A stretch of 63,932 bases of DNA, the filler included, from Octopus bimaculoides (Eukaryota): the NCBI RefSeq assembly GCF_001194135.2. It is 6 parts of 6 records of this genome, joined end to end, with 100 filler letters (N's around TTAATTAATTAA, not from the genome) between each part and the next. Parts side by side here need not be neighbours in the genome. Positions count along the whole stretch, not along the records: positions 39,127 to 51,868 come from NC_069007.1; 5 more parts are not named here. One strand, 5' to 3'. Shown here piece by piece: positions 1 through 63,932 of the stretch. The stretch's first letter is position 1, and every line of letters starts with the position of its first letter. The notes under the pieces are model-generated. The model was not told the origin of the DNA, made no database searches, and saw only the letters and a program-made list of their open reading frames with translations. The translations under genes and the position numbers were made by a program.

Positions 1-2
1 TA

Positions 3-33
<31 letters not shown>

Positions 34-236
34 CAGATATACATGTGTGTGCATTTTAAGTCCCCGGCTTAAAATATAAGTACTGGTGTTGATTCGTTCA
101 ACATAAAAAGCCCTACAAGGCAGTGCCCCAGCAGGGCTGCAGTCTAATGACTGTAACAAGTAAAAGGATTAAAGGAAACAATGTGTGTGTGTGTGTGTGT
201 ATGTGTGTGTGTGTGTGCATGTGTGTGTGTGTATAA

Positions 237-500
237 CTGGCACACTCTCGGTTATGACAACAAGGGTTCCAGTTGATCTGATCAACAGAACAGTCTGCTT
301 GTGAAATTAATGTGCAAGTGACTGGGCCCCCCATAGACACCTGTACCCTTAACATAGTTCGCAGGGAGATTCAGCGTGACACAGAGTGTAACAATACAGA
401 TACCATTTGTTTTTGCTGAAAGACACAACATATTGCCAGGAATTGAACTCACAACCTTACGATTGTGATCCAAATACTGTAACCATTAATCCATGTGCCT
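237..500 (-). mobile_element. SINE sharing the family A 3' tail but with a different tRNA head
   Basis: 237-390 aligns to the family A tail; 390-500 is a distinct head with GTGAGTTCAATTCC. Confidence 0.7.
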
Positions 501-851
501 TCACTGTGTGTGTGTGCGCATGCTTATACATACATATATATATATATATGATGGACTCTCCCATCATTAGACAATGTATGAGGGTTCAACAATTTTTTAC
601 TGGACAGCCACACAGATGATTTGTTTATAGTGATCAAATGTTTGTGTAGACATAAGCTCACTCCCTCCATCAAATCGATATTACCTGTACAAGTGCAACG
701 TGTACCACATGTCAGATGTCGAAATGAACACAGAACAACGTGAAATAATGAGCTTTGCTTGAGAATACAATGCAATACCCAATCTGGGAATTGAACCAAT
801 GAGCTCACAATCACGAATGCAACACCCTAACTACTAAGCCATGCGTCTTCG

Positions 852-896
<45 letters not shown>

Positions 897-2424
897 CATA
901 CACATACACTCATACACACACATACAACCATATATATGAATGCATAATTACATGTATATAGATATATTTATGCATACAAACACACATACATACACATTAT
1001 AAATATTTTCACACACATATGTATATATGTATATACGTATATATATGCACACACACATGTGCATGCCTCTCTGTGTATATATGTGAGTGTATGAATGTGC
1101 ATGCGTTTTTGTGTGTGCACTTGCGTGTGTATGTAATACACTATAAATAAATTGAACAATACAGGGACAATAATAACAGAATAATATCCAGTCAGAAATA
1201 GAAATTTGCATGAAGTTGATTTAAAATGTTGGTTTTAGAGTAGCTAAATGGCTATTGGAGGATCGTAAATTCAGTCGTTCCCTATAAAAGTCTGCCAAAC
1301 CACAATATATTTCCATTAAATATATGTACAAGTGCAAACATTCAATATTTTACATTTATTTTTCCTACTGGCATTGAAAGGATAAAATAATTAGCATAAG
1401 TAGGTATTTTGCAGGAATTATTACTGCTTGAAGCTTTTGATTGTGTTAAGCACTGAAATGTAATGTATAACTGATATGCATTTTCAGATCAATTGTCTGA
1501 GACATATAAAATCTTATTTAATGTAATAATGCAAAGATTGTTATAGTGATAGCTGATGATAGTGATAGATCGCATGGTTCAGGCCATTGACACACATCTG
1601 AAAATTTAGTTTTGTGTTGTGTATTGCAGGCAAGAAAACTGCCATAACCAATTCTTCCTTTGAGCTATATTTGCAATAAAATTTAGATACAATGCGTTTT
1701 ATCTTTTACTTGTTTCAGTCATTGGACTGCAGCCATGCTGGGACATAACTTTGAAGGGTTTAGTTGAACAATTCAGCTCCAGTGTTTTTCTTCTTTTTTT
1801 TTTTTTGTATGTGTGTGTTTTTAAGTCTTGTACTTATCCTACTTGTCTCTTTTGCCAAACCACTACATTACAGGGATTTTAAAGAATACAACACCAGCTG
1901 TCAAGTGGGGTCAATCACAAAGACACATAAATACATNNNNNNNNNNNNNNNNNNNNNNNNNNNNNNNNNNNNNNNNNNNNNNNNNNNNNNNNNNNNNNNN
2001 NNNNNNNNNNNNNNNNNNNNNNNNNNNNNNNNNNNNNATATATATATATATATATATATATATAATTGTGTATATATTTCAAAAATGAGTTTAAAGGGAT
2101 TTATTATCCTGGTAGTTACTGTATTTCACCTCAAGTGGGTTTCAGATACTGGCTAACCACAACGGTCCGTATGTAGTACTTGAGCTAACAATGAGTTGTT
2201 AGATCCTGGTAACTAGGTTGCATATTCAACAGTGTGCAGTTGCTGCAGTTGAAACATGTATAGGTCTGGAAAATATGCTGTAAATAACTGTTAGATACGT
2301 TACGGATGTGAAAAATCTCCATTCTCTTTATTGTTATTGTTATATATGTATACACACATGCACACACACACACACACACACATGCACTGATACACGACAA
2401 ACTTTGTTCAGTTTCCATCTGCTA

Positions 2425-2670
2425 AATCTGCTCATCATCTGTGAAGGTCTTGAGAATGTGAGCAATGAAGGCCATGTCATGCCCCTTCACTTTTTCCCAA
2501 TAGGTCTTGGGGTCAATGCAGAAACCTACATTGTGGCAATGGAGATAGTTGTTCAGCTCTGGACTGAAAGAGTTGCTCAGGGGAGATTGCATGTGTCCCA
2601 GAAATACTCTTCTCTCTCCCACACTGCCTGCATAACACAGGTGTGGATGGTTGAAAATTTTTGACGATCA
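2425..2670 (+). mobile_element. Tc1/mariner transposase catalytic-domain fragment
   Basis: VSNEGHVMPLHFFPIGLGVNAETYI..VVQLW..HTACITQVWMVENF. Confidence 0.8.
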
Positions 2671-2911
2671 TGTTATCTTTAACATTTGGGACTGAACTCA
2701 AAACCATGTTCTTGGGAAGCAAACTTGTTACCACACAACCATGCCTGTACCTTGATAATATTGTTTAGTTTCCCATTTTATTGTTGAATTGTCTCCCTTC
2801 CCATTATTTTTACTTGTTAAGTATTGTACACCAAAGTTTAACATTCTTCAATACAAATATGGTTTCCATTAATTATGCTTATCATGTTTGCTGCATTAAA
2901 TATGTTAACCC

Positions 2912-3135
2912 TAAGGCAGTGAGTTGGCAGAAACACTGGCAGGCTGGGCAAAATGCTTAGCAGTATTTCTTGTGTATATATGTTATGAGTTCAAATTCCG
3001 CCGAGGTCGATTTTGCCTTTTATCCCTTCGGGGTAGATAAATTAAGTACCAGTTGTGTACTGGGATCACTCTAATCGACTGCCCTCCCCCCCCCCAAAAA
3101 AAAATTGGGGGCCTTGTGCCTAGAGTAGAAAAGAT
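2912..3135 (+). mobile_element. SINE family C; another copy at about 41228-41435
   Basis: Shared GAGTTCAAATTCCGCCGAGGTCGA..TAAATTAAGTACCAGTT. Confidence 0.8.
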
Positions 3136-3912
3136 TAAATATGTTAACACTTACTTTATTACTTAATAATTGTGTTGTGTTTTGGTTGGTTGTGAGGAAA
3201 ATGTGTACTACCCTCTGGTGATAGAACCTGCAAGAAATATTTAGCTTGGCTACATGGATTCAGTATAGTGCATGTGACAGGATATCTTTGATTTATTTGA
3301 CCATCTGCATTTATGGGAAATAAGATTTATTATGGAAGCACAGAAGGTTACCCCCGAGGCTCATAAATTCAAATATTTCTAATAAATTCTATTGTAATTT
3401 AATTCAGGCCACTGCGCGATGATTGAAACAAGTAAAAAGGTGTACATGTCTGTCTGTCAGTTTGTCTGTCTGTCTGTCTATCTGTCTGTCTGTTTCTCTA
3501 TCTCTCTATCTTTGTCGTCTGTCTTCTGTATATGTCTATCTGCCTCTCTCTCTCTCTCTCTGTGAAGATTTTGTTTGGCTTTCATAAAAAGCATATTTAC
3601 TCTGCTTTTGGTATTTGAGTATTATTTTATTCCACCTTGTTTTGCATTTATGTGCTTACTTGTCTGTATGTGTGTGTGTGTGTGCATATATATATATATA
3701 TATATATAGTCTTTTACTTGTTTCAGTCATTTGACTGCGGCCATACTGGAGCACCACAATTATAGTCGAGCAAATTGACCCCAGAGCTTATTCTTTGTAA
3801 GCCTAGTACTTATTCTATCGGTCTCTTTTGCCGAACCGCTAAGTTACGGGGACGCAAACACACGAGAATCGGTTGTCAAGTGATGCTGGGGGAACAAACA
3901 TATACACACACA

Positions 3913-3948
<36 letters not shown>

Positions 3949-5639
3949 NNNNNNNNNNNNNNNNNNNNNNNNNNNNNNNNNNNNNNNNNNNNNNNNNNNN
4001 NNNNNNNNNNNNNNNNNNNNNNNNNNNNNNNNNNNNNNNNNNNNNNNNNNNNNNNNNNNNNNNNNNNNNNNNNNNNNNNNNNNNNNNNNNNNNNNNNNNN
4101 NNNNNNNNNNNNNNNNNNNNNNNNNNNNNNNNNNNNNNNNNNNNNNNNNNNNNNNNNNNNNNNNNNNNNNNNNNNNNNNNNNNNNNNNNNNNNNNNNNNN
4201 NNNNNNNNNNNNNNNNNNNNNNNNNNNNNNNNNNNNNNNNNNNNNNNNNNNNNNNNNNNNNNNNNNNNNNNNNNNNNNNNNNNNNNNNNNNNNNNNNNNN
4301 NNNNNNNNNNNNNNNNNNNNNNNNNNNNNNNNNNNNNNNNNNNNNNNNNNNNNNNNNNNNNNNNNNNNNNNNNNNNNNNNNNNNNNNNNNNNNNNNNNNN
4401 NNNNNNNNNNNNNNNNNNNNNNNNNNNNNNNNNNNNNNNNNNNNNNNNNNNNNNNNNNNNNNNNATATATATATATATATATAACTACAAGATACATTTG
4501 TATCAATTGTTCTCTATGCATGTTTTGTCATTGTGAATATTTGCATCCTCTGCAGTGAGATTAGATGTAGATACACAGATCAAATGCCGATTGGATGATG
4601 ATCCTCTATGTATCTCTCTAAATTCACTAGTAGTAGCCATACTTCTAACTGCATACATAGGAAATATTAAATATGTACATAACAATTTATAAACACAGTA
4701 TTTACATTCAAGCTATCATTAGTTTTCATGCTGTGCAATCACAGCAAAGTGACAAGCTTGTATAGCATACCTTGTGTTTCCAAGCACTCCTTCTAACTCA
4801 AATATACAATATGGCTGTTCGTTTTTGAAAAATGAGAAAGGACATTGGTCTTGGGGGAAAAAACAGCATCCTTGCTTAAAATCAGCCATGATGTAAATTT
4901 GAGTCTGAATGATTGCTTATCAAAGCGAGGCATGCTATACAGACCTGTCAGTTTATTGAGTTTTCACAGCATGAAATTAATAGTAGCTCAAATTTGAATA
5001 CTGTGTATGTTAAAAGTTTTTTTTTGTGTCTCACTGACTGGAGTACTCCTTTTTTTTTTTTGGTTCCACTAGCAGAATAGTAAATTACTTATATATATAT
5101 ATGTGTGTGTGTGTTTGTGTGCGTGTGTGTTTGTGTGTGTGTATGTGTGTGTGTGTTTGTGTGTGTGTGTTTGTACATGTGTGTATGTGTGTGCTTGTGC
5201 ATGTGTGTTCAAGTATGCATGTGTGTTCAAGTGTGCGTGTATGAATGTGTGTGTGTGTGTATGTGCATGAGTGTGTGTTTGTATATGCGTGTGTTTGTGT
5301 GTATAGACATATATATTATGTGTACTGACGATGTCTATGGAGCCTTGCAAACATATGTCCATGATTGTCCTCTTACCTCCAGACAATAAACCTGTCCTTT
5401 TCTTAAATGGCATGTCAACTTCGGAGAATTGACACTTGAAATTATTTCCTCTTCTCATATGAAGCCTTTCTCAATTTCCATTTGATAACTGTGACAGCCT
5501 TTAGAAGCAGAGATAATTTTAATAAGTCAAGAATCGATGTATTATATTTGATATACATATCTGTATTTGTCTATGTTGGTCATATACATGTTACTAGCCA
5601 CTTTGAGTAAATTAAGTGGCTAAAGTTTATACAAATATT

Positions 5640-5990
5640 CTCTTTTTCTCAGTTTAATGCATACCACTCTTGTCACCTTAGCCAGCAACCCAAGTGATTC
5701 TGAAATTTCAACCTTCTTAGATGTTGCCAGGTTCTTCATGTTTAAGAACAGAAAATAGCTCCTGGGGGAGAATGTGTCTTCCATTGTCAAAAGAAAAAAA
5801 TAACATTTTTGATGATCAGACATTGTCAGAAAAGTTGAATTTGTCCAGCAAGTTCAGGGTATCATCAATGAAAATTCCAAGTCAATGAGGACCATTACTA
5901 ATCATCTTCAAGTATCGGAGTCAATGATTAGAGATGTGTTGCATGAAAACAGCAAGTACAAATTCTATGTTAATAGAAGCAGGCAGTGGG
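5640..5990 (+). mobile_element. Tc1/mariner transposase N-terminal fragment
   Basis: EISTFLDVARFF.. and EFVQQVQGIINENSKSMRTITNHLQVSESMIRDVLHENSKYK. Confidence 0.7.
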
Positions 5991-6263
5991 AGTAGTGACC
6001 TATACGCTGAATGTTCAGATTGGGTCCAATTCATATCTAGATAAACACAATTGGCACAACTATACTTCAAACTCCTTAATAGGAATGGTATTTGTTGTAC
6101 TAACAATAAATGTAATATTGATAACTCTTGACAAATATCTCACCTACTTTTTATTGGGAACTTTATGTACTTTGTACGCTGCATTACCCTCTAAGCTTCT
6201 ACCCTGAGATGTATGCTGGACTGTTTCTTTTATTTTTATATATGTATGTGTATATGTGAATGC

Positions 6264-6294
<31 letters not shown>

Positions 6295-6828
6295 TGTATA
6301 TGTGTCTGCGTGTATACATCTATATGTGCATATATATATATATATTCACATATAGATGTATATATATATNNNNNNNNNNNNNNNNNNNNNNNNNNNNNNN
6401 NNNNNNNNNNNNNNNNNNNNNNNNNNNNNNNNNNNNNNNNNNNNNNNNNNNNNNNNNNNNNNNNNNNNNNNNNNNNNNNNNNNNNNNNNNNNNNNNNNNN
6501 NNNNNNNNNNNNNNNNNNNNNNNNNNNNNNNNNNNNNNNNNNNNNNNNNNNNNNNNNNNNNNNNNNNNNNNNNNNNNNNNNNNNNNNNNNNNNNNNNNNN
6601 NNNNNNNNNNNNNNNNNNNNNNNNNNNNNNNNNNNNNNNNNNNNNNNNNNNNNNNNNNNNNNNNNNNNNNNNNNNNNNNNNNNNNNNNNNNNNNNNNNNN
6701 NNNNNNNNNNNNNNNNNNNNNNNNNNNNNNNNNNNNNNNNNNNNNNNNNNNNNNNNNNNNNNNNNNNNNNATATATATATATATACATGTGTAAGTGTCT
6801 GTCTATGTATGTGTATATAAGGGGCATA

Positions 6829-7122
6829 GAGGTGCAATATTCCAATGGTTAGGGCAGTGGACTTGCAGTTGTAGGATCACAGTTTCGATTCCCAGATTGG
6901 GCATTGTGAGTGTTTATTGAACGAAAACACCTAAGGCCTCACAAGGCTCTGGCAGGAGGTGGTGACGAACCCTGCTGTACTCTTTCACCACAACTTTCTT
7001 TCACTCTTTCTTCCTGTTTCTGTTGTACCTGTATTTCAAAGAGCCAGCCTTGTCACACACTGTGTCATGCTGGATCTCCCCAAGAACTATGTTAAGGTAC
7101 ACTTGTCTGTGGAGTGCTCAGC
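6829..7122 (+). mobile_element. SINE family A, 3'-truncated and CpG-decayed
   Basis: Family A head and body with most CpGs converted to TG or CA. Confidence 0.85.
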
Positions 7123-8350
7123 CAATATTTCTGTTGGTATATTATATATTATTTTCATCTCTATTTTTGAAGCTTGTTTCCTTATCTGTATATAAATGTA
7201 TCATGCACTGGTATGTGCTTCTCCAGCTTTATTTTACATTGTGACATCTGTATGTGGAAGTGTGTGAGTAGAAGAAATTTCCAAAAGCACTGTTTGTCAT
7301 TTTTTTTATTTTTCACTTTCATATCATCTCATCTTTCTCCCTTTCCTCTCTCCTCCACACATTATCTTCTTTATGCAATTAATATCCTATGTTGCATTCT
7401 AATGTTTCCATTATGGCACCTTTTTACAGCTTTGGAACCATATAGTGAGAATGTTGATAACCTAAGAACTATCTGAAGTCATCCCATAAATCCATTCATA
7501 CAGATAAGGAGTTTACCTTCTTACAATCACATCCCATTCTATCTCACTGAATTTATTTGCAGATGATCCCACGATTGGCTAATTAGCCAATTCCTATTTC
7601 CACCCACCTTTTGACTGATGAAACGTACAGATTTTTATCCAGTTTCTCTTGGTGTATCCCTGAGAGTGAAGAATTTCTAACTGACAGGTGAAAAGTACAT
7701 GATAATAAAGAACATAAAATGATTATGTAGCACCTTAAAATTGCATAATATGTATTTGGTGCATTGTTTGAAACACATGTAGTACTTAGCTACTATTCCA
7801 TTTCTTTCATTCACAGACTTAAAATCCCACACAATAAGCAATGTTTGTTACTAAATACTGGAGCTGTAGGGTAACAGTCATCTTAACAGAATTTCTGCTT
7901 ATTTTCATGTAGGACAAAATGTATTGGACTCATTGATTAAGAAACTTTATTAATTGATTATTGCCACCCTTTGTGCTATCTATACAAGCCTTAGCTATGC
8001 TATAGGCCAACGAACGTGTTTTACCCCACCCCCAAAATTGTTGCCCTTGTGGCAAAATTTGAAGCCATTATTATTATTATTATTATTATGATTGTTATAT
8101 GCAGAGGCATAAAGAAAAATGTATATACATGTATATGTATATATATANNNNNNNNNNNNNNNNNNNNNNNNNNNNNNNNNNNNNNNNNNNNNNNNNNNNN
8201 NNNNNNNNNNNNNNNNNNNNNNNNNNNNNNNNNNNNNNNNNNNNNNNNNNNNNNNNNNNNNNNNNNNNNNNNNNNNNNNNNNNNNNNNNNNNNNNNNNNN
8301 NNATATATATACTCTCTACATGTTTTTCCTGAATTTTATTGAATTACAGC

Positions 8351-8543
8351 TATTAAAGATTAATGTTAACTTCTGGGATGTCATCATCCTTGGAGATCCT
8401 GTAAAAGCTATAGATACAAGTCTCACCTCTAACCCTAACCAAATAAATAAAAAAACAAATATCAAAAGATATATAACAAGTGAAATAACACACATAGAAT
8501 TGAAAGAAAACTTTCCTATAGAACCATCCCATCATTACTGCTT
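8351..8543 (+). CDS. Candidate exon of an unidentified gene
   Basis: aattacag| acceptor and TT|gtaagt donor with 64 open codons (LLKINVNFWDVIILGDPVKAID...ELKENFPIEPSHHYC). Phase does not join directly to the 9389 exon. Confidence 0.25.
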
Positions 8544-9388
8544 GTAAGTAAGTTATGGTAGCATTAAAAGATGAAATTAATGAAGTTCATATACTATGTA
8601 ATCTTGAAACTCATTGCATTTAGTATTGCAGAAATAGCATCATTAGTTTTCAATTTGAAAATCCATTTTTATTTAGGTCAGTAGTTATATAGGTATATAC
8701 AATTAATTAACTACACACATGCATACATACACATGTATATCAGAATAAAAGTGCATGTGATAGGTATTTTTCTATTATATCATCAAGACAGGAAGTATTA
8801 ACAGACATGTCTAATCATGCAAATTTATTTATAAAGCTAAAATGTTAACTAAAGAATTTTAAACAAACTACAGAATTCAAATTACCATCTTCAACAAAAA
8901 AATTTCCTGTGAGTTACTCCAGAAAATAAATAATTAGTATTTCTTTTAACCAATATTACCCAATTCAATGCTTTGAGATTTGAATCATATCAAATCTTGT
9001 TTTCATGATTTTTAAAATAAAAATTTATTAAAGTCTATGAAAAAGGAACAAAACAAAAAAAGTTTAAAGAAACAAGCTAGAAGCAAAAATATTTCACCAT
9101 TAAAATGGTTTGTTTTGTGTCTTTTGTAATCAACCAGGAAATGATTCCATAACTTGAAATAGCTACCTTAAAAAATATTGACAAGTTATTGTAAAATATA
9201 TTAACTGCAAATAGTACAGATTCATCTAGAATTTCTAAAGATTCTAAAGAACACCCACAGATTCAACATTCTTTGCGTTGTTCTTATTTTATTTGTTTCT
9301 GAAGTTTATAAAAAAAAAAAAAAATATCTTTAAACCAGTTTATTTCTTATCTAGTTAAATTAATTTTTTCTTTATTGAGCTCATTCAG

Positions 9389-9451
9389 AGGGGAAAAATA
9401 CTGATGAGTTGGAAGAGTGGAGGAAGGGAAATAAACTGAACAAGCACAATA
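9389..9451 (+). CDS. Candidate short exon of an unidentified gene
   Basis: Pyrimidine tract with ctcattcag| acceptor and |gtaaga donor. 63 bp, open only in phase 1: xGKNTDELEEWRKGNKLNKHN. No homology recognised. Confidence 0.35.
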
Positions 9452-12400
9452 GTAAGAAATAAGTAACTGTTTATTTTCAGAATTACTGATTGATGTCTTG
9501 TCTGAATGTCTATTTTTAGTGAAGTGCAATTCAACACTTTAGCAACTGAATACATTTATTTTTACATTTAGAAACTGATTCAGTTGAACAAAATAATTGA
9601 TATTCATTTAGAAAATAGACTCAAATACACAGAAGAGAAAAACTTGAATGTTATTAGGTCCGTATACCAAATATTTAACTCCTACTGGACCTTCTAATAA
9701 AAAAAGAGAAAGACTAAGTTTGAATCTAAGAGAGCTGAGAAGACAGCAAAGGAAGAGAGAGGGGCTGAAATTTGATCTAATATGGGAAAATAAACATAAA
9801 ACTGTTTGCAAATGGCAATGTTAAAGATGTTATTCAAACCTTTCAGTTGGTTTTTCCATAGTGTCAAACTTCAGTTAAAACGAATTCCTTTCCAGTCCTA
9901 GCCATATTTTCTATTTCTTGTTTACATTAGTTGAATGAAAATCATAACACAATACAAGTATGCAATATAACCCGACACCAAGTGTCAGAGAGAACAGTTA
10001 TCATGATCATCATGATCATCCTGATCATTTAATGTCCACATTTCCATGTTTGTATGGGTCCAATGGATTTTCGACAGCTGGATGCTCTTCCTGTCACCAA
10101 CCTTCACCTGTTTCTGATTAAGATAATATTCACCATGACCAGACATGTTTTCACGAAATGAAGGTCATCACTTGCCTGAGGTGACATATATTTACAGCTA
10201 TCATGTGAAGTCAAGGCAAAATGCCATGTAGTGTGACTGAATGTAAAACCATGTGGTTGGGAAGCAAACTTCTTGCTGCACAGCTATGTCTACATCAGAT
10301 ACAGATAAATTTATTAATGGAGATTCTTCAAAGAAATGTTAAAATTAAAAATCTGGAAACAGGTTCTAAAACAATTAAACAAAAATCTAAAAGTGAACTG
10401 TGACCAAAGTTGCAATGAGTTCAGTGAGTGTAGTTTGGATACAGTAGTTTTTCCATTGCATCTAGTGCTGATGGAGTTAAACTGAAGGGATGGTAGAAGA
10501 CCAGAGGCATCACAATCTTCATGTTCTGAGACAGCAAGTTTCTAATCTGGAATGCTACCTACAGTGCTGTATTAACCAGTGATAACCTGGTAAAATTTGT
10601 GTGATACCCAAGCTTTGTTGCCCAACAAATTGGGGACTACAAGCTAACAAATTACATGCAGTTCTCAAATAAGCCACTTTTTATTTTGAACCAATAGCAT
10701 AAAAAATCCTACATTCTGGGCCCCTTGAACCATTTCTCCACTAAGTCTGATCAGTGTAGAGATGACCATTCTTAGGAATGAACCTGGTAAGATGGACTAG
10801 CTCTTTCAGTGCATCACCCTCACCATTCTTCAGTGTAACATATTCTCCATTTTGTCTGCTGTAACCACAAAATAATTGCATGGCCCACCAAGTTTATAAA
10901 TATTAAACATATCAAGAGTAGACTAAATTTTTACAATTTATTAGAGGGTAATTGTCAGAATTCCATAGTGTAAGGAGTACCAGAAATTACATTTGAACTG
11001 TAATGGCAATGTGTATGTTGCTATGCCAGGGCTGAACTATAAATACAATCCAATGAATTATAATCTGAAAATATGTTGTTGTTGTTGTTGTGTTGCCCCA
11101 TATCATCCTGATTGAGTAGATGTTTAATCAAAGATATTCCAGTCATGACTATCCTGTCTTTTATTTAGACGTATTACCTCTAATATTACAGTATCAAGTA
11201 TCTCCTTTTATTTTAGATGTGAGTGTAGTTGGCAGGTCAAATGACCACTTAGAGACTCCCTAATTATCTCATCAAATAAGACATTCTACAGATGCATACA
11301 TATATATATATATACACACATGTATGTATATGTAAAGAAGAAGAGACTATAATCAGCAATGGACAATAAAGTATGTTACTTAGAGGCACCTTAATCAGAG
11401 ACGATGATAAAATAAGTGATGTCATAGAAACTAGATACAGTAACAGCTGGAAAGCTACTTGCTTCCAGGCATTAGCTTTTGACTATCTCTTGACAAGATT
11501 CTCTTTCCTTAAGGAAAGTGGCCAATATTGAATTTATATTTATAGGGTAATATGACATAGCTATAAAAGTAGAGGATCCAGGAATGATAAAGAAGAATAA
11601 AATCAGTGTAACAGACTGAATATGTGTATGTATATGTGTGTGTATACATACACATGCACACAGAAGCTAATGAATAGATTGAATATGAAGTATCTTATAA
11701 GACAGCTGGCTCTTAAATACTCCAACTATTGTGTGAAATGAAGAAACAAGATAATTTCTCTTTTGTGATGAGAATAGATAATAATTAAGTGAGTAAGCAC
11801 TGAAGATTGTAATGGTAGATGGCCAAGAGTTGAAAAAGACTATGATAGTATGAATATAAAGTGAAAAAGAAGGATGAAAAGTGCTATAAAGAAAATATTA
11901 TTTCTTATTAATAAGAGAAATGGCAGTAAACTAGGGAAAGCAATAAATATAAGAATACTTGTGTACTGGTGTCATAAAAAAATAATAACAATTTTATTAA
12001 TAAAAGAGAGTAGGATATCTGTTCAAAATGACAGGTGAAACCATTGATGAATAGTGCATATCAACTACTAAAAATGCAGTGCCACAGTAATATATAAGTA
12101 CATAGATATTTGTGTCATTAAAAAATAGCTTCTCTGTTTATTTGATTTTGTTACTGGTTCATTGAATAGTTTAACATTAGTTATTAAATTTTTTTTTAAT
12201 TTACAAAAAAGTCAACAATATTTACAAATCATTGAAAGATTTATATGCAATTATCATTATTCTAGAAGTTCTTTTAATATAATATTCCCGATAAGAATGT
12301 AAGTCATGTAATTTTTTTTTTTTTAACATCATTAACAATATATTCAAAATGCTTCTCAATGTAACAACTTTTACCCCGTCCCCTTCCATTTTAATTACTT

Positions 12401-13134
12401 CATTCTCTACTCCCCTGTTTGCCACTCCAGGCAGTGTGATAAACACCTCATCATTCCACTCACTTTCATTTTAATTCTTCTACTCTCTTGCACTCGATTT
12501 CTAATTGCTCTTTGATAAACTGCTACTCAAAGATTATCTTATTTGCCTGACAGCAAATAAATAGATGTTGCTAATTATTGTGTGTGGATAAGAATTTAGT
12601 GTAAGATTCTTAAACTAGACAAATAAACAAATAATAGCTTTATGACTTGAGGAAAATATCTTATTTGAAGGGCAAAAGAAGCAGCAACAAATAATAATAC
12701 TTAATATATCAATATGAATACACTTGTTAGATAGACACATAAGATAGTTGTATACAAAAAAATATATTTTATCTTTATTTTTATTGACTCCTTAGAGACT
12801 AACCCTGTTTCTATTATGAAAAAGGATCACCTACTTTAAAGAGCTAATCTTTGAAGTAAGACCTTCCATCACAATTTTATATAAGAACATTTTTATTAAG
12901 CTATTATTTCTGATTAACAAGAGAAATGGTAATAAGTCATGGAAAGCAATAAATATAAGAATGCTAGTGTACCCATTTAATAAAAAAAATAACAACAGTT
13001 TTATTACTTCCTTCCTTGTTCTTGATTATTTTCAAAATTTAGTTAAGCACACAGAGAATGTAGTTTATTAGAAATTTACAAAAAGGGTTTTAAACTAATT
13101 TTTCTGCATGGATAAATTTAATAGCAGGCTAAGA

Positions 13135-13395
13135 GTAGAAGTAAAAGTAAAGTTATCTTCTTGAGTCTTACTGACTCATAACGGCTGGTTTCCCGGTTTC
13201 ATGGCATATATATCTGCCATCTGGATGGGATGCCAGTCTGTCACAACATTGCTCATTTTTGCCAGCTGAGTGGAATGAAGCAATATGAAATGGAATGTTT
13301 TGCTCAAGAACACATGTTGCCCGGTCCAGGAATTGAAACCACAATTTAATGATCATGAGTCTAACACCCTAACCCCTAAGCTACATGCTTCCACA
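13135..13395 (-). mobile_element. tRNA-derived SINE of another family
   Basis: tRNA-like head (GTAGCTTAGGGGTTAG..GGTTTCAATTCC), TTCTTGAGCAA core, (TTTAC)-like tail. Confidence 0.7.
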
Positions 13396-14157
13396 GCAGG
13401 TTAAGTATACAGGGTATGAGAACAACTTTGTCTTATTCTGTATAGGTAAAACTATGAAGACACTGCATAGTCATTATGACATAAAGCAACAATTTTTACT
13501 ATATAAACAGTGTTATATAAGCTTGAAAATCTGAGTTCAAATCATATCATGTGTTATAATTATATGTGATTTAGTTCAATCCCCATGATTTAACCAATTT
13601 GATCTAATCCCCATGGTTTAATCATGCCAATGTGAACTTAATATGGATGAGACTGGTATATTTATAAATTGGTGAAGAATTTATTCATGATCCTTATTTC
13701 AAAACCTGAGACTGAAAAACACCAATCAAATAACCTTAAAATTTCAATAAAGTATATATATATAAATATATCACTTTGAGGTCATGGTTGAATGGTACGG
13801 GATAGAAAGTACCTTTTGCAAAAAAAAACAAACAAACAAAAAAAATCAATAAAAAAACCCAAAAAAACCAAAGAACACTAAGATAAAAAATTGAGAGATA
13901 TATCTGAATTTGCAGGTCTACCACGTCTACATGAGTATCAATAAATGGAATAAGAGTATGACAAATATTTATCAAATGATACAATAGCACTTAAAATTAC
14001 TTTTAGTGCTTTAGCAAAAGAGCTTCAGAAGAGAAAGATAAGTGTTTAAGATACATTCTTGACTCTACTACTGAGACTTAGATATTAGATACCAAGGCTT
14101 AAATATTAAATATAATTAGATATTTCTAATCATAAATTACCTAATTATTTAACATTA

Positions 14158-14379
14158 CAATAACCCCTCACCATATTGTGGTTCATCTATCACAGTTTAT
14201 TATTTAAGCTTATGCCAATTCCTCCATGGTGTTGTTTTGAATTTATAATAAAATAAATATATACAAATTATAAAAATAATTTAAAAAATACATAGTACAG
14301 TACTGTTTCTACTTTGTGGATTTTCACCTGTCACAGGAGAGTTTGGTACATAGCACCTGCAATAGTCGAAGGATTACTG
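14158..14379. mobile_element. Tigger/pogo-like MITE, second copy
   Basis: TA|CAATAACCCCTCACC...GAAGGATTACTG|TA. Confidence 0.75.
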
Positions 14380-16086
14380 TATGTATCTATTTCAGGTTTA
14401 TAATTGTTTGCCAACTGATTTGATTGGAGCTGGTGTATCTCAATAGCACAGTATTTTACGAAAGAGTCAAAAAGTTTCTTTGGATTTCTATAAGTTTGTC
14501 ACTGACAGAATGATAAATATGTATAATTATAAACAAATCATATGGGATATCAAATCATATAACAAATCATAGGATACTTTGAGACAGAAAAGAGCAACCA
14601 CTCCACAGGTGGGATTAAACCAAATATTTATTCTATTGCCAAAAGACCACACTGTTATAGAGTGCCTTCTATTCTTATCTGTCAAATTGCATACTATAAA
14701 TGTTACTAGTACTAATTATCCTTCCTACCTCCATAAATATCTCACTTATTTCAGAAATAATTTATCAGCTATTCAGCCCCAATAGTTAGTTAAGGTAATT
14801 TATAAATGTTTAACATTGGAACTATTGTTTCTTTGGTTTGATGTTTATGATGCGAATTAACCCAGGAATGTGAGCATATTACAAATTGACAGTTTCATAT
14901 AAATGATGCATTATAAACACCAATTCTAGGTGGAAAAAGAACACCATATCAACCGGCAGAATTTGAACCATAAAGTTATCACTTGCCAGGTGGTACTATT
15001 ACCACTTACACTACTGAACATCTGCCATTTCTCTCTTTGTAAATTAGATTCTATAAATATTTGTTTCTGCTGTTTTAACTTTACTATTTTATCTTCCATT
15101 TCTATGACTCTAGAAAAGCTCAGACCATGATTCACCCAGTGGGCTGTTCATGATTGGTTGCTCTTTGTTGTTTGGAAGATTTGAGAAATAACACTAACAG
15201 TTTATAAGATTGTGTGAAAAAAATGGGAAGAATTGATATAGACATGAAATAATTAATAACCTTCACAAGATAATTTAATTGCCAGTATCATATATGACAT
15301 TCCAGTAGCTATAATTACTATTATACTTCTTGTCATTATTTTCAAATATCAGTGGGAATTCTCATGAAAAGTTTCTTCTTTTCTTTTACTACATTCAGCT
15401 ATTGAATTGTGGTCATGCCTAGGAAACACCTTCCAAAATTTAGTTGATTATATTCATCTTAGAGTTTTGTTTGGTATTTAATTTATCAATCTCAGAGGAG
15501 GGAAGAAAGAAAAGCTGACCAAGTGTAAAGGAAGGCAATTGAGTTGGATTAAAATACTTGAAACTATTTTACTTTGATATACTAATTTTACCATTCCACA
15601 CTGATGTATACACAAATGCACACACAAGTACATACACAAATACATGTACACACATACATACAAACACATGCATAGATACATATGCATACATATACACACA
15701 TCTGATGAGCTTTGGTAGAAATTTTGCTTACCACATTTGCTTCACAAGGCATTAGCCAATCTGAGACTATTGTTTGAAAATAATTGCTCAATTGGCTGCT
15801 CAATGGGATAAGAGATTGAAACTATGTTATGTGAAGTGAACATTTTAACCATACTGTGATGTCCTATGAAAATGGTAATTACTAATAATAACTCTCCACC
15901 ACAAGTTCCATCCCTTGTTGCAGTGTGGTGGGTTGCATGTCTCAATGAGTCTGAGAGTTATGCCAGTAGGATACAAGCTCCTGGGAGGGTCTCCCATGCT
16001 GGATAGATCAAAAGATAGATGCCAGGCTAATATGGACCACTTATTTTCAGGGACCAATTGCGAGTTTCTGTTCCAACCAATAAATG

Positions 16087-16323
16087 CAGTAATCCCTCAC
16101 CATACTGTGGCTTACCTATTATGGTTCACTTATTGCGGTTCATTATTTAAGCTTATGTCGATTCCTCCATGGTGTTGTCTTGCATTTATAATAAAATATA
16201 TATATATAAATAATAAAGATAATAAAAAACAAAACACAGTACAGTACTGTTTCTACTTTGAGGATTGTCACCTATCATGGGGTGTTTTGGTACATAACAC
16301 CCACGATAGTTGAGGGATTACTG
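16087..16323. mobile_element. Tigger/pogo-like MITE; related copies at 14158-14379 and from 58723
   Basis: TIR CAGTAATCCCTC...GAGGGATTACTG followed by TA; internal sequence shared with the 14158 copy. Confidence 0.8.
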
Positions 16324-17759
16324 TAATCCACTATACTGCAACTTAATCTGCCAGAAATAGTAGCTAATATATAGCTTAAACGACGCCTATCATCTTAAAT
16401 AGAGAACATAATGGATAATGTAGTGTGTAAAAAAGATAAGAAAACTAAAACAAATGAAATGGTCACAGCTGGAATGCTTTTGATTAAGATTGATTTACAA
16501 TAAACAATAAGAACAACAATAACTAGACAATGTTGTTAGTAGACACTTCTCCAGCATTCTGGGGAAAGACTTATTGCATGTTTTTAAAATCATGAATCCA
16601 ATGCTAATGATTGGCCACTGAAAACAGATAATCTTGGTTCAAAAGCCATTTAACCCTTTTATTTATATTTAACCCTTTTGCATACACATTGTTCTGTCAA
16701 AGGTAATGCTTATTTATTCTCGTTGTTTTGTATTAATCATGTATTATGTTGTAGCTTTGAGAATTTGAAGAGGTAACTGTTGATTTTTAGAATGATAATT
16801 TAGGGTTGGTGTGAGAGGCCAGATCTGGTCAGTTTGATCATAAGACAGTGAGAATATTTTATCTGGATATGGCTGGTTTAAACAGTTAGAATAAAAAATA
16901 AGTATCATTTATGGAAAAAGGCTTCAAAGGCATGAAGTGCTCAGACTATTTCTTGACAGAAGAAACTGACAACATCTCTTGCTGTATACTATTGGTTGAT
17001 TATGGATTATAGAAGACACTTGATTAAAGTGCCATGCAGTGGGATTGAACCAAAACCATGTGGTAGGGTATTTAACTTCTCAGCCACATAACCATGTGTA
17101 TTGCAATCTCAGATAAACAAAGAAGACCCAAAATAAAGACCAATTAATTAATTAACTAATTAATTAGACTATTGGACTTGTTTCTTATGTGTGTCCAAGC
17201 TTCAGCAGGGTGTGACCTAGACTTATGAGATGGATCATAAAGAATCAGAATTTAACTCATAAATGTCTTCCCATCACAACACAATATTTATTTATGAATA
17301 AAAGACATTATATTTTTAGTTAAATTCCACCATACTTCATGATCTCTCTGACTGAACAGTGTGAGTCCTTTTCTGAAAATTCAGTGCTGAGTTGAATAAA
17401 AGATAAATCTAATCCATATATTTATTTAATATGTGCCTCAGTTATTGATTTGTGCACCACTCTATGCAACACAAAAATTCATTCCCTCCCTCCTTCCCTC
17501 TCACACCCTCTCTCTGTACACACACACGCACACTTGCACACAAGGTGACACGCACATATACTCAAGCATACACATACACACACATGAATGCACATACATT
17601 CATATAGATATATGAAGGTGGAAATGGGATATTGCTGTAATCATGAACAGCAGTAACAGCAGCAGCAACAGCAGCAGCAGCAGTAACAGCAACAACAACA
17701 AGAGTGACAGAAATGCTGACATTGTTTTCCTATGTAAGCTTCATATATCTTTGAAACAG

Positions 17760-17875
17760 ACGTGTAGACCAAATCAAATCGATGATAAATGGCAGAAGGA
17801 ATTTGATAATGAGTGGATATAAGAAATATATCTACAGAGAGATAATGATGACAGGAAATCGATATAGTCCTAAGG
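17760..17875 (+). CDS. Candidate exon of an unidentified gene
   Basis: ctttgaaacag| acceptor and AAGG|gtgagt donor. 116 bp open in phase 2: RVDQIKSMINGRRNLIMSGYKKYIYREIMMTGNRYSPK. Retains CpGs in a CpG-poor block. Confidence 0.4.
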
Positions 17876-18299
17876 GTGAGTGTATGGTAGGATGCTGGTA
17901 ATATTTTTTTGTGGGAAATTACTTTGTACATATTTGATACTTTAGCAAAAACAAAAAAAAAAGGAAAGAAAAGAAAGATAAATTAAACAACAAAATCATT
18001 CTTACAAAAATCCAACTAGCAACAAGGAGCCATAAAAAAAATGTAATAAGTCACATATATTAGACTAGTTTGTTTGATGTTAATAGTTAAATCTATCAAA
18101 ATAAGCATGAGAACAAATAAATACTAAGAAGGCATATGCAAAGTGATATGGAATAAACTTTTTGACCAATAAATGCGTTGTGAGTGGAATTTGGTAGACA
18201 GAAACTGTGTGGAAGTCTAAAACCTCTCTCTCTTACTCTCTTTCTCTCTCTCTCTTACTCTCTTTCTCTCTCTCTCTTACTCTCTTTCTCACTCTCTCT

Positions 18300-18381
<82 letters not shown>

Positions 18382-19161
18382 GCGAGTGTCTTCTACTATA
18401 GCCTCGGGCCAACCAAAACCTTGTGAGTGGATTTGGTAGACAGAAACTGAAAGAAGCCCATCGTATATACATATATGTGTGTATATGTTTGTGTGTTTGT
18501 GTTTGTCCCCACCAAAATCGCTTGGCAACCGATGCTGGTGTGTTTACGTCCCCGTCACTTAGCGGTTCAGCAAGAGAGACCGATAGAATAAGTACTAGAC
18601 TTACAAAGAATAAGTCCTGGGGTTGATTTGCTCGACTAAAGGTGGTTCTCCAGCATGGCTGCAGTAGAATGACTGAAACAAATAAAAGAATAGAAAAATA
18701 CACACACACACACATATATATATGTATGTATACACACACACAAACACACATACATGTATAAGAATAAAAGTTCTCTGTAGTATACAGTAAAATATATCAA
18801 TAATGATAGAAAACTTAGCCAAAAATAATGGAGGTATTTTTTCATGCATTTATTTATATGCAAATATAAAATGTCTGGATTTTCTTAAGAAAATGATAGA
18901 ATACTGCATAGATCCTTTAATCTTGTTTACTATTTTTTTAATAATATTTTTGTTCTGGTATTGTTGGTGTCTGGTGCTGGAGAATCAATCTTTGGCAAAG
19001 ATTAACTGTTCTATCATTTCCTTATGAAAATCCCGATGTTCTGTGACTATATAAGAAAAGATAACTCCAATATTTCTAAGTTCCAGTATTAATGTATGTA
19101 TGCATGTATATATATATATCTATACATATATACGTATACATATGTGTGATTGCGTGTGTAT

Positions 19162-19206
<45 letters not shown>

Positions 19207-19352
19207 GTTTAACGTCTTAATGTCCACTTTCCATGCTAGCATGGATTGGACAATTTGACTGAGGACTGGTGAACCAGATGGCTACACCAGGCTCCAATCT
19301 GATTTGGCAGAGTTTCTACAGCTGGATACCCTTCCTATATATATATATATAT

Positions 19353-19452
19353 NNNNNNNNNNNNNNNNNNNNNNNNNNNNNNNNNNNNNNNNNNNNTTAA
19401 TTAATTAANNNNNNNNNNNNNNNNNNNNNNNNNNNNNNNNNNNNNNNNNNNN
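19353..19452. other. Artificial scaffold linker; identical linkers at 39027-39126, 51869-51968, 57801-57900 and 62230-62329
   Basis: All five are exactly 44 N + TTAATTAATTAA (stops in six frames) + 44 N. Confidence 0.97.
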
Positions 19453-19948
19453 AAAGGAACTTGAGCAGGAACAAACCTATAAATACCTAGGAATAAATGA
19501 AGGCTCTGGTATCCAGCATGCAAGCATGAAAGAGAAGGTTAGGAAGGAATGTTATAGAAGAGTTCGAGCAGTTCTGAAGTCTGAGCTGAATGCTTATAAT
19601 AAGGTGTTAGCCATAAATTCCTTAGCAGTCCCAGTTGTTCTTTATAGCTTCAATGTGCTTAACTGGAATACCAGTGAAATAGTCAAAATTGATAGGAAAA
19701 TCCGCAAGCTACTGACTTGTAAAAAGATGCACCATCCAAAGGCAGACGTGGATCGTCTTTACCTTCCCAGAGCTCAGGGAGGTCGAGGCTTGATCCAGCT
19801 TGAACTTACGTTCAAGACCGCCACAATCGGACTGGCCAAATACCTTGAAACCACCAGCGATTGGATGCTGAAACTTGTTGAAAAACATGAAAGACCGAAA
19901 AAACTTCACTGTATTCTGAAAGAGAGCGAAGTTTTGCATCTAACTTAA
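19453..19948 (+). mobile_element. R4/Dong-clade non-LTR retrotransposon RT C-terminal fragment
   Basis: TYKYLGINEG..MKEKVRKECYRRVRAVLKSELN..NKVLAINSLAVPVV..HHPKADVDRLYLPRAQGGRGLIQLE; cut on the left by a linker. Confidence 0.85.
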
Positions 19949-22900
19949 CAAAATGATTAGAACTCACAACTTCACTAATTATGAATAATGTTACCTCGTG
20001 TCCAACATCTCATTTATATAAGTGTATAACACCTCAACTACACCTGTTTATTGGGTGATATATTTAATATGTCCCCCAATTCAGCGCGACCGCCTGGTCC
20101 GGAAGGTCCGGTGTTGGGGTCACTTTGTTGTAAGCATTCTGACCACGACGGACCTATGCTTTGAGAATAACCTATACACTACGGTTTCATTCTTTGTCGA
20201 CTTGCCATCCTCAAAGATAATGCAAAGGGTCATAGTGCTACCCACAATAAGTTTTAACAACAAGTTTATTGATGGAATTCATGTTAATTTGGTTAAAATG
20301 TGAATTGAGAGTGTTTCCTGGTCAAAAGATTTAACTTTGTTCTTGGTTTCTCTGTTAGTTTTATTCAATGGTATCGACTTCTAATTGATTGTGAATGTTT
20401 GAAAGGCGAAATCAGCTCTGTCGGAATTTGAACCAGGGATGAAGAAGGATAAAAAAAAACACTGAAAAGTATATTCAGAAAGAACAACGCAAGGAATCAA
20501 TAAAATAAGATAAAAATTTGGAAAATTCTTCCAAATATAGAATACTTGGTACTTTAGAATCTCAATAAGGGAAATACTGCAAATATAAAAGATTGACGTA
20601 ATTAATTAGTTGTCTAATTAAAGTATTCAATAAAATATGAAATCAATCGATTTTGTGGTGTCTCTCATCTCCAAACCCATTAATGGGGGTGAATACTGAG
20701 AAATTCCTGAAAGAGAGGAAAAAACATGCTAATGCTGATGATAAAAAGATTTGGTTGACATGAATTCTAACTGAAGGATATGGGATTATATTTTTCCGTT
20801 GGGTCAATGTGACCTCATCCTCGGTTTAAGTGGGAAATGATGGTCTCGAAATGGTAAGTAAATGAGAAAGTGAAAAACATTTTCAGTTGTATTGTTTCGA
20901 GCTGATCTGGGTGTGTGTATCACGAATACATTCTTGGTTTTCATCTTTAGCAAAAATCAAAATCGATGAAAAATGCATAAGATTAAATAGAAGCACAATT
21001 CTGTTTGATGTCCTCACTGTTATGTTCGATTTTTTTTTTGTAATAGGTGGCACTCTGGTGTTGGTATGTAGGCGTGTGTATGGTAGTGGGGGGAGAGGGA
21101 GAGAGAAAAAATGAGAGAGACTGGGAGAAAAAAGAGGGGAAGTAGGAGTTAATTGTTTCATTTTATCGACGTTTTCTGACCAGTTAACGTACGGTTTTAA
21201 CAATGTACCCAGCTCTAGTGGCTGGAAATAATTGTTGTTGTCTTTGCTTTATTGGTACCGTATCGACTCTGATTTAGCTTATCTATGATCAACAACCTTC
21301 CACTCGTGACCAACCTTTTTCTCTAGAGATATCTCGGACTATAATACTAAATGTGGAATTTAGTCGCTTTTGCAATACTTGATTTGAGAAAGATTTGACT
21401 GCTATTTTAAGCGGACTGTACAGACATAAGCACACATAAACATGTACACACATGTGCATGCATGGGCACACATAAACATGTACACACATGTGCATGCATG
21501 GGCACACATATTTATAAATACGTATCTACATATATGCATAGAATATATGGAACTAGATTGAGAAAGAATTTAGATTTAAGCCAATGGCAGTCATCTGTCT
21601 TCCAACTCTAGGATCCACAGAAATACTAACAAATGTTTCAAGGTTAAGAATTGAAGCTACAGAAAGCAATAGTAACAAAGCAAACTAGAATTATCCAGAA
21701 AATCATAAACCATAGGAATTTGGACCTAATGTGGCTGGACAACTTGGAAGTTGTTGTCGCCGTCGTTTAAGCTCCAGGTTAGACCCAAATGATCTGACTT
21801 ATAGACAAAAGATGTTGCAGCTGCGAATATTTGTCTTTCTGTTTATCTAAGACTCTCCAATGTCTCGTTCATCTTTTTAAAACGATCGGACGTGACCTGA
21901 TGTAATATAGATACCATTTCTAGTCGGTGAAACAACCTCACAGAAGCATTGTCAATGGCTCGCACCTTGGACAGTGTAACTACAGCTACTGGTAGCTGCT
22001 GGTCAGATCTAACCAAGACATGTTATAGCATTTCACTTCTTAGAGGTGAGAGGAAACCATTTACATACCATATCATAAATTGTTGATGAGCTACAAGAAT
22101 ATCCTCAATTTTTCTTTGTTTAACGTGACGGTGTAAGGGTCAAATATTATAACAAAATCAAATAAGATTCATAAACCAATATTTCATAGACATTGGAAAT
22201 AAATTTAATGAGTTGACACGAGTATGCTCGTTGGTAAAGTGAGGGAAATATGTACCCTCCTAAGAAAAAGGGTGTGTTGAATAGGAACCTGGCAACTGAA
22301 TTGTTTTAGCTAAGTTAGAACTACAGATATACTGGAGTTAAAAAGGTGGCTTTTTAAACACTGATTTACGGTAATATAATATAAAAGTCACTTAATCTAG
22401 TAAATTTTAAAATGATTATTCTGTCCGATTAAAGGAAAAAAAGCAAAAAGCTATTTAGACATTTATATATTTATGTGATTATTGCTCTTGGAAAAAATCC
22501 CGGAGGAAATTTGCAAAATATCGGTTGAGTACGAAATGTGTAATATTTTCTGATCGCAACATATATTAATTATAAGTTGCAGCATAATGACTTACATATA
22601 TCAATTCATTATATCAATCGATAAAATTTGTGTTCAAGCTGCTGTATCCTTGCTTATTTTTCAAATCATCTTCATAAAAGCCACGTGACCAGACAGGAAA
22701 CAAAAGTACATGATTTCACACTTACATGTTTTTAGTTAATTGATTCACGATGTTATTGAAGAACGGACGTAAGTAACTCTTAGAAGTGGTTTTATGCAGC
22801 CAAAAGTGAGATGTTTAATTTTACGAAGTAGACGTTAATTTCTCTATTTCCTTTACATTGGAGTTGCTCGTTCCAATCGGAAATTTGATACAGCACCAGT

Positions 22901-23083
22901 AAGATTTTGCCCTTTATATCTTTTGACTTAATCTGTGTTGCTGTCTTTTTCAGTACTCAAATTGATTGATTGATTAATTGATTAATTAATTGCTTAATTT
23001 CTTTCGATTTCTTTCCTCACCCTCTCCTTATCATATAAAATAGTCAAATGTAAACACATAATTTCCCTCTTTCTCACCGTATT

Positions 23084-23141
<58 letters not shown>

Positions 23142-23518
23142 ACACACAGAAACACACACCCACACACTGCGAACACCCCCAGCACACACACTCTGTCTCT
23201 GTCTCTCTCTCTTTCTCAGTTGTACATCTGTATTCCCATGTACATGTGTACATGGGAATAAATATGTGTAGAGAGAAAGACTATAAATATATCCCCAAAC
23301 ATGCAAATATAAACCTTTCTCGCTGTCCCATTTACAGGTGTTTTCACTCTTCGATCGACACCTTTAATACAACCTTTCCTTTTCTCTCCCACTTGTACCA
23401 TCGTAGAACAATACAAACTGACATCAGTCTTTCTTTCTATCTATCTCTTTATCTCTTTACTTATCTCTCTTTATATCTCTCTCTCCCTATCTCAGTCTCT
23501 CGCTCTCTAAATATACAC

Positions 23519-23867
23519 AAGAGGAAACAGTGGACTAAAGATGTCTTGAAACTGGATAAGTGTGGAACTGAAATTATTCCTGAGAAGTTGGCAAATATCT
23601 GACGGAGTAATCCCCATAATTTAATAACGGCAACTCTAAAGAGCAATGGCTATAAAAGGAGCACAGCTCAGATAGAGCGAAAGAAACAAGAATTCATCCG
23701 CTTCCGTGCTCTGATCAGACCTCCCATTAGCATCCTTGACACCATCTTTGAACAGAAACGCAAAAAAGATGACAAGGGTGGAGACACTAATGTGAGTGGC
23801 AGCTGTTGACCTGGCGAAACCATGAATGAGAGACATGCCAAGGGAGAAGACTCTAGTATTAATGGCC

Positions 23868-23870
<3 letters not shown>
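23519..23870 (+). pseudogene. Decayed Myb/SANT-like (trihelix) reading frame
   Basis: One frame KRKQWTKDVLKLDKCGTEIIPEKLANI*RSNPHNLITATLKSNGYKRSTAQIERKKQEF... with stops at 23600 and 23807. Confidence 0.5.
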
Positions 23871-23931
<61 letters not shown>

Positions 23932-24149
23932 CAATGTGATCAGCCAAAGGGATGAAAGGCCTAGAAAAATGAAAAAAGATAAAAGGAAAAGTAAATGAAG
24001 AAAACAAGATGAATAAAAGACTCTGATGATGATACAAAGGAAAAAGAAGAGAAAAACAAAAAACAACGGCGAGAAAAGAAACCCGTTCGACAGCCGATAC
24101 GCGAAGGTACATATGATTATGGAACGCACATAAGTTGGTATATTCTACC

Positions 24150-25396
24150 CTCTAGCGTCCATGAATGGGGAAAAGAGTCAAAGGCCTTGTTGTAGTTTAG
24201 CCACATTGAAACTAGGTCCCCCCCTATGCTCTCGTACCTCTGGCATCACAGTTTTGTTGATTAGCAATTGCTTGGCACATCCCCAGACTCCCTTCTTCTC
24301 AGCTTTTTGTTCTGCTGTGATAATGTTATTGGTTTCATAATGGTCCTGGAGGGAGAGGTTTAAACAAGCTGTATATATCTTATACATTAATTTCTGACAT
24401 GCAATTGGCTGGTAGCATTTTTCCATGTGGGTGGTTCTGCATTTAGGGTTCAACTTTGTCTCTGCCAGAGCTAACCAGTGTGGTATGCTACTGTTCCCAA
24501 TAAAAGCTTGCCTGGTAGAGACTGATAAGATATGGTCGCTAAAATGTTAGCTTCTTGTACCAATATCCAACAATCAAGTCTCTTCCAGGTCCTTTTCCAT
24601 TCTGGAGTTTCTAAATCACAGTCTCAAGAGTTTCACCATCAATGTTGCATTTTTAGGATGTAACGCAGGAACAACAACTTTTTCGGATTTCTTCCAGCCA
24701 CAAAACATTTTGGTTAATTTCCTTCTTTTCGCTCCAGATTTTCCTCCAGAAGGAGTCTACGTCTTCTCGTGAAGGAGCTTCCGTGATGGTCAATGCTCCT
24801 CTTCTCATGTTTCTGTACACTGCTTTGTGGTTGCGGTTAAATTTTTTGTTGATTGTTCTTCTCTCGGTTATTCTCTTCTGATGCCGGAGTTTTTCACTGA
24901 CAGCTTTTAGCTCCTGCTTGAGAGTAATCAGTTTGCAAGTGACTGTCCCTTTTTTGCTGTCTCCAAACATCATTTCTATCTCCTTCTTTATTTTCTGTTG
25001 GTGGGACGTATAGTGATTTGCTTGTTTGCGTGCAATAAGCGTCATTACATGACCGATGGTCTTCCGTAAACCAGTTATCTTTTCTCTGTCTTCAAAACCC
25101 ATGATGGCAATTACTGTGTTATATCAGTTTTGTTTACCTTTTGAATATCTTTCACGTACAGTTTTACAGTAGTAGCCAGCGCGTATAGACAGGCTTTACT
25201 CTGCCAGTATGTGGGTTCATCACATTCTTGTAAATACTCATTACCAATTTCGTTAACAGCTTTTAATACTGTATCTGGTGTTTTTTTACTTACTTTGGTA
25301 GAGAATATTCTCTCCTCGAGAGATTCCTTCAAAGCTAAATTTATTTCATCTCGGAAAAGTTCAGTAAAGGCACATTTCAACGGCATATGATCCTGA

Positions 25397-25439
<43 letters not shown>

Positions 25440-25830
25440 GTCATTGCGGTTGTGCCTGCTATTTACTATAATCGTAGTAGGGGACAGTGGTCAGTTGCTT
25501 GAGCCAGTAATGTAGTTTGGCTGGCAGGCACTATAGAATCTGTTGGAATGTCGCTAGCTGCGATACCACGTGGTAGTCCTATATCATTCGCGTTTTTCAT
25601 TAGAATTAGGAAGAAGGTTAGTTTCCGATTTTTTAATAAAATTACAGTTGCTAACCTTCCTTCTATGTTCTACAAGTGTTGCTTGTTGGTGTAGTTGATT
25701 TGCAGTAAAACGGTTTAATTCTGGATGCAGATCGTCCCAATATGATTTCAATCGATTCATAGAGCCAACAGCGGGGTTTTGTTTCGCTTTTTCGTAGAAG
25801 TTAAATATATCACTATTCAATTCATAACTC
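24150..25830 (-). mobile_element. R4/Dong-clade LINE relic (Myb-like N-terminus to RT domain 2)
   Basis: Fragments MNRLKSYWDDLHPE..NQLHQQ, EAPSREDVDSFWRKIWSE, YQPIACQKLMYKIYT..EQK..GCAKQLLINK. Confidence 0.8.
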
Positions 25831-26493
25831 CAAGAGAAATGAGTTTTGTAGTTACGGTTTCTTCTATAACTACAGCCGGAAAGAATTTGTTTATCTTTTC
25901 AGCTGTTGTTTTCGTACTGTTTCTCGGTTGTGTTGTTGTTGATGTTGTGTCTATCCATGTTGTTTGTAGTAACTCTCTGCATACTAAATTCAAGTTTCAG
26001 TTAAAAGTCACAACGATCGTGAATAAAAGACTCCCCCAGTTAATTCATCTGAAGAGTAACCAGTTATTGCACAAGGCTGATAGTTGCGGCACCAAATCTG
26101 GAGATGATATTCATCATATTTTCGATAAATAGTCTTCCACGCTAAATACGCAACTTGCCGCTTTGAGTATTGTATGTATGTATGTACGTATGTACATATG
26201 TATGAATGTATGTATGTATGTATGTATATATGTATGTATGTGTGTGTATGCATGCATGGATTTATGTATGTATGTGTGTATGTATGTATGTATGTCATTA
26301 TTCAGTTTCATTTCAAGATTTCTTGCCAAGAGAGAAAGCCGTCTTCTAAACTTGATCCAAGGCTCCTTCAATGGAATTTCAAGAACATCAAGACAGTATT
26401 TTTGAATGCATGTATGTATGTGTGTATGTACGGATGCATGTATGTATCGATGTATGTAAGTATGTATGTATATATATGTGTATGTATGTCATC

Positions 26494-26875
26494 GTGGAGG
26501 CGCAATGGTCCAGTGGTTAGGGCAGCAGACTCGCGGTCATAGGATCACGGTTTCGATTCCCAGACCAGGCGTTGTGAGTGTTTATTGAGGGAAAACACAT
26601 AAAGCTCCACGAGGTTCCGGCAGGGGATGGTGGCGAACCCTGCTGTACTCTTCCACCACAACTTTCTCTCACTCTTACTTCCTGTTTCTGTTGTGCCTGT
26701 AATTCAGAGGGTCCGCCTTGTCACACTGTGTCACGCTGAATATCTCCGAGAACTACGTTAAAGGTACACGTGTCTGTGGAGTGCTCAGCCACTTGCACGT
26801 TAATTTCACGAGCAGGCTGTTCCGTTGATCGGATCAACTGGGAACCCTCGACGTCGTAAGCGACGGAGTGCCAAC
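26494..26875 (+). mobile_element. tRNA-derived SINE family A, full length
   Basis: Pol III A/B boxes (TGGTCCAGTGG, GTTTCGATTCC), tail ...GACGGAGTGCCAAC, 11-bp TSD ATGTATGTCAT. Confidence 0.92.
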
Positions 26876-27329
26876 GATGTATGTCATAATTCCGTTTTAT
26901 TTCAAGATTTCTTGCAAAAATAGAAAGAGCCGGTTTCTAACCTAGATCCAAGGCACCAGGGTCCTTTTATTTGTTTGTATGCATGTATATATGTATTTGT
27001 GCAAATTTTTATTTTTTGTTATATGTATTTATTCGAATAAAGAGTTGTTTGCAGAGACGTATCCGGTTGTAGGTGGTTTATCCGGATTTTCTTGAAGATA
27101 TTCGTCCAGAAACCATTTGAATGTTATGAGATATTTCTCTTCTCTTATGTGTCGTGCATAATGTTAACGAGATTAGAATCAGTTATGGTTAACTAGTTCT
27201 GTTTTAGTGTTTTGATGTGACGCGAGAATCATTTTTGTAGAAGACCCATGGTACGTAGATCAAGCCTTGGGTAAATTTTAAGGTTGATACCAACATTATT
27301 GGGGCAATACTGTTGGGATATTTACCTCA

Positions 27330-29377
27330 TCATACAAATGATATAGCGCTCGCGGTGGCGTTGGACGGAACAAAGACTGCGTTTCTGGAGACGGTCCCAA
27401 TAATCAAGACCGATCATGTCGTTTATCTCTGTTTTTCTTTTGTTATTGATCTCAGAAGTGCTTCGATTTTATATTTTGCTTCAAGTAGGTGGACCGCAGC
27501 GGACAATAGTATTCAAGGTGAGAACGGGCAAAAATAAAGAAGAGAAGGATAATGCTAGAGGCATGTGAAGAAAGTTCTGAGGATCCAGGAGGATGCCCTT
27601 CCGGACCATGTCGACTCTGCTACTTATGTGGGCACTTCAGCTTATGTTGGTGTCGACAGTTATTCTGAAGTCCCTAGTAGTGTTTAATGCCAAGAGGTTT
27701 TCGCCCGAGGAAAGAGAGTATGGTAGTTTAAGTGCAGCCTTTTACCGCAGTGGATTAATTCAAATCTATTCTCGTTTGACTGCATATTGCGTTTTTCTAC
27801 TTACTGGATAACAGCAAGTAGATCCGACTGGAGATTAGTCCAGTCTCCTACTCTTTCGAGGACCTTCATAAACTTAGAGTCATCCATGAAAATTCTAATG
27901 GTACTCTGTTTGATGACATCAAGGATGTCATTGATGTAAATAATGAAAAAGAGTCGGCCCAAGACAGTGCCTTGTGGGACTGCATTGGTGACTTCTGCTG
28001 AGCTTCATCGAACACCACCAGTCACCACATGCTGGGTTCTGATAATCAGAAATCATTCAGTACACGTTTATTGTTTCCATTGGAATTCAATATTGGATAG
28101 CTTCTTTAACAGGATGTGATGGTCAACCTTATCCTGTTAGATGACATCTGCATTGGCGCCCTCTCCCAAAGCCCTTAGGATATAATCGAAATGATACAGG
28201 AGCTGTGTTATGCTGACCCTGCCACTACGGAACCATGCTGATTGGGATTGTTACGTTCCAGGATGTGAGTTACTCGAGATCTTACCACACTCTCAAATAA
28301 TTTGACAATATGTGAGGTTCATGAGATTGGTCGGTGTTGTGGCAGACGCCCCCAGGTGAGAAGAGAGCTGGTCCACTCCTAATAAATAGTCGACTGATAC
28401 AGACAATATCAGTCAGCGAGTTACGCTGTTCGGGCCAGTCCCACAGAGACGACGAAATACGTCGTCATAGTGCGGGGCATAACAGTGACGACGAGGATTC
28501 GTAGCACACAGCCGCTGATATGTAGCAACGGGACATAAGAGTGGCGACGAGGATGCCTCCCACTGTGTAACGGTATCGTTATAACAGTGGTAACAAGGTT
28601 ATGAACGTTCGTAGGAGCATCAAAATGGAAGACCTACGTTCAAGAACAATGAAAAAAAGCTTGAAGGATTCGAACTCTAACACAGACTTGAACTTCACAG
28701 AGTGAAAAGTAATATACACAGAGTGAAAAACAATTCTGTGTGGAAGGAAAAAATAGTAAGTCCGTTTGAAGGATTTATAAGTCAGGTCACTATATGTAGT
28801 AGCGCTACAAGTAATAATGTAACCTTGGTACTACCTGCGGCATTTTGAAAAAAAAAAAAAAAAGAAACTATGGCTCTGTGTGGAAATAATACTAATACTA
28901 CTACTACTACTAATAATAATAATAAGTCCGTACGAAGGATTTTGTAATTTTGTGTGGAACAAAAAATAATTCTGGTTAGAAGAAAAAAAATGAAAAGGAA
29001 TTAATGATACATTTAAAGCGAGTCATACCAAAAGATTTCAAACGAAAGCAGATATCATCTGTTGAAATTGAAAACGAACCAGTTGCTAAGAAAGTTAAAT
29101 TGGACAAAGAAAGCGCAAGCCATTTTGTGACTGGGGAGACTAAACAAGACCTCCTTAAAAAGATTCCCGATGAAATGTCAATGGAAGTAACTAGTGAAGA
29201 ACACGTTGCAGAAAATTTTACAGTTAGAGAATCTGTGCTATCTGCTACAGGAAAAGGTCCTCCAACTGAGAATGCTTCGTTGAAGAATCGTTCTAATGCA
29301 AACACTTGAAAAGATAATGAACCTTTGCAGGTAACCAATTCAGTTTCTGCCGAGAAACTGGAAAAGTCGTAGAAATG

Positions 29378-29417
<40 letters not shown>

Positions 29418-30200
29418 NNNNNNNNNNAGAGAGAGAGAGAGAGAGAGAGAGAGTGAGAGAGAGAGAGATTTTAGAAAAAATGTAAATAAGAAGAAAAAGT
29501 AATGAAAATTTTTTAAATGTTGTGTTGTAAAAAGGAATCTCAAAGTCTTAAAGTGGAGAGGTGTTGTGGTGGACGCCCTCAGGTGAGAAGTGGGGGCTGG
29601 TTGTCTACTAAAATATATTGAACCGACACAGTCAGTGATGTTCGTGCCAGTCCTGCAGAGACGACGAAATACGTCGTCATAATGCGAGACATAACAGTCG
29701 GTAATCCACTGTCAAAGATTTGTTGCTCTTTTTGTAAACTGGGATAATCAACAGGGATAAGAAATTTTCAGGAATATGACCAGCGTCCAGTGAGTTCCTC
29801 CATAGAATAGCTTAAAGGGAATGCGAAATAGTGGCGGCGCTCCTTCAGGATTCTGGCGAGAAACCAGTCGGTTCATGCAGCTGGGTTGTTTGTTGATAGC
29901 TGCTCTGAAATGATTCACTGATGCTGGCTAGATTAACCATATTGGGAAAGTGGAGCACTATTGCTTCTGCAGAATCACAACCATATCTTCTTCAACACTA
30001 CGTACAGTGTTCATCTATCGCATATCCAACAAACGAAACAGCGATCTGTTGTTACGAGAGTAATAATTCATTGAGCTTTTGATTAATCCATTTTGTTATA
30101 AGCTTGCCAGTAATAGCTTCAATTGTCCATTTAAAACTTAGATCAGTTTGTAACAGCTAAAATAAGGTCAAATATCCTGAAATAGCATTTACAATGGCTT
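27330..30200 (-). mobile_element. CR1/L2-group LINE reverse transcriptase relic, split by the LTR element
   Basis: Decayed RT motifs WRNSLDAGHIPE..IIPVYKK..DYR|PIS*TSHIVKLFE, NQHG, VPQGTVLG..FIIYINDI..FMDDSK; many stops and frameshifts. Outer limits approximate. Confidence 0.85.
28335..29696 (+). mobile_element. Non-autonomous (internally deleted) LTR retrotransposon, Gypsy-like
   Basis: TG...CA LTRs at 28335-28484 and 29562-29696, 5-bp TSD GTCGG on both sides, PBS TGGCGACGAGGATG at 28542-28555, PPT AAAGTGGAGAGG directly before the 3' LTR. Confidence 0.88.
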
Positions 30201-30419
30201 TAATATCCAACTCCACTTAAACAAACAATATATTAATATCGTCAGAAGCAGAACAACGGGAAGTAAATCAATAAATATTTGAAAGAGTTATGTTCTCTGA
30301 ATCAATATTTAAATAAATTATTTTTCTATCGACATATATGCACGCATATGTACGCCCTCCCTTCGCGCGCACGTATGCACGTGAACACACAAATAGACAC
30401 TCGCACGCGCACACACACA

Positions 30420-30499
<80 letters not shown>

Positions 30500-30807
30500 C
30501 AAAATACACACACACAAAACACACACGCACACACACACATTTACTATATACTACGTATCTGTATATAAACATATGTAGCATATCTATCTATCTATCTATC
30601 TATCTATTTAGATATTACACACGCGCGCGCACTCACACACACACACACACACACATGTATACATATTGGATGGGCTTCTTTCAGTTTTCGCCTACCAAAT
30701 CCACTCACAAGGCTTTGGTGGGCAAGTGTCACACAGTGGAACTGAACCCGGAACCATGTGGTTGGTAAAGAAGCTACTTACCACACAGCCACACCTGCGC
30801 CTATATA

Positions 30808-30930
30808 CGAGGGGTGTATGAAAAGTTTGGGGCCATCAGGGCCTTTGAGCCTTGAAGTCTTGTACCATGTTTTTTTTTTCTTTCTTTTCCTTTTCCTTTT
30901 TGAGGTTCAAGACTTTTCATACGCCTCTCG
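30808..30930. mobile_element. Mariner-type MITE
   Basis: Imperfect TIRs TA|CGAGGGGTGTATGAAAAGTT and GACTTTTCATACGCCTCTCG, 123 bp apart. Confidence 0.6.
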
Positions 30931-31868
30931 AAACACGGAGTCGATAAAACAGAGGACAACTGATGAAGGGAATGCTATGTTCTTTATGTTGACTTCTTCT
31001 TTCTCTATTTCTTTCTTTCGTTATACGAAGAAAAAGTTCGATTTCCATGTTTTTGTTTAAGTTCTCGTTTCTCATTTTGTTGACATTTTTGGACGTCCTG
31101 TACCCGTATATGCATGTAACTATGCATATGTATGTAGGTATGTACCTATAAATTATCGTTTGAATGGAGACAATACGGGTGGAAAACCATAGGAATAATA
31201 CCCCATCTCCAACAAAAGATTTAATATACATGTGTGTGCATATCATCCTTGAATCAATAGTTATACACAATTCTCAGTGGCGAAAATACCAAAAATGAAA
31301 TAAAAGTACACAGGCATATAAAAACACATAAACATCAAAAATATAATGAATGTTTAAAAATATTCCTAATTTTAAAATATTTAAAAATATTCCTAATTTC
31401 CAAGCCATATGAAAATATTAATCAACATAAGACGATGTAATACGATACATGAACCTTCGGTATGATATAAAATATAGTGAATAAATATATACGATATGAT
31501 ATCACAAAATTTATATGTATTATATTATAAGAACGTGTACAATACAGAAAATAGATGTATATACACTATAACGAGGAAAAAAAAACAAAACTAAAATAAA
31601 ACATGCACAACACAGGATAATATTCAAAGTCAGCATCTACGGGTCGTTTCAGAGATGTGTCTTATAATATGTTATAGTACTCATATTTGGAGAAAACTAG
31701 ACACTCCCTTCCTCAGGATGTTCAATCTCACAAAAAAACCTATAGTGACACAAAACAATATATTAACATACAGAATTATATACAATTCAGATCCAAAAGA
31801 TTTCCTACATTACATGATGTTGCCATTACCTCCAATGCAACAATGCAAGATGATATATATATATATAT

Positions 31869-32339
31869 ATAAAGTGAAGTATATTTGCCACTTAAATGTG
31901 GCTGACCCCGAGGGGTGGATGTTACTGTTGCTTTTAGCCCCAGGAGGACATCTCCTCCAGCTGGCTATCGACACACTTCTGTGTCCTCTCTGTATTTGCC
32001 AAGGGAAGTTATCCTTCCCATCTTGGTCTACGATACGTACGTACTCGAGTTTCAGGGTTATTTCCCTTCTTCGGCGTACGACAATCGCCGACCTTCGATG
32101 CAAAAGGCATCCCTTGGCAAATAATATATAAGTTTTTCCAGTGAAATTATTCACTGATATCGAAAAACTGAAAACAAGCAATGTTAAATCTCTGAACGAG
32201 GTATTAACAGTAACTGCACGATAAAGTGAAGTATATTTGCCACTTAAATGTGGCTGACCCCGAGGGGTGGATGTTACTGTTGCTTTTAGCCCCAGGAGGA
32301 CATCTCCTCCAGCTGGCTATCGACACACTTCTGTGTCCT
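31869..32339 (-). mobile_element. Retrozyme-like element: 352-bp unit plus identical 119-bp terminal redundancy
   Basis: 31869-31987 is identical to 32221-32339. The unit contains the hammerhead motif and many hairpins. Confidence 0.55.
32036..32080 (-). ncRNA. Type I hammerhead ribozyme motif with U4C change
   Basis: CGTACG CCGAAGA AGGG aaataa CCCT GAAA CTCGAGTA CGTACG. 6-bp stem I, 4-bp stem II, palindromic stem III ACTCGAGT, GUA triplet. Confidence 0.65.
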
Positions 32340-34104
32340 TCGGTCACCAATGACTCGTAGAAGACGCCAGCAGACGTAAGCTGTGCAGCTTGGTCAATAA
32401 ATTATCACAAATAAGATTCTATGTTGAAATTGTCTTTCCATTTGTGACATGCACCGAGGAAAACTGAGAATTAAAAAGGGAAAATATTTCGTATCTTTGT
32501 CTGTTGTTGGTGCAAGGGACCTGCTGTCGGAATATTTTAAGATATAATGTAAAGATGTAAGCAAAAAGGAAGATCTCATACAAGAACCATTCTACGAAGT
32601 GGAATGTTGTTGAATGTAAGACAAGTAAGATTATTACATTTATTGAATATGCGACTAAACCACCATTTATAGGGTTTATCTCTAAACAATAAAGGTGATG
32701 GTGGTGGAGAGTGGAGAGAGCCCTTAAAAAGGACCAAAAAATTAGCAGTAGTAAGACAGCGGTAAAGCTGTAATTTGACTATGAATATAATAATGAGCTT
32801 AGTGATTATAAGGCAAAAGTGCGGAGCCTTGCTGAACAAACCCACAAGAAGAGAAAAAAGGCAAATGTCAAGTAAAGAAAGAGAGAAATGATGAAAGCTA
32901 GAAGTACAAAGCACCGTAAACAGAACAAAGGAGAAAAAGACAAAGAGATATAAATAGAAAAGATGCACGGTCATGTCAAAAGTAGTGTTTGTAAATTCAT
33001 TTTTAATCTTTTTATTTTGGGAAAAGTTGATTTCATATGAAATCGTCCGGTTCCTTAATTCATATTGCTGTATCACTATAGTAACCTGTGCACCGTAGTG
33101 GTTAAAACGACAAAATAGTGAAGATAAGGATAAAAAAGAGAAAGTCATAAAGACAAAACGGTGACTACGTACGTGAGGTGTAGTGCAGAGGAATTTCATG
33201 AAACATGGACATTTCAACATTGGTTGTGCCAAATGAACTTCTAAAAGCTGATATGGCTCTAATTCGCATTAATGGACACCTCAGGCTATCAAATGTCACA
33301 AGATTGCCTTCATCATCTCATCGCCGTTCGATAGATAAAAGAAAGGAATTATTGAAAAATTTCCTGATGGAAGCAAATTTATTGCTTTCAAGGGAAATAA
33401 CTCTTACTTAAAATTCTTGATTTATCTCCCTTGAAACTTTTCATGTTATTTCGCACCACTTTTTTTTTTTTGCTCTTCTATTAATAATTGATTTTATCGT
33501 AATTTGTTGCAGGTCGCCGGGCAACGTGAACTAAAGATATGGAAACCCTTTTTCGGTAGTTAGTAACAGCACGACACCAAATTCTGTCTATTTTTCAAGA
33601 GCAGTCACAACTAATTTCTTTTGAAGACTTCACTGAAGCCAGATGTCAGTTTACCTGGAAAGAAACAATGCAGTTCTTAATAAGAAGGGTTGCAATTAAT
33701 ACATGCATCATTTCAGAGACTCCATTACCACACCTTCATGGTCGACCCGTGAACTTTTCATCACCACTCCCCATACGAACAGGCAAAACACACAGCTTGT
33801 GTATTGCGTGTTCGATATTCTTTACATCCTTCCAGCTGCTTTTAACTCATATTTGAATTTCCCCCGTCGCTTGAAACGTCGGGACATAACACCAAATGGT
33901 CTTACACCATTTTACTATAGTCATAGACAGTGCTTTAGCTTGCATCGGGACTCGTTTCGGGTACACGGTATTCACAAGTCACAAAGATAACGAAACATCG
34001 ATGTCTGTCGCTCCTCAATAAGGTGTGAAGTGAGTATACTCTCTTACACCTATAAGCGCAGTCTACCCACGAACTAGCAAAACACATATCTTGTGTATGT
34101 GCGT

Positions 34105-34495
34105 TCTCTTTTACTCTTTTACTTGTTTCAGTCATTTAACCGCGGCCATGCTGGAGCACTGCCTTTAGTCGAGCAAATCGACCCCAGGACTTATTCTTTT
34201 GAAACCTAGTATTTATTCTATCAGTCTCTTTTGCCGAACCGCTAACTTACGGGGACGTAAACACTCCACCATCAATTGTCAAGCGATGCTGGAGGGGGCA
34301 AACACAGACACACAAACATACACACACATACATATATAAAACGGGCTTCTTTCAGTTTCCGTCTACCAAATCCACTCACAAGGCTTTGGTCGGCCCGAGG
34401 CTATAGTAGAAGACACTTGCTCAAGGTGCCACACAGTGGGAATGAACCCGGGACCATGTGTCTGGTAAGCAATCTACTTACCACACAGCCACTCA
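34105..34495 (-). mobile_element. SINE family B, full length, with central microsatellite; other copies at about 1703-1930, 3651-3900, 18380-18690, 30669-30795, 41147-41227, 43077-43445, 49522-49563, 51137-51250, 59342-59710
   Basis: Shared GTGGCTGTGTGGTAAG...CACCTTGGGCAAGTGTCTTCTACTATAGCC...GAAAGAAGCCC + (TA/TG)n + ...GACTGAAACAAGTAAAAGAG. Confidence 0.9.
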
Positions 34496-34533
34496 TGCAC
34501 CTATAAAACAGCAATACATGTGAGAGTGACTTG

Positions 34534-34606
34534 AGACCACGACGAGATTCGAACTCGCAATCTTCTGATTCGAAGTGAGACGCCTTATCCATTAGGCCAC
34601 GCAGTT
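34534..34606 (-). tRNA. tRNA-Arg(TCG), probably degenerate or pseudogene
   Basis: 73 nt AACTGCGTGGCCTAATGGATAAGGCGTCTCACTTCGAATCAGAAGATTGCGAGTTCGAATCTCGTCGTGGTCT. A and B boxes intact, anticodon TCG, but A1-C72 and an anticodon-stem C-C mismatch. Confidence 0.8.
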
Positions 34607-34619
34607 CGATACATTTGTC

Positions 34620-35235
34620 GACTTTTACGATGGCTGAAACAAAGGAACAGTGTGCTTCCGTGAAATTCTGTTGTCACAGTTGTCACGCTTCAAAGATGCA
34701 GCCATGAACAAAACACAAGTTAACGAATTGTTCCCACGTTTTAGAAACGGTTACTTGTCGCTTGAAGACCAAGCTCGTTCATGGAGAACGTTGTCTTCCC
34801 GAACGAAAGAAAACATCATGAAAATTCATCAAGTGATCTTGGAGTATCGTCACGAAACAATTGACGAACTTGTTGATATGACTGGTGTGTCCTGGAGTTC
34901 GGAATTGCAAATGAAAAGAGTTGGAAAAGAGTTGCAGCAAAAACAGTCACGACTGAATGCATGTTGTGATATGAAAGATCAGTTAGAAGTTCGTGCGGAA
35001 CAGATGTAGAAGAGGTGAAAAAAACCAAAAAAAAAAAAAAAAAAAAAACCGATGGAGGCATTAAAAGGCACCACGTGACAAGACTTCCAGCTCTGTTTAG
35101 AACCGTGGAAAACGCGTCTGGACAGATGCATTGCTTGAAACGGAGAATACTTTGAAGGCGATAAAAGTGTAAACATAAAACTAAGTGAATAAAATGACAT
35201 TCGAAATTTTGGTTCCTTTGAGGTACCCCCTCGTG
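34620..35235 (+). mobile_element. Mariner transposon relic (internally deleted)
   Basis: HTH region AMNKTQVNELF.RFRNG..SLEDQARS..ENIMKIHQVILE..TIDEL. Right TIR ending ...GTACCCCCTCGTG followed by TA. Confidence 0.85.
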
Positions 35236-35329
35236 TATACACACGGACACACACACACAGACACACACACACACACACACAGACACACACATATATATAT
35301 ATATATATACATGGTTGGCTAGTGATGTG

Positions 35330-36090
35330 AACCACATACCCCATCCAATTAATAGAAAAATACAATGTAAACTTTTCTGGGCTATAATAAACTCGGTTAT
35401 CCCGTATCAAGGCCAACACTCTATTTGTGGACTCTATTTAAAAGAAGCCCTCAGAATTTTAACCCACAATTTCTTAATAAACAAAACGAAACCTTTGCTA
35501 CGTGTAAGCAGTAAATTCTTCCGCACTTTTAAATTGTTTCTGAAATCTATATGTAAGTTCACTCCACCACAAATAGCACTCACATATAGACCCTATGATC
35601 ATTAACACACACTTCTATATCTCTTCTATCGCTCATATATCTCTATACCTCTACCTTATATCTTACATCTCTTCTATCTACCTTACCTCATCACTTTATG
35701 AGATAAGTATTAATTCTTTAATTTAACCTTAATTTATTTTTAAACCTTAATCCAATAAATCCCCTAATACCTAATTCTAACTCCCACTCATAAATAATTT
35801 AACGTTCAACTATTTCTTCCATTCTCGTCTACCTACACACCCATAACCCCATTACTAAAAATAAATCTACAGCCACTGACCTTAGCCAAAACAGACACAA
35901 GTATTTACTACTAGATTCCCCCCCCCCAACACCTATAAACAGGAAGACTACCACATACACCTACTACTTTCTTTACATTCCTTTCTTTTTGCTCTATTTT
36001 GTTTATTCTTCAACGCTATCTTCCTCTACCTCCCCATCCCCTCTCTTATCTTCTCGGCTACCCCTGTGCACAATATTCTTAGACACCATA
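35330..36090 (+). mobile_element. Probable LINE 3' fragment (ORF2 tail plus C-rich 3' UTR)
   Basis: 96-aa ORF with KLFWAIINSVIP followed by strongly C/T-skewed sequence; family not certain. Confidence 0.35.
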
Positions 36091-36099
36091 TGCCTATAC

Positions 36100-37880
36100 T
36101 ACCATCGCTTCGTCTCACATAAATCCTATCGGTGTCGCTGTTCATGTGAATGTTGCCATTGGTGATTCATACCTTTCCGGTTTTGATGTCCAAGCTGCGT
36201 GTTTCCTCAAGTGTCTAATCCGATATCCCAAATGTTGCAATTTGAGACATGGTCTTCGTAAATGCAGTTACACATTTTCCGAATTCTACAGAAGTACTCT
36301 TTTGTTATAATGGCTTTAGTCACAACACCAACTTATGCAACATTCTCGATTCCGAGGTACTTGTAACTTCCATCATTAGAAATGGGGCAGATTGACAAGC
36401 CGTTGATTTACATTTTCTGTGTCTGGTCGACAGTCTTTCCTCATTTGACTCTCATGTATGGGCATTTAACTTGTCCAAACTCTGTTCCTATATCTCGTGA
36501 GCATGTTGCGACTAGTTCTAATTGTTTCTTCATATTGGTCATTTAACCAGAATATAACTTTGAGTCATCAACAGAATATATGCGTGTGACATTATTTTTA
36601 TTTTCTTTTGCACACCCCAGCAGGTAGCCATAGCATTTTCTAAACAGGGTTCACAAGGAATTCATTGCCAGTACAAACAACATTACAGATAAACTATAAT
36701 CCTGGAATAAACTTGTTGGTAGCTTCATCCTGCTTCTAACAATAGGTGTTTCATCAATAGTTGTCAGTGATGACTGTGTGGACCTTGTTGTGGTCAGTTT
36801 TCCAATGACGTTCACTCCAGCAGCTGGTACTTTGGCAAGGTGTATTGATTTTAACATCCTTGAGTGAGGCATAGAGTCGAATGCCTTCTCGTGTTCTAGT
36901 AACATAGTTAAGAGATTATGGTGATGGTGCTTGACTTCCTTAAAGACAGAGGAGATGTCCAGCACAACCCCAACTTTCTTTCCTTCTGCCTCTTCATTAG
37001 TTATCACAACACTTGTTTACCAGTAGTCTTGGAGAAACATGCAGACAGCCTATGTACAGTTTGTACATAACATTCAAGCACACTACGGGTCTATAGTTTT
37101 TGGTCACATGGATCTATTTGTTCTTGGGGATAATAGAAGTCCGTGCTGCCGTCAGCCAATCTGGTGCATTTAGTTCAGCGTCCATTGTTTTTTTAAACAG
37201 ATTGGCAAAAATGTCCCTGAGAACGTGAGGTTTTTGTACTTCTGGTCTACTATCATGTCTCTCTCAGGTGCATTTCCATTCGGCAGTTTTACAATAACCA
37301 TCAGATGTGTCTCACTAGTGGTGTTATACGTTTAGCGAAGGCATTTACACAATACTCACTTCCTGGGACGTCAACCAAGCCGCATCCCAGTCGTGCTCTT
37401 TCTTTACAATCCCGATTCCCCACTGGAATGACTCTTCTCGCGGAGAAGCATTTGCTACCTTGATGCTATCACCTTTCATACTGCGATATACAGCTTGTGG
37501 GTTTCGGACAAACTAACTTCGACAAACTAACTTCGACACAAGCTGCGATTTTAGTATTTTATATTCCTTACTTGTTTTTGTGGCATCATAAGTAGTTGCC
37601 GTATGTCCGTGTAGTGGTGGCAGTTTGTTGTTGTTGTGTTTGTCTTGGTCGTGTTCCTTGTCTTTCAAATTCGCTTCGTGGAAAAAAAAACACACTTTTC
37701 TGTGTTGTTAATACGAATATTATCATTTGTGCATTTTGGTGGAGTGATTCTGTTCGGTATGATGACATATTTCTTCTCAACAAATGCAACATTCTGGCCT
37801 AATTGTTTTCCTGATACATTTGAGACTGTTGGGTTTTTCTTATCCCCAAATTCTTTAAGCCTCTTCATGTATCCTATCGA
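36100..37880 (-). mobile_element. R4/Dong-clade LINE relic, second and more decayed copy
   Basis: MKRLKEFGDKKNPT..KQLGQN, EKAFDSMPHS, LFQDYSLSVMLFVLAMNSL, HMNSDTDRIYVRRSDG. Confidence 0.75.
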
Positions 37881-38008
37881 GGGACCTACTCCAAGCCTTT
37901 CAGTAGAACAAGTATAGGTCTTGGTTTAGGTCAAAGATTCACAAAACCAAGTTAAAAAAATTCATGTATGTATGTTTGTATGTATGTATGTATGTATGTA
38001 TGTATGTA

Positions 38009-38065
<57 letters not shown>

Positions 38066-38800
38066 TCACAAATATCCGAGGTGGGATAAGATTTTGTGAT
38101 AGGTATCCTTTTTCCAGAGTTTCTTTCGTTGTTCATGATGTCGGGGAAAGCATGAACGTTACAATATCACATCCTTTTTCTGGCTAAAGTCAACAGGTCT
38201 GTTCACTCGTCGATTACGGATGTCGGTTTTTCAGGTGAGATTAACCCTTTCACTATAATTGTCACATTAATCTCCCGGTAACTCATCAAACTCTCATTAT
38301 CAAACAAATCTCTCTTTAACACATTAATCTTTCTTATGTTATTGATCTTATTAGCCTCTTATGATCGTATTAGTTTTCTAGTATCCCTGAAATGAACAGA
38401 ATTGACAACATATCCTATTTAACCCGTTCCTCACATTTCACCAGCGCTAGGAAACTATTAAGACATTTGCATCGTCTTTAGCAATTTAATATACTTTCAT
38501 TAATGTTTTTCTATCAAGTTAAATGCAAAGAAAAAAAGCAATCAAACAAAATAAAGCAGGTAAAATTGAGAGAAACCTCAGCAAATATTCTGTTCGTGTC
38601 GTTCCTTTTCTTCGTCTTGTAGTCCTAGAAATTCTTTCCCATGTTACATATTGTAAACAGTGAATGGCAGTAAGAATTACTGAAGGTATTTTTGGCTGTA
38701 GATAATTTAATTGCATAAAGTACAGGAAATAATTCTTTGAATCTAACGTGAATACTTCAAATTTTAATACCGTTCCATCATCCCACAATTCTCTCTGTCC

Positions 38801-38856
<56 letters not shown>

Positions 38857-39026
38857 AACCAACAACAACAAAACCAACAACACAACCACTTACACAAACA
38901 AACACAGATCCACACGACATGCCCCTGCCCCCTTCCGATTCCTCGGAACCTTCGTCGGAAGACGAAAGTAATGAGGACTGGCAAATAGTCCAGAAAGGAA
39001 GGAGGAAGAGGAGCAAGAAAAGAAAA
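38857..39026 (+). mobile_element. LINE ORF1-like fragment
   Basis: MPLPPSDSSEPSSEDESNEDWQIVQKGRRKRSKKR from 38919; the WQxV-basic motif is typical of LINE ORF1. Follows (CTAT)n and is cut by a linker. Confidence 0.45.
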
Positions 39027-39126
39027 NNNNNNNNNNNNNNNNNNNNNNNNNNNNNNNNNNNNNNNNNNNNTTAATTAATTAANNNNNNNNNNNNNNNNNN
39101 NNNNNNNNNNNNNNNNNNNNNNNNNN

Positions 39127-39162
<36 letters not shown>

Positions 39163-39277
39163 ACACAGCTAGGTTTTGAACCTAAAACAGTAAGACAATT
39201 ATTTCTCTCTTTTTCTCTCTCTCCAACTCTCTTTACATCTCTCTCTGTCTACTGCTTTCTCTCTCTCTCTCTCTTAC

Positions 39278-39420
39278 CAGAGCAACGGAGGGGTCCAGAT
39301 GATTCAACTTCATACGGGAAGCATGGCAACAGTGGTAAGATTCATCTCCTGTGGTGTTTGTCGACCCAATGTCGACAACAGGTTGGGTGGTGTGTGGGTC
39401 AAGGTAGATCAGTTCATCCT
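39278..39420 (-). CDS. ATG4B: ATG4 internal exon with catalytic Asp/His
   Basis: tatttcag|AG GAT GAA ... GCT CTG|gtaaga. 143 bp, EDELIYLDPHTTQPVVDIGSTNTTGDESYHCCHASRMKLNHLDPSVAL, containing the YLDPH motif. Confidence 0.96.
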
Positions 39421-39669
39421 CTGAAATACAGAGAGGTCAAAGGTTACATTAGCCAGGGAGGAGCCAGAAAGTGTGTGGAAAGGAACACGGGCTGGAGCAA
39501 TCAGACACACTGAAGGACAAACACACACACATATACATATGCGGGATGTGTGTATGTTTATAAGACTCGAACTGAAATTCCACATGCGAATTACATAATT
39601 GCAACATTCTCTATTCAAAACTGGAAATGGTAACTCCCACTATTCCTCACCATGGATTACCATTGAACG

Positions 39670-40052
39670 TTGTTGGCACTCCGTCGCTTACGACGTCGAG
39701 GGTTCCAGTTGATCCGATCAACGGAACAGCCTGCTTGTGAAATTAACATGCAAGTGGCTGAGCACTCCACAGACACGTGTACCTTTAACGTAGTTCTCGG
39801 GGATATTCAGCATGACACAGTGTGACAAGGCTGACCCTTTGAATTACAGGCACAGCAGAAACAGGAAGAAAGAGTGAGAGAAACTTGTGGTGAAAGAGTA
39901 CAGCAGGGTTCGCCACCATCCCCTGCTGGAGCCTCGTGGAGCTTTAGGTGTTTTCGCTCAATAAACACTCACAATGCCCGGTCTGGGAATCGAAACCGCG
40001 ATCCTATGACCGCAAGTCCGCTGCCCTAACCACTGGGCCATTGCGCCTCCAC
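39670..40052 (-). mobile_element. SINE family A, full length, in an ATG4 intron
   Basis: Near-identical to the 26494 copy; 10-bp TSD ACCATTGAAC. Confidence 0.92.
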
Positions 40053-40450
40053 AACCATTGAACATTTTCATTTGAAACTGCTATTGGATATTACCTATAA
40101 CTATATTTTTCATTTGATCACGGATCTCCCTAATGCATTCCTATTTTACTTTGATACTTTCCCCCATTCTTGACAAACTGGGATACACTAACATCATCGA
40201 CTGGGGACCTCCCCTTGCTTTTACATCTCTTTCACTTCTCCCTCTCTGATGACAGGATACTCAGCCTATGGAATCCTTACTTAATATGATGATCCACACA
40301 ATTGGCTATTCTAGAAAAAGCTCAAAAGGGACTCTGTATATCTATATTCTCTAACTCAATTAAATGTCTTTTTCAAGTGATGCCAAACAGTTTGCAACAT
40401 TACAAAATTTCCAAATTGCAGAATTAGAAAAGAATCAGTTTACAACTTAC

Positions 40451-40529
40451 CAAAAGTACCGATAAACCAATGAGCATGGTTCGGTTTCCCACCAATAATT
40501 CCTACTGATTGTTTTAATGACAGACACAT
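40451..40529 (-). CDS. ATG4B: ATG4 internal exon (regulatory loop)
   Basis: ttttccag|ATG TGT ... TTT G|gtaagt. 79 bp, MCLSLKQSVGIIGGKPNHAHWFIGTF. Absent from the ORF track because it is short. Confidence 0.95.
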
Positions 40530-40695
40530 CTGGAAAATAGAAGAAATTAAGAAAAATATTTGTTTCAGATGGGAACGAAATATTTGAGTAGAATTCATTG
40601 AAGGAAATACCTTGCTTGGTGCTAAACCGCTTCAGTTCACACACAAGACACTGAGGGGACAGTGGAAAGTTAGTGAGACTGAACTGGTGGCTATG

Positions 40696-41075
40696 TCATC
40701 ATCATCATCGTCGTTTAACATACGCTTTCCATGCTAGCATGGGTTGGACGATTTGACTGAGGACTGGTGAAAACCAGATGGCTACACCAGGCTCCAATCT
40801 GATTTGGCAGAGTTTCTACAGCTGGATGCCCTTCCTAACGCCAACCACTCAGAGAGTGTAGTGGGTGCTTTTACATGCCACCGGCACGAAGGCCAGTCAG
40901 GTGGTACTGGCAATGGCCACGCTCAAAATGGTGTGTTTTATGTGCCACCCGTACAAGAGCCAGTCCAGGGGCACTGGCAACGATCTCACTCGAAAGTCCT
41001 TACACATGCCGTGGGCACAAGTGCCAGAAAGGCGACGCTGGGCACAGGTGCCATCACAATTTCATTTTTGCTTGC
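40696..41075 (-). mobile_element. Family D retroelement 3' end with (ATG)n tail; copies at about 10010-10200, 19165-19337, 43887-44500 and, in the opposite orientation, 49565-49650
   Basis: Shared CATCATCATCGTTTAAC..CCATGCTAGCATGGGTTGGAC..CAGCTGGATGCCCTTCC. Confidence 0.8.
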
Positions 41076-41701
41076 CCCGTGACTGCGAGAAAAACTTCAC
41101 AACCACAATGCCATGCCTGATTGACCTTTATATAATGTATATGAGTGGCTGTGTGTGGTAAGTAGCTTGCTTACGAACCACATGGTTCTGGGTTCAGTCC
41201 CACTGCGTGGCACCTTGGGCAAGTGTCACGCCGGGTGAAATGCTTAACGGTATTTCGTCTGCTGTTACGTTCTGAGTTCAAATTCCACTGAGGTAGAGTT
41301 TGCTTTTCATCCTTTCAGAGTTGATAAATTAAGTATCAGTTACACACTGGGGTCGATGTAATTGACTTAATCCCTTTTGTCTGTCCTTGTTTGTCCCCTC
41401 TATATTTAGCCCCTTGTGGGCAATAAAGAAATAGGAAACTTCAAGGCATATGTATATGTGACTATTTGGAAGGAGAGGATGATAAAACTTTGGGAAATAA
41501 GTTATTTTTTATTAAACATAACTAGCCCAGGAACCTTTTTTGATACCACCTCAAATGAACCCCCAAAGGGCCATATTGATCCCCAAGGGTCATATTTGAC
41601 CCTTAAGGACCATATTAACCCCAGTTGAGAACCACTGATCTACAGCTGCAGTAAACTTAACTAGGGCCAACAACCGTGTCTTCTGTATTTCAAGACAAGA
41701 T

Positions 41702-42100
41702 ATTGTTTGTTGTTGTTGTTGGCACTCCGTCGCTTACGACGTCGAGGTTTCCAGTTGATCCGATCAACGGAACAGCCTGCTCGTGAAATTAACGTGCAAG
41801 TGGCTGAGCACTCCACAGACACGAGTACCCTTAACGTAGTTCTCGGGGATATTCAGTGTGACACAGAGTGTGACAAGGCTGACCCTTTGAATTACAGGCA
41901 CAACAGAAACAGGAAGTAAGAGTGAGAGAAAGTTGTGGTGGAAGAGTACAGCAGGGTTCGCCAGCATCCCCTGCCGGAACCTCGTGGAGCTCTAGGTGTT
42001 TTCACTCAATAAACACTCACAACGCCCGGTCTGGGAATCGAAACCGCGATCCTATGACCGCGAGTCCGCTGCCCTAACCATTGGGCCATTGCACCTCCAC
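41702..42100 (-). mobile_element. SINE family A, full length, in an ATG4 intron
   Basis: (AAC)n tail; 12-bp TSD TCAAGACAAGAT. Confidence 0.92.
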
Positions 42101-42194
42101 TCAAGACAAGATGATCACAGGCAGAATGTACTGATCAAGGCCAGCCAGGGGTTAAACAACAACAAAAAAAACAAGACTTAGCTAGATAGGTTAC

Positions 42195-42382
42195 CTTGAG
42201 ACTGTTGAAGTATAGAGAATTGATATCGGTCAGTCCGAGCCTGAGAGGAATAATCAGTAACAAGGGTGACCAACTGGACTCTTTTAATGATGAACCTGCT
42301 GTTAGTGGGGAACTGTCCGAGATGGATTTAGATTCTAGCTGACCATTATCACGATTGGTGGTGAAGTTTTTGCACAAAGTCC
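42195..42382 (-). CDS. ATG4B: ATG4 internal exon
   Basis: ccccag|GG ACT TTG ... CTC AAG|gtaacc. 188 bp, RTLCKNF...WSPLLLIIPLRLGLTDINSLYFNSLK; PLRLG is a conserved ATG4 motif. Confidence 0.95.
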
Positions 42383-42471
42383 CTGGGGAAGAAAGAGAGA
42401 AAGAGAAAGTTGAAAGAAAGGATTATCATCATTGTAGATATTATCATCACAATCATCACCATCATCTAGTG

Positions 42472-42749
42472 CAGGGGTTTTCAAACTGTGGTCCGCAAGG
42501 ACAAGACAGGGGTCCGTAGACAGCAAATACTTTTTATGGGCAATTTGATTTTATATATGTTTTTTAATCGAAATCTTTTAATTGACAATAAACCTATTTG
42601 TTAAATACTGCTAAATAAATAAATGTAAAAATATATGTTACTTTAAGCAAATATTTATGTGTAAATTTCATAAGCGTTTATAAGGGGGTCTCTAAGGTAA
42701 AGCCTGAAATATAAAGGGGTCTGCAAGTCAAAAAGTTTGAAAACCCCTG
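42472..42749. mobile_element. hAT (Charlie-like) MITE in an ATG4 intron
   Basis: TIR CAGGGGTTTTCAAACT...AGTTTGAAAACCCCTG; degenerate 8-bp TSD ATCTAGTG/GTATAGTG. Confidence 0.85.
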
Positions 42750-43647
42750 GTATAGTGTTATCATTTCCCTTGTCATTATCATCACCACCTTTTCATTATT
42801 GTCAGCATGCTCATTATCATAATCATTATCGCCATCATCATCATCACCACCAACATCATAATAACCACCATCCTCACCATAATCATCATAATCACCAGTC
42901 ATCATCATCACCATCACCACACCATCATTATCATAACCATCATCATCACCATCATAATGATTGTCATCATCGTCATAACCTCAGCAACAGCAGCAGTAGC
43001 AGCAGCAGCAACAGTATTACTATCATCTCCACCACCCATCATCACCATCATCTCCACCACCCACTTACTTTCATCATCTTTTCAGTCATTTTGACAGCAG
43101 CCATGCTGGAGCACCACCTTAGAAAAATAGTTTTAGTCGAAGAAATCGACCCCAGGACTTATTCTTTGTAAGCCTAGAACATATTTTATCACTCTCTTTT
43201 GCCAAACCGCTAAGTTACAGGGACATAAACACACCAGCATCGGCTGTCAAGCAATGGGAGTGGGAAACAAACACATAAATACACACATAAATATATATAT
43301 ATNNNNNNNNNNAACAGGCTTCTTTCAGTTTCCATCTACCAAATCCACTCACAAGGCTTTGGTCAGCCCAAGGCTATAGTAGAAGACACTTGCCTAAGGT
43401 GCCACGCAGTGGGACTGAACCTTCTTACCACACAGCTACGCCTGCACCTATATACACATACAACAGGCTTCTTTCAGTTTCCATCTACCAGTTTCCATAC
43501 ACAGGGGCTATACAAGACATGCCCAAGGTGCAGCAAAAGTGCATCTTATACACCCATAAATATGGTAAACACTCTGCCCCCCCATCATCTAAAAAAAAAA
43601 AATAAATACATGTGATAGAATAAAAGAGAGAGAGAGACTATACTCAC

Positions 43648-43727
43648 TGATGTCATCTTCTATGATGGTGTTGTCCATGGCTACATGGGTGACAATGGCG
43701 CTCCATTCATCATATACAGACAGCTTC
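43648..43727 (-). CDS. ATG4B: ATG4 internal exon
   Basis: cattag|G AAG CTG ... ATC A|gtgagt. 80 bp, KLSVYDEWSAIVTHVAMDNTIIEDDI. Confidence 0.95.
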
Positions 43728-43759
43728 CTAATGAGAGGAAGATGAAGAATAAAGATAGG

Positions 43760-43799
<40 letters not shown>

Positions 43800-44032
43800 A
43801 TCAGTAGAATAACATATATTGACATGCACACACATATACATACATACATTCATAAACATACATATATGTGCACATGTACACATACATCATGATCACCATC
43901 ATCATCATTTAACGTCCGTTTCCCATGTTGACAGGAGCTGGTAAGGCTTGGGGTTGTTCCAAGCTCCATTGCCTGTCCTGGCATGGTTTCTACAACTGGG
44001 TGCCCTTCCTAATGCCAACCACTCCACAGAGT

Positions 44033-44424
44033 TGTTGTTGTTGTTGGCACTCCGTCGCTTACGACGTTGAGGGTTCCAGTTGATCCGATCAACGGAACAG
44101 CCTGCTCGTGAAATTAACGTGCAAGTGGCTGAGCACTCCACAGACACGTGTACCCTTAACGTAGTTCTCGGGGATATTCAGCGTGACACAGTGTGACAAG
44201 GCTGGCCCCTTTGAATTACAGGCACAACAGAAACAGGAAGTAAGAGTGAGAGAAAGCTGTGGTGAAAGAGTACAGCAGGGTTCGCCACCATCCCCTGCCA
44301 GAGCCTCGTGGAGCTTTAGGTGTTTTCGCTCAATAAACACTCACAACGCCTGGTCTGGGAATCAAAACCGCGATCCTATGACTGCGAGTCCGCTGCCCTA
44401 ACCACTGGGCCATTGCGCCTCCAC
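44033..44424 (-). mobile_element. SINE family A, full length, nested in a family D element
   Basis: 12-bp TSD ACTCCACAGAGT. Confidence 0.92.
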
Positions 44425-44981
44425 ACTCCACAGAGTATACTAGGTGCTTTTCACGTGGCACCAGCACCCGTGTTTTTTCCGTGGCACCAGCACCAGTGTC
44501 AATTCTGCCATGATCAACAGGTCTACTTCAGTACAGCAAGGCACCAGACACATATATACACATACTTACATACACATATATGCATATTAATGCACATACA
44601 TATTCACCTGTAAACACATACACACACAGACATATGCACAAAGACAAATACATTGATAAATGCACACATTTATCTATATGCAGGTATATTAGGTATATTT
44701 ATATTAATAGATCCAATATTCATCATCTGAAAGTCTCCACTCTTTGCTTCCTCTCATTTTGCATCTATACATATTTGTATATTTTGTATTTCACACCCAA
44801 ACTGTTATATTTAATCTGTTTATCTGCACAATTGCCTCTATAACTGCTCAACCTGATCCCTCTTATAGCCATTCATTGCCCCATGAAACTGATCCCCTGT
44901 AAAGACATTGGAGTCTAAGTTTGAATCATTTGAGCACTACTAAGTGTCTTCTATAACGAGAATCTGTGCATCTCATCTGTT

Positions 44982-45017
<36 letters not shown>

Positions 45018-45199
45018 CACATATACATAAGCACATATATACACATATACTTACAAAATCTTGAAAAAATAAATCGAGCATAAGAACCCCAACATACAAT
45101 GGTGAATATGGTAAAGAAACCGAACAAGAAATGGAGAATGTAAAAGACAGAAAATAAGACCAGACGAAAATTCCTGTCAATAATCATCAGCAAACTTAC

Positions 45200-45272
45200 T
45201 TTAAGACTTGAGCTATAGTGTTTGGACCAAACCAACTTCCAACCGTTTTACCTTCAGATACGCCCATTGATG
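45200..45272 (-). CDS. ATG4B: ATG4 internal exon
   Basis: tgttgcag|CA TCA ATG ... TTA AA|gtaagt. 73 bp, ASMGVSEGKTVGSWFGPNTIAQVLK. Confidence 0.95.
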
Positions 45273-45513
45273 CTGCAACAGAAAGAGGACTGTGTAAGAA
45301 TTGGTCGTTTGTAATAACAACAAGAATAAGTCACTTGTTTTTTGAACCTTGAATGGCTATGGGAATCCCTTGAAGTAAAATAGGAACCAAAAGGGGTCCA
45401 GTCCACTAAATGATTGCAGAAGTATAACCAATTTATGGCACCCAAACTTTAACAACAAAATCTCATATGGATCCCAAAGGATCATATGAACCACTGATCT
45501 AGGATGACCTTAC

Positions 45514-45615
45514 CGATTTGATGTATTGAGTAATAAGATGTTCGTTTATCCTGGAAGAGGCTCAGTATCTTTCGGTAGACAGGATCGTTGAGGGAGTCCT
45601 TGGACCAGCGCCAGT
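45514..45615 (-). CDS. ATG4B: ATG4 internal exon
   Basis: atttcag|AC TGG CGC ... ATC G|gtaagg. 102 bp, DWRWSKDSLNDPVYRKILSLFQDKRTSYYSIHQI; phase fits the previous exon. Confidence 0.95.
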
Positions 45616-45727
45616 CTGAAATTAAATGGAATGACTGCATCAGTAGAATTGGGGAGGAGAGATAACAGGATGGAGGTGGGTAAAAAAAAGAGATACAGAG
45701 GGAAAGAAATTAGTAGTCTGCATGTGG

Positions 45728-45784
<57 letters not shown>

Positions 45785-45932
45785 CATATACACACATATG
45801 TATATACATACATAGACACTGTGCATATGAGTGTGAATGAGAGAAAACAAAGAAGGGTGGGTAAGAAAGATACAGAGAGGGGAGAGAAAGGAGTTGTTTG
45901 TGTGTGTATACATACATATATACACAACACAT

Positions 45933-46304
45933 GTTGGCACTCTGTCGCTTACGACGTCGATTAGTTCCAGTTGATCTGATCAACGGAACAGCCTGCTCGT
46001 GAAATGAACATGCAAGTGGCTGAGCACTCCACAGACACGTGTGCCCTTAACGTAGTTCTCGGGGATATTCAGCGTGACAAGGCTGACCCTTTGAATTACA
46101 GGCACAACAGAAACAGGAAGAAAAAGTGAGAGAAAGTTGTGGTGAAAGAGTACAGCAGGGTTCGCCACCATCCCCTGCCGTAGCCTCGTGGAGCTTTAGG
46201 TGTTTTCGCTCAATAAACACTCACAACGCCTGGTCCGGGAATCGAAACCGCGATCCTATGACCGCGAGTCTGCTGCCCTAACCACTGGGCCATTGCGCCT
46301 CCAC
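45933..46304 (-). mobile_element. SINE family A, near full length, in an ATG4 intron
   Basis: Same sequence with a small internal deletion; imperfect TSD. Confidence 0.9.
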
Positions 46305-46336
46305 ACAGAACACACATATACATACATACACTACAT

Positions 46337-46379
<43 letters not shown>

Positions 46380-46777
46380 CATACAAGGTTGTGTATGTGT
46401 GTGTGTATGCATATTAAGGTATCTTTGCCTTGACATCACATGACAACTGTAAATGAGTGTCACTGTCGTGTGAGTGGTGTAGTTTGTTTCCAATTTTCTG
46501 TGAAAACTTGTCCGGTTGCAGGGAAATATCACCTTCTTTGGAAACAGGTGAGGCTTGGTGTGTGTATACTGTGTGTGTATATGTGCATGCATATATGTGT
46601 GTGTGTGCCTTATTCTGCATACAAACATGTGCATTTATATATCTTTAGGCATTATGCTTATATATGTATCTATAGAAACTGCAGCAGAGTATTTAAGAGA
46701 TAAAGGTAAAGATCCCATATACACGTGCGTGTGTGTGTGCACGATTCTATAAACAGACAGCAGCTTGATGTACAAAC

Positions 46778-46876
46778 CTCTACCAAGATGCCTAATCACA
46801 AGGCACTGAGCCATCATCATCTGTCCACACCTGAGCATACATCCCCATCCAGTATCCGTAGTTGGGCCAGTTCCAC
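46778..46876 (-). CDS. ATG4B: ATG4 cysteine protease, internal exon with catalytic Cys (equivalent to human ATG4B exon 4)
   Basis: tttacag|GT GGA ACT ... AGA G|gtttgt. 99 bp, encodes GGTGPTTDTGWGCMLRCGQMMMAQCLVIRHLGR, the peptidase C54 catalytic motif GWGCMLRCGQM. Assignment to the B paralogue is tentative. Confidence 0.96.
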
Positions 46877-47580
46877 CTGTAAACATAAAAACGTAAACAT
46901 TATCAACATCATCATCTACAGCTTTGATTTGAGATCAACTCCCTTCGTTTATCAATATCCACCAAAACATTACATAAGATCGATATCTACCTAGCTAAGC
47001 ACCTGCACACCTAACTAGGTAAGCAGCTAGCCAGAGACACCTAGATAGCTAGCTGGACACCAACCTAGTTAGCTAGTCATATATATAGCTAGCTAGAACC
47101 CCCATTTTGTTACCCAGACACCCTTTGAGTGAATAAGTATCTAGCTGGCGAAATACCTATTTAACTGGTTAACTCTTTTGCTACCATATTTCTGCTGAGA
47201 TGCTCTGTGTTTCTTTCAATTAATTTTAAATATAACAAAGAATTTAGTAAAATAACTTAGTTATCATTAAGCCAGTGTTAGGAACACAAATTGTGACTAA
47301 GGCTTCGTGGAAGATTTTAATTCAGAACTTTTGAAGACAAGACATTTGTACCACAAAGCCAGAGGTGGTTTCAGGTGGGTTGGTATCAAAAGGGTTAAAG
47401 ACTTAACAAGCTAGATTGCCATGTAGCTGCCTAGATACTCATCTAGCCACCTAGATGGCAATCTAACGAGGCTGATGCCTATCCAGCAGTTTAGATACCC
47501 ATTTAGCCAGCCAGATGCCTAAATAACCAGTTTGATACCTATCTAATTAGCTAGGCACCTATCTTGCTGGTTAGGCAACA

Positions 47581-47700
47581 ATCCAGCTGGCTAGGCACCT
47601 ATCAGGCTAGCTAGGTGCCTATCAAGCTGGCTAGGTGCCTATCAGGCTGGCTAGGTACCTATCAGGCTGGCTAGGTACTTATCAAGCTGGCTAAGCACCA
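47581..47700. repeat. 20-bp minisatellite, 6 units, inside a degenerate CTAG-rich zone (about 46990-47820)
   Basis: Consensus ATCAGGCTGGCTAGGTGCCT. Confidence 0.9.
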
Positions 47701-47879
47701 ATCTAACCATCTCAATATCTAACTGACCAGCTAGGTAGCTAGTCAGGAAACTATTCTGCTAACTAGACATGTATCTAGCTAAACAGTCAGCAATCACGAC
47801 ACCTATAGAGGTAGCTAGTCAACAACGAATAAAACAACAGGTATACAAGTCATCAAATATCATATACCCAGACTCATTC

Positions 47880-48180
47880 CTCATTTTAGGAGTGGGTAGC
47901 CACAGTAAGACACACACCAGGCATTCCATTCATTTCCCTCAAAGGGGCAAGCCCTGTTCTATGCTCGGGTCAAGGCATAGAACGCAACCCTCAATATCAG
48001 CAGCGGGGCCCAACAGCATATGCAGGTTTATCCCCGCAGCATCATGCTGGTTGTGTACCCCTTTGGTAACATCAAAATTCACTCATCCGTCCAGAAACAG
48101 TCTCCAAGCTTTCTTATCATTTATAAACTCTCTTGCCTCTCTCACTCCAACGACCTCTGACCACCAAAGCTTTCCTCACT
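47880..48180 (-). mobile_element. RTE-like LINE 3' end; about 70 bp repeated at 48633-48698
   Basis: ...RGRWSEREAREFINDKKAWRLFLDG* matches the AxDRxxWR end of RTE ORFs. Confidence 0.55.
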
Positions 48181-48325
48181 CTGTCCATCCACTCAATGTG
48201 GATATCACACCCGTTTTATCAAACCCGTTTTATAGGTAGAGATACTAAGTTGAAGTGATGCATTTTGAGTAGATATGAATAATAATAATAAATGGAGCAA
48301 AACGCATATAAATAAAAGTTGCTTT

Positions 48326-48416
48326 AATTCCTACATATGTTTCAAAATATATGTGCACTCTACTCCAAAGAAGTAAGAGCTGCTGGAATTGCACATATAT
48401 TCATCGTCAGGGAACC
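48326..48416 (-). ncRNA. Type I hammerhead ribozyme motif (Penelope-type)
   Basis: GGTTCC CTGACGA TGAATATATGTGCA..32 nt..TGCACATATATTTT GAAA CATATGTA GGAATT. Intact CUGANGA and GAAA core, 12 Watson-Crick pairs in stem II, palindromic stem III ACATATGT, GUA triplet. Confidence 0.7.
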
Positions 48417-49844
48417 AACATATAGAAGCAAGACAAATGTGAAATGATGAGGTAAGTTACAAGTTATAATATTACATGGCCAAGTAAGTGACCGTTAGAA
48501 ATAAGAACGCTTGTTTACATAGAGTTATAAAGGGAGTAATAATATTACATGGCCATGTAATGTCATAAACACCTGTACGTTGTAGGTTTTTTTTTTTTTT
48601 TTGTCACTTTAGCTATGAATTAAATTAATGAATTCACTCATTTGTCCAGAAACACTCTCCACGCTTTCTTATCATTTATAAACTCTCTTGCCTCTCTCNN
48701 NNNNNNNNNNNNNNNNNNNNNNNNNNNNNNNNNNNNNNNNNNNNNNNNNNNNNNNNNNNNNNNNNNNNNNNNNNNNNNNNNNNNNNNNNNNNNNNNNNNN
48801 NNNNNNNNNNNNNNNNNNNNNNNNNNNNNNNNNNNNNNNNNNNNNNNNNNNNNNNNNNNNNNNNNNNNNNNNNNNNNNNNNNNNNNNNNNNNNNNNNNNN
48901 NNNNNNNNNNNNNNNNNNNNNNNNNNNNNNNNNNNNNNNNNNNNNNNNNNNNNNNNNNNNNNNNNNNNNNNNNNNNNNNNNNNNNNNNNNNNNNNNNNNN
49001 NNNNNNNNNNNNNNNNNNNNNNNNNNNNNNNNNNNNNNNNNNNNNNNNNNNNNNNNNNNNNNNNNNNNNNNNNNNNNNNNNNNNNNNNNNNNNNNNNNNN
49101 NNNNNNNNNNNNNNNNNNNNNNNNNNNNNNNNNNNNNNNNNNNNNNNNNNNNNNNNNNNNNNNNNNNNNNNNNNNNNNNNNNNNNNNNNNNNNNNNNNNN
49201 NNNNNNNNNNNNNNNNNNNNNNNNNNNNNNNNNNNNNNNNNNNNNNNNNNNNNNNNNNNNNNNNNNNNNNNNNNNNNNNNNNNNNNNNNNNNNNNNNNNN
49301 NNNNNNNNNNNNNNNNNNNNNNNNNNNNNNNNNNNNNNNNNNNNNNNNNNNNNNNNNNNNNNNNNNNNNNNNNNNNNNNNNNNNNNNNNNNNNNNNNNNN
49401 NNNNNNNNNNNNNNNNNNNNNNNNNNNNNNNNNNNNNNNNNNNNNNNNNNNNNNNNNNNNNNNNNNNNNNNNNNNNNNNNNNNNNNNNNNNNNNNNNATA
49501 TATATATATATATATATATACGATGGGCTTCTTTCAGTTTCCGTCTACCAAATCCACTCACAAAGCCATCTGGTTCACCAGTCCTCAGTCAAATCGTCCA
49601 ACCCATGCTAGCATGGAAAGCGGACATTAAATGATGATGATGATGATGATGGTGATGAATGTGAATAAACAAACATTACATCTAACAGAGTGATTTGTAT
49701 GTTAAGAGGTTAAATCAGTTATATCAAGTCCAAATATGTTCCAGAGGTCACCTCTCATACCTATCTTTCAATGCTATCCAAAAATTATACAATCACGCCA
49801 TATATTGCTTGATTAATTCAAAATAATGTGAATAAATAAGCACT

Positions 49845-50190
49845 GCATGAGACAGTGGTTAGGGTGTCAGGCTCACAATCATGAGGTAGTGAGTTCAATT
49901 TCCAAACCAGGCTGTGTGTTGTGTTCTTGAGCAAGACACTTTATTTCACGTTGCTCTAGTTCCCTCAGCTGTAGAAATGAGTTGTGACATCACTAGTGCC
50001 AAGCTGTATCGGCCCCTTTGCCTTTCCCTTGGATAATATCAGTGACATGGAGAGGAGAGACTGGTATGCATGGGCGACTGCTAGTCTTCCACAAACAACC
50101 TTGTCCGGAATTGTGCCTCAGACGGTAACTTTCTAGGTGCAATCCCATGGTCAGTCATGATTCAAGGGGGTTTTCACCCTTTTACATTTG
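49845..50190 (+). mobile_element. tRNA-derived SINE of another family
   Basis: AGTGGTTAGGG..GAGTTCAATTTCC..GTGTTCTTGAGCAAGACACTTT, ends CCCTTTACATTT. Confidence 0.7.
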
Positions 50191-51102
50191 ACAGAGNNNN
50201 NNNNNNNNNNNNNNNNNNNNNNNNNNNNNNNNNNNNNNNNNNNNNNNNNNNNNNNNNNNNNNNNNNNNNNNNNNNNNNNNNNNNNNNNNNNNNNNNNNNN
50301 NNNNNNNNNNNNNNNNNNNNNNNNNNNNNNNNNNNNNNNNNNNNNNNNNNNNNNNNNNNNNNNNNNNNNNNNNNNNNNNNNNNNNNNNNNNNNNNNNNNN
50401 NNNNNNNNNNNNNNNNNNNNNNNNNNNNNNNNNNNNNNNNNNNNNNNNNNNNNNNNNNNNNNNNNNNNNNNNNNNNNNNNNNNNNNNNNNNNNNNNNNNN
50501 NNNNNNNNNNNNNNNNNNNNNNNNNNNNNNNNNNNNNNNNNNNNNNNNNNNNNNNNNNNNNNNNNNNNNNNNNNNNNNNNNNNNNNNNNNNNNNNNNNNN
50601 NNNNNNNNNNNNNNNNNNNNNNNNNNNNNNNNNNNNNNNNNNNNNNNNNNNNNNNNNNNNNNNNNNNNNNNNNNNNNNNNNNNNNNNNNNNNNNNNNNNN
50701 NNNNNNNNNNNNNNNNNNNNNNNNNNNNNNNNNNNNNNNNNNNNNNNNNNNNNNNNNNNNNNNNNNNNNNNNNNNNNNNNNNNNNNNNNNNNNNNNNNNN
50801 NNNNNNNNNNNNNNNNNNNNNNNNNNNNNNNNNNNNNNNNNNNNNNNNNNNNNNNNNNNNNNNNNNNNNNNNNNNNNNNNNNNNNNNNNNNNNNNNNNNN
50901 NNNNNNNNNNNNNNNNNNNNNNNNNNNNNNNNNNNNNNNNNNNNNNNNNNNNNNNNNNNNNNNNNNNNNNNNNNNNNNNNNNNNNNNNNNNNNNNNNNNN
51001 NNNNNNNNNNNNNNNNNNNNNNNNNNNNNNNNNNNNNNNNNNNNNNNNNNNNNNNNNNNNNNNNNNNNNNNNNNNNNNNNNNNNNNNNNNNNNNNNNNNN
51101 NN

Positions 51103-51135
<33 letters not shown>

Positions 51136-51825
51136 ACGGGCTTTTTTCAGTTTCCATCTACCAAATCCACTCACAAGGCTTTGGTTGGCCCGAGGCTATA
51201 GTAGAAGACACTTGCCCAAGATGCCACGCAGTGGGACTGAACCCAGAACCTGCCAGTTCCCTCCACTTAAAATGTATAATTTTATCCCTTAACTGATTGA
51301 AATTCATTAAAATGGGAAACCCTGCCCATTAGAATATGTAGCTCTGTCCCTTAATTGACAATTAGCACCCATTAAAACATGTAACCACATCCCTTAAACA
51401 GCTTTTCCATTAGAATGTGTAACTGTAAGCCCATTGTTTTTGTTTAGCCCAAGGTCAGCCATCTTCAGGACTAATTGAAAGTGTTCCAATCATGACCATA
51501 ACATCTATTTGTATGCAAGAGACTTATATACAATTGCATTCTTCTTAATTTAAGACAGCAGAGTGTGATTTGAGAGAGGTATGATTACTATTTCTAGCAA
51601 GTCAACCGACCACAAACAGGCTCGTTTGCTGGCTTATCATTCCTGCAGTTCAGAGTGGGAGTGGGTAAGAGAAGGAGGAGGAGTAGCAAAACACAAACAC
51701 TAGCATGTGACTGTACAGATGATGCCTGTGTGATTGTATCCACATATCTGTGTTCTGTAGACTTTAGACATAACAAACAACAATTCTAATCAAATACATC
51801 TATCTATCTCTATATATACATATGT

Positions 51826-51868
<43 letters not shown>

Positions 51869-52218
51869 NNNNNNNNNNNNNNNNNNNNNNNNNNNNNNNN
51901 NNNNNNNNNNNNTTAATTAATTAANNNNNNNNNNNNNNNNNNNNNNNNNNNNNNNNNNNNNNNNNNNNTATATATATATATATATATATGGAATATCCCG
52001 CTCCACTTTGAGTGTGTGTGTGTGTATGGTTGAGTATATATGTGTTGGGGGGGGGGAAGAGTAGTGTGTGAATCTTAAGTTCATGAAATGAGTATTCAAG
52101 AAGAAAAAAAATAAGTAAGACAAATAAACAAGAAAAGAAACAGTAACAGAATATACTGAAGGGAAACAAAAAATAAAACAAATGGAATATGGTAATGTGG
52201 GACTTTGGAATGAGCAAA

Positions 52219-53377
52219 GGAAGAAGAAGAAGAAGAAGAAGAAGAAGAAGAAGAAGAAGAAGAAGAAGAAGAAGAAGAAAAGGAGAAGACGGGGAAGAAG
52301 AAGAAGAAGATGATGAAGAAGAAGAAAGAGGAGGAAGAAGAGAAGGAGGAGAAAGAAAAAGAAGAAGAAAGAGGAGGAAGCAGAGAAGGAGGAGAAGGAA
52401 GAAGGAGAAAAGGAAGAAGAAGAAGAAGAAGAAGAAGAAGAAGAAGAAGAAGAAGAAGAAGAAGAAGAAGAAGAAGAAGAAGAAGAAGAAGGAGAAGAAG
52501 AAGCAGAGGAAGAGATGGAAGAAGAAGCAGAGGAAGAAATGGAAGAAGAAGAGAAGCAAAGTAAAAAAGACAGAAAGAGAAGAAAAAGAGGAAGGACTAT
52601 AGGACAGTGAAGGAAGAAAAGAAAAAGAAAATTAAAAAGAAATAACAGAATAAGAACTAATATATGTAGATATGTTGATGATGATGATGATGACGATGAC
52701 GATGACGACGTCAATAAAGACAACAACAAGGAGATGACCGCAATTAAGCAAAATGCGATAATGATGATGATGATGTTGAAGAGGAGGAGGAGAAGGAGGA
52801 GGAGGAGGAGGAGGAGGAGGAGGAAGGGGAGAAGTAGAAGAAGGGTTAAAAAGAAAAAAAGATAGTGAAAAAGATTACAAAGATGATAATGATGAGGAGG
52901 AGGATGAGGAGGGAGAGGGGGATGAGGATGAGGAGAAGGAGGTGGAAGAGGAGAAGTAGAAGAGGTATTAGAAAGAAAAATGAAGATAGTGAAAAATGAT
53001 GATGATGATGATGATGGAGAAAATGAAACAATAATAACGCCACCACCAGTGCGATCACCACCACCACCACCACCACCACCACCGCAAACAGCAACAATAA
53101 TATTAATAACAACAACTACAAGACGAAGAAGCTATGATGATGATATATAATGATATTGAAAACAACCACATTGAATGATGGTGATGATGAGGAGGAGAAG
53201 GAAGAGGAGGAGAAGAAGGAGGAGGAGAAGTAGAAGGAAGAGGAGGAGGAGGAGGAGGAGGAGGAGAAGGAAGAGGAAGTGGAGAGAGTGAAGGAGGAGA
53301 AGTGAAGAGGGTGGGGAAAGAACAAGATCAAGAAGAGCAAGTGGAGAAGAAATAAGGAAAAAGAATGTAATTAATGA

Positions 53378-53432
<55 letters not shown>
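52219..53432. repeat. Compound (GAA)n/(GAG)n/(GAT)n/(GA)n purine-rich tract
   Basis: Directly visible; source of the poly-S, poly-F, poly-R and poly-K ORFs. Confidence 0.95.
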
Positions 53433-53440
<8 letters not shown>

Positions 53441-56400
53441 AAGAGCGATAGTGAGGTGGTGGGAAGGAAGAGGACGCGCTGCACTACGAACCAATATCAT
53501 AATAGACAAGAAGAGTACGGGTACACTTACGCCTACACACACACGCACACATACACATCTTTATACACTCATACACACATACAGAGATTATATGTCGACT
53601 GACAGTAAACTAACTCGCGTCACCACATACCCGCCTCCTACCCACCCATACGCGCACACACTTCATACACGAATACATGCATACGTAATATACATACTCT
53701 TACATATGGACAGAGTATAACTGCACACAGTCATACGCATTCGTTAAGAAAAGTAACAAAGATTGACATGAATATACTTACGTACACACACACACACACA
53801 CAGAATCCTCCCCCTCACACACACATTCACACATATACACACACGCACGCACGCATACGCAAGCTCAGAGATTAACTTGTAATACATACACACAAACACA
53901 TTATAGCTTACAAATTCACTCACATACACATAGACACGCAGGTTCATTCACAAGCAAGCAGTTCAAGAACGCTCATGTGGGCGTTTATGTGCGTTTGCGT
54001 GTATGTGAGTATGTGAGCGTGTGTGTGTATGTATGTGTGTGTAATCGCGCACGTGCGTGCGTGTAATATATATATATATCATATATATACATTAGACACA
54101 CACACGCACATATGTATGCGTGATATGTGTGTAAGAGAATGTACTATATTCATGCTTTCATATATGTATATACAATAAAATTTTATATATATACATATGT
54201 ATATATATATATATATATNNNNNNNNNNNNNNNNNNNNNNNNNNNNNNNNNNNNNNNNNNNNNNNNNNNNNNNNNNNNNNNNNNNNNNNNNNNNNNNNNN
54301 NNNNNNNNNNNNNNNNNNNNNNNNNNNNNNNNNNNNNNNNNNNNNNNNNNNNNNNNNNNNNNNNNNNNNNNNNNNNNNNNNNNNNNNNNNNNNNNNNNNN
54401 NNNNNNNNNNNNNNNNNNNNNNNNNNNNNNNNNNNNNNNNNNNNNNNNNNNNNNNNNNNNNNNNNNNNNNNNNNNNNNNNNNNNNNNNNNNNNNNNNNNN
54501 NNNNNNNNNNNNNNNNNNNNNNNNNNNNNNNNNNNNNNNNNNNNNNNNNNNNNNNNNNNNNNNNNNNNNNNNNNNNNNNNNNNNNNNNNNNNNNNNNNNN
54601 NNNNNNNNNNNNNNNNNNNNNNNNNNNNNNNNNNNNNNNNNNNNNNNNNNNNNNNNNNNNNNNNNNNNNNNNNNNNNNNNNNNNNNNNNNNNNNNNNNNN
54701 NNNNNNNNNNNNNNNNNNNNNNNNNNNNNNNNNNNNNNNNNNNNNNNNNNNNNNNNNNNNNNNNNNNNNNNNNNNNNNNNNNNNNNNNNNNNNNNNNNNN
54801 NNNNNNNNNNNNNNNNNNNNNNNNNNNNNNNNNNNNNNNNNNNNNNNNNNNNATATATATATATATATATATATATATACACGCACAACGCGCACATCTA
54901 CATTCTACACATTATATAGCGTATCTATTAAGGAAATTGCAGAATCGGCGGCGTCTTAAGCAAAATCCGTCAGGATGAGTGTTGATATGTCAAAAATAAC
55001 ATACCGTGATATTATCAGTTGTTACAGCATCACTTTGAGTTAAAGAAATCGCCAAACACTTTCTTTTATAAGAAGCCACTACTCCAGCACTTTTGCTCTC
55101 GCCAGTTTACAAACCAATTAGAATAATTAATTGGTTTATTGTTTCTCTACAATTGCTTCTGAAACACTTTCTGTGTATATGAAAAGACGATTAGACACTT
55201 TGATGCGTGGATGTACAGGGCTCGGGTCTGGAGTTGTTTATTTTCTAGGAAGATATATAAAAGAAATGAAGAACGAACTGTCAAATATAATGGGAATGAT
55301 TTAGAATGAAAAGTGGTAGAAGTTAGATGAATAAGTTCTGATATAGGCACAAGGTCAACAATTTTGAGGAGAATTGGGGTTAGTCAATAAAAGAGACCCT
55401 TTTACATCTTCTCACGAGTCCTTCTCTCCCTATGAAATATAGTCCATTGACAACTTTTCTCCACTCTTCTCCACTTTTTATTGCTTTTCGGCTTCTCTCG
55501 AATAGGTCCTTTCTATTTTTTCTCTGTCCTCCCTCCATATCTCGACTCTAGTTACTTTAAGGGCATCCATTGATATGCTTCCCTTGTGATCTCCTTTACC
55601 TTAAGACCCCAAATTGACTGAGTAACGCCAGCTAAGGGAAATGCTTGGAAACGAATTGTGAGACTACAGACTGTAGAAACTCTTCCCCTCTCTCTTTCTT
55701 TCTCTCTCAGTAAATTCCTCAACAGGTTTCTTATTACGTGGAAAGAGAAAGGAAATTTAATCACTGAACAAAATCACAGAAATAACTACTGTAAGATTCT
55801 GGATTAATCCTCTCTGACCTGTGTCTAACTTTAACCTCCTCTTGGGCTTCCGAGCAATAACATAAATAGTTGCACACACAGGCAAACTAATGGACAAAAT
55901 CGGTTGCGTTTTCTTTTACATGTGTTGTTCATGGCCACTTTATGGGGAACCCAGCAGAGATCACGTTTATCCTATTCACACGAAACCGGGAATATGGCGT
56001 GACGGACTAACAGGGTAAAAATGTGTGAAACGTTGTCTACTCCTACCGCCGGGGCGCAAAGCAGCGCCTAAACAGTCCCAGTTGGGTTACCTATCTAAGG
56101 ATGGGGGTCTGCTGGTGAAAACTCGAAACATCAGATATTCGTGGATCACGTCACTCACTTTTGATGCATCACTGTTCATTCTAATGTACCTTTCACGTCG
56201 TAGACAAAAATAATTTTTTATTTATAATTTTCGAATTTATTCATTTAAAAAAAAAAAATTTCTATCTTGGAAAAACAATACATACATGCTTTTCGTTTTT
56301 AGCAAGTAGGTAATATTTGGTACGAACTGGTATCCGAAAGAGCCTACTGCCTAATATCAACAAATGCTTGGTAGTCGGATTAGATCATTTATATATTTGT

Positions 56401-56884
56401 CATGAATAACCTATGATCAAGTCATCATTTAGTTTTACAGTTCCAACTATTTAAATAGTCAAACATCGATCACATGATGTTTCAAATTACATTAACATTA
56501 CTCTGTACGCAAGTCAGTGATGAATACTGAGAACCACTGCCATCTATTCAGAAACTAAGCTATTTCATTGATTATGTATTATCATGTATACAGCGTAGCA
56601 GAGATAATCGCCATTGTACTGTCCATCTGACGTCCTAACATTAAGAAAATAAAACACAGGAAGCGGCCATATTACCTCTGACCTTTAACATACTGACCCA
56701 TCGTATAATTACACTGGTCATAGCAAAATAAATACAGTGGAATATTAAATATGTGTTTCTCCGTTTGACTATCACTGTAACTATATACACTAATGCATAA
56801 TAAAGACATCTGAAACGAGGAGAATATTAATTAAGCAGCTCTGATTTCCGCAACTTCCCCGATAGTATTTGTACGATTATCTGG

Positions 56885-57305
56885 TGGCACTCCGTCGGTT
56901 ACGACGACGAAGGGTTCCAGTTGATCCGATCAACGGAACAGCCTGCTCGTGAAATTAACGTGCAAGTGGCTGAGCACTCCACAGACACGTGTACCCTTAA
57001 CGTAGTTCTCGGGGAGATTCAGCGTGACGGAGAGTGTGACAAGGCCGACCCTTTGAATTACAGGCGCAACAGAAGCAGAAAGAAAGAGTGAGAGAAAGTT
57101 GTAGTGAAAGAGTACAGCAGGGTTCGCCACCATACCCTGCTGGAGCCTCGTGGAACTTTAGGTGTTTNNNNNNNNNNGGGTTCGCCACCATACCCTGCTG
57201 GAGCCTCGTGGAACTTTAGGTGTTTTCGCTCAATAAACACTCACAACGCCCGGTCTGGGAATCGAAACAGAGATCCTAAGATCGCGAGTCCGCTGCCTTA
57301 ACCAT
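56885..57305 (-). mobile_element. SINE family A with a 10-N gap and artefactual duplication
   Basis: Matches family A; about 48 bp duplicated across the gap at 57168-57177. Confidence 0.88.
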
Positions 57306-57900
57306 ATGTATATGTATATGTATCTATATGTATGTATATAGTTGAATACATAGGTTAGTGGAAAGCGTTAGAGAATCAAGTGGATGCATGTGTTGGGACT
57401 TCATTATCGACCGAGTGCTGTCATCAACAGTAATATCACACCTTCGTGTCGAATATTGTTCCCTTAAGATATACACAGTGAATAATATGTACTTAACCTT
57501 AATTTACACACTATGATAATTTTGTCGCATTATTTCGAAGATAAACACGTAGAGGTAATACATTAATGTATTTGGAATGAAAATGGCGAGGTAGTTTAAT
57601 AGAATACTTCGGTTTAGTGTGAAATCCTAACGAAGAGGCAATAAGAGTCAGGAATACTGAGGTGTCAAAGAAACGTAAAAGTGAAAGAAATATGGTGGCC
57701 ATGTTTTTTTCTTTTTTGACACGTGCCTCAATAACACTGGCAAAGGTAATTGGTTGGAAAACATGAACTCTAATAGTTAATAGACATATATATATATATA
57801 NNNNNNNNNNNNNNNNNNNNNNNNNNNNNNNNNNNNNNNNNNNNTTAATTAATTAANNNNNNNNNNNNNNNNNNNNNNNNNNNNNNNNNNNNNNNNNNNN

Positions 57901-58006
57901 CTCACAAACGGCGCCCACACCTCTTCACCGTCGTCAATGAAGTTCCAGAGATGCCGCAGTCTCAGCGCATGTCTGCGCATCATTAACCACGGCATCCCCA
58001 GTCCAT
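57901..58006 (-). mobile_element. L1/Tx1-like LINE ORF2 fragment
   Basis: GLGMPWLMMRRHALRLRHLWNFIDDGEEVWAPFV resembles the GGLG..LRL..L...W motif after Tx1 RT. GC-rich, abuts (GATA)n. Confidence 0.6.
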
Positions 58007-58027
58007 AGATAGATAGATAGATTGATT

Positions 58028-58063
<36 letters not shown>

Positions 58064-58375
58064 CCAGAAAAAGATTGACAGTATACGCACAGAAACTCAC
58101 ACACACATACGCGCACGCACACACATAAGCGCACATGCACGCACACACATAGGCGCACATGCACGCACGCACACACNNNNNNNNNNNNNNNNNNNNNNNN
58201 NNNNNNNNNNNNNNNNNNNNNNNNNNNNNNNNNNNNNNNNNAGTAACAGGTTCACTTAGCTCCTCTTGTTACTCAGAGATTTGTAGACGAAACTTTAGTA
58301 ACATGGGGGTGGGCGGAGATAAGCCAGCCTAACTCCAGCTATGTGTTGAGATCAACTCCCATTCGTATGTTCACT

Positions 58376-58417
<42 letters not shown>

Positions 58418-58422
58418 CAGCG

Positions 58423-58453
<31 letters not shown>

Positions 58454-59010
58454 GACAGAGAGGGGTGATGGAAGTAGATAGGTAGGTACATATTTATCTA
58501 GAGAATCAAATAATAATGTATTCATTTGACTCTCGTGTTTTCTCATGTTTTCTCATAGACCAGCGTCCTGGTTTTCAAATAGGTCTAACGGAATACATTG
58601 AGCCCGTAGGATGGCTCGGAGGTACATACCATGTTATACATATACATCTGCTAAATTATTGTATCTCTGCAGCATAGAATTATCAGTAGCTCATTTTAAA
58701 ATTGCATATATTAAATGGCATACAGTAATCCATCGCCATATCGCGGTTCACCTATGGCGCACTCAGTACATCGCGGATTTCTCTGTTTAATATATGTAAA
58801 TTTATATCGCGGAATCCTCAGTATATCACGGGTTTCTACGGCCGATAGGTATTTATATTGTTTTAGATTTTAATCATTTCTGTTGGAGGTTTTGGAACGT
58901 AACGCTCGCGATAGTCGAGGAATTGGTGTACACGTAAAAAAAGCTACTAATAGTCCTGTTTTGTTGATACTACCAATAAAGGAAGAGTATACCTTCTCTC
59001 TCTGTCTCTC

Positions 59011-59081
<71 letters not shown>

Positions 59082-61259
59082 NNNNNNNNNNNNNNNNNNN
59101 NNNNNNNNNNNNNNNNNNNNNNNNNNNNNNNNNNNNNNNNNNNNNNNNNNNNNNNNNNNNNNNNNNNNNNNNNNNNNNNNNNNNNNNNNNNNNNNNNNNN
59201 NNNNNNNNNNNNNNNNNNNNNNNNNNNNNNNNNNNNNNNNNNNNNNNNNNNNNNNNNNNNNNNNNNNNNNNNNNNNNNNNNNNNNNNNNNNNNNNNNNNN
59301 NNNNNNNNNNNNNNNNNNNNNNNNNNNNNNNNNNNNNNNNNTATGTGGTAAGAAGCTTCCTTCCCAAACACACGGTTCCGGGCTCAGTTTCACTGCGTGG
59401 CACCTTGGGCAAATGTCTTCTACTATAGCCTCGGGCCGACCGAGCGCTTGTAAGTGGATTTGGTAGACGGAAACTGAAAGAAGCCCGCCGTCTGTGTGTG
59501 TGTGTGTGTGTGTGTGTGTCTGCCATCGCTTGACAACTGATGCTGGTGTGTTTATGTACCCGTAACTTTACGGTTCGGCAAAAAGTTCCGATAGAATAAG
59601 TACTAAGCTTCCCAAGAATAAGTCCTGGGATCGATTTCTTCGACTAAAACCCTTTAAGGTGATGCTCCAGCATGGCTGTAATCAAATGATTGAAACAAGT
59701 AAAAGAATAAAAGAATACATACATACATACGTATGTATGTGTGCATTTGCTCGTATATAGGTTCGTACCTATATACGAACATAAATACACACGTACCTAC
59801 ATATACACATATATTGCCATTTTTTACAGAAGAAGGCATTAGACTAGCAAGCCCGGCTTTAGACAAACAGCCCCTGGAGCAGGTAATACAAATATTTTCA
59901 GGATGTAAAGTGTCTGGGATGGAAGTCAAGTCATGTTTATGATGTGTTCGTGTCAACACGCATACACGCAAGCACACTTATATTCAAGCTCTCAAATTAA
60001 AGAAAACATGAAAATGTGTCGTGTGGCAAGGTCAGTGACACTGAATAAATGAATGAATAAATGAATGTTATATCTTCAGTTTAATGCAAATATATTTATT
60101 TACAAAGTTGTTGCTATGCTGCTTAGTCTACAACGATATCTAGTTTCAGTTTCAAAAACAAAACAAAATAAAAAAGGGAATGTTTTACAATCGTACACTA
60201 TGCATCAGCGTTGTCAATGGCGATGTTTTATGTTATAATACAATATAAAACAATATAATACAATATAATACAATATAATACAATACAATGCATTTCAGTC
60301 AAGACTAAGATTCCAGGTTTCTCGAATGAGAAGAAATAATGCACACATGCATGCATACATACACACATATATAGGTCTGTTTTTCTGTGTATATGCATTA
60401 TGTATGTATGTATGTATGTATGTATGTATGTACGTGTGTACGTATGTACGTATGTATGTACATATATATATATATANNNNNNNNNNNNNNNNNNNNNNNN
60501 NNNNNNNNNNNNNNNNNNNNNNNNNNNNNNNNNNNNNNNNNNNNNNNNNNNNNNNNNNNNNNNNNNNNNNNNNNNNNNNNNNNNNNNNNNNNNNNNNNNN
60601 NNNNNNNNNNNNNNNNNNNNNNNNNNNNNNNNNNNNNNNNNNNNNNNNNNNNNNNNNNNNNNNNNNNNNNNNNNNNNNNNNNNNNNNNNNNNNNNNNNNN
60701 NNNNNNNNNNNNNNNNNNNNNNNNNNNNNNNNNNNNNNNNNNNNNNNNNNNNNNNNNNNNNNNNNNNNNNNNNNNNNNNNNNNNNNNNNNNNNNNNNNNN
60801 NNNNNNNNNNNNNNNNNNNNNNNNNNNNNNNNNNNNNNNNNNNNNNNNNNNNNNNNNNNNNNNNNNNNNNNNNNNNNNNNNNNNNNNNNNNNNNNNNNNN
60901 NNNNNNNNNNNNNNNNNNNNNNNNNNNNNNNNNNNNNNNNNNNNNNNNNNNNNNNNNNNNNNNNNNNNNNNNNNNNNNNNNNNNNNNNNNNNNNNNNNNN
61001 NNNNNNNNNNNNNNNNNNNNNNNNNNNNNNNNNNNNNNNNNNNNNNNNNNNNNNNNNNNNNNNNNNNNNNNNNNNNNNNNNNATATATATATATATATAT
61101 ATAAAGTTTATCACCACTTAAAAATGGTTGTCCCGTAAGAACCGACGTAACTGCTATTTTGCTCATTGCAAGATCAATGACTGTGTTACATATTTCCTAT
61201 ATATTTCTAGCTGGAATGAACTACTGCTAACTCTAACGGACGAGTATCCAGCATCGTGG

Positions 61260-62008
61260 AGAATTTACAACAATGCTTGGAAGAAAGGTGTGTGGCGTGT
61301 GATCGTCGCATTGATCATGAGAGAGAAAGCTGTCATGGCGATACCTGTTCAGAGGCCTACGTAAGGTTGCAGAAAGTGCATGAAGAGAAGTGTATGAGCT
61401 GCATACAAGTGTACGAGTGTTTCAGACGTTTCCAAGATGGCCGAAATAATATTGACGAACGTTCTGGGAGACCTACAACCAGCAGAACTGAGAACAACAT
61501 CGCAGATGTGCGTCCAGCTGTGAGGGCAAATCGTGGAATCACCATCCGTCAGTTATCAGATGTGCACATTAGTTACGGTTCAGTTCAGCCCGTCATCAAT
61601 GAAGATTTATGTATGAGACGTGTGTCTGCCAATTTTGTGCCAAAACTACTTTAAGCTAACCAAAAAGACACTCGGGTTTCAGTTGCACATTTTCTCTCTG
61701 ATTGTGTCGAGAACGATGAAAACTTTGTAAAAACTTTGCGTAAGCCGCTGAGCAGATATCGCCAAGCTTTTGGCAAAATTTGATATAGATTCTCTGCTCA
61801 ACTTCCTCTCATGGTCAATGCAACGATCACACGCTACACACGTTCCTTCCAAGCACTGCTGTAAACAGCGGAAGTGAGCTAGAACGTTAAAACTTAATGC
61901 GCGTGCACAGCAAAGTTCAAGGTCAATCTGTGTCTAGCGGCTTTACTCCCCGTACTTTTACTTTGTTACTACAGCAACAGTCCGGATACTTATTGATCAG
62001 AACACGTA
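61260..62008 (+). mobile_element. Mariner relic with long internal inverted repeats
   Basis: QVYECFRRFQDGR..DERSGRPTTSRTENNI..VRANRGITIRQL..GSVQ.VI.EDLCMRRVSANFVPKLL. 61264-61330 is inverted at about 61802-61865. Confidence 0.85.
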
Positions 62009-62071
62009 TATACATATATGGATGGAGGTATATATAAATAGACAGACAAACAGCCAGACAGCCAGACAGCC

Positions 62072-62106
<35 letters not shown>

Positions 62107-63932
62107 TAGATAGATAGATAGATAGATAGATATGTTTCTTTATTAGCCACACAGGGCTCAACATAGTGGGGACAAAATACAAATGTAGAGTTTTTTCTTT
62201 TCGAGGGGGGCGAAAACAAAGCAGAAAAANNNNNNNNNNNNNNNNNNNNNNNNNNNNNNNNNNNNNNNNNNNNTTAATTAATTAANNNNNNNNNNNNNNN
62301 NNNNNNNNNNNNNNNNNNNNNNNNNNNNNTGTATTATTGAAACCCCTAATTTCTGCCATCATCCGAGTGATTAAGATGAAATGTGTTCAATACCGACCAA
62401 AATAAACTTGGGACTTCGTTGTCCAGGTTGATAAATGTAATTAGACAGTGGTTGAAACAAAACGTTTGATGATATTTAAATGTTTCTAAAGGGCGATCGC
62501 TGGATTGACAAGATTACTGAGGGGAGCGAAGCGAACAAAATGACAAGCAGTGTTTAATACGTTTTCTTCATATTTTGATGTCTTTATATTCCAATGTTTG
62601 AATCGTGCCAACGTAAACTTTGCTTTGATTCTTCTGGTAGATGGGTCTCAATAAAATAAAGTACCAGTCTTTTACGGAGGTCGGGTTAATATGATCGACT
62701 ACACTCCTCCAATTTTCATATGTGACTTAATGCTTTGGTCTGAAAACAATGTTTGCATATGGATGCCAAATCAATATTTTAAATTTGAAAAGAAACTGAT
62801 TTCTAAATCACACTCATTGTTTTTAATAATGACAGAGAAAACAACCGAACTGCATTTATTTGTATTCAGCGTTGTACTCACAATGCGATAATACATTAAA
62901 CTATTTACTGCTGGAAGATCGGAATGTACGAAAATCTACGCTATGGCCTGGTTTCAACGTTAGTCAGGCGCTGTCTTTCATTTCAGCTAAACGAAACCAA
63001 ACAGAGCATTCGGTGGCCATGTTGATTATTAGATCATATCAACTTACATGATTATTTCATGCAAAACGGTTTTAATCAATTTTAACGAAGGGTGAAAACC
63101 GTATCTCGGTGACGATATCTGACGAATCAGATCTTAATAGATCTCGTTTTCTTCGAAAACATTTTTCTCTTTCCTTTTCTTTTTTTTTTTTGTGTAATTT
63201 CTTTCCGTCTGTAGTTCATTTCTTGTGTTCTTTTTATATTGCTCTTCATTTGTTCACGTGTTTTGCTTTTAATATAATTCAACCATATTTCGAACTGGAC
63301 TCATATATCGTCTCAATTTTTCCCATACTGAATAATTTCCTAACACAAATTCTTCATTCTCTGCTTTTATCCTTCCATTGCTTCTGTATCTTTTTATTAT
63401 TTCCTTTTCCATCATAATCTAATCATTACCAAAGACGAGAAATGTTGGCGTTGATTAACAAAAAAATTCTTAAAAATCAATTAGTTTTTGTTAATATAAC
63501 GAAAACAAGAAGACAGTAAAGTATATGTGATTCACTCGGGCTATATTTTAGTTCAAATTTTGAAAGAAAAAATACGGTCTCAGCATACGCATAAAGGAAA
63601 TCCTTTCAATTTTATAGTTAAACATTGTATCTGAAGTAAAAAAAATATAACATACAAAAATGTACGTGATACAGAAACTACAGAAACTACAAAGTCTATC
63701 GATGATAGTTCCTTCCAGTAACAATAAATGGCTGTGTGTATACGTTGACAGTCATGTACAAGAGAAAATGTACAGAATGCATGCAATAGAATACAATTAT
63801 TTTGTTAGCTGAAGTCATAAGGACGTTACTTGCGAGATTTTCGCTTCTAGAAAACAAATAACGGTTTTACTGCTGGTGCCTATATATGTATATATATATA
63901 TACGTACATATATATATATATATATATATATA

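What the first reader, a model, noticed from the sequence alone, without database searches (positions are those of the whole stretch)
48326..48416. Hammerhead ribozyme with an intact core, in sense orientation in a probable ATG4 intron
Seen: the minus strand reads GGTTCC-CTGACGA-[12 Watson-Crick pair stem II closed by G.U and U.U]-GAAA-C-ATAT-GT-A-GGAATT, with a predicted cut at 48332/48331. It is about 1.45 kb upstream of the first recovered ATG4 exon, which starts mid-codon, and no earlier ATG4 exon was found in between, so it probably lies in the pre-mRNA. Established: minimal type I hammerheads with palindromic stem III are typical of Penelope-like elements and often cleave as dimers; intronic hammerheads have been retained in amniote genes. 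Inference: a Penelope-derived ribozyme that could cut ATG4 pre-mRNA. The non-canonical U10.1.U11.1 closing pair may reduce activity.
Basis: partly seen in the sequence, partly recalled or inferred. Interest (0 to 1): 0.72.

Follow-up and report, generated by a model that had tools for sequence, protein, structure and literature searches.

The report
Orphan hammerhead-like motif in ATG4 intron
The intron of an autophagy protease gene (ATG4) carries one sequence with every core base of a hammerhead self-cleaving RNA, most likely a stranded relic of a mobile element or a lucky look-alike, and nothing shows that it cuts the gene's RNA.

Summary
They comprise a full hammerhead core, helix I (6 bp as read, 8 bp if extended), a 60-nt helix II that opens with U.U and G.U followed by 12 Watson-Crick pairs, a 2-bp helix III inside the palindrome ACAUAUGU, and A17 at 48332.

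The motif lies 1,454 nt upstream of the ATG4 exon that encodes the catalytic cysteine, on the same strand. The roughly 62 N-terminal residues are not encoded anywhere in the piece, so an intronic position is probable.

A motif this complete is not expected by chance in 11 kb. It appeared in 0 of 2000 shuffles and 0 times in a 66-Mb Markov simulation.

Family membership is weak:
- No Rfam hammerhead model matches, even at E<=10 on 99 nt.
- The motif fails a published type I descriptor.
- G10.1-C11.1 is absent.
- It is single-copy in the piece.
- Its flanks are poly(A)-type LINE tails, with no Penelope reverse transcriptase or endonuclease.
- No related genome sequence could be reached.

Known active animal hammerheads do share the U.U helix II base and the 2-bp palindromic helix III.

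Best reading: an orphan minimal type I hammerhead relic, predicted to be slow or inactive as a monomer. Chance is the main rival. A regulatory role for ATG4 is unsupported. The finding is ordinary.

The parts
48411..48418 (-). Helix I, 5' strand (UUGGUUCC).
   Evidence: It pairs with 48331-48324 as C-G, C-G, U-A, U-A, G.U, G.U, U-A, U-A.
48404..48410 (-). Core C3 U4 G5 A6 C7 G8 A9 (CUGACGA)
   Evidence: It is one of 6 CTGANGA sites in the piece, a count that matches chance.
48344..48403 (-). Helix II: a 60-nt imperfect hairpin. Its base is U.U then G.U, followed by 12 Watson-Crick pairs (48401-48390 with 48346-48357), then a distal bulge and two short stems.
   Evidence: Pair list. The hairpin is kept in every predicted fold, including the fold with 80 nt of context on each side. 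The arm sequence ATATATGTGCA recurs in the piece's low-complexity tracts, e.g. 43862-43873.
48341..48343 (-). Core G12 A13 A14
48333..48340 (-). Helix III with loop 3: the palindrome ACAUAUGU (A15.1-U16.1, C15.2-G16.2, loop AUAU)
   Evidence: As a monomer the 2-bp stem costs +0.6 kcal/mol. Two copies form an 8-bp intermolecular helix (-7.0 kcal/mol) and the classical double hammerhead.
48332..48332 (-). A17. The predicted scissile bond lies between 48332 and 48331.
   Evidence: The GUA triplet conforms to the NUH rule (established knowledge).
48324..48331 (-). Helix I, 3' strand (GGAAUUAA)
48206..48577 (-). A 372-nt AT-rich block (GC 32.5%) that holds the motif and lies between two LINE 3' fragments. 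It is single-copy within the piece.
48578..48698 (-). LINE/SINE 3' end A: ORF tail ...REAREFINDKKAWRVFLDK*, a short 3' UTR and an A17 tail. Its 5' part is lost in the N gap 48699-49497.
   Evidence: (repeat D12)
47900..48205 (-). LINE 3' end B, 5'-truncated: ...EWMDRVRKAL..REAREFINDKKAWRLFLDG* followed by its 3' UTR. The low end is approximate.
   Evidence: (D12, 94% identical to copy A over 68 nt)
46776..46877 (-). ATG4 exon encoding GGTGPTTDTGWGCMLRCGQMMMAQCLVIRHLGR (catalytic Cys). It has an AG acceptor, phase 1 and a GT donor.
   Evidence: Homologues carry Pfam PF03416 Peptidase_C54.

Best explanation
This is a solitary minimal type I hammerhead motif of the kind that animal retroelements carry (Penelope-like element repeats and non-LTR retrozymes). 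It sits in sense orientation in the intron ahead of the catalytic-cysteine exon of an ATG4A/B-like gene.

Shown:
- All invariant core positions are present: C3-A9, G12-A14, A15.1-U16.1 and H17.
- Helix I has 6-8 bp.
- Helix III is a 2-bp stem inside an 8-nt palindrome.
- Helix II is a long hairpin with a weak base (U.U, G.U, then A-U pairs).

Inferred:
- It is a stranded relic of an older hammerhead-bearing element. Two later LINE insertions now bracket it.
- As a single copy it should cleave very slowly or not at all. Helix III is unstable in a monomer. No loop-loop contact between helices I and II is recognisable. Only about 0.2% of the predicted ensemble is hammerhead-compatible.
- Polymerase needs only about 1.45 kb to reach the next exon, so splicing should outrun any residual cleavage and ATG4 output should be unaffected.
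- Efficient cutting would need a second copy to form the double hammerhead through the palindromic helix III.
For: The core and all pairings were verified.

A motif of this completeness was absent from 2000 shuffles and from 66 Mb of Markov-simulated sequence. No chance hit had a palindromic helix III.

One is palindromic 15.2-16.2/loop 3. The other is a nucleotide between A9 and a G at 10.1, if U48403 is read as the extra base (PMC4209133).

The same architecture, a U.U mismatch at the base of helix II with a 2-bp helix III capped by a tetraloop, is described for about 60,000 axolotl HHR_Amex2 motifs. Those self-cleave weakly as monomers and well as dimers (PMC7229834). Perreault et al. also report active natural U10.1-U11.1 hammerheads (PMC3088659).

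Two copies cofold into the double hammerhead at -55.8 kcal/mol, against 2 x -24.1 for monomers.

The block is AT-rich (32.5% GC), like animal retrozyme units. CpG observed/expected is 0.44, so a C11.1pG12 to U11.1pG12 decay is a plausible origin of the weak helix II base (inference).

Against: - No Rfam hammerhead family (types I, II, III, HH9, HH10) appears at E<=10 in 12.7 kb, 191 nt or 99 nt searches, although other families are listed down to 6 bits. The 60-nt helix II may account for part of this.
- The motif fails the published RNAMotif type I descriptor. Stem III is below 3 bp, helix I has two consecutive wobbles, and stem II has only 3 bp in the allowed register.
- The 'highly conserved' G10.1-C11.1 pair is missing.
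- A helix II of 13 bp with a 32-nt distal part is far longer than the 4-8 bp typical of animal hammerheads.
- There is a single copy, with no tandem or inverted partner, no Penelope coding remnant and no pseudo-LTR nearby.
- No homologous copy could be retrieved, so there is no covariation evidence at all.
Confidence: 0.55

Rival explanations
1. Chance look-alike. An ordinary AT/TG-rich hairpin of the kind that litters this intron happens to be flanked by CTGACGA and GAAA, and by short complementary stretches. On this reading it was never a ribozyme.
For: - The hammerhead core is only 11 fixed bases. Perreault et al. warn that consensus-conforming sequences arise by chance in large data sets and that false positives are rich in wobble pairs (PMC3088659). 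Helix I here has two adjacent G.U pairs, and helix II opens with U.U and G.U.
- The CTGANGA count in the piece equals the chance expectation.
- The piece has 29 regions with >=10-bp hairpins in 11 kb, and the arm sequence recurs in microsatellite-like tracts.
- There is no Rfam hit, no second copy and no retroelement context that carries hammerheads.
- Loose matches occur at 0.2-0.8 per Mb, which is hundreds to thousands in a Gb-sized genome.
Against: - Matches as complete as this one (6-8-bp helix I, long helix II, palindromic helix III) were absent from 66 Mb of simulation and from 2000 shuffles.
- A rough calculation that takes real hairpin density as given yields an order of 0.1-1 such site per Gb-sized genome (inference).
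- The palindromic helix III and the U-then-G after A9 are family hallmarks that the search pattern did not impose.
Confidence: 0.33
2. A host-retained, catalytically active intronic ribozyme. It cleaves nascent ATG4 pre-mRNA in kinetic competition with splicing and so tunes ATG4 levels, as proposed for the amniote intronic hammerheads and the Cpeb3 HDV-like ribozyme.
For: The motif is in sense orientation in a probable intron, 1,454 nt ahead of the next exon. The core is intact. There is precedent that an intronic ribozyme can lower expression through competition with splicing (PMC10919898).
Against: - No conservation data are available.
- No HH9 or HH10 match was found.
- The 2-bp helix III, the absence of tertiary loop contacts and a 0.2% hammerhead-compatible ensemble predict very slow monomer cleavage.
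- PLE minimal hammerheads show low activity in vitro even as dimers (PMC4209133).
- In vertebrates, retrozymes are depleted from introns. That suggests such insertions are selected against rather than co-opted (10.64898/2026.07.22.740005).
Confidence: 0.05
3. The 60-nt hairpin is the functional unit, for example a microRNA precursor or another structured RNA, and the hammerhead-like flanks are irrelevant.
For: The hairpin is the one robust element in all folds. There are weak Rfam hits to hairpin miRNA families, such as mir-3145 at 16.7 bits.
Against: Those hits are far below the gathering scores (16.7 against 98 bits). They belong to the same class as the mir-297 and mir-3149 hits on plain (TA)n/(TG)n repeats elsewhere in the piece. 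The folding z-score is only -2.3.
Confidence: 0.03

Closest known systems
Minimal type I hammerheads of Penelope-like elements (Cervera and de la Pena 2014, PMC4209133)
   Same: Type I topology and a full core. Helix II is longer than canonical. A nucleotide can be read between A9 and G10.1. Positions 15.2-16.2 and loop 3 are palindromic, which implies action as dimers. Low intrinsic activity is expected. Most genomic copies of this class are solitary.
   Different: G10.1-C11.1 is replaced by G.U (or U.U). Helix II is 13 bp plus a 32-nt distal part, against 6-8 bp. No pseudo-LTR or RT/GIY-YIG ORF lies nearby. The flanks are poly(A) LINE tails. No family of copies is available.
Non-LTR retrozyme hammerheads of animals, especially axolotl HHR_Amex2 (Cervera and de la Pena 2020, PMC7229834)
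   Same: A U.U mismatch at the base of helix II, a 2-bp helix III capped by a tetraloop, an AT-rich host unit of a few hundred bp, and better cleavage predicted as a dimer.
   Different: Retrozymes occur as tandem repeats that each carry a hammerhead, with conserved loop 1/loop 2 contacts. Here only one copy is seen, helix II is very long and no loop-loop contact is recognisable.
Conserved intronic hammerheads of amniotes (Rfam HH9 and HH10) and the intronic Cpeb3 ribozyme
   Same: Sense-strand position inside an intron of a protein-coding gene. The conceivable mechanism is competition between self-scission and splicing.
   Different: Those are stable monomeric ribozymes conserved across species. 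This motif matches neither Rfam model, has an unstable helix III, and its conservation is unknown.

Membership tests
Hammerhead ribozyme (class) | Invariant core: C3 U4 G5 A6 N7 G8 A9, G12 A13 A14, A15.1-U16.1, H17 | tested here: met
   CUGACGA at 48410-48404, GAA at 48343-48341, A48340-U48333, A17 at 48332
Hammerhead ribozyme (class) | Three helices radiating from the core | tested here: met
   Helix I has 6-8 bp, including two adjacent G.U pairs. Helix II has a 13-bp main stem after a U.U. Helix III has only 2 bp. The hammerhead-compatible fold is 2.3 kcal/mol above the MFE and makes up 0.2% of the ensemble.
Hammerhead ribozyme (class) | Conserved G10.1-C11.1 pair closing helix II | tested here: not met
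Natural active exceptions with U.U exist (PMC3088659; PMC7229834).
Hammerhead ribozyme (class) | Match to an Rfam hammerhead covariance model (Hammerhead_1, _3, _II, HH9, HH10) | tested here: not met
   No hammerhead family is listed at E<=10 in searches of 12,742, 191 and 99 nt. The 60-nt helix II insertion probably costs many bits, so this is weaker than it looks.
Hammerhead ribozyme (class) | Fits the published RNAMotif type I descriptor (Perreault et al. 2011, Text S1) | tested here: not met
   The descriptor needs a stem III of >=3 bp; here it is 2 bp with a 4-nt loop. It rejects two consecutive wobbles, which helix I has beyond 4 bp. Stem II is only 3 bp in the allowed 'one extra base' register (applied). 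The descriptor targets monomeric ribozymes.
Hammerhead ribozyme (class) | Tertiary contact between helix I and helix II loops (needed for fast cleavage at cellular Mg2+) | tested here: inconclusive
   Helix I runs 8 bp with no internal loop, and the first interruption of helix II lies 14 pairs from the core. No canonical loop 1/loop 2 geometry is evident, but this cannot be excluded by sequence alone.
Hammerhead ribozyme (class) | Site-specific self-cleavage after position 17 | not testable with these tools
   Needs in vitro transcription or RNA end mapping.
Hammerhead ribozyme (class) | Conservation and covariation among homologous copies | not testable with these tools
   No related sequence could be reached. 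Window ORFs are not on record. The ATG4 exon search returned no close relative of this gene. A high-copy SINE ORF has no relatives in the collection. The motif pattern is absent from the metagenome and prokaryote genome collections.
Penelope-like element hammerhead | Lies in a pseudo-LTR next to an RT/GIY-YIG ORF, or belongs to a recognisable PLE repeat family | tested here: not met
   No Pfam domain appears in six frames of 46878-48698, 49498-50196 or 51103-51868. The flanks are poly(A)-type LINE ends. Two N gaps and the usual solitary state of such motifs leave this open. No PLE consensus library was available.
Penelope-like element hammerhead | Palindromic 15.2-16.2/loop 3, and an extra nucleotide between 9 and 10.1 | tested here: met
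   ACAUAUGU is a perfect palindrome, and U48403 followed by G48402 can be read as extra base plus G10.1 (criteria from PMC4209133).
Animal non-LTR retrozyme | Tandem repeats of about 150-400 bp, each with a type I hammerhead | tested here: not met
   There is a single copy in the piece, with no repeat of the 372-nt block. The gap at 48699-49497 lies beyond an intervening LINE tail.
Conserved intronic hammerheads (HH9/HH10 type) | Sense-strand intronic position in a protein-coding gene | tested here: met
   The motif is on the same strand as seven ATG4 exons. The N-terminal exons are absent between the motif and exon 46877-46776, and anywhere else in the piece. The intronic position is inferred, not shown by transcript data.
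Conserved intronic hammerheads (HH9/HH10 type) | Cross-species conservation of the ribozyme at the orthologous site | not testable with these tools
   No orthologous locus could be retrieved.

The most novel reading that the evidence does not exclude
The motif is a catalytically competent hammerhead kept by selection in the ATG4 intron of cephalopods. It cleaves nascent pre-mRNA, possibly as a dimer with a copy hidden in the adjacent assembly gap or with a second transcript. This would set ATG4 (autophagy protease) output by competing with splicing, making it an invertebrate counterpart of the amniote intronic hammerheads.
Probability: 0.04. Interest if true: 0.6.

Novelty: new member of a known kind. 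Interest (0 to 1): 0.22.

Why it matters
If it is a genuine relic, it adds one more solitary retroelement-type hammerhead to the many thousands already catalogued in animal genomes. It says little beyond the fact that such elements once moved in this lineage. It would matter only if the motif proved conserved at this intron and active, because self-cleaving RNAs that regulate host genes from introns are few and none is known for an autophagy gene. Nothing found here points that way.

Tried and rejected
- Rfam at three window sizes returned no hammerhead hit. The strong-looking mir-297, mir-3149 and mir-1277 hits elsewhere are plain (TA)n/(TG)n microsatellites, far below gathering scores.
- I tried to reach the source or related genomes. 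Exact-product look-ups of two window ORFs found nothing. The ATG4 exon search returned only distant exon fragments with at most 88% identity. A high-copy SINE ORF had no relatives. A 25-base motif pattern with a variable gap had no hits in the metagenome or prokaryote genome collections. Orthology and repeat-family tests were therefore impossible.
- I looked for Penelope coding remnants by six-frame Pfam scans of all sequenced DNA from 46878 to 51868 and found none.
- I looked for a second or partner hammerhead and for any other copy of the 372-nt block in the piece and found none.
- I considered that the motif belongs to one of the flanking LINE copies and rejected it. Copy A ends in poly(A) at about 48578, upstream of the block, and copy B is 5'-truncated at about 48205, downstream of it.
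- I considered a tRNA or miRNA reading. ARAGORN finds nothing, and the miRNA hits are noise.
- I did not build my own covariance model. Without trusted homologous sequences it would only restate my descriptor.

Full report
**1. The observation**

On the minus strand, 48416->48326 reads GGTTCC CTGACGA [60 nt] GAAA C ATAT G T A GGAATT. The 60-nt stretch pairs as U48403.U48344, G48402.U48345, then twelve Watson-Crick pairs (48401-48390 with 48346-48357). Beyond an asymmetric bulge it forms two more short stems.

In hammerhead numbering:
- C3-A9 is 48410-48404.
- G12-A14 is 48343-48341.
- A15.1-U16.1 is 48340/48333, and C15.2-G16.2 is 48339/48334.
- A17 is 48332, so the scissile bond is 48332|48331.

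Every element of the description is correct.

**2. Is it more than chance?**

- In 2000 dinucleotide shuffles, the loose descriptor hits 0.002 times per piece and the as-found stringency hits 0 times.
- In 66 Mb generated from an order-3 Markov model of the piece, loose hits occur at 0.76/Mb and hits with a 6-bp helix I at 0.15/Mb. Hits with a 6-bp helix I and a >=6-bp helix II occur 0 times. None of the 50 loose hits has a palindromic helix III.

Two caveats apply. Loose hits would number hundreds to thousands in a Gb-sized genome.

The real sequence is also far richer in hairpins than any shuffle, with 29 regions of >=10-bp hairpins in 11 kb. The arm sequence ATATATGTGCA recurs in the local microsatellite-like tracts. 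Taking hairpin density as given, a rough calculation still gives only about 0.1-1 such complete site per Gb-sized genome (inference).

**3. Gene context**

Seven ATG4 (Peptidase_C54) exons lie on the minus strand: 46877-46776, 45628-45488, 45273-45199, 43735-43649, 42308-42183, 40535-40446 and 39418-39278. Homologues of the first exon carry PF03416.

The exon at 46877 follows ...tttacag, starts in phase 1 and encodes the catalytic-cysteine motif. The roughly 62 residues that precede it in ATG4A/B, including the conserved WxTYR segment, are not encoded in any minus-strand frame of the piece. They must lie in the N gaps (48699-49497, 50197-51102) or beyond 51868.

The motif is therefore probably intronic and in sense, 1,454 nt ahead of the next exon. 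This is an inference, since no transcript data are available.

**4. Immediate surroundings**

The motif sits in a 372-nt, 32.5% GC block (48206-48577) that is single-copy in the piece.
- Upstream on the minus strand, at 48698-48578, is the 3' end of a non-LTR element. It has an ORF tail REAREFINDKKAWRVFLDK*, a short UTR and an A17 tail.
- Downstream, from about 48205, is a 5'-truncated copy of a related element (EWMDRVRKAL...REAREFINDKKAWRLFLDG*), 94% identical to the first over 68 nt.

The W.D.V...DR..WR pattern is typical of RTE/CR1-like LINE ORF2 C-termini (my knowledge; not tested against a library).

No Pfam domain appears in any frame of 46878-48698, 49498-50196 or 51103-51868. Nothing Penelope-like (reverse transcriptase, GIY-YIG) is nearby. 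There is no second hammerhead-like site and no other CTGANGA site with suitable flanks.

**5. Family tests**

No Rfam hammerhead model is listed at E<=10 in searches of 12,742, 191 or 99 nt, although other families are listed down to 6-8 bits. I consider this only moderately informative, because a 60-nt helix II would be heavily penalised by models built on 4-8-bp helices (inference).

Against the published RNAMotif type I descriptor (PMC3088659 Text S1) the motif fails on three counts:
- Stem III is below 3 bp.
- Helix I has two consecutive wobbles.
- Stem II has only 3 bp in the permitted 'one extra base' register.

That descriptor was written for monomeric ribozymes.

Against the criteria of Cervera and de la Pena for Penelope-like element hammerheads (PMC4209133), the results are mixed:
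- Palindromic 15.2-16.2/loop 3 is met.
- The extra nucleotide before G10.1 can be read, with U48403 as the extra base and G48402 as 10.1.
- The 'highly conserved' G10.1-C11.1 is not met, being G.U in that register.
- The family-with-covariation criterion cannot be tested.

CpG observed/expected is 0.44, with TG/CA excess. A C11.1pG12 to UpG decay of an ancestral G-C pair is therefore plausible, but it is speculation.

Perreault et al. found natural active hammerheads with exactly this mismatch. The roughly 60,000 axolotl HHR_Amex2 motifs combine a U.U at the base of helix II with a 2-bp helix III capped by a tetraloop. They self-cleave weakly as monomers and efficiently as dimers (PMC7229834).

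**6. Likely behaviour**

For the isolated 91-mer, the hammerhead-compatible fold is -21.8 kcal/mol against an MFE of -24.1, which is about 0.2% of the ensemble. The 2-bp helix III is slightly destabilising. With 80 nt of context on each side, only the helix II hairpin survives in the MFE.

Two copies cofold into the classical double hammerhead with an 8-bp helix III, at -55.8 against 2 x -24.1 kcal/mol. That fits the dimer mode described for animal type I hammerheads, but only one copy is visible here.

PLE minimal hammerheads cleave poorly in vitro even as dimers. Intronic ribozymes act through kinetic competition with co-transcriptional splicing (Cpeb3, PMC10919898). With only about 1.45 kb to the next exon and a predicted slow or absent monomer reaction, I expect no measurable effect on ATG4 (inference).

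In vertebrates, retrozymes are depleted from introns. That speaks for selection against such insertions rather than co-option.

**7. Weighing**

For a real hammerhead-derived relic:
- The motif is complete and statistically rare.
- It has family hallmarks that the search did not impose.
- The same odd architecture is documented in active animal hammerheads.
- Penelope families are present in octopus genomes, if that is the source (PMC13282606).

For chance:
- The core is short, the stems are wobble-rich and AT-rich, and the background is hairpin-rich.
- There is no Rfam support, no second copy and no hammerhead-bearing element around it.
- There are no homologues to test.

My estimates are relic 0.55, chance 0.33, host-selected regulator 0.05 and other hairpin RNA 0.03.

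**8. Verdict**

At best this is one more orphan member of a very large, well-described class. The step that would settle it is a search of the source genome and its relatives for copies and orthologues, which these tools could not reach.

Noticed in passing
window 39669-40053, 41715-42101, 44040-44425, 45931-46305: Four copies of a repeat of about 385 nt, with 96% mean column identity. Its high-coordinate end (the minus-strand 5' end) looks tRNA-derived (GGTTCGATTCC-type T-arm), so it is probably a young tRNA-SINE that has repeatedly colonised the ATG4 introns in one orientation. ARAGORN calls no tRNA in it.
   Followed up: partly
window 47497-47790 (core 47537-47705): A minisatellite of a 20-nt unit (consensus ACCTATCTAGCTGGCTAGGC, about 8-15 copies, 81-84% matches). 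It lies just downstream, on the minus strand, of the truncated LINE copy B and may be that element's 3' tail. A weaker 3-copy relative sits at 47035-47097.
   Followed up: no
window 43289-43421, 49498-49566, 51111-51243; also 40696-40771 inverted with 49574-49649: A second short repeat family that starts right after (TA)n tracts. Three of its copies abut assembly gaps (N runs 43303-43312, 48699-49497, 50197-51102). This suggests that (TA)n plus this repeat is what broke the assembly.
   Followed up: no
window 43756-43885, 44981-45050, 45714-45840, 46308-46645, 51794-51868: Rfam 'evalue' hits to mir-297, mir-3149, mir-1277, mir-466 and similar families (30-50 bits, against gathering scores of 75-101) all fall on (TA)n/(TG)n/(CA)n microsatellites. 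They are low-complexity artefacts, not miRNA genes.
   Followed up: yes
window 42737-43171: An imperfect trinucleotide-type repeat (ATC/ACC-rich) between ATG4 exons, which translates as long His/Asp/Ile-rich pseudo-ORFs on both strands. It is intronic low-complexity DNA, not coding sequence.
   Followed up: no
window 39127-51868 (whole piece): There is strong CpG depletion (observed/expected 0.44) with TG and CA excess (1.26 and 1.34), consistent with germline methylation of this gene body.
   Followed up: partly
window 48462-48487 and 48535-48560; 48203-48233: Small direct repeats lie inside the block that holds the motif. GGCCATGTAATATTAT... occurs twice, 73 nt apart (92% over 26 nt; the upstream copy is itself partly palindromic), and there is a 14-nt unit x2.2 (TATCAAACCCGTTT). 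Their origin is unexplained.
   Followed up: no
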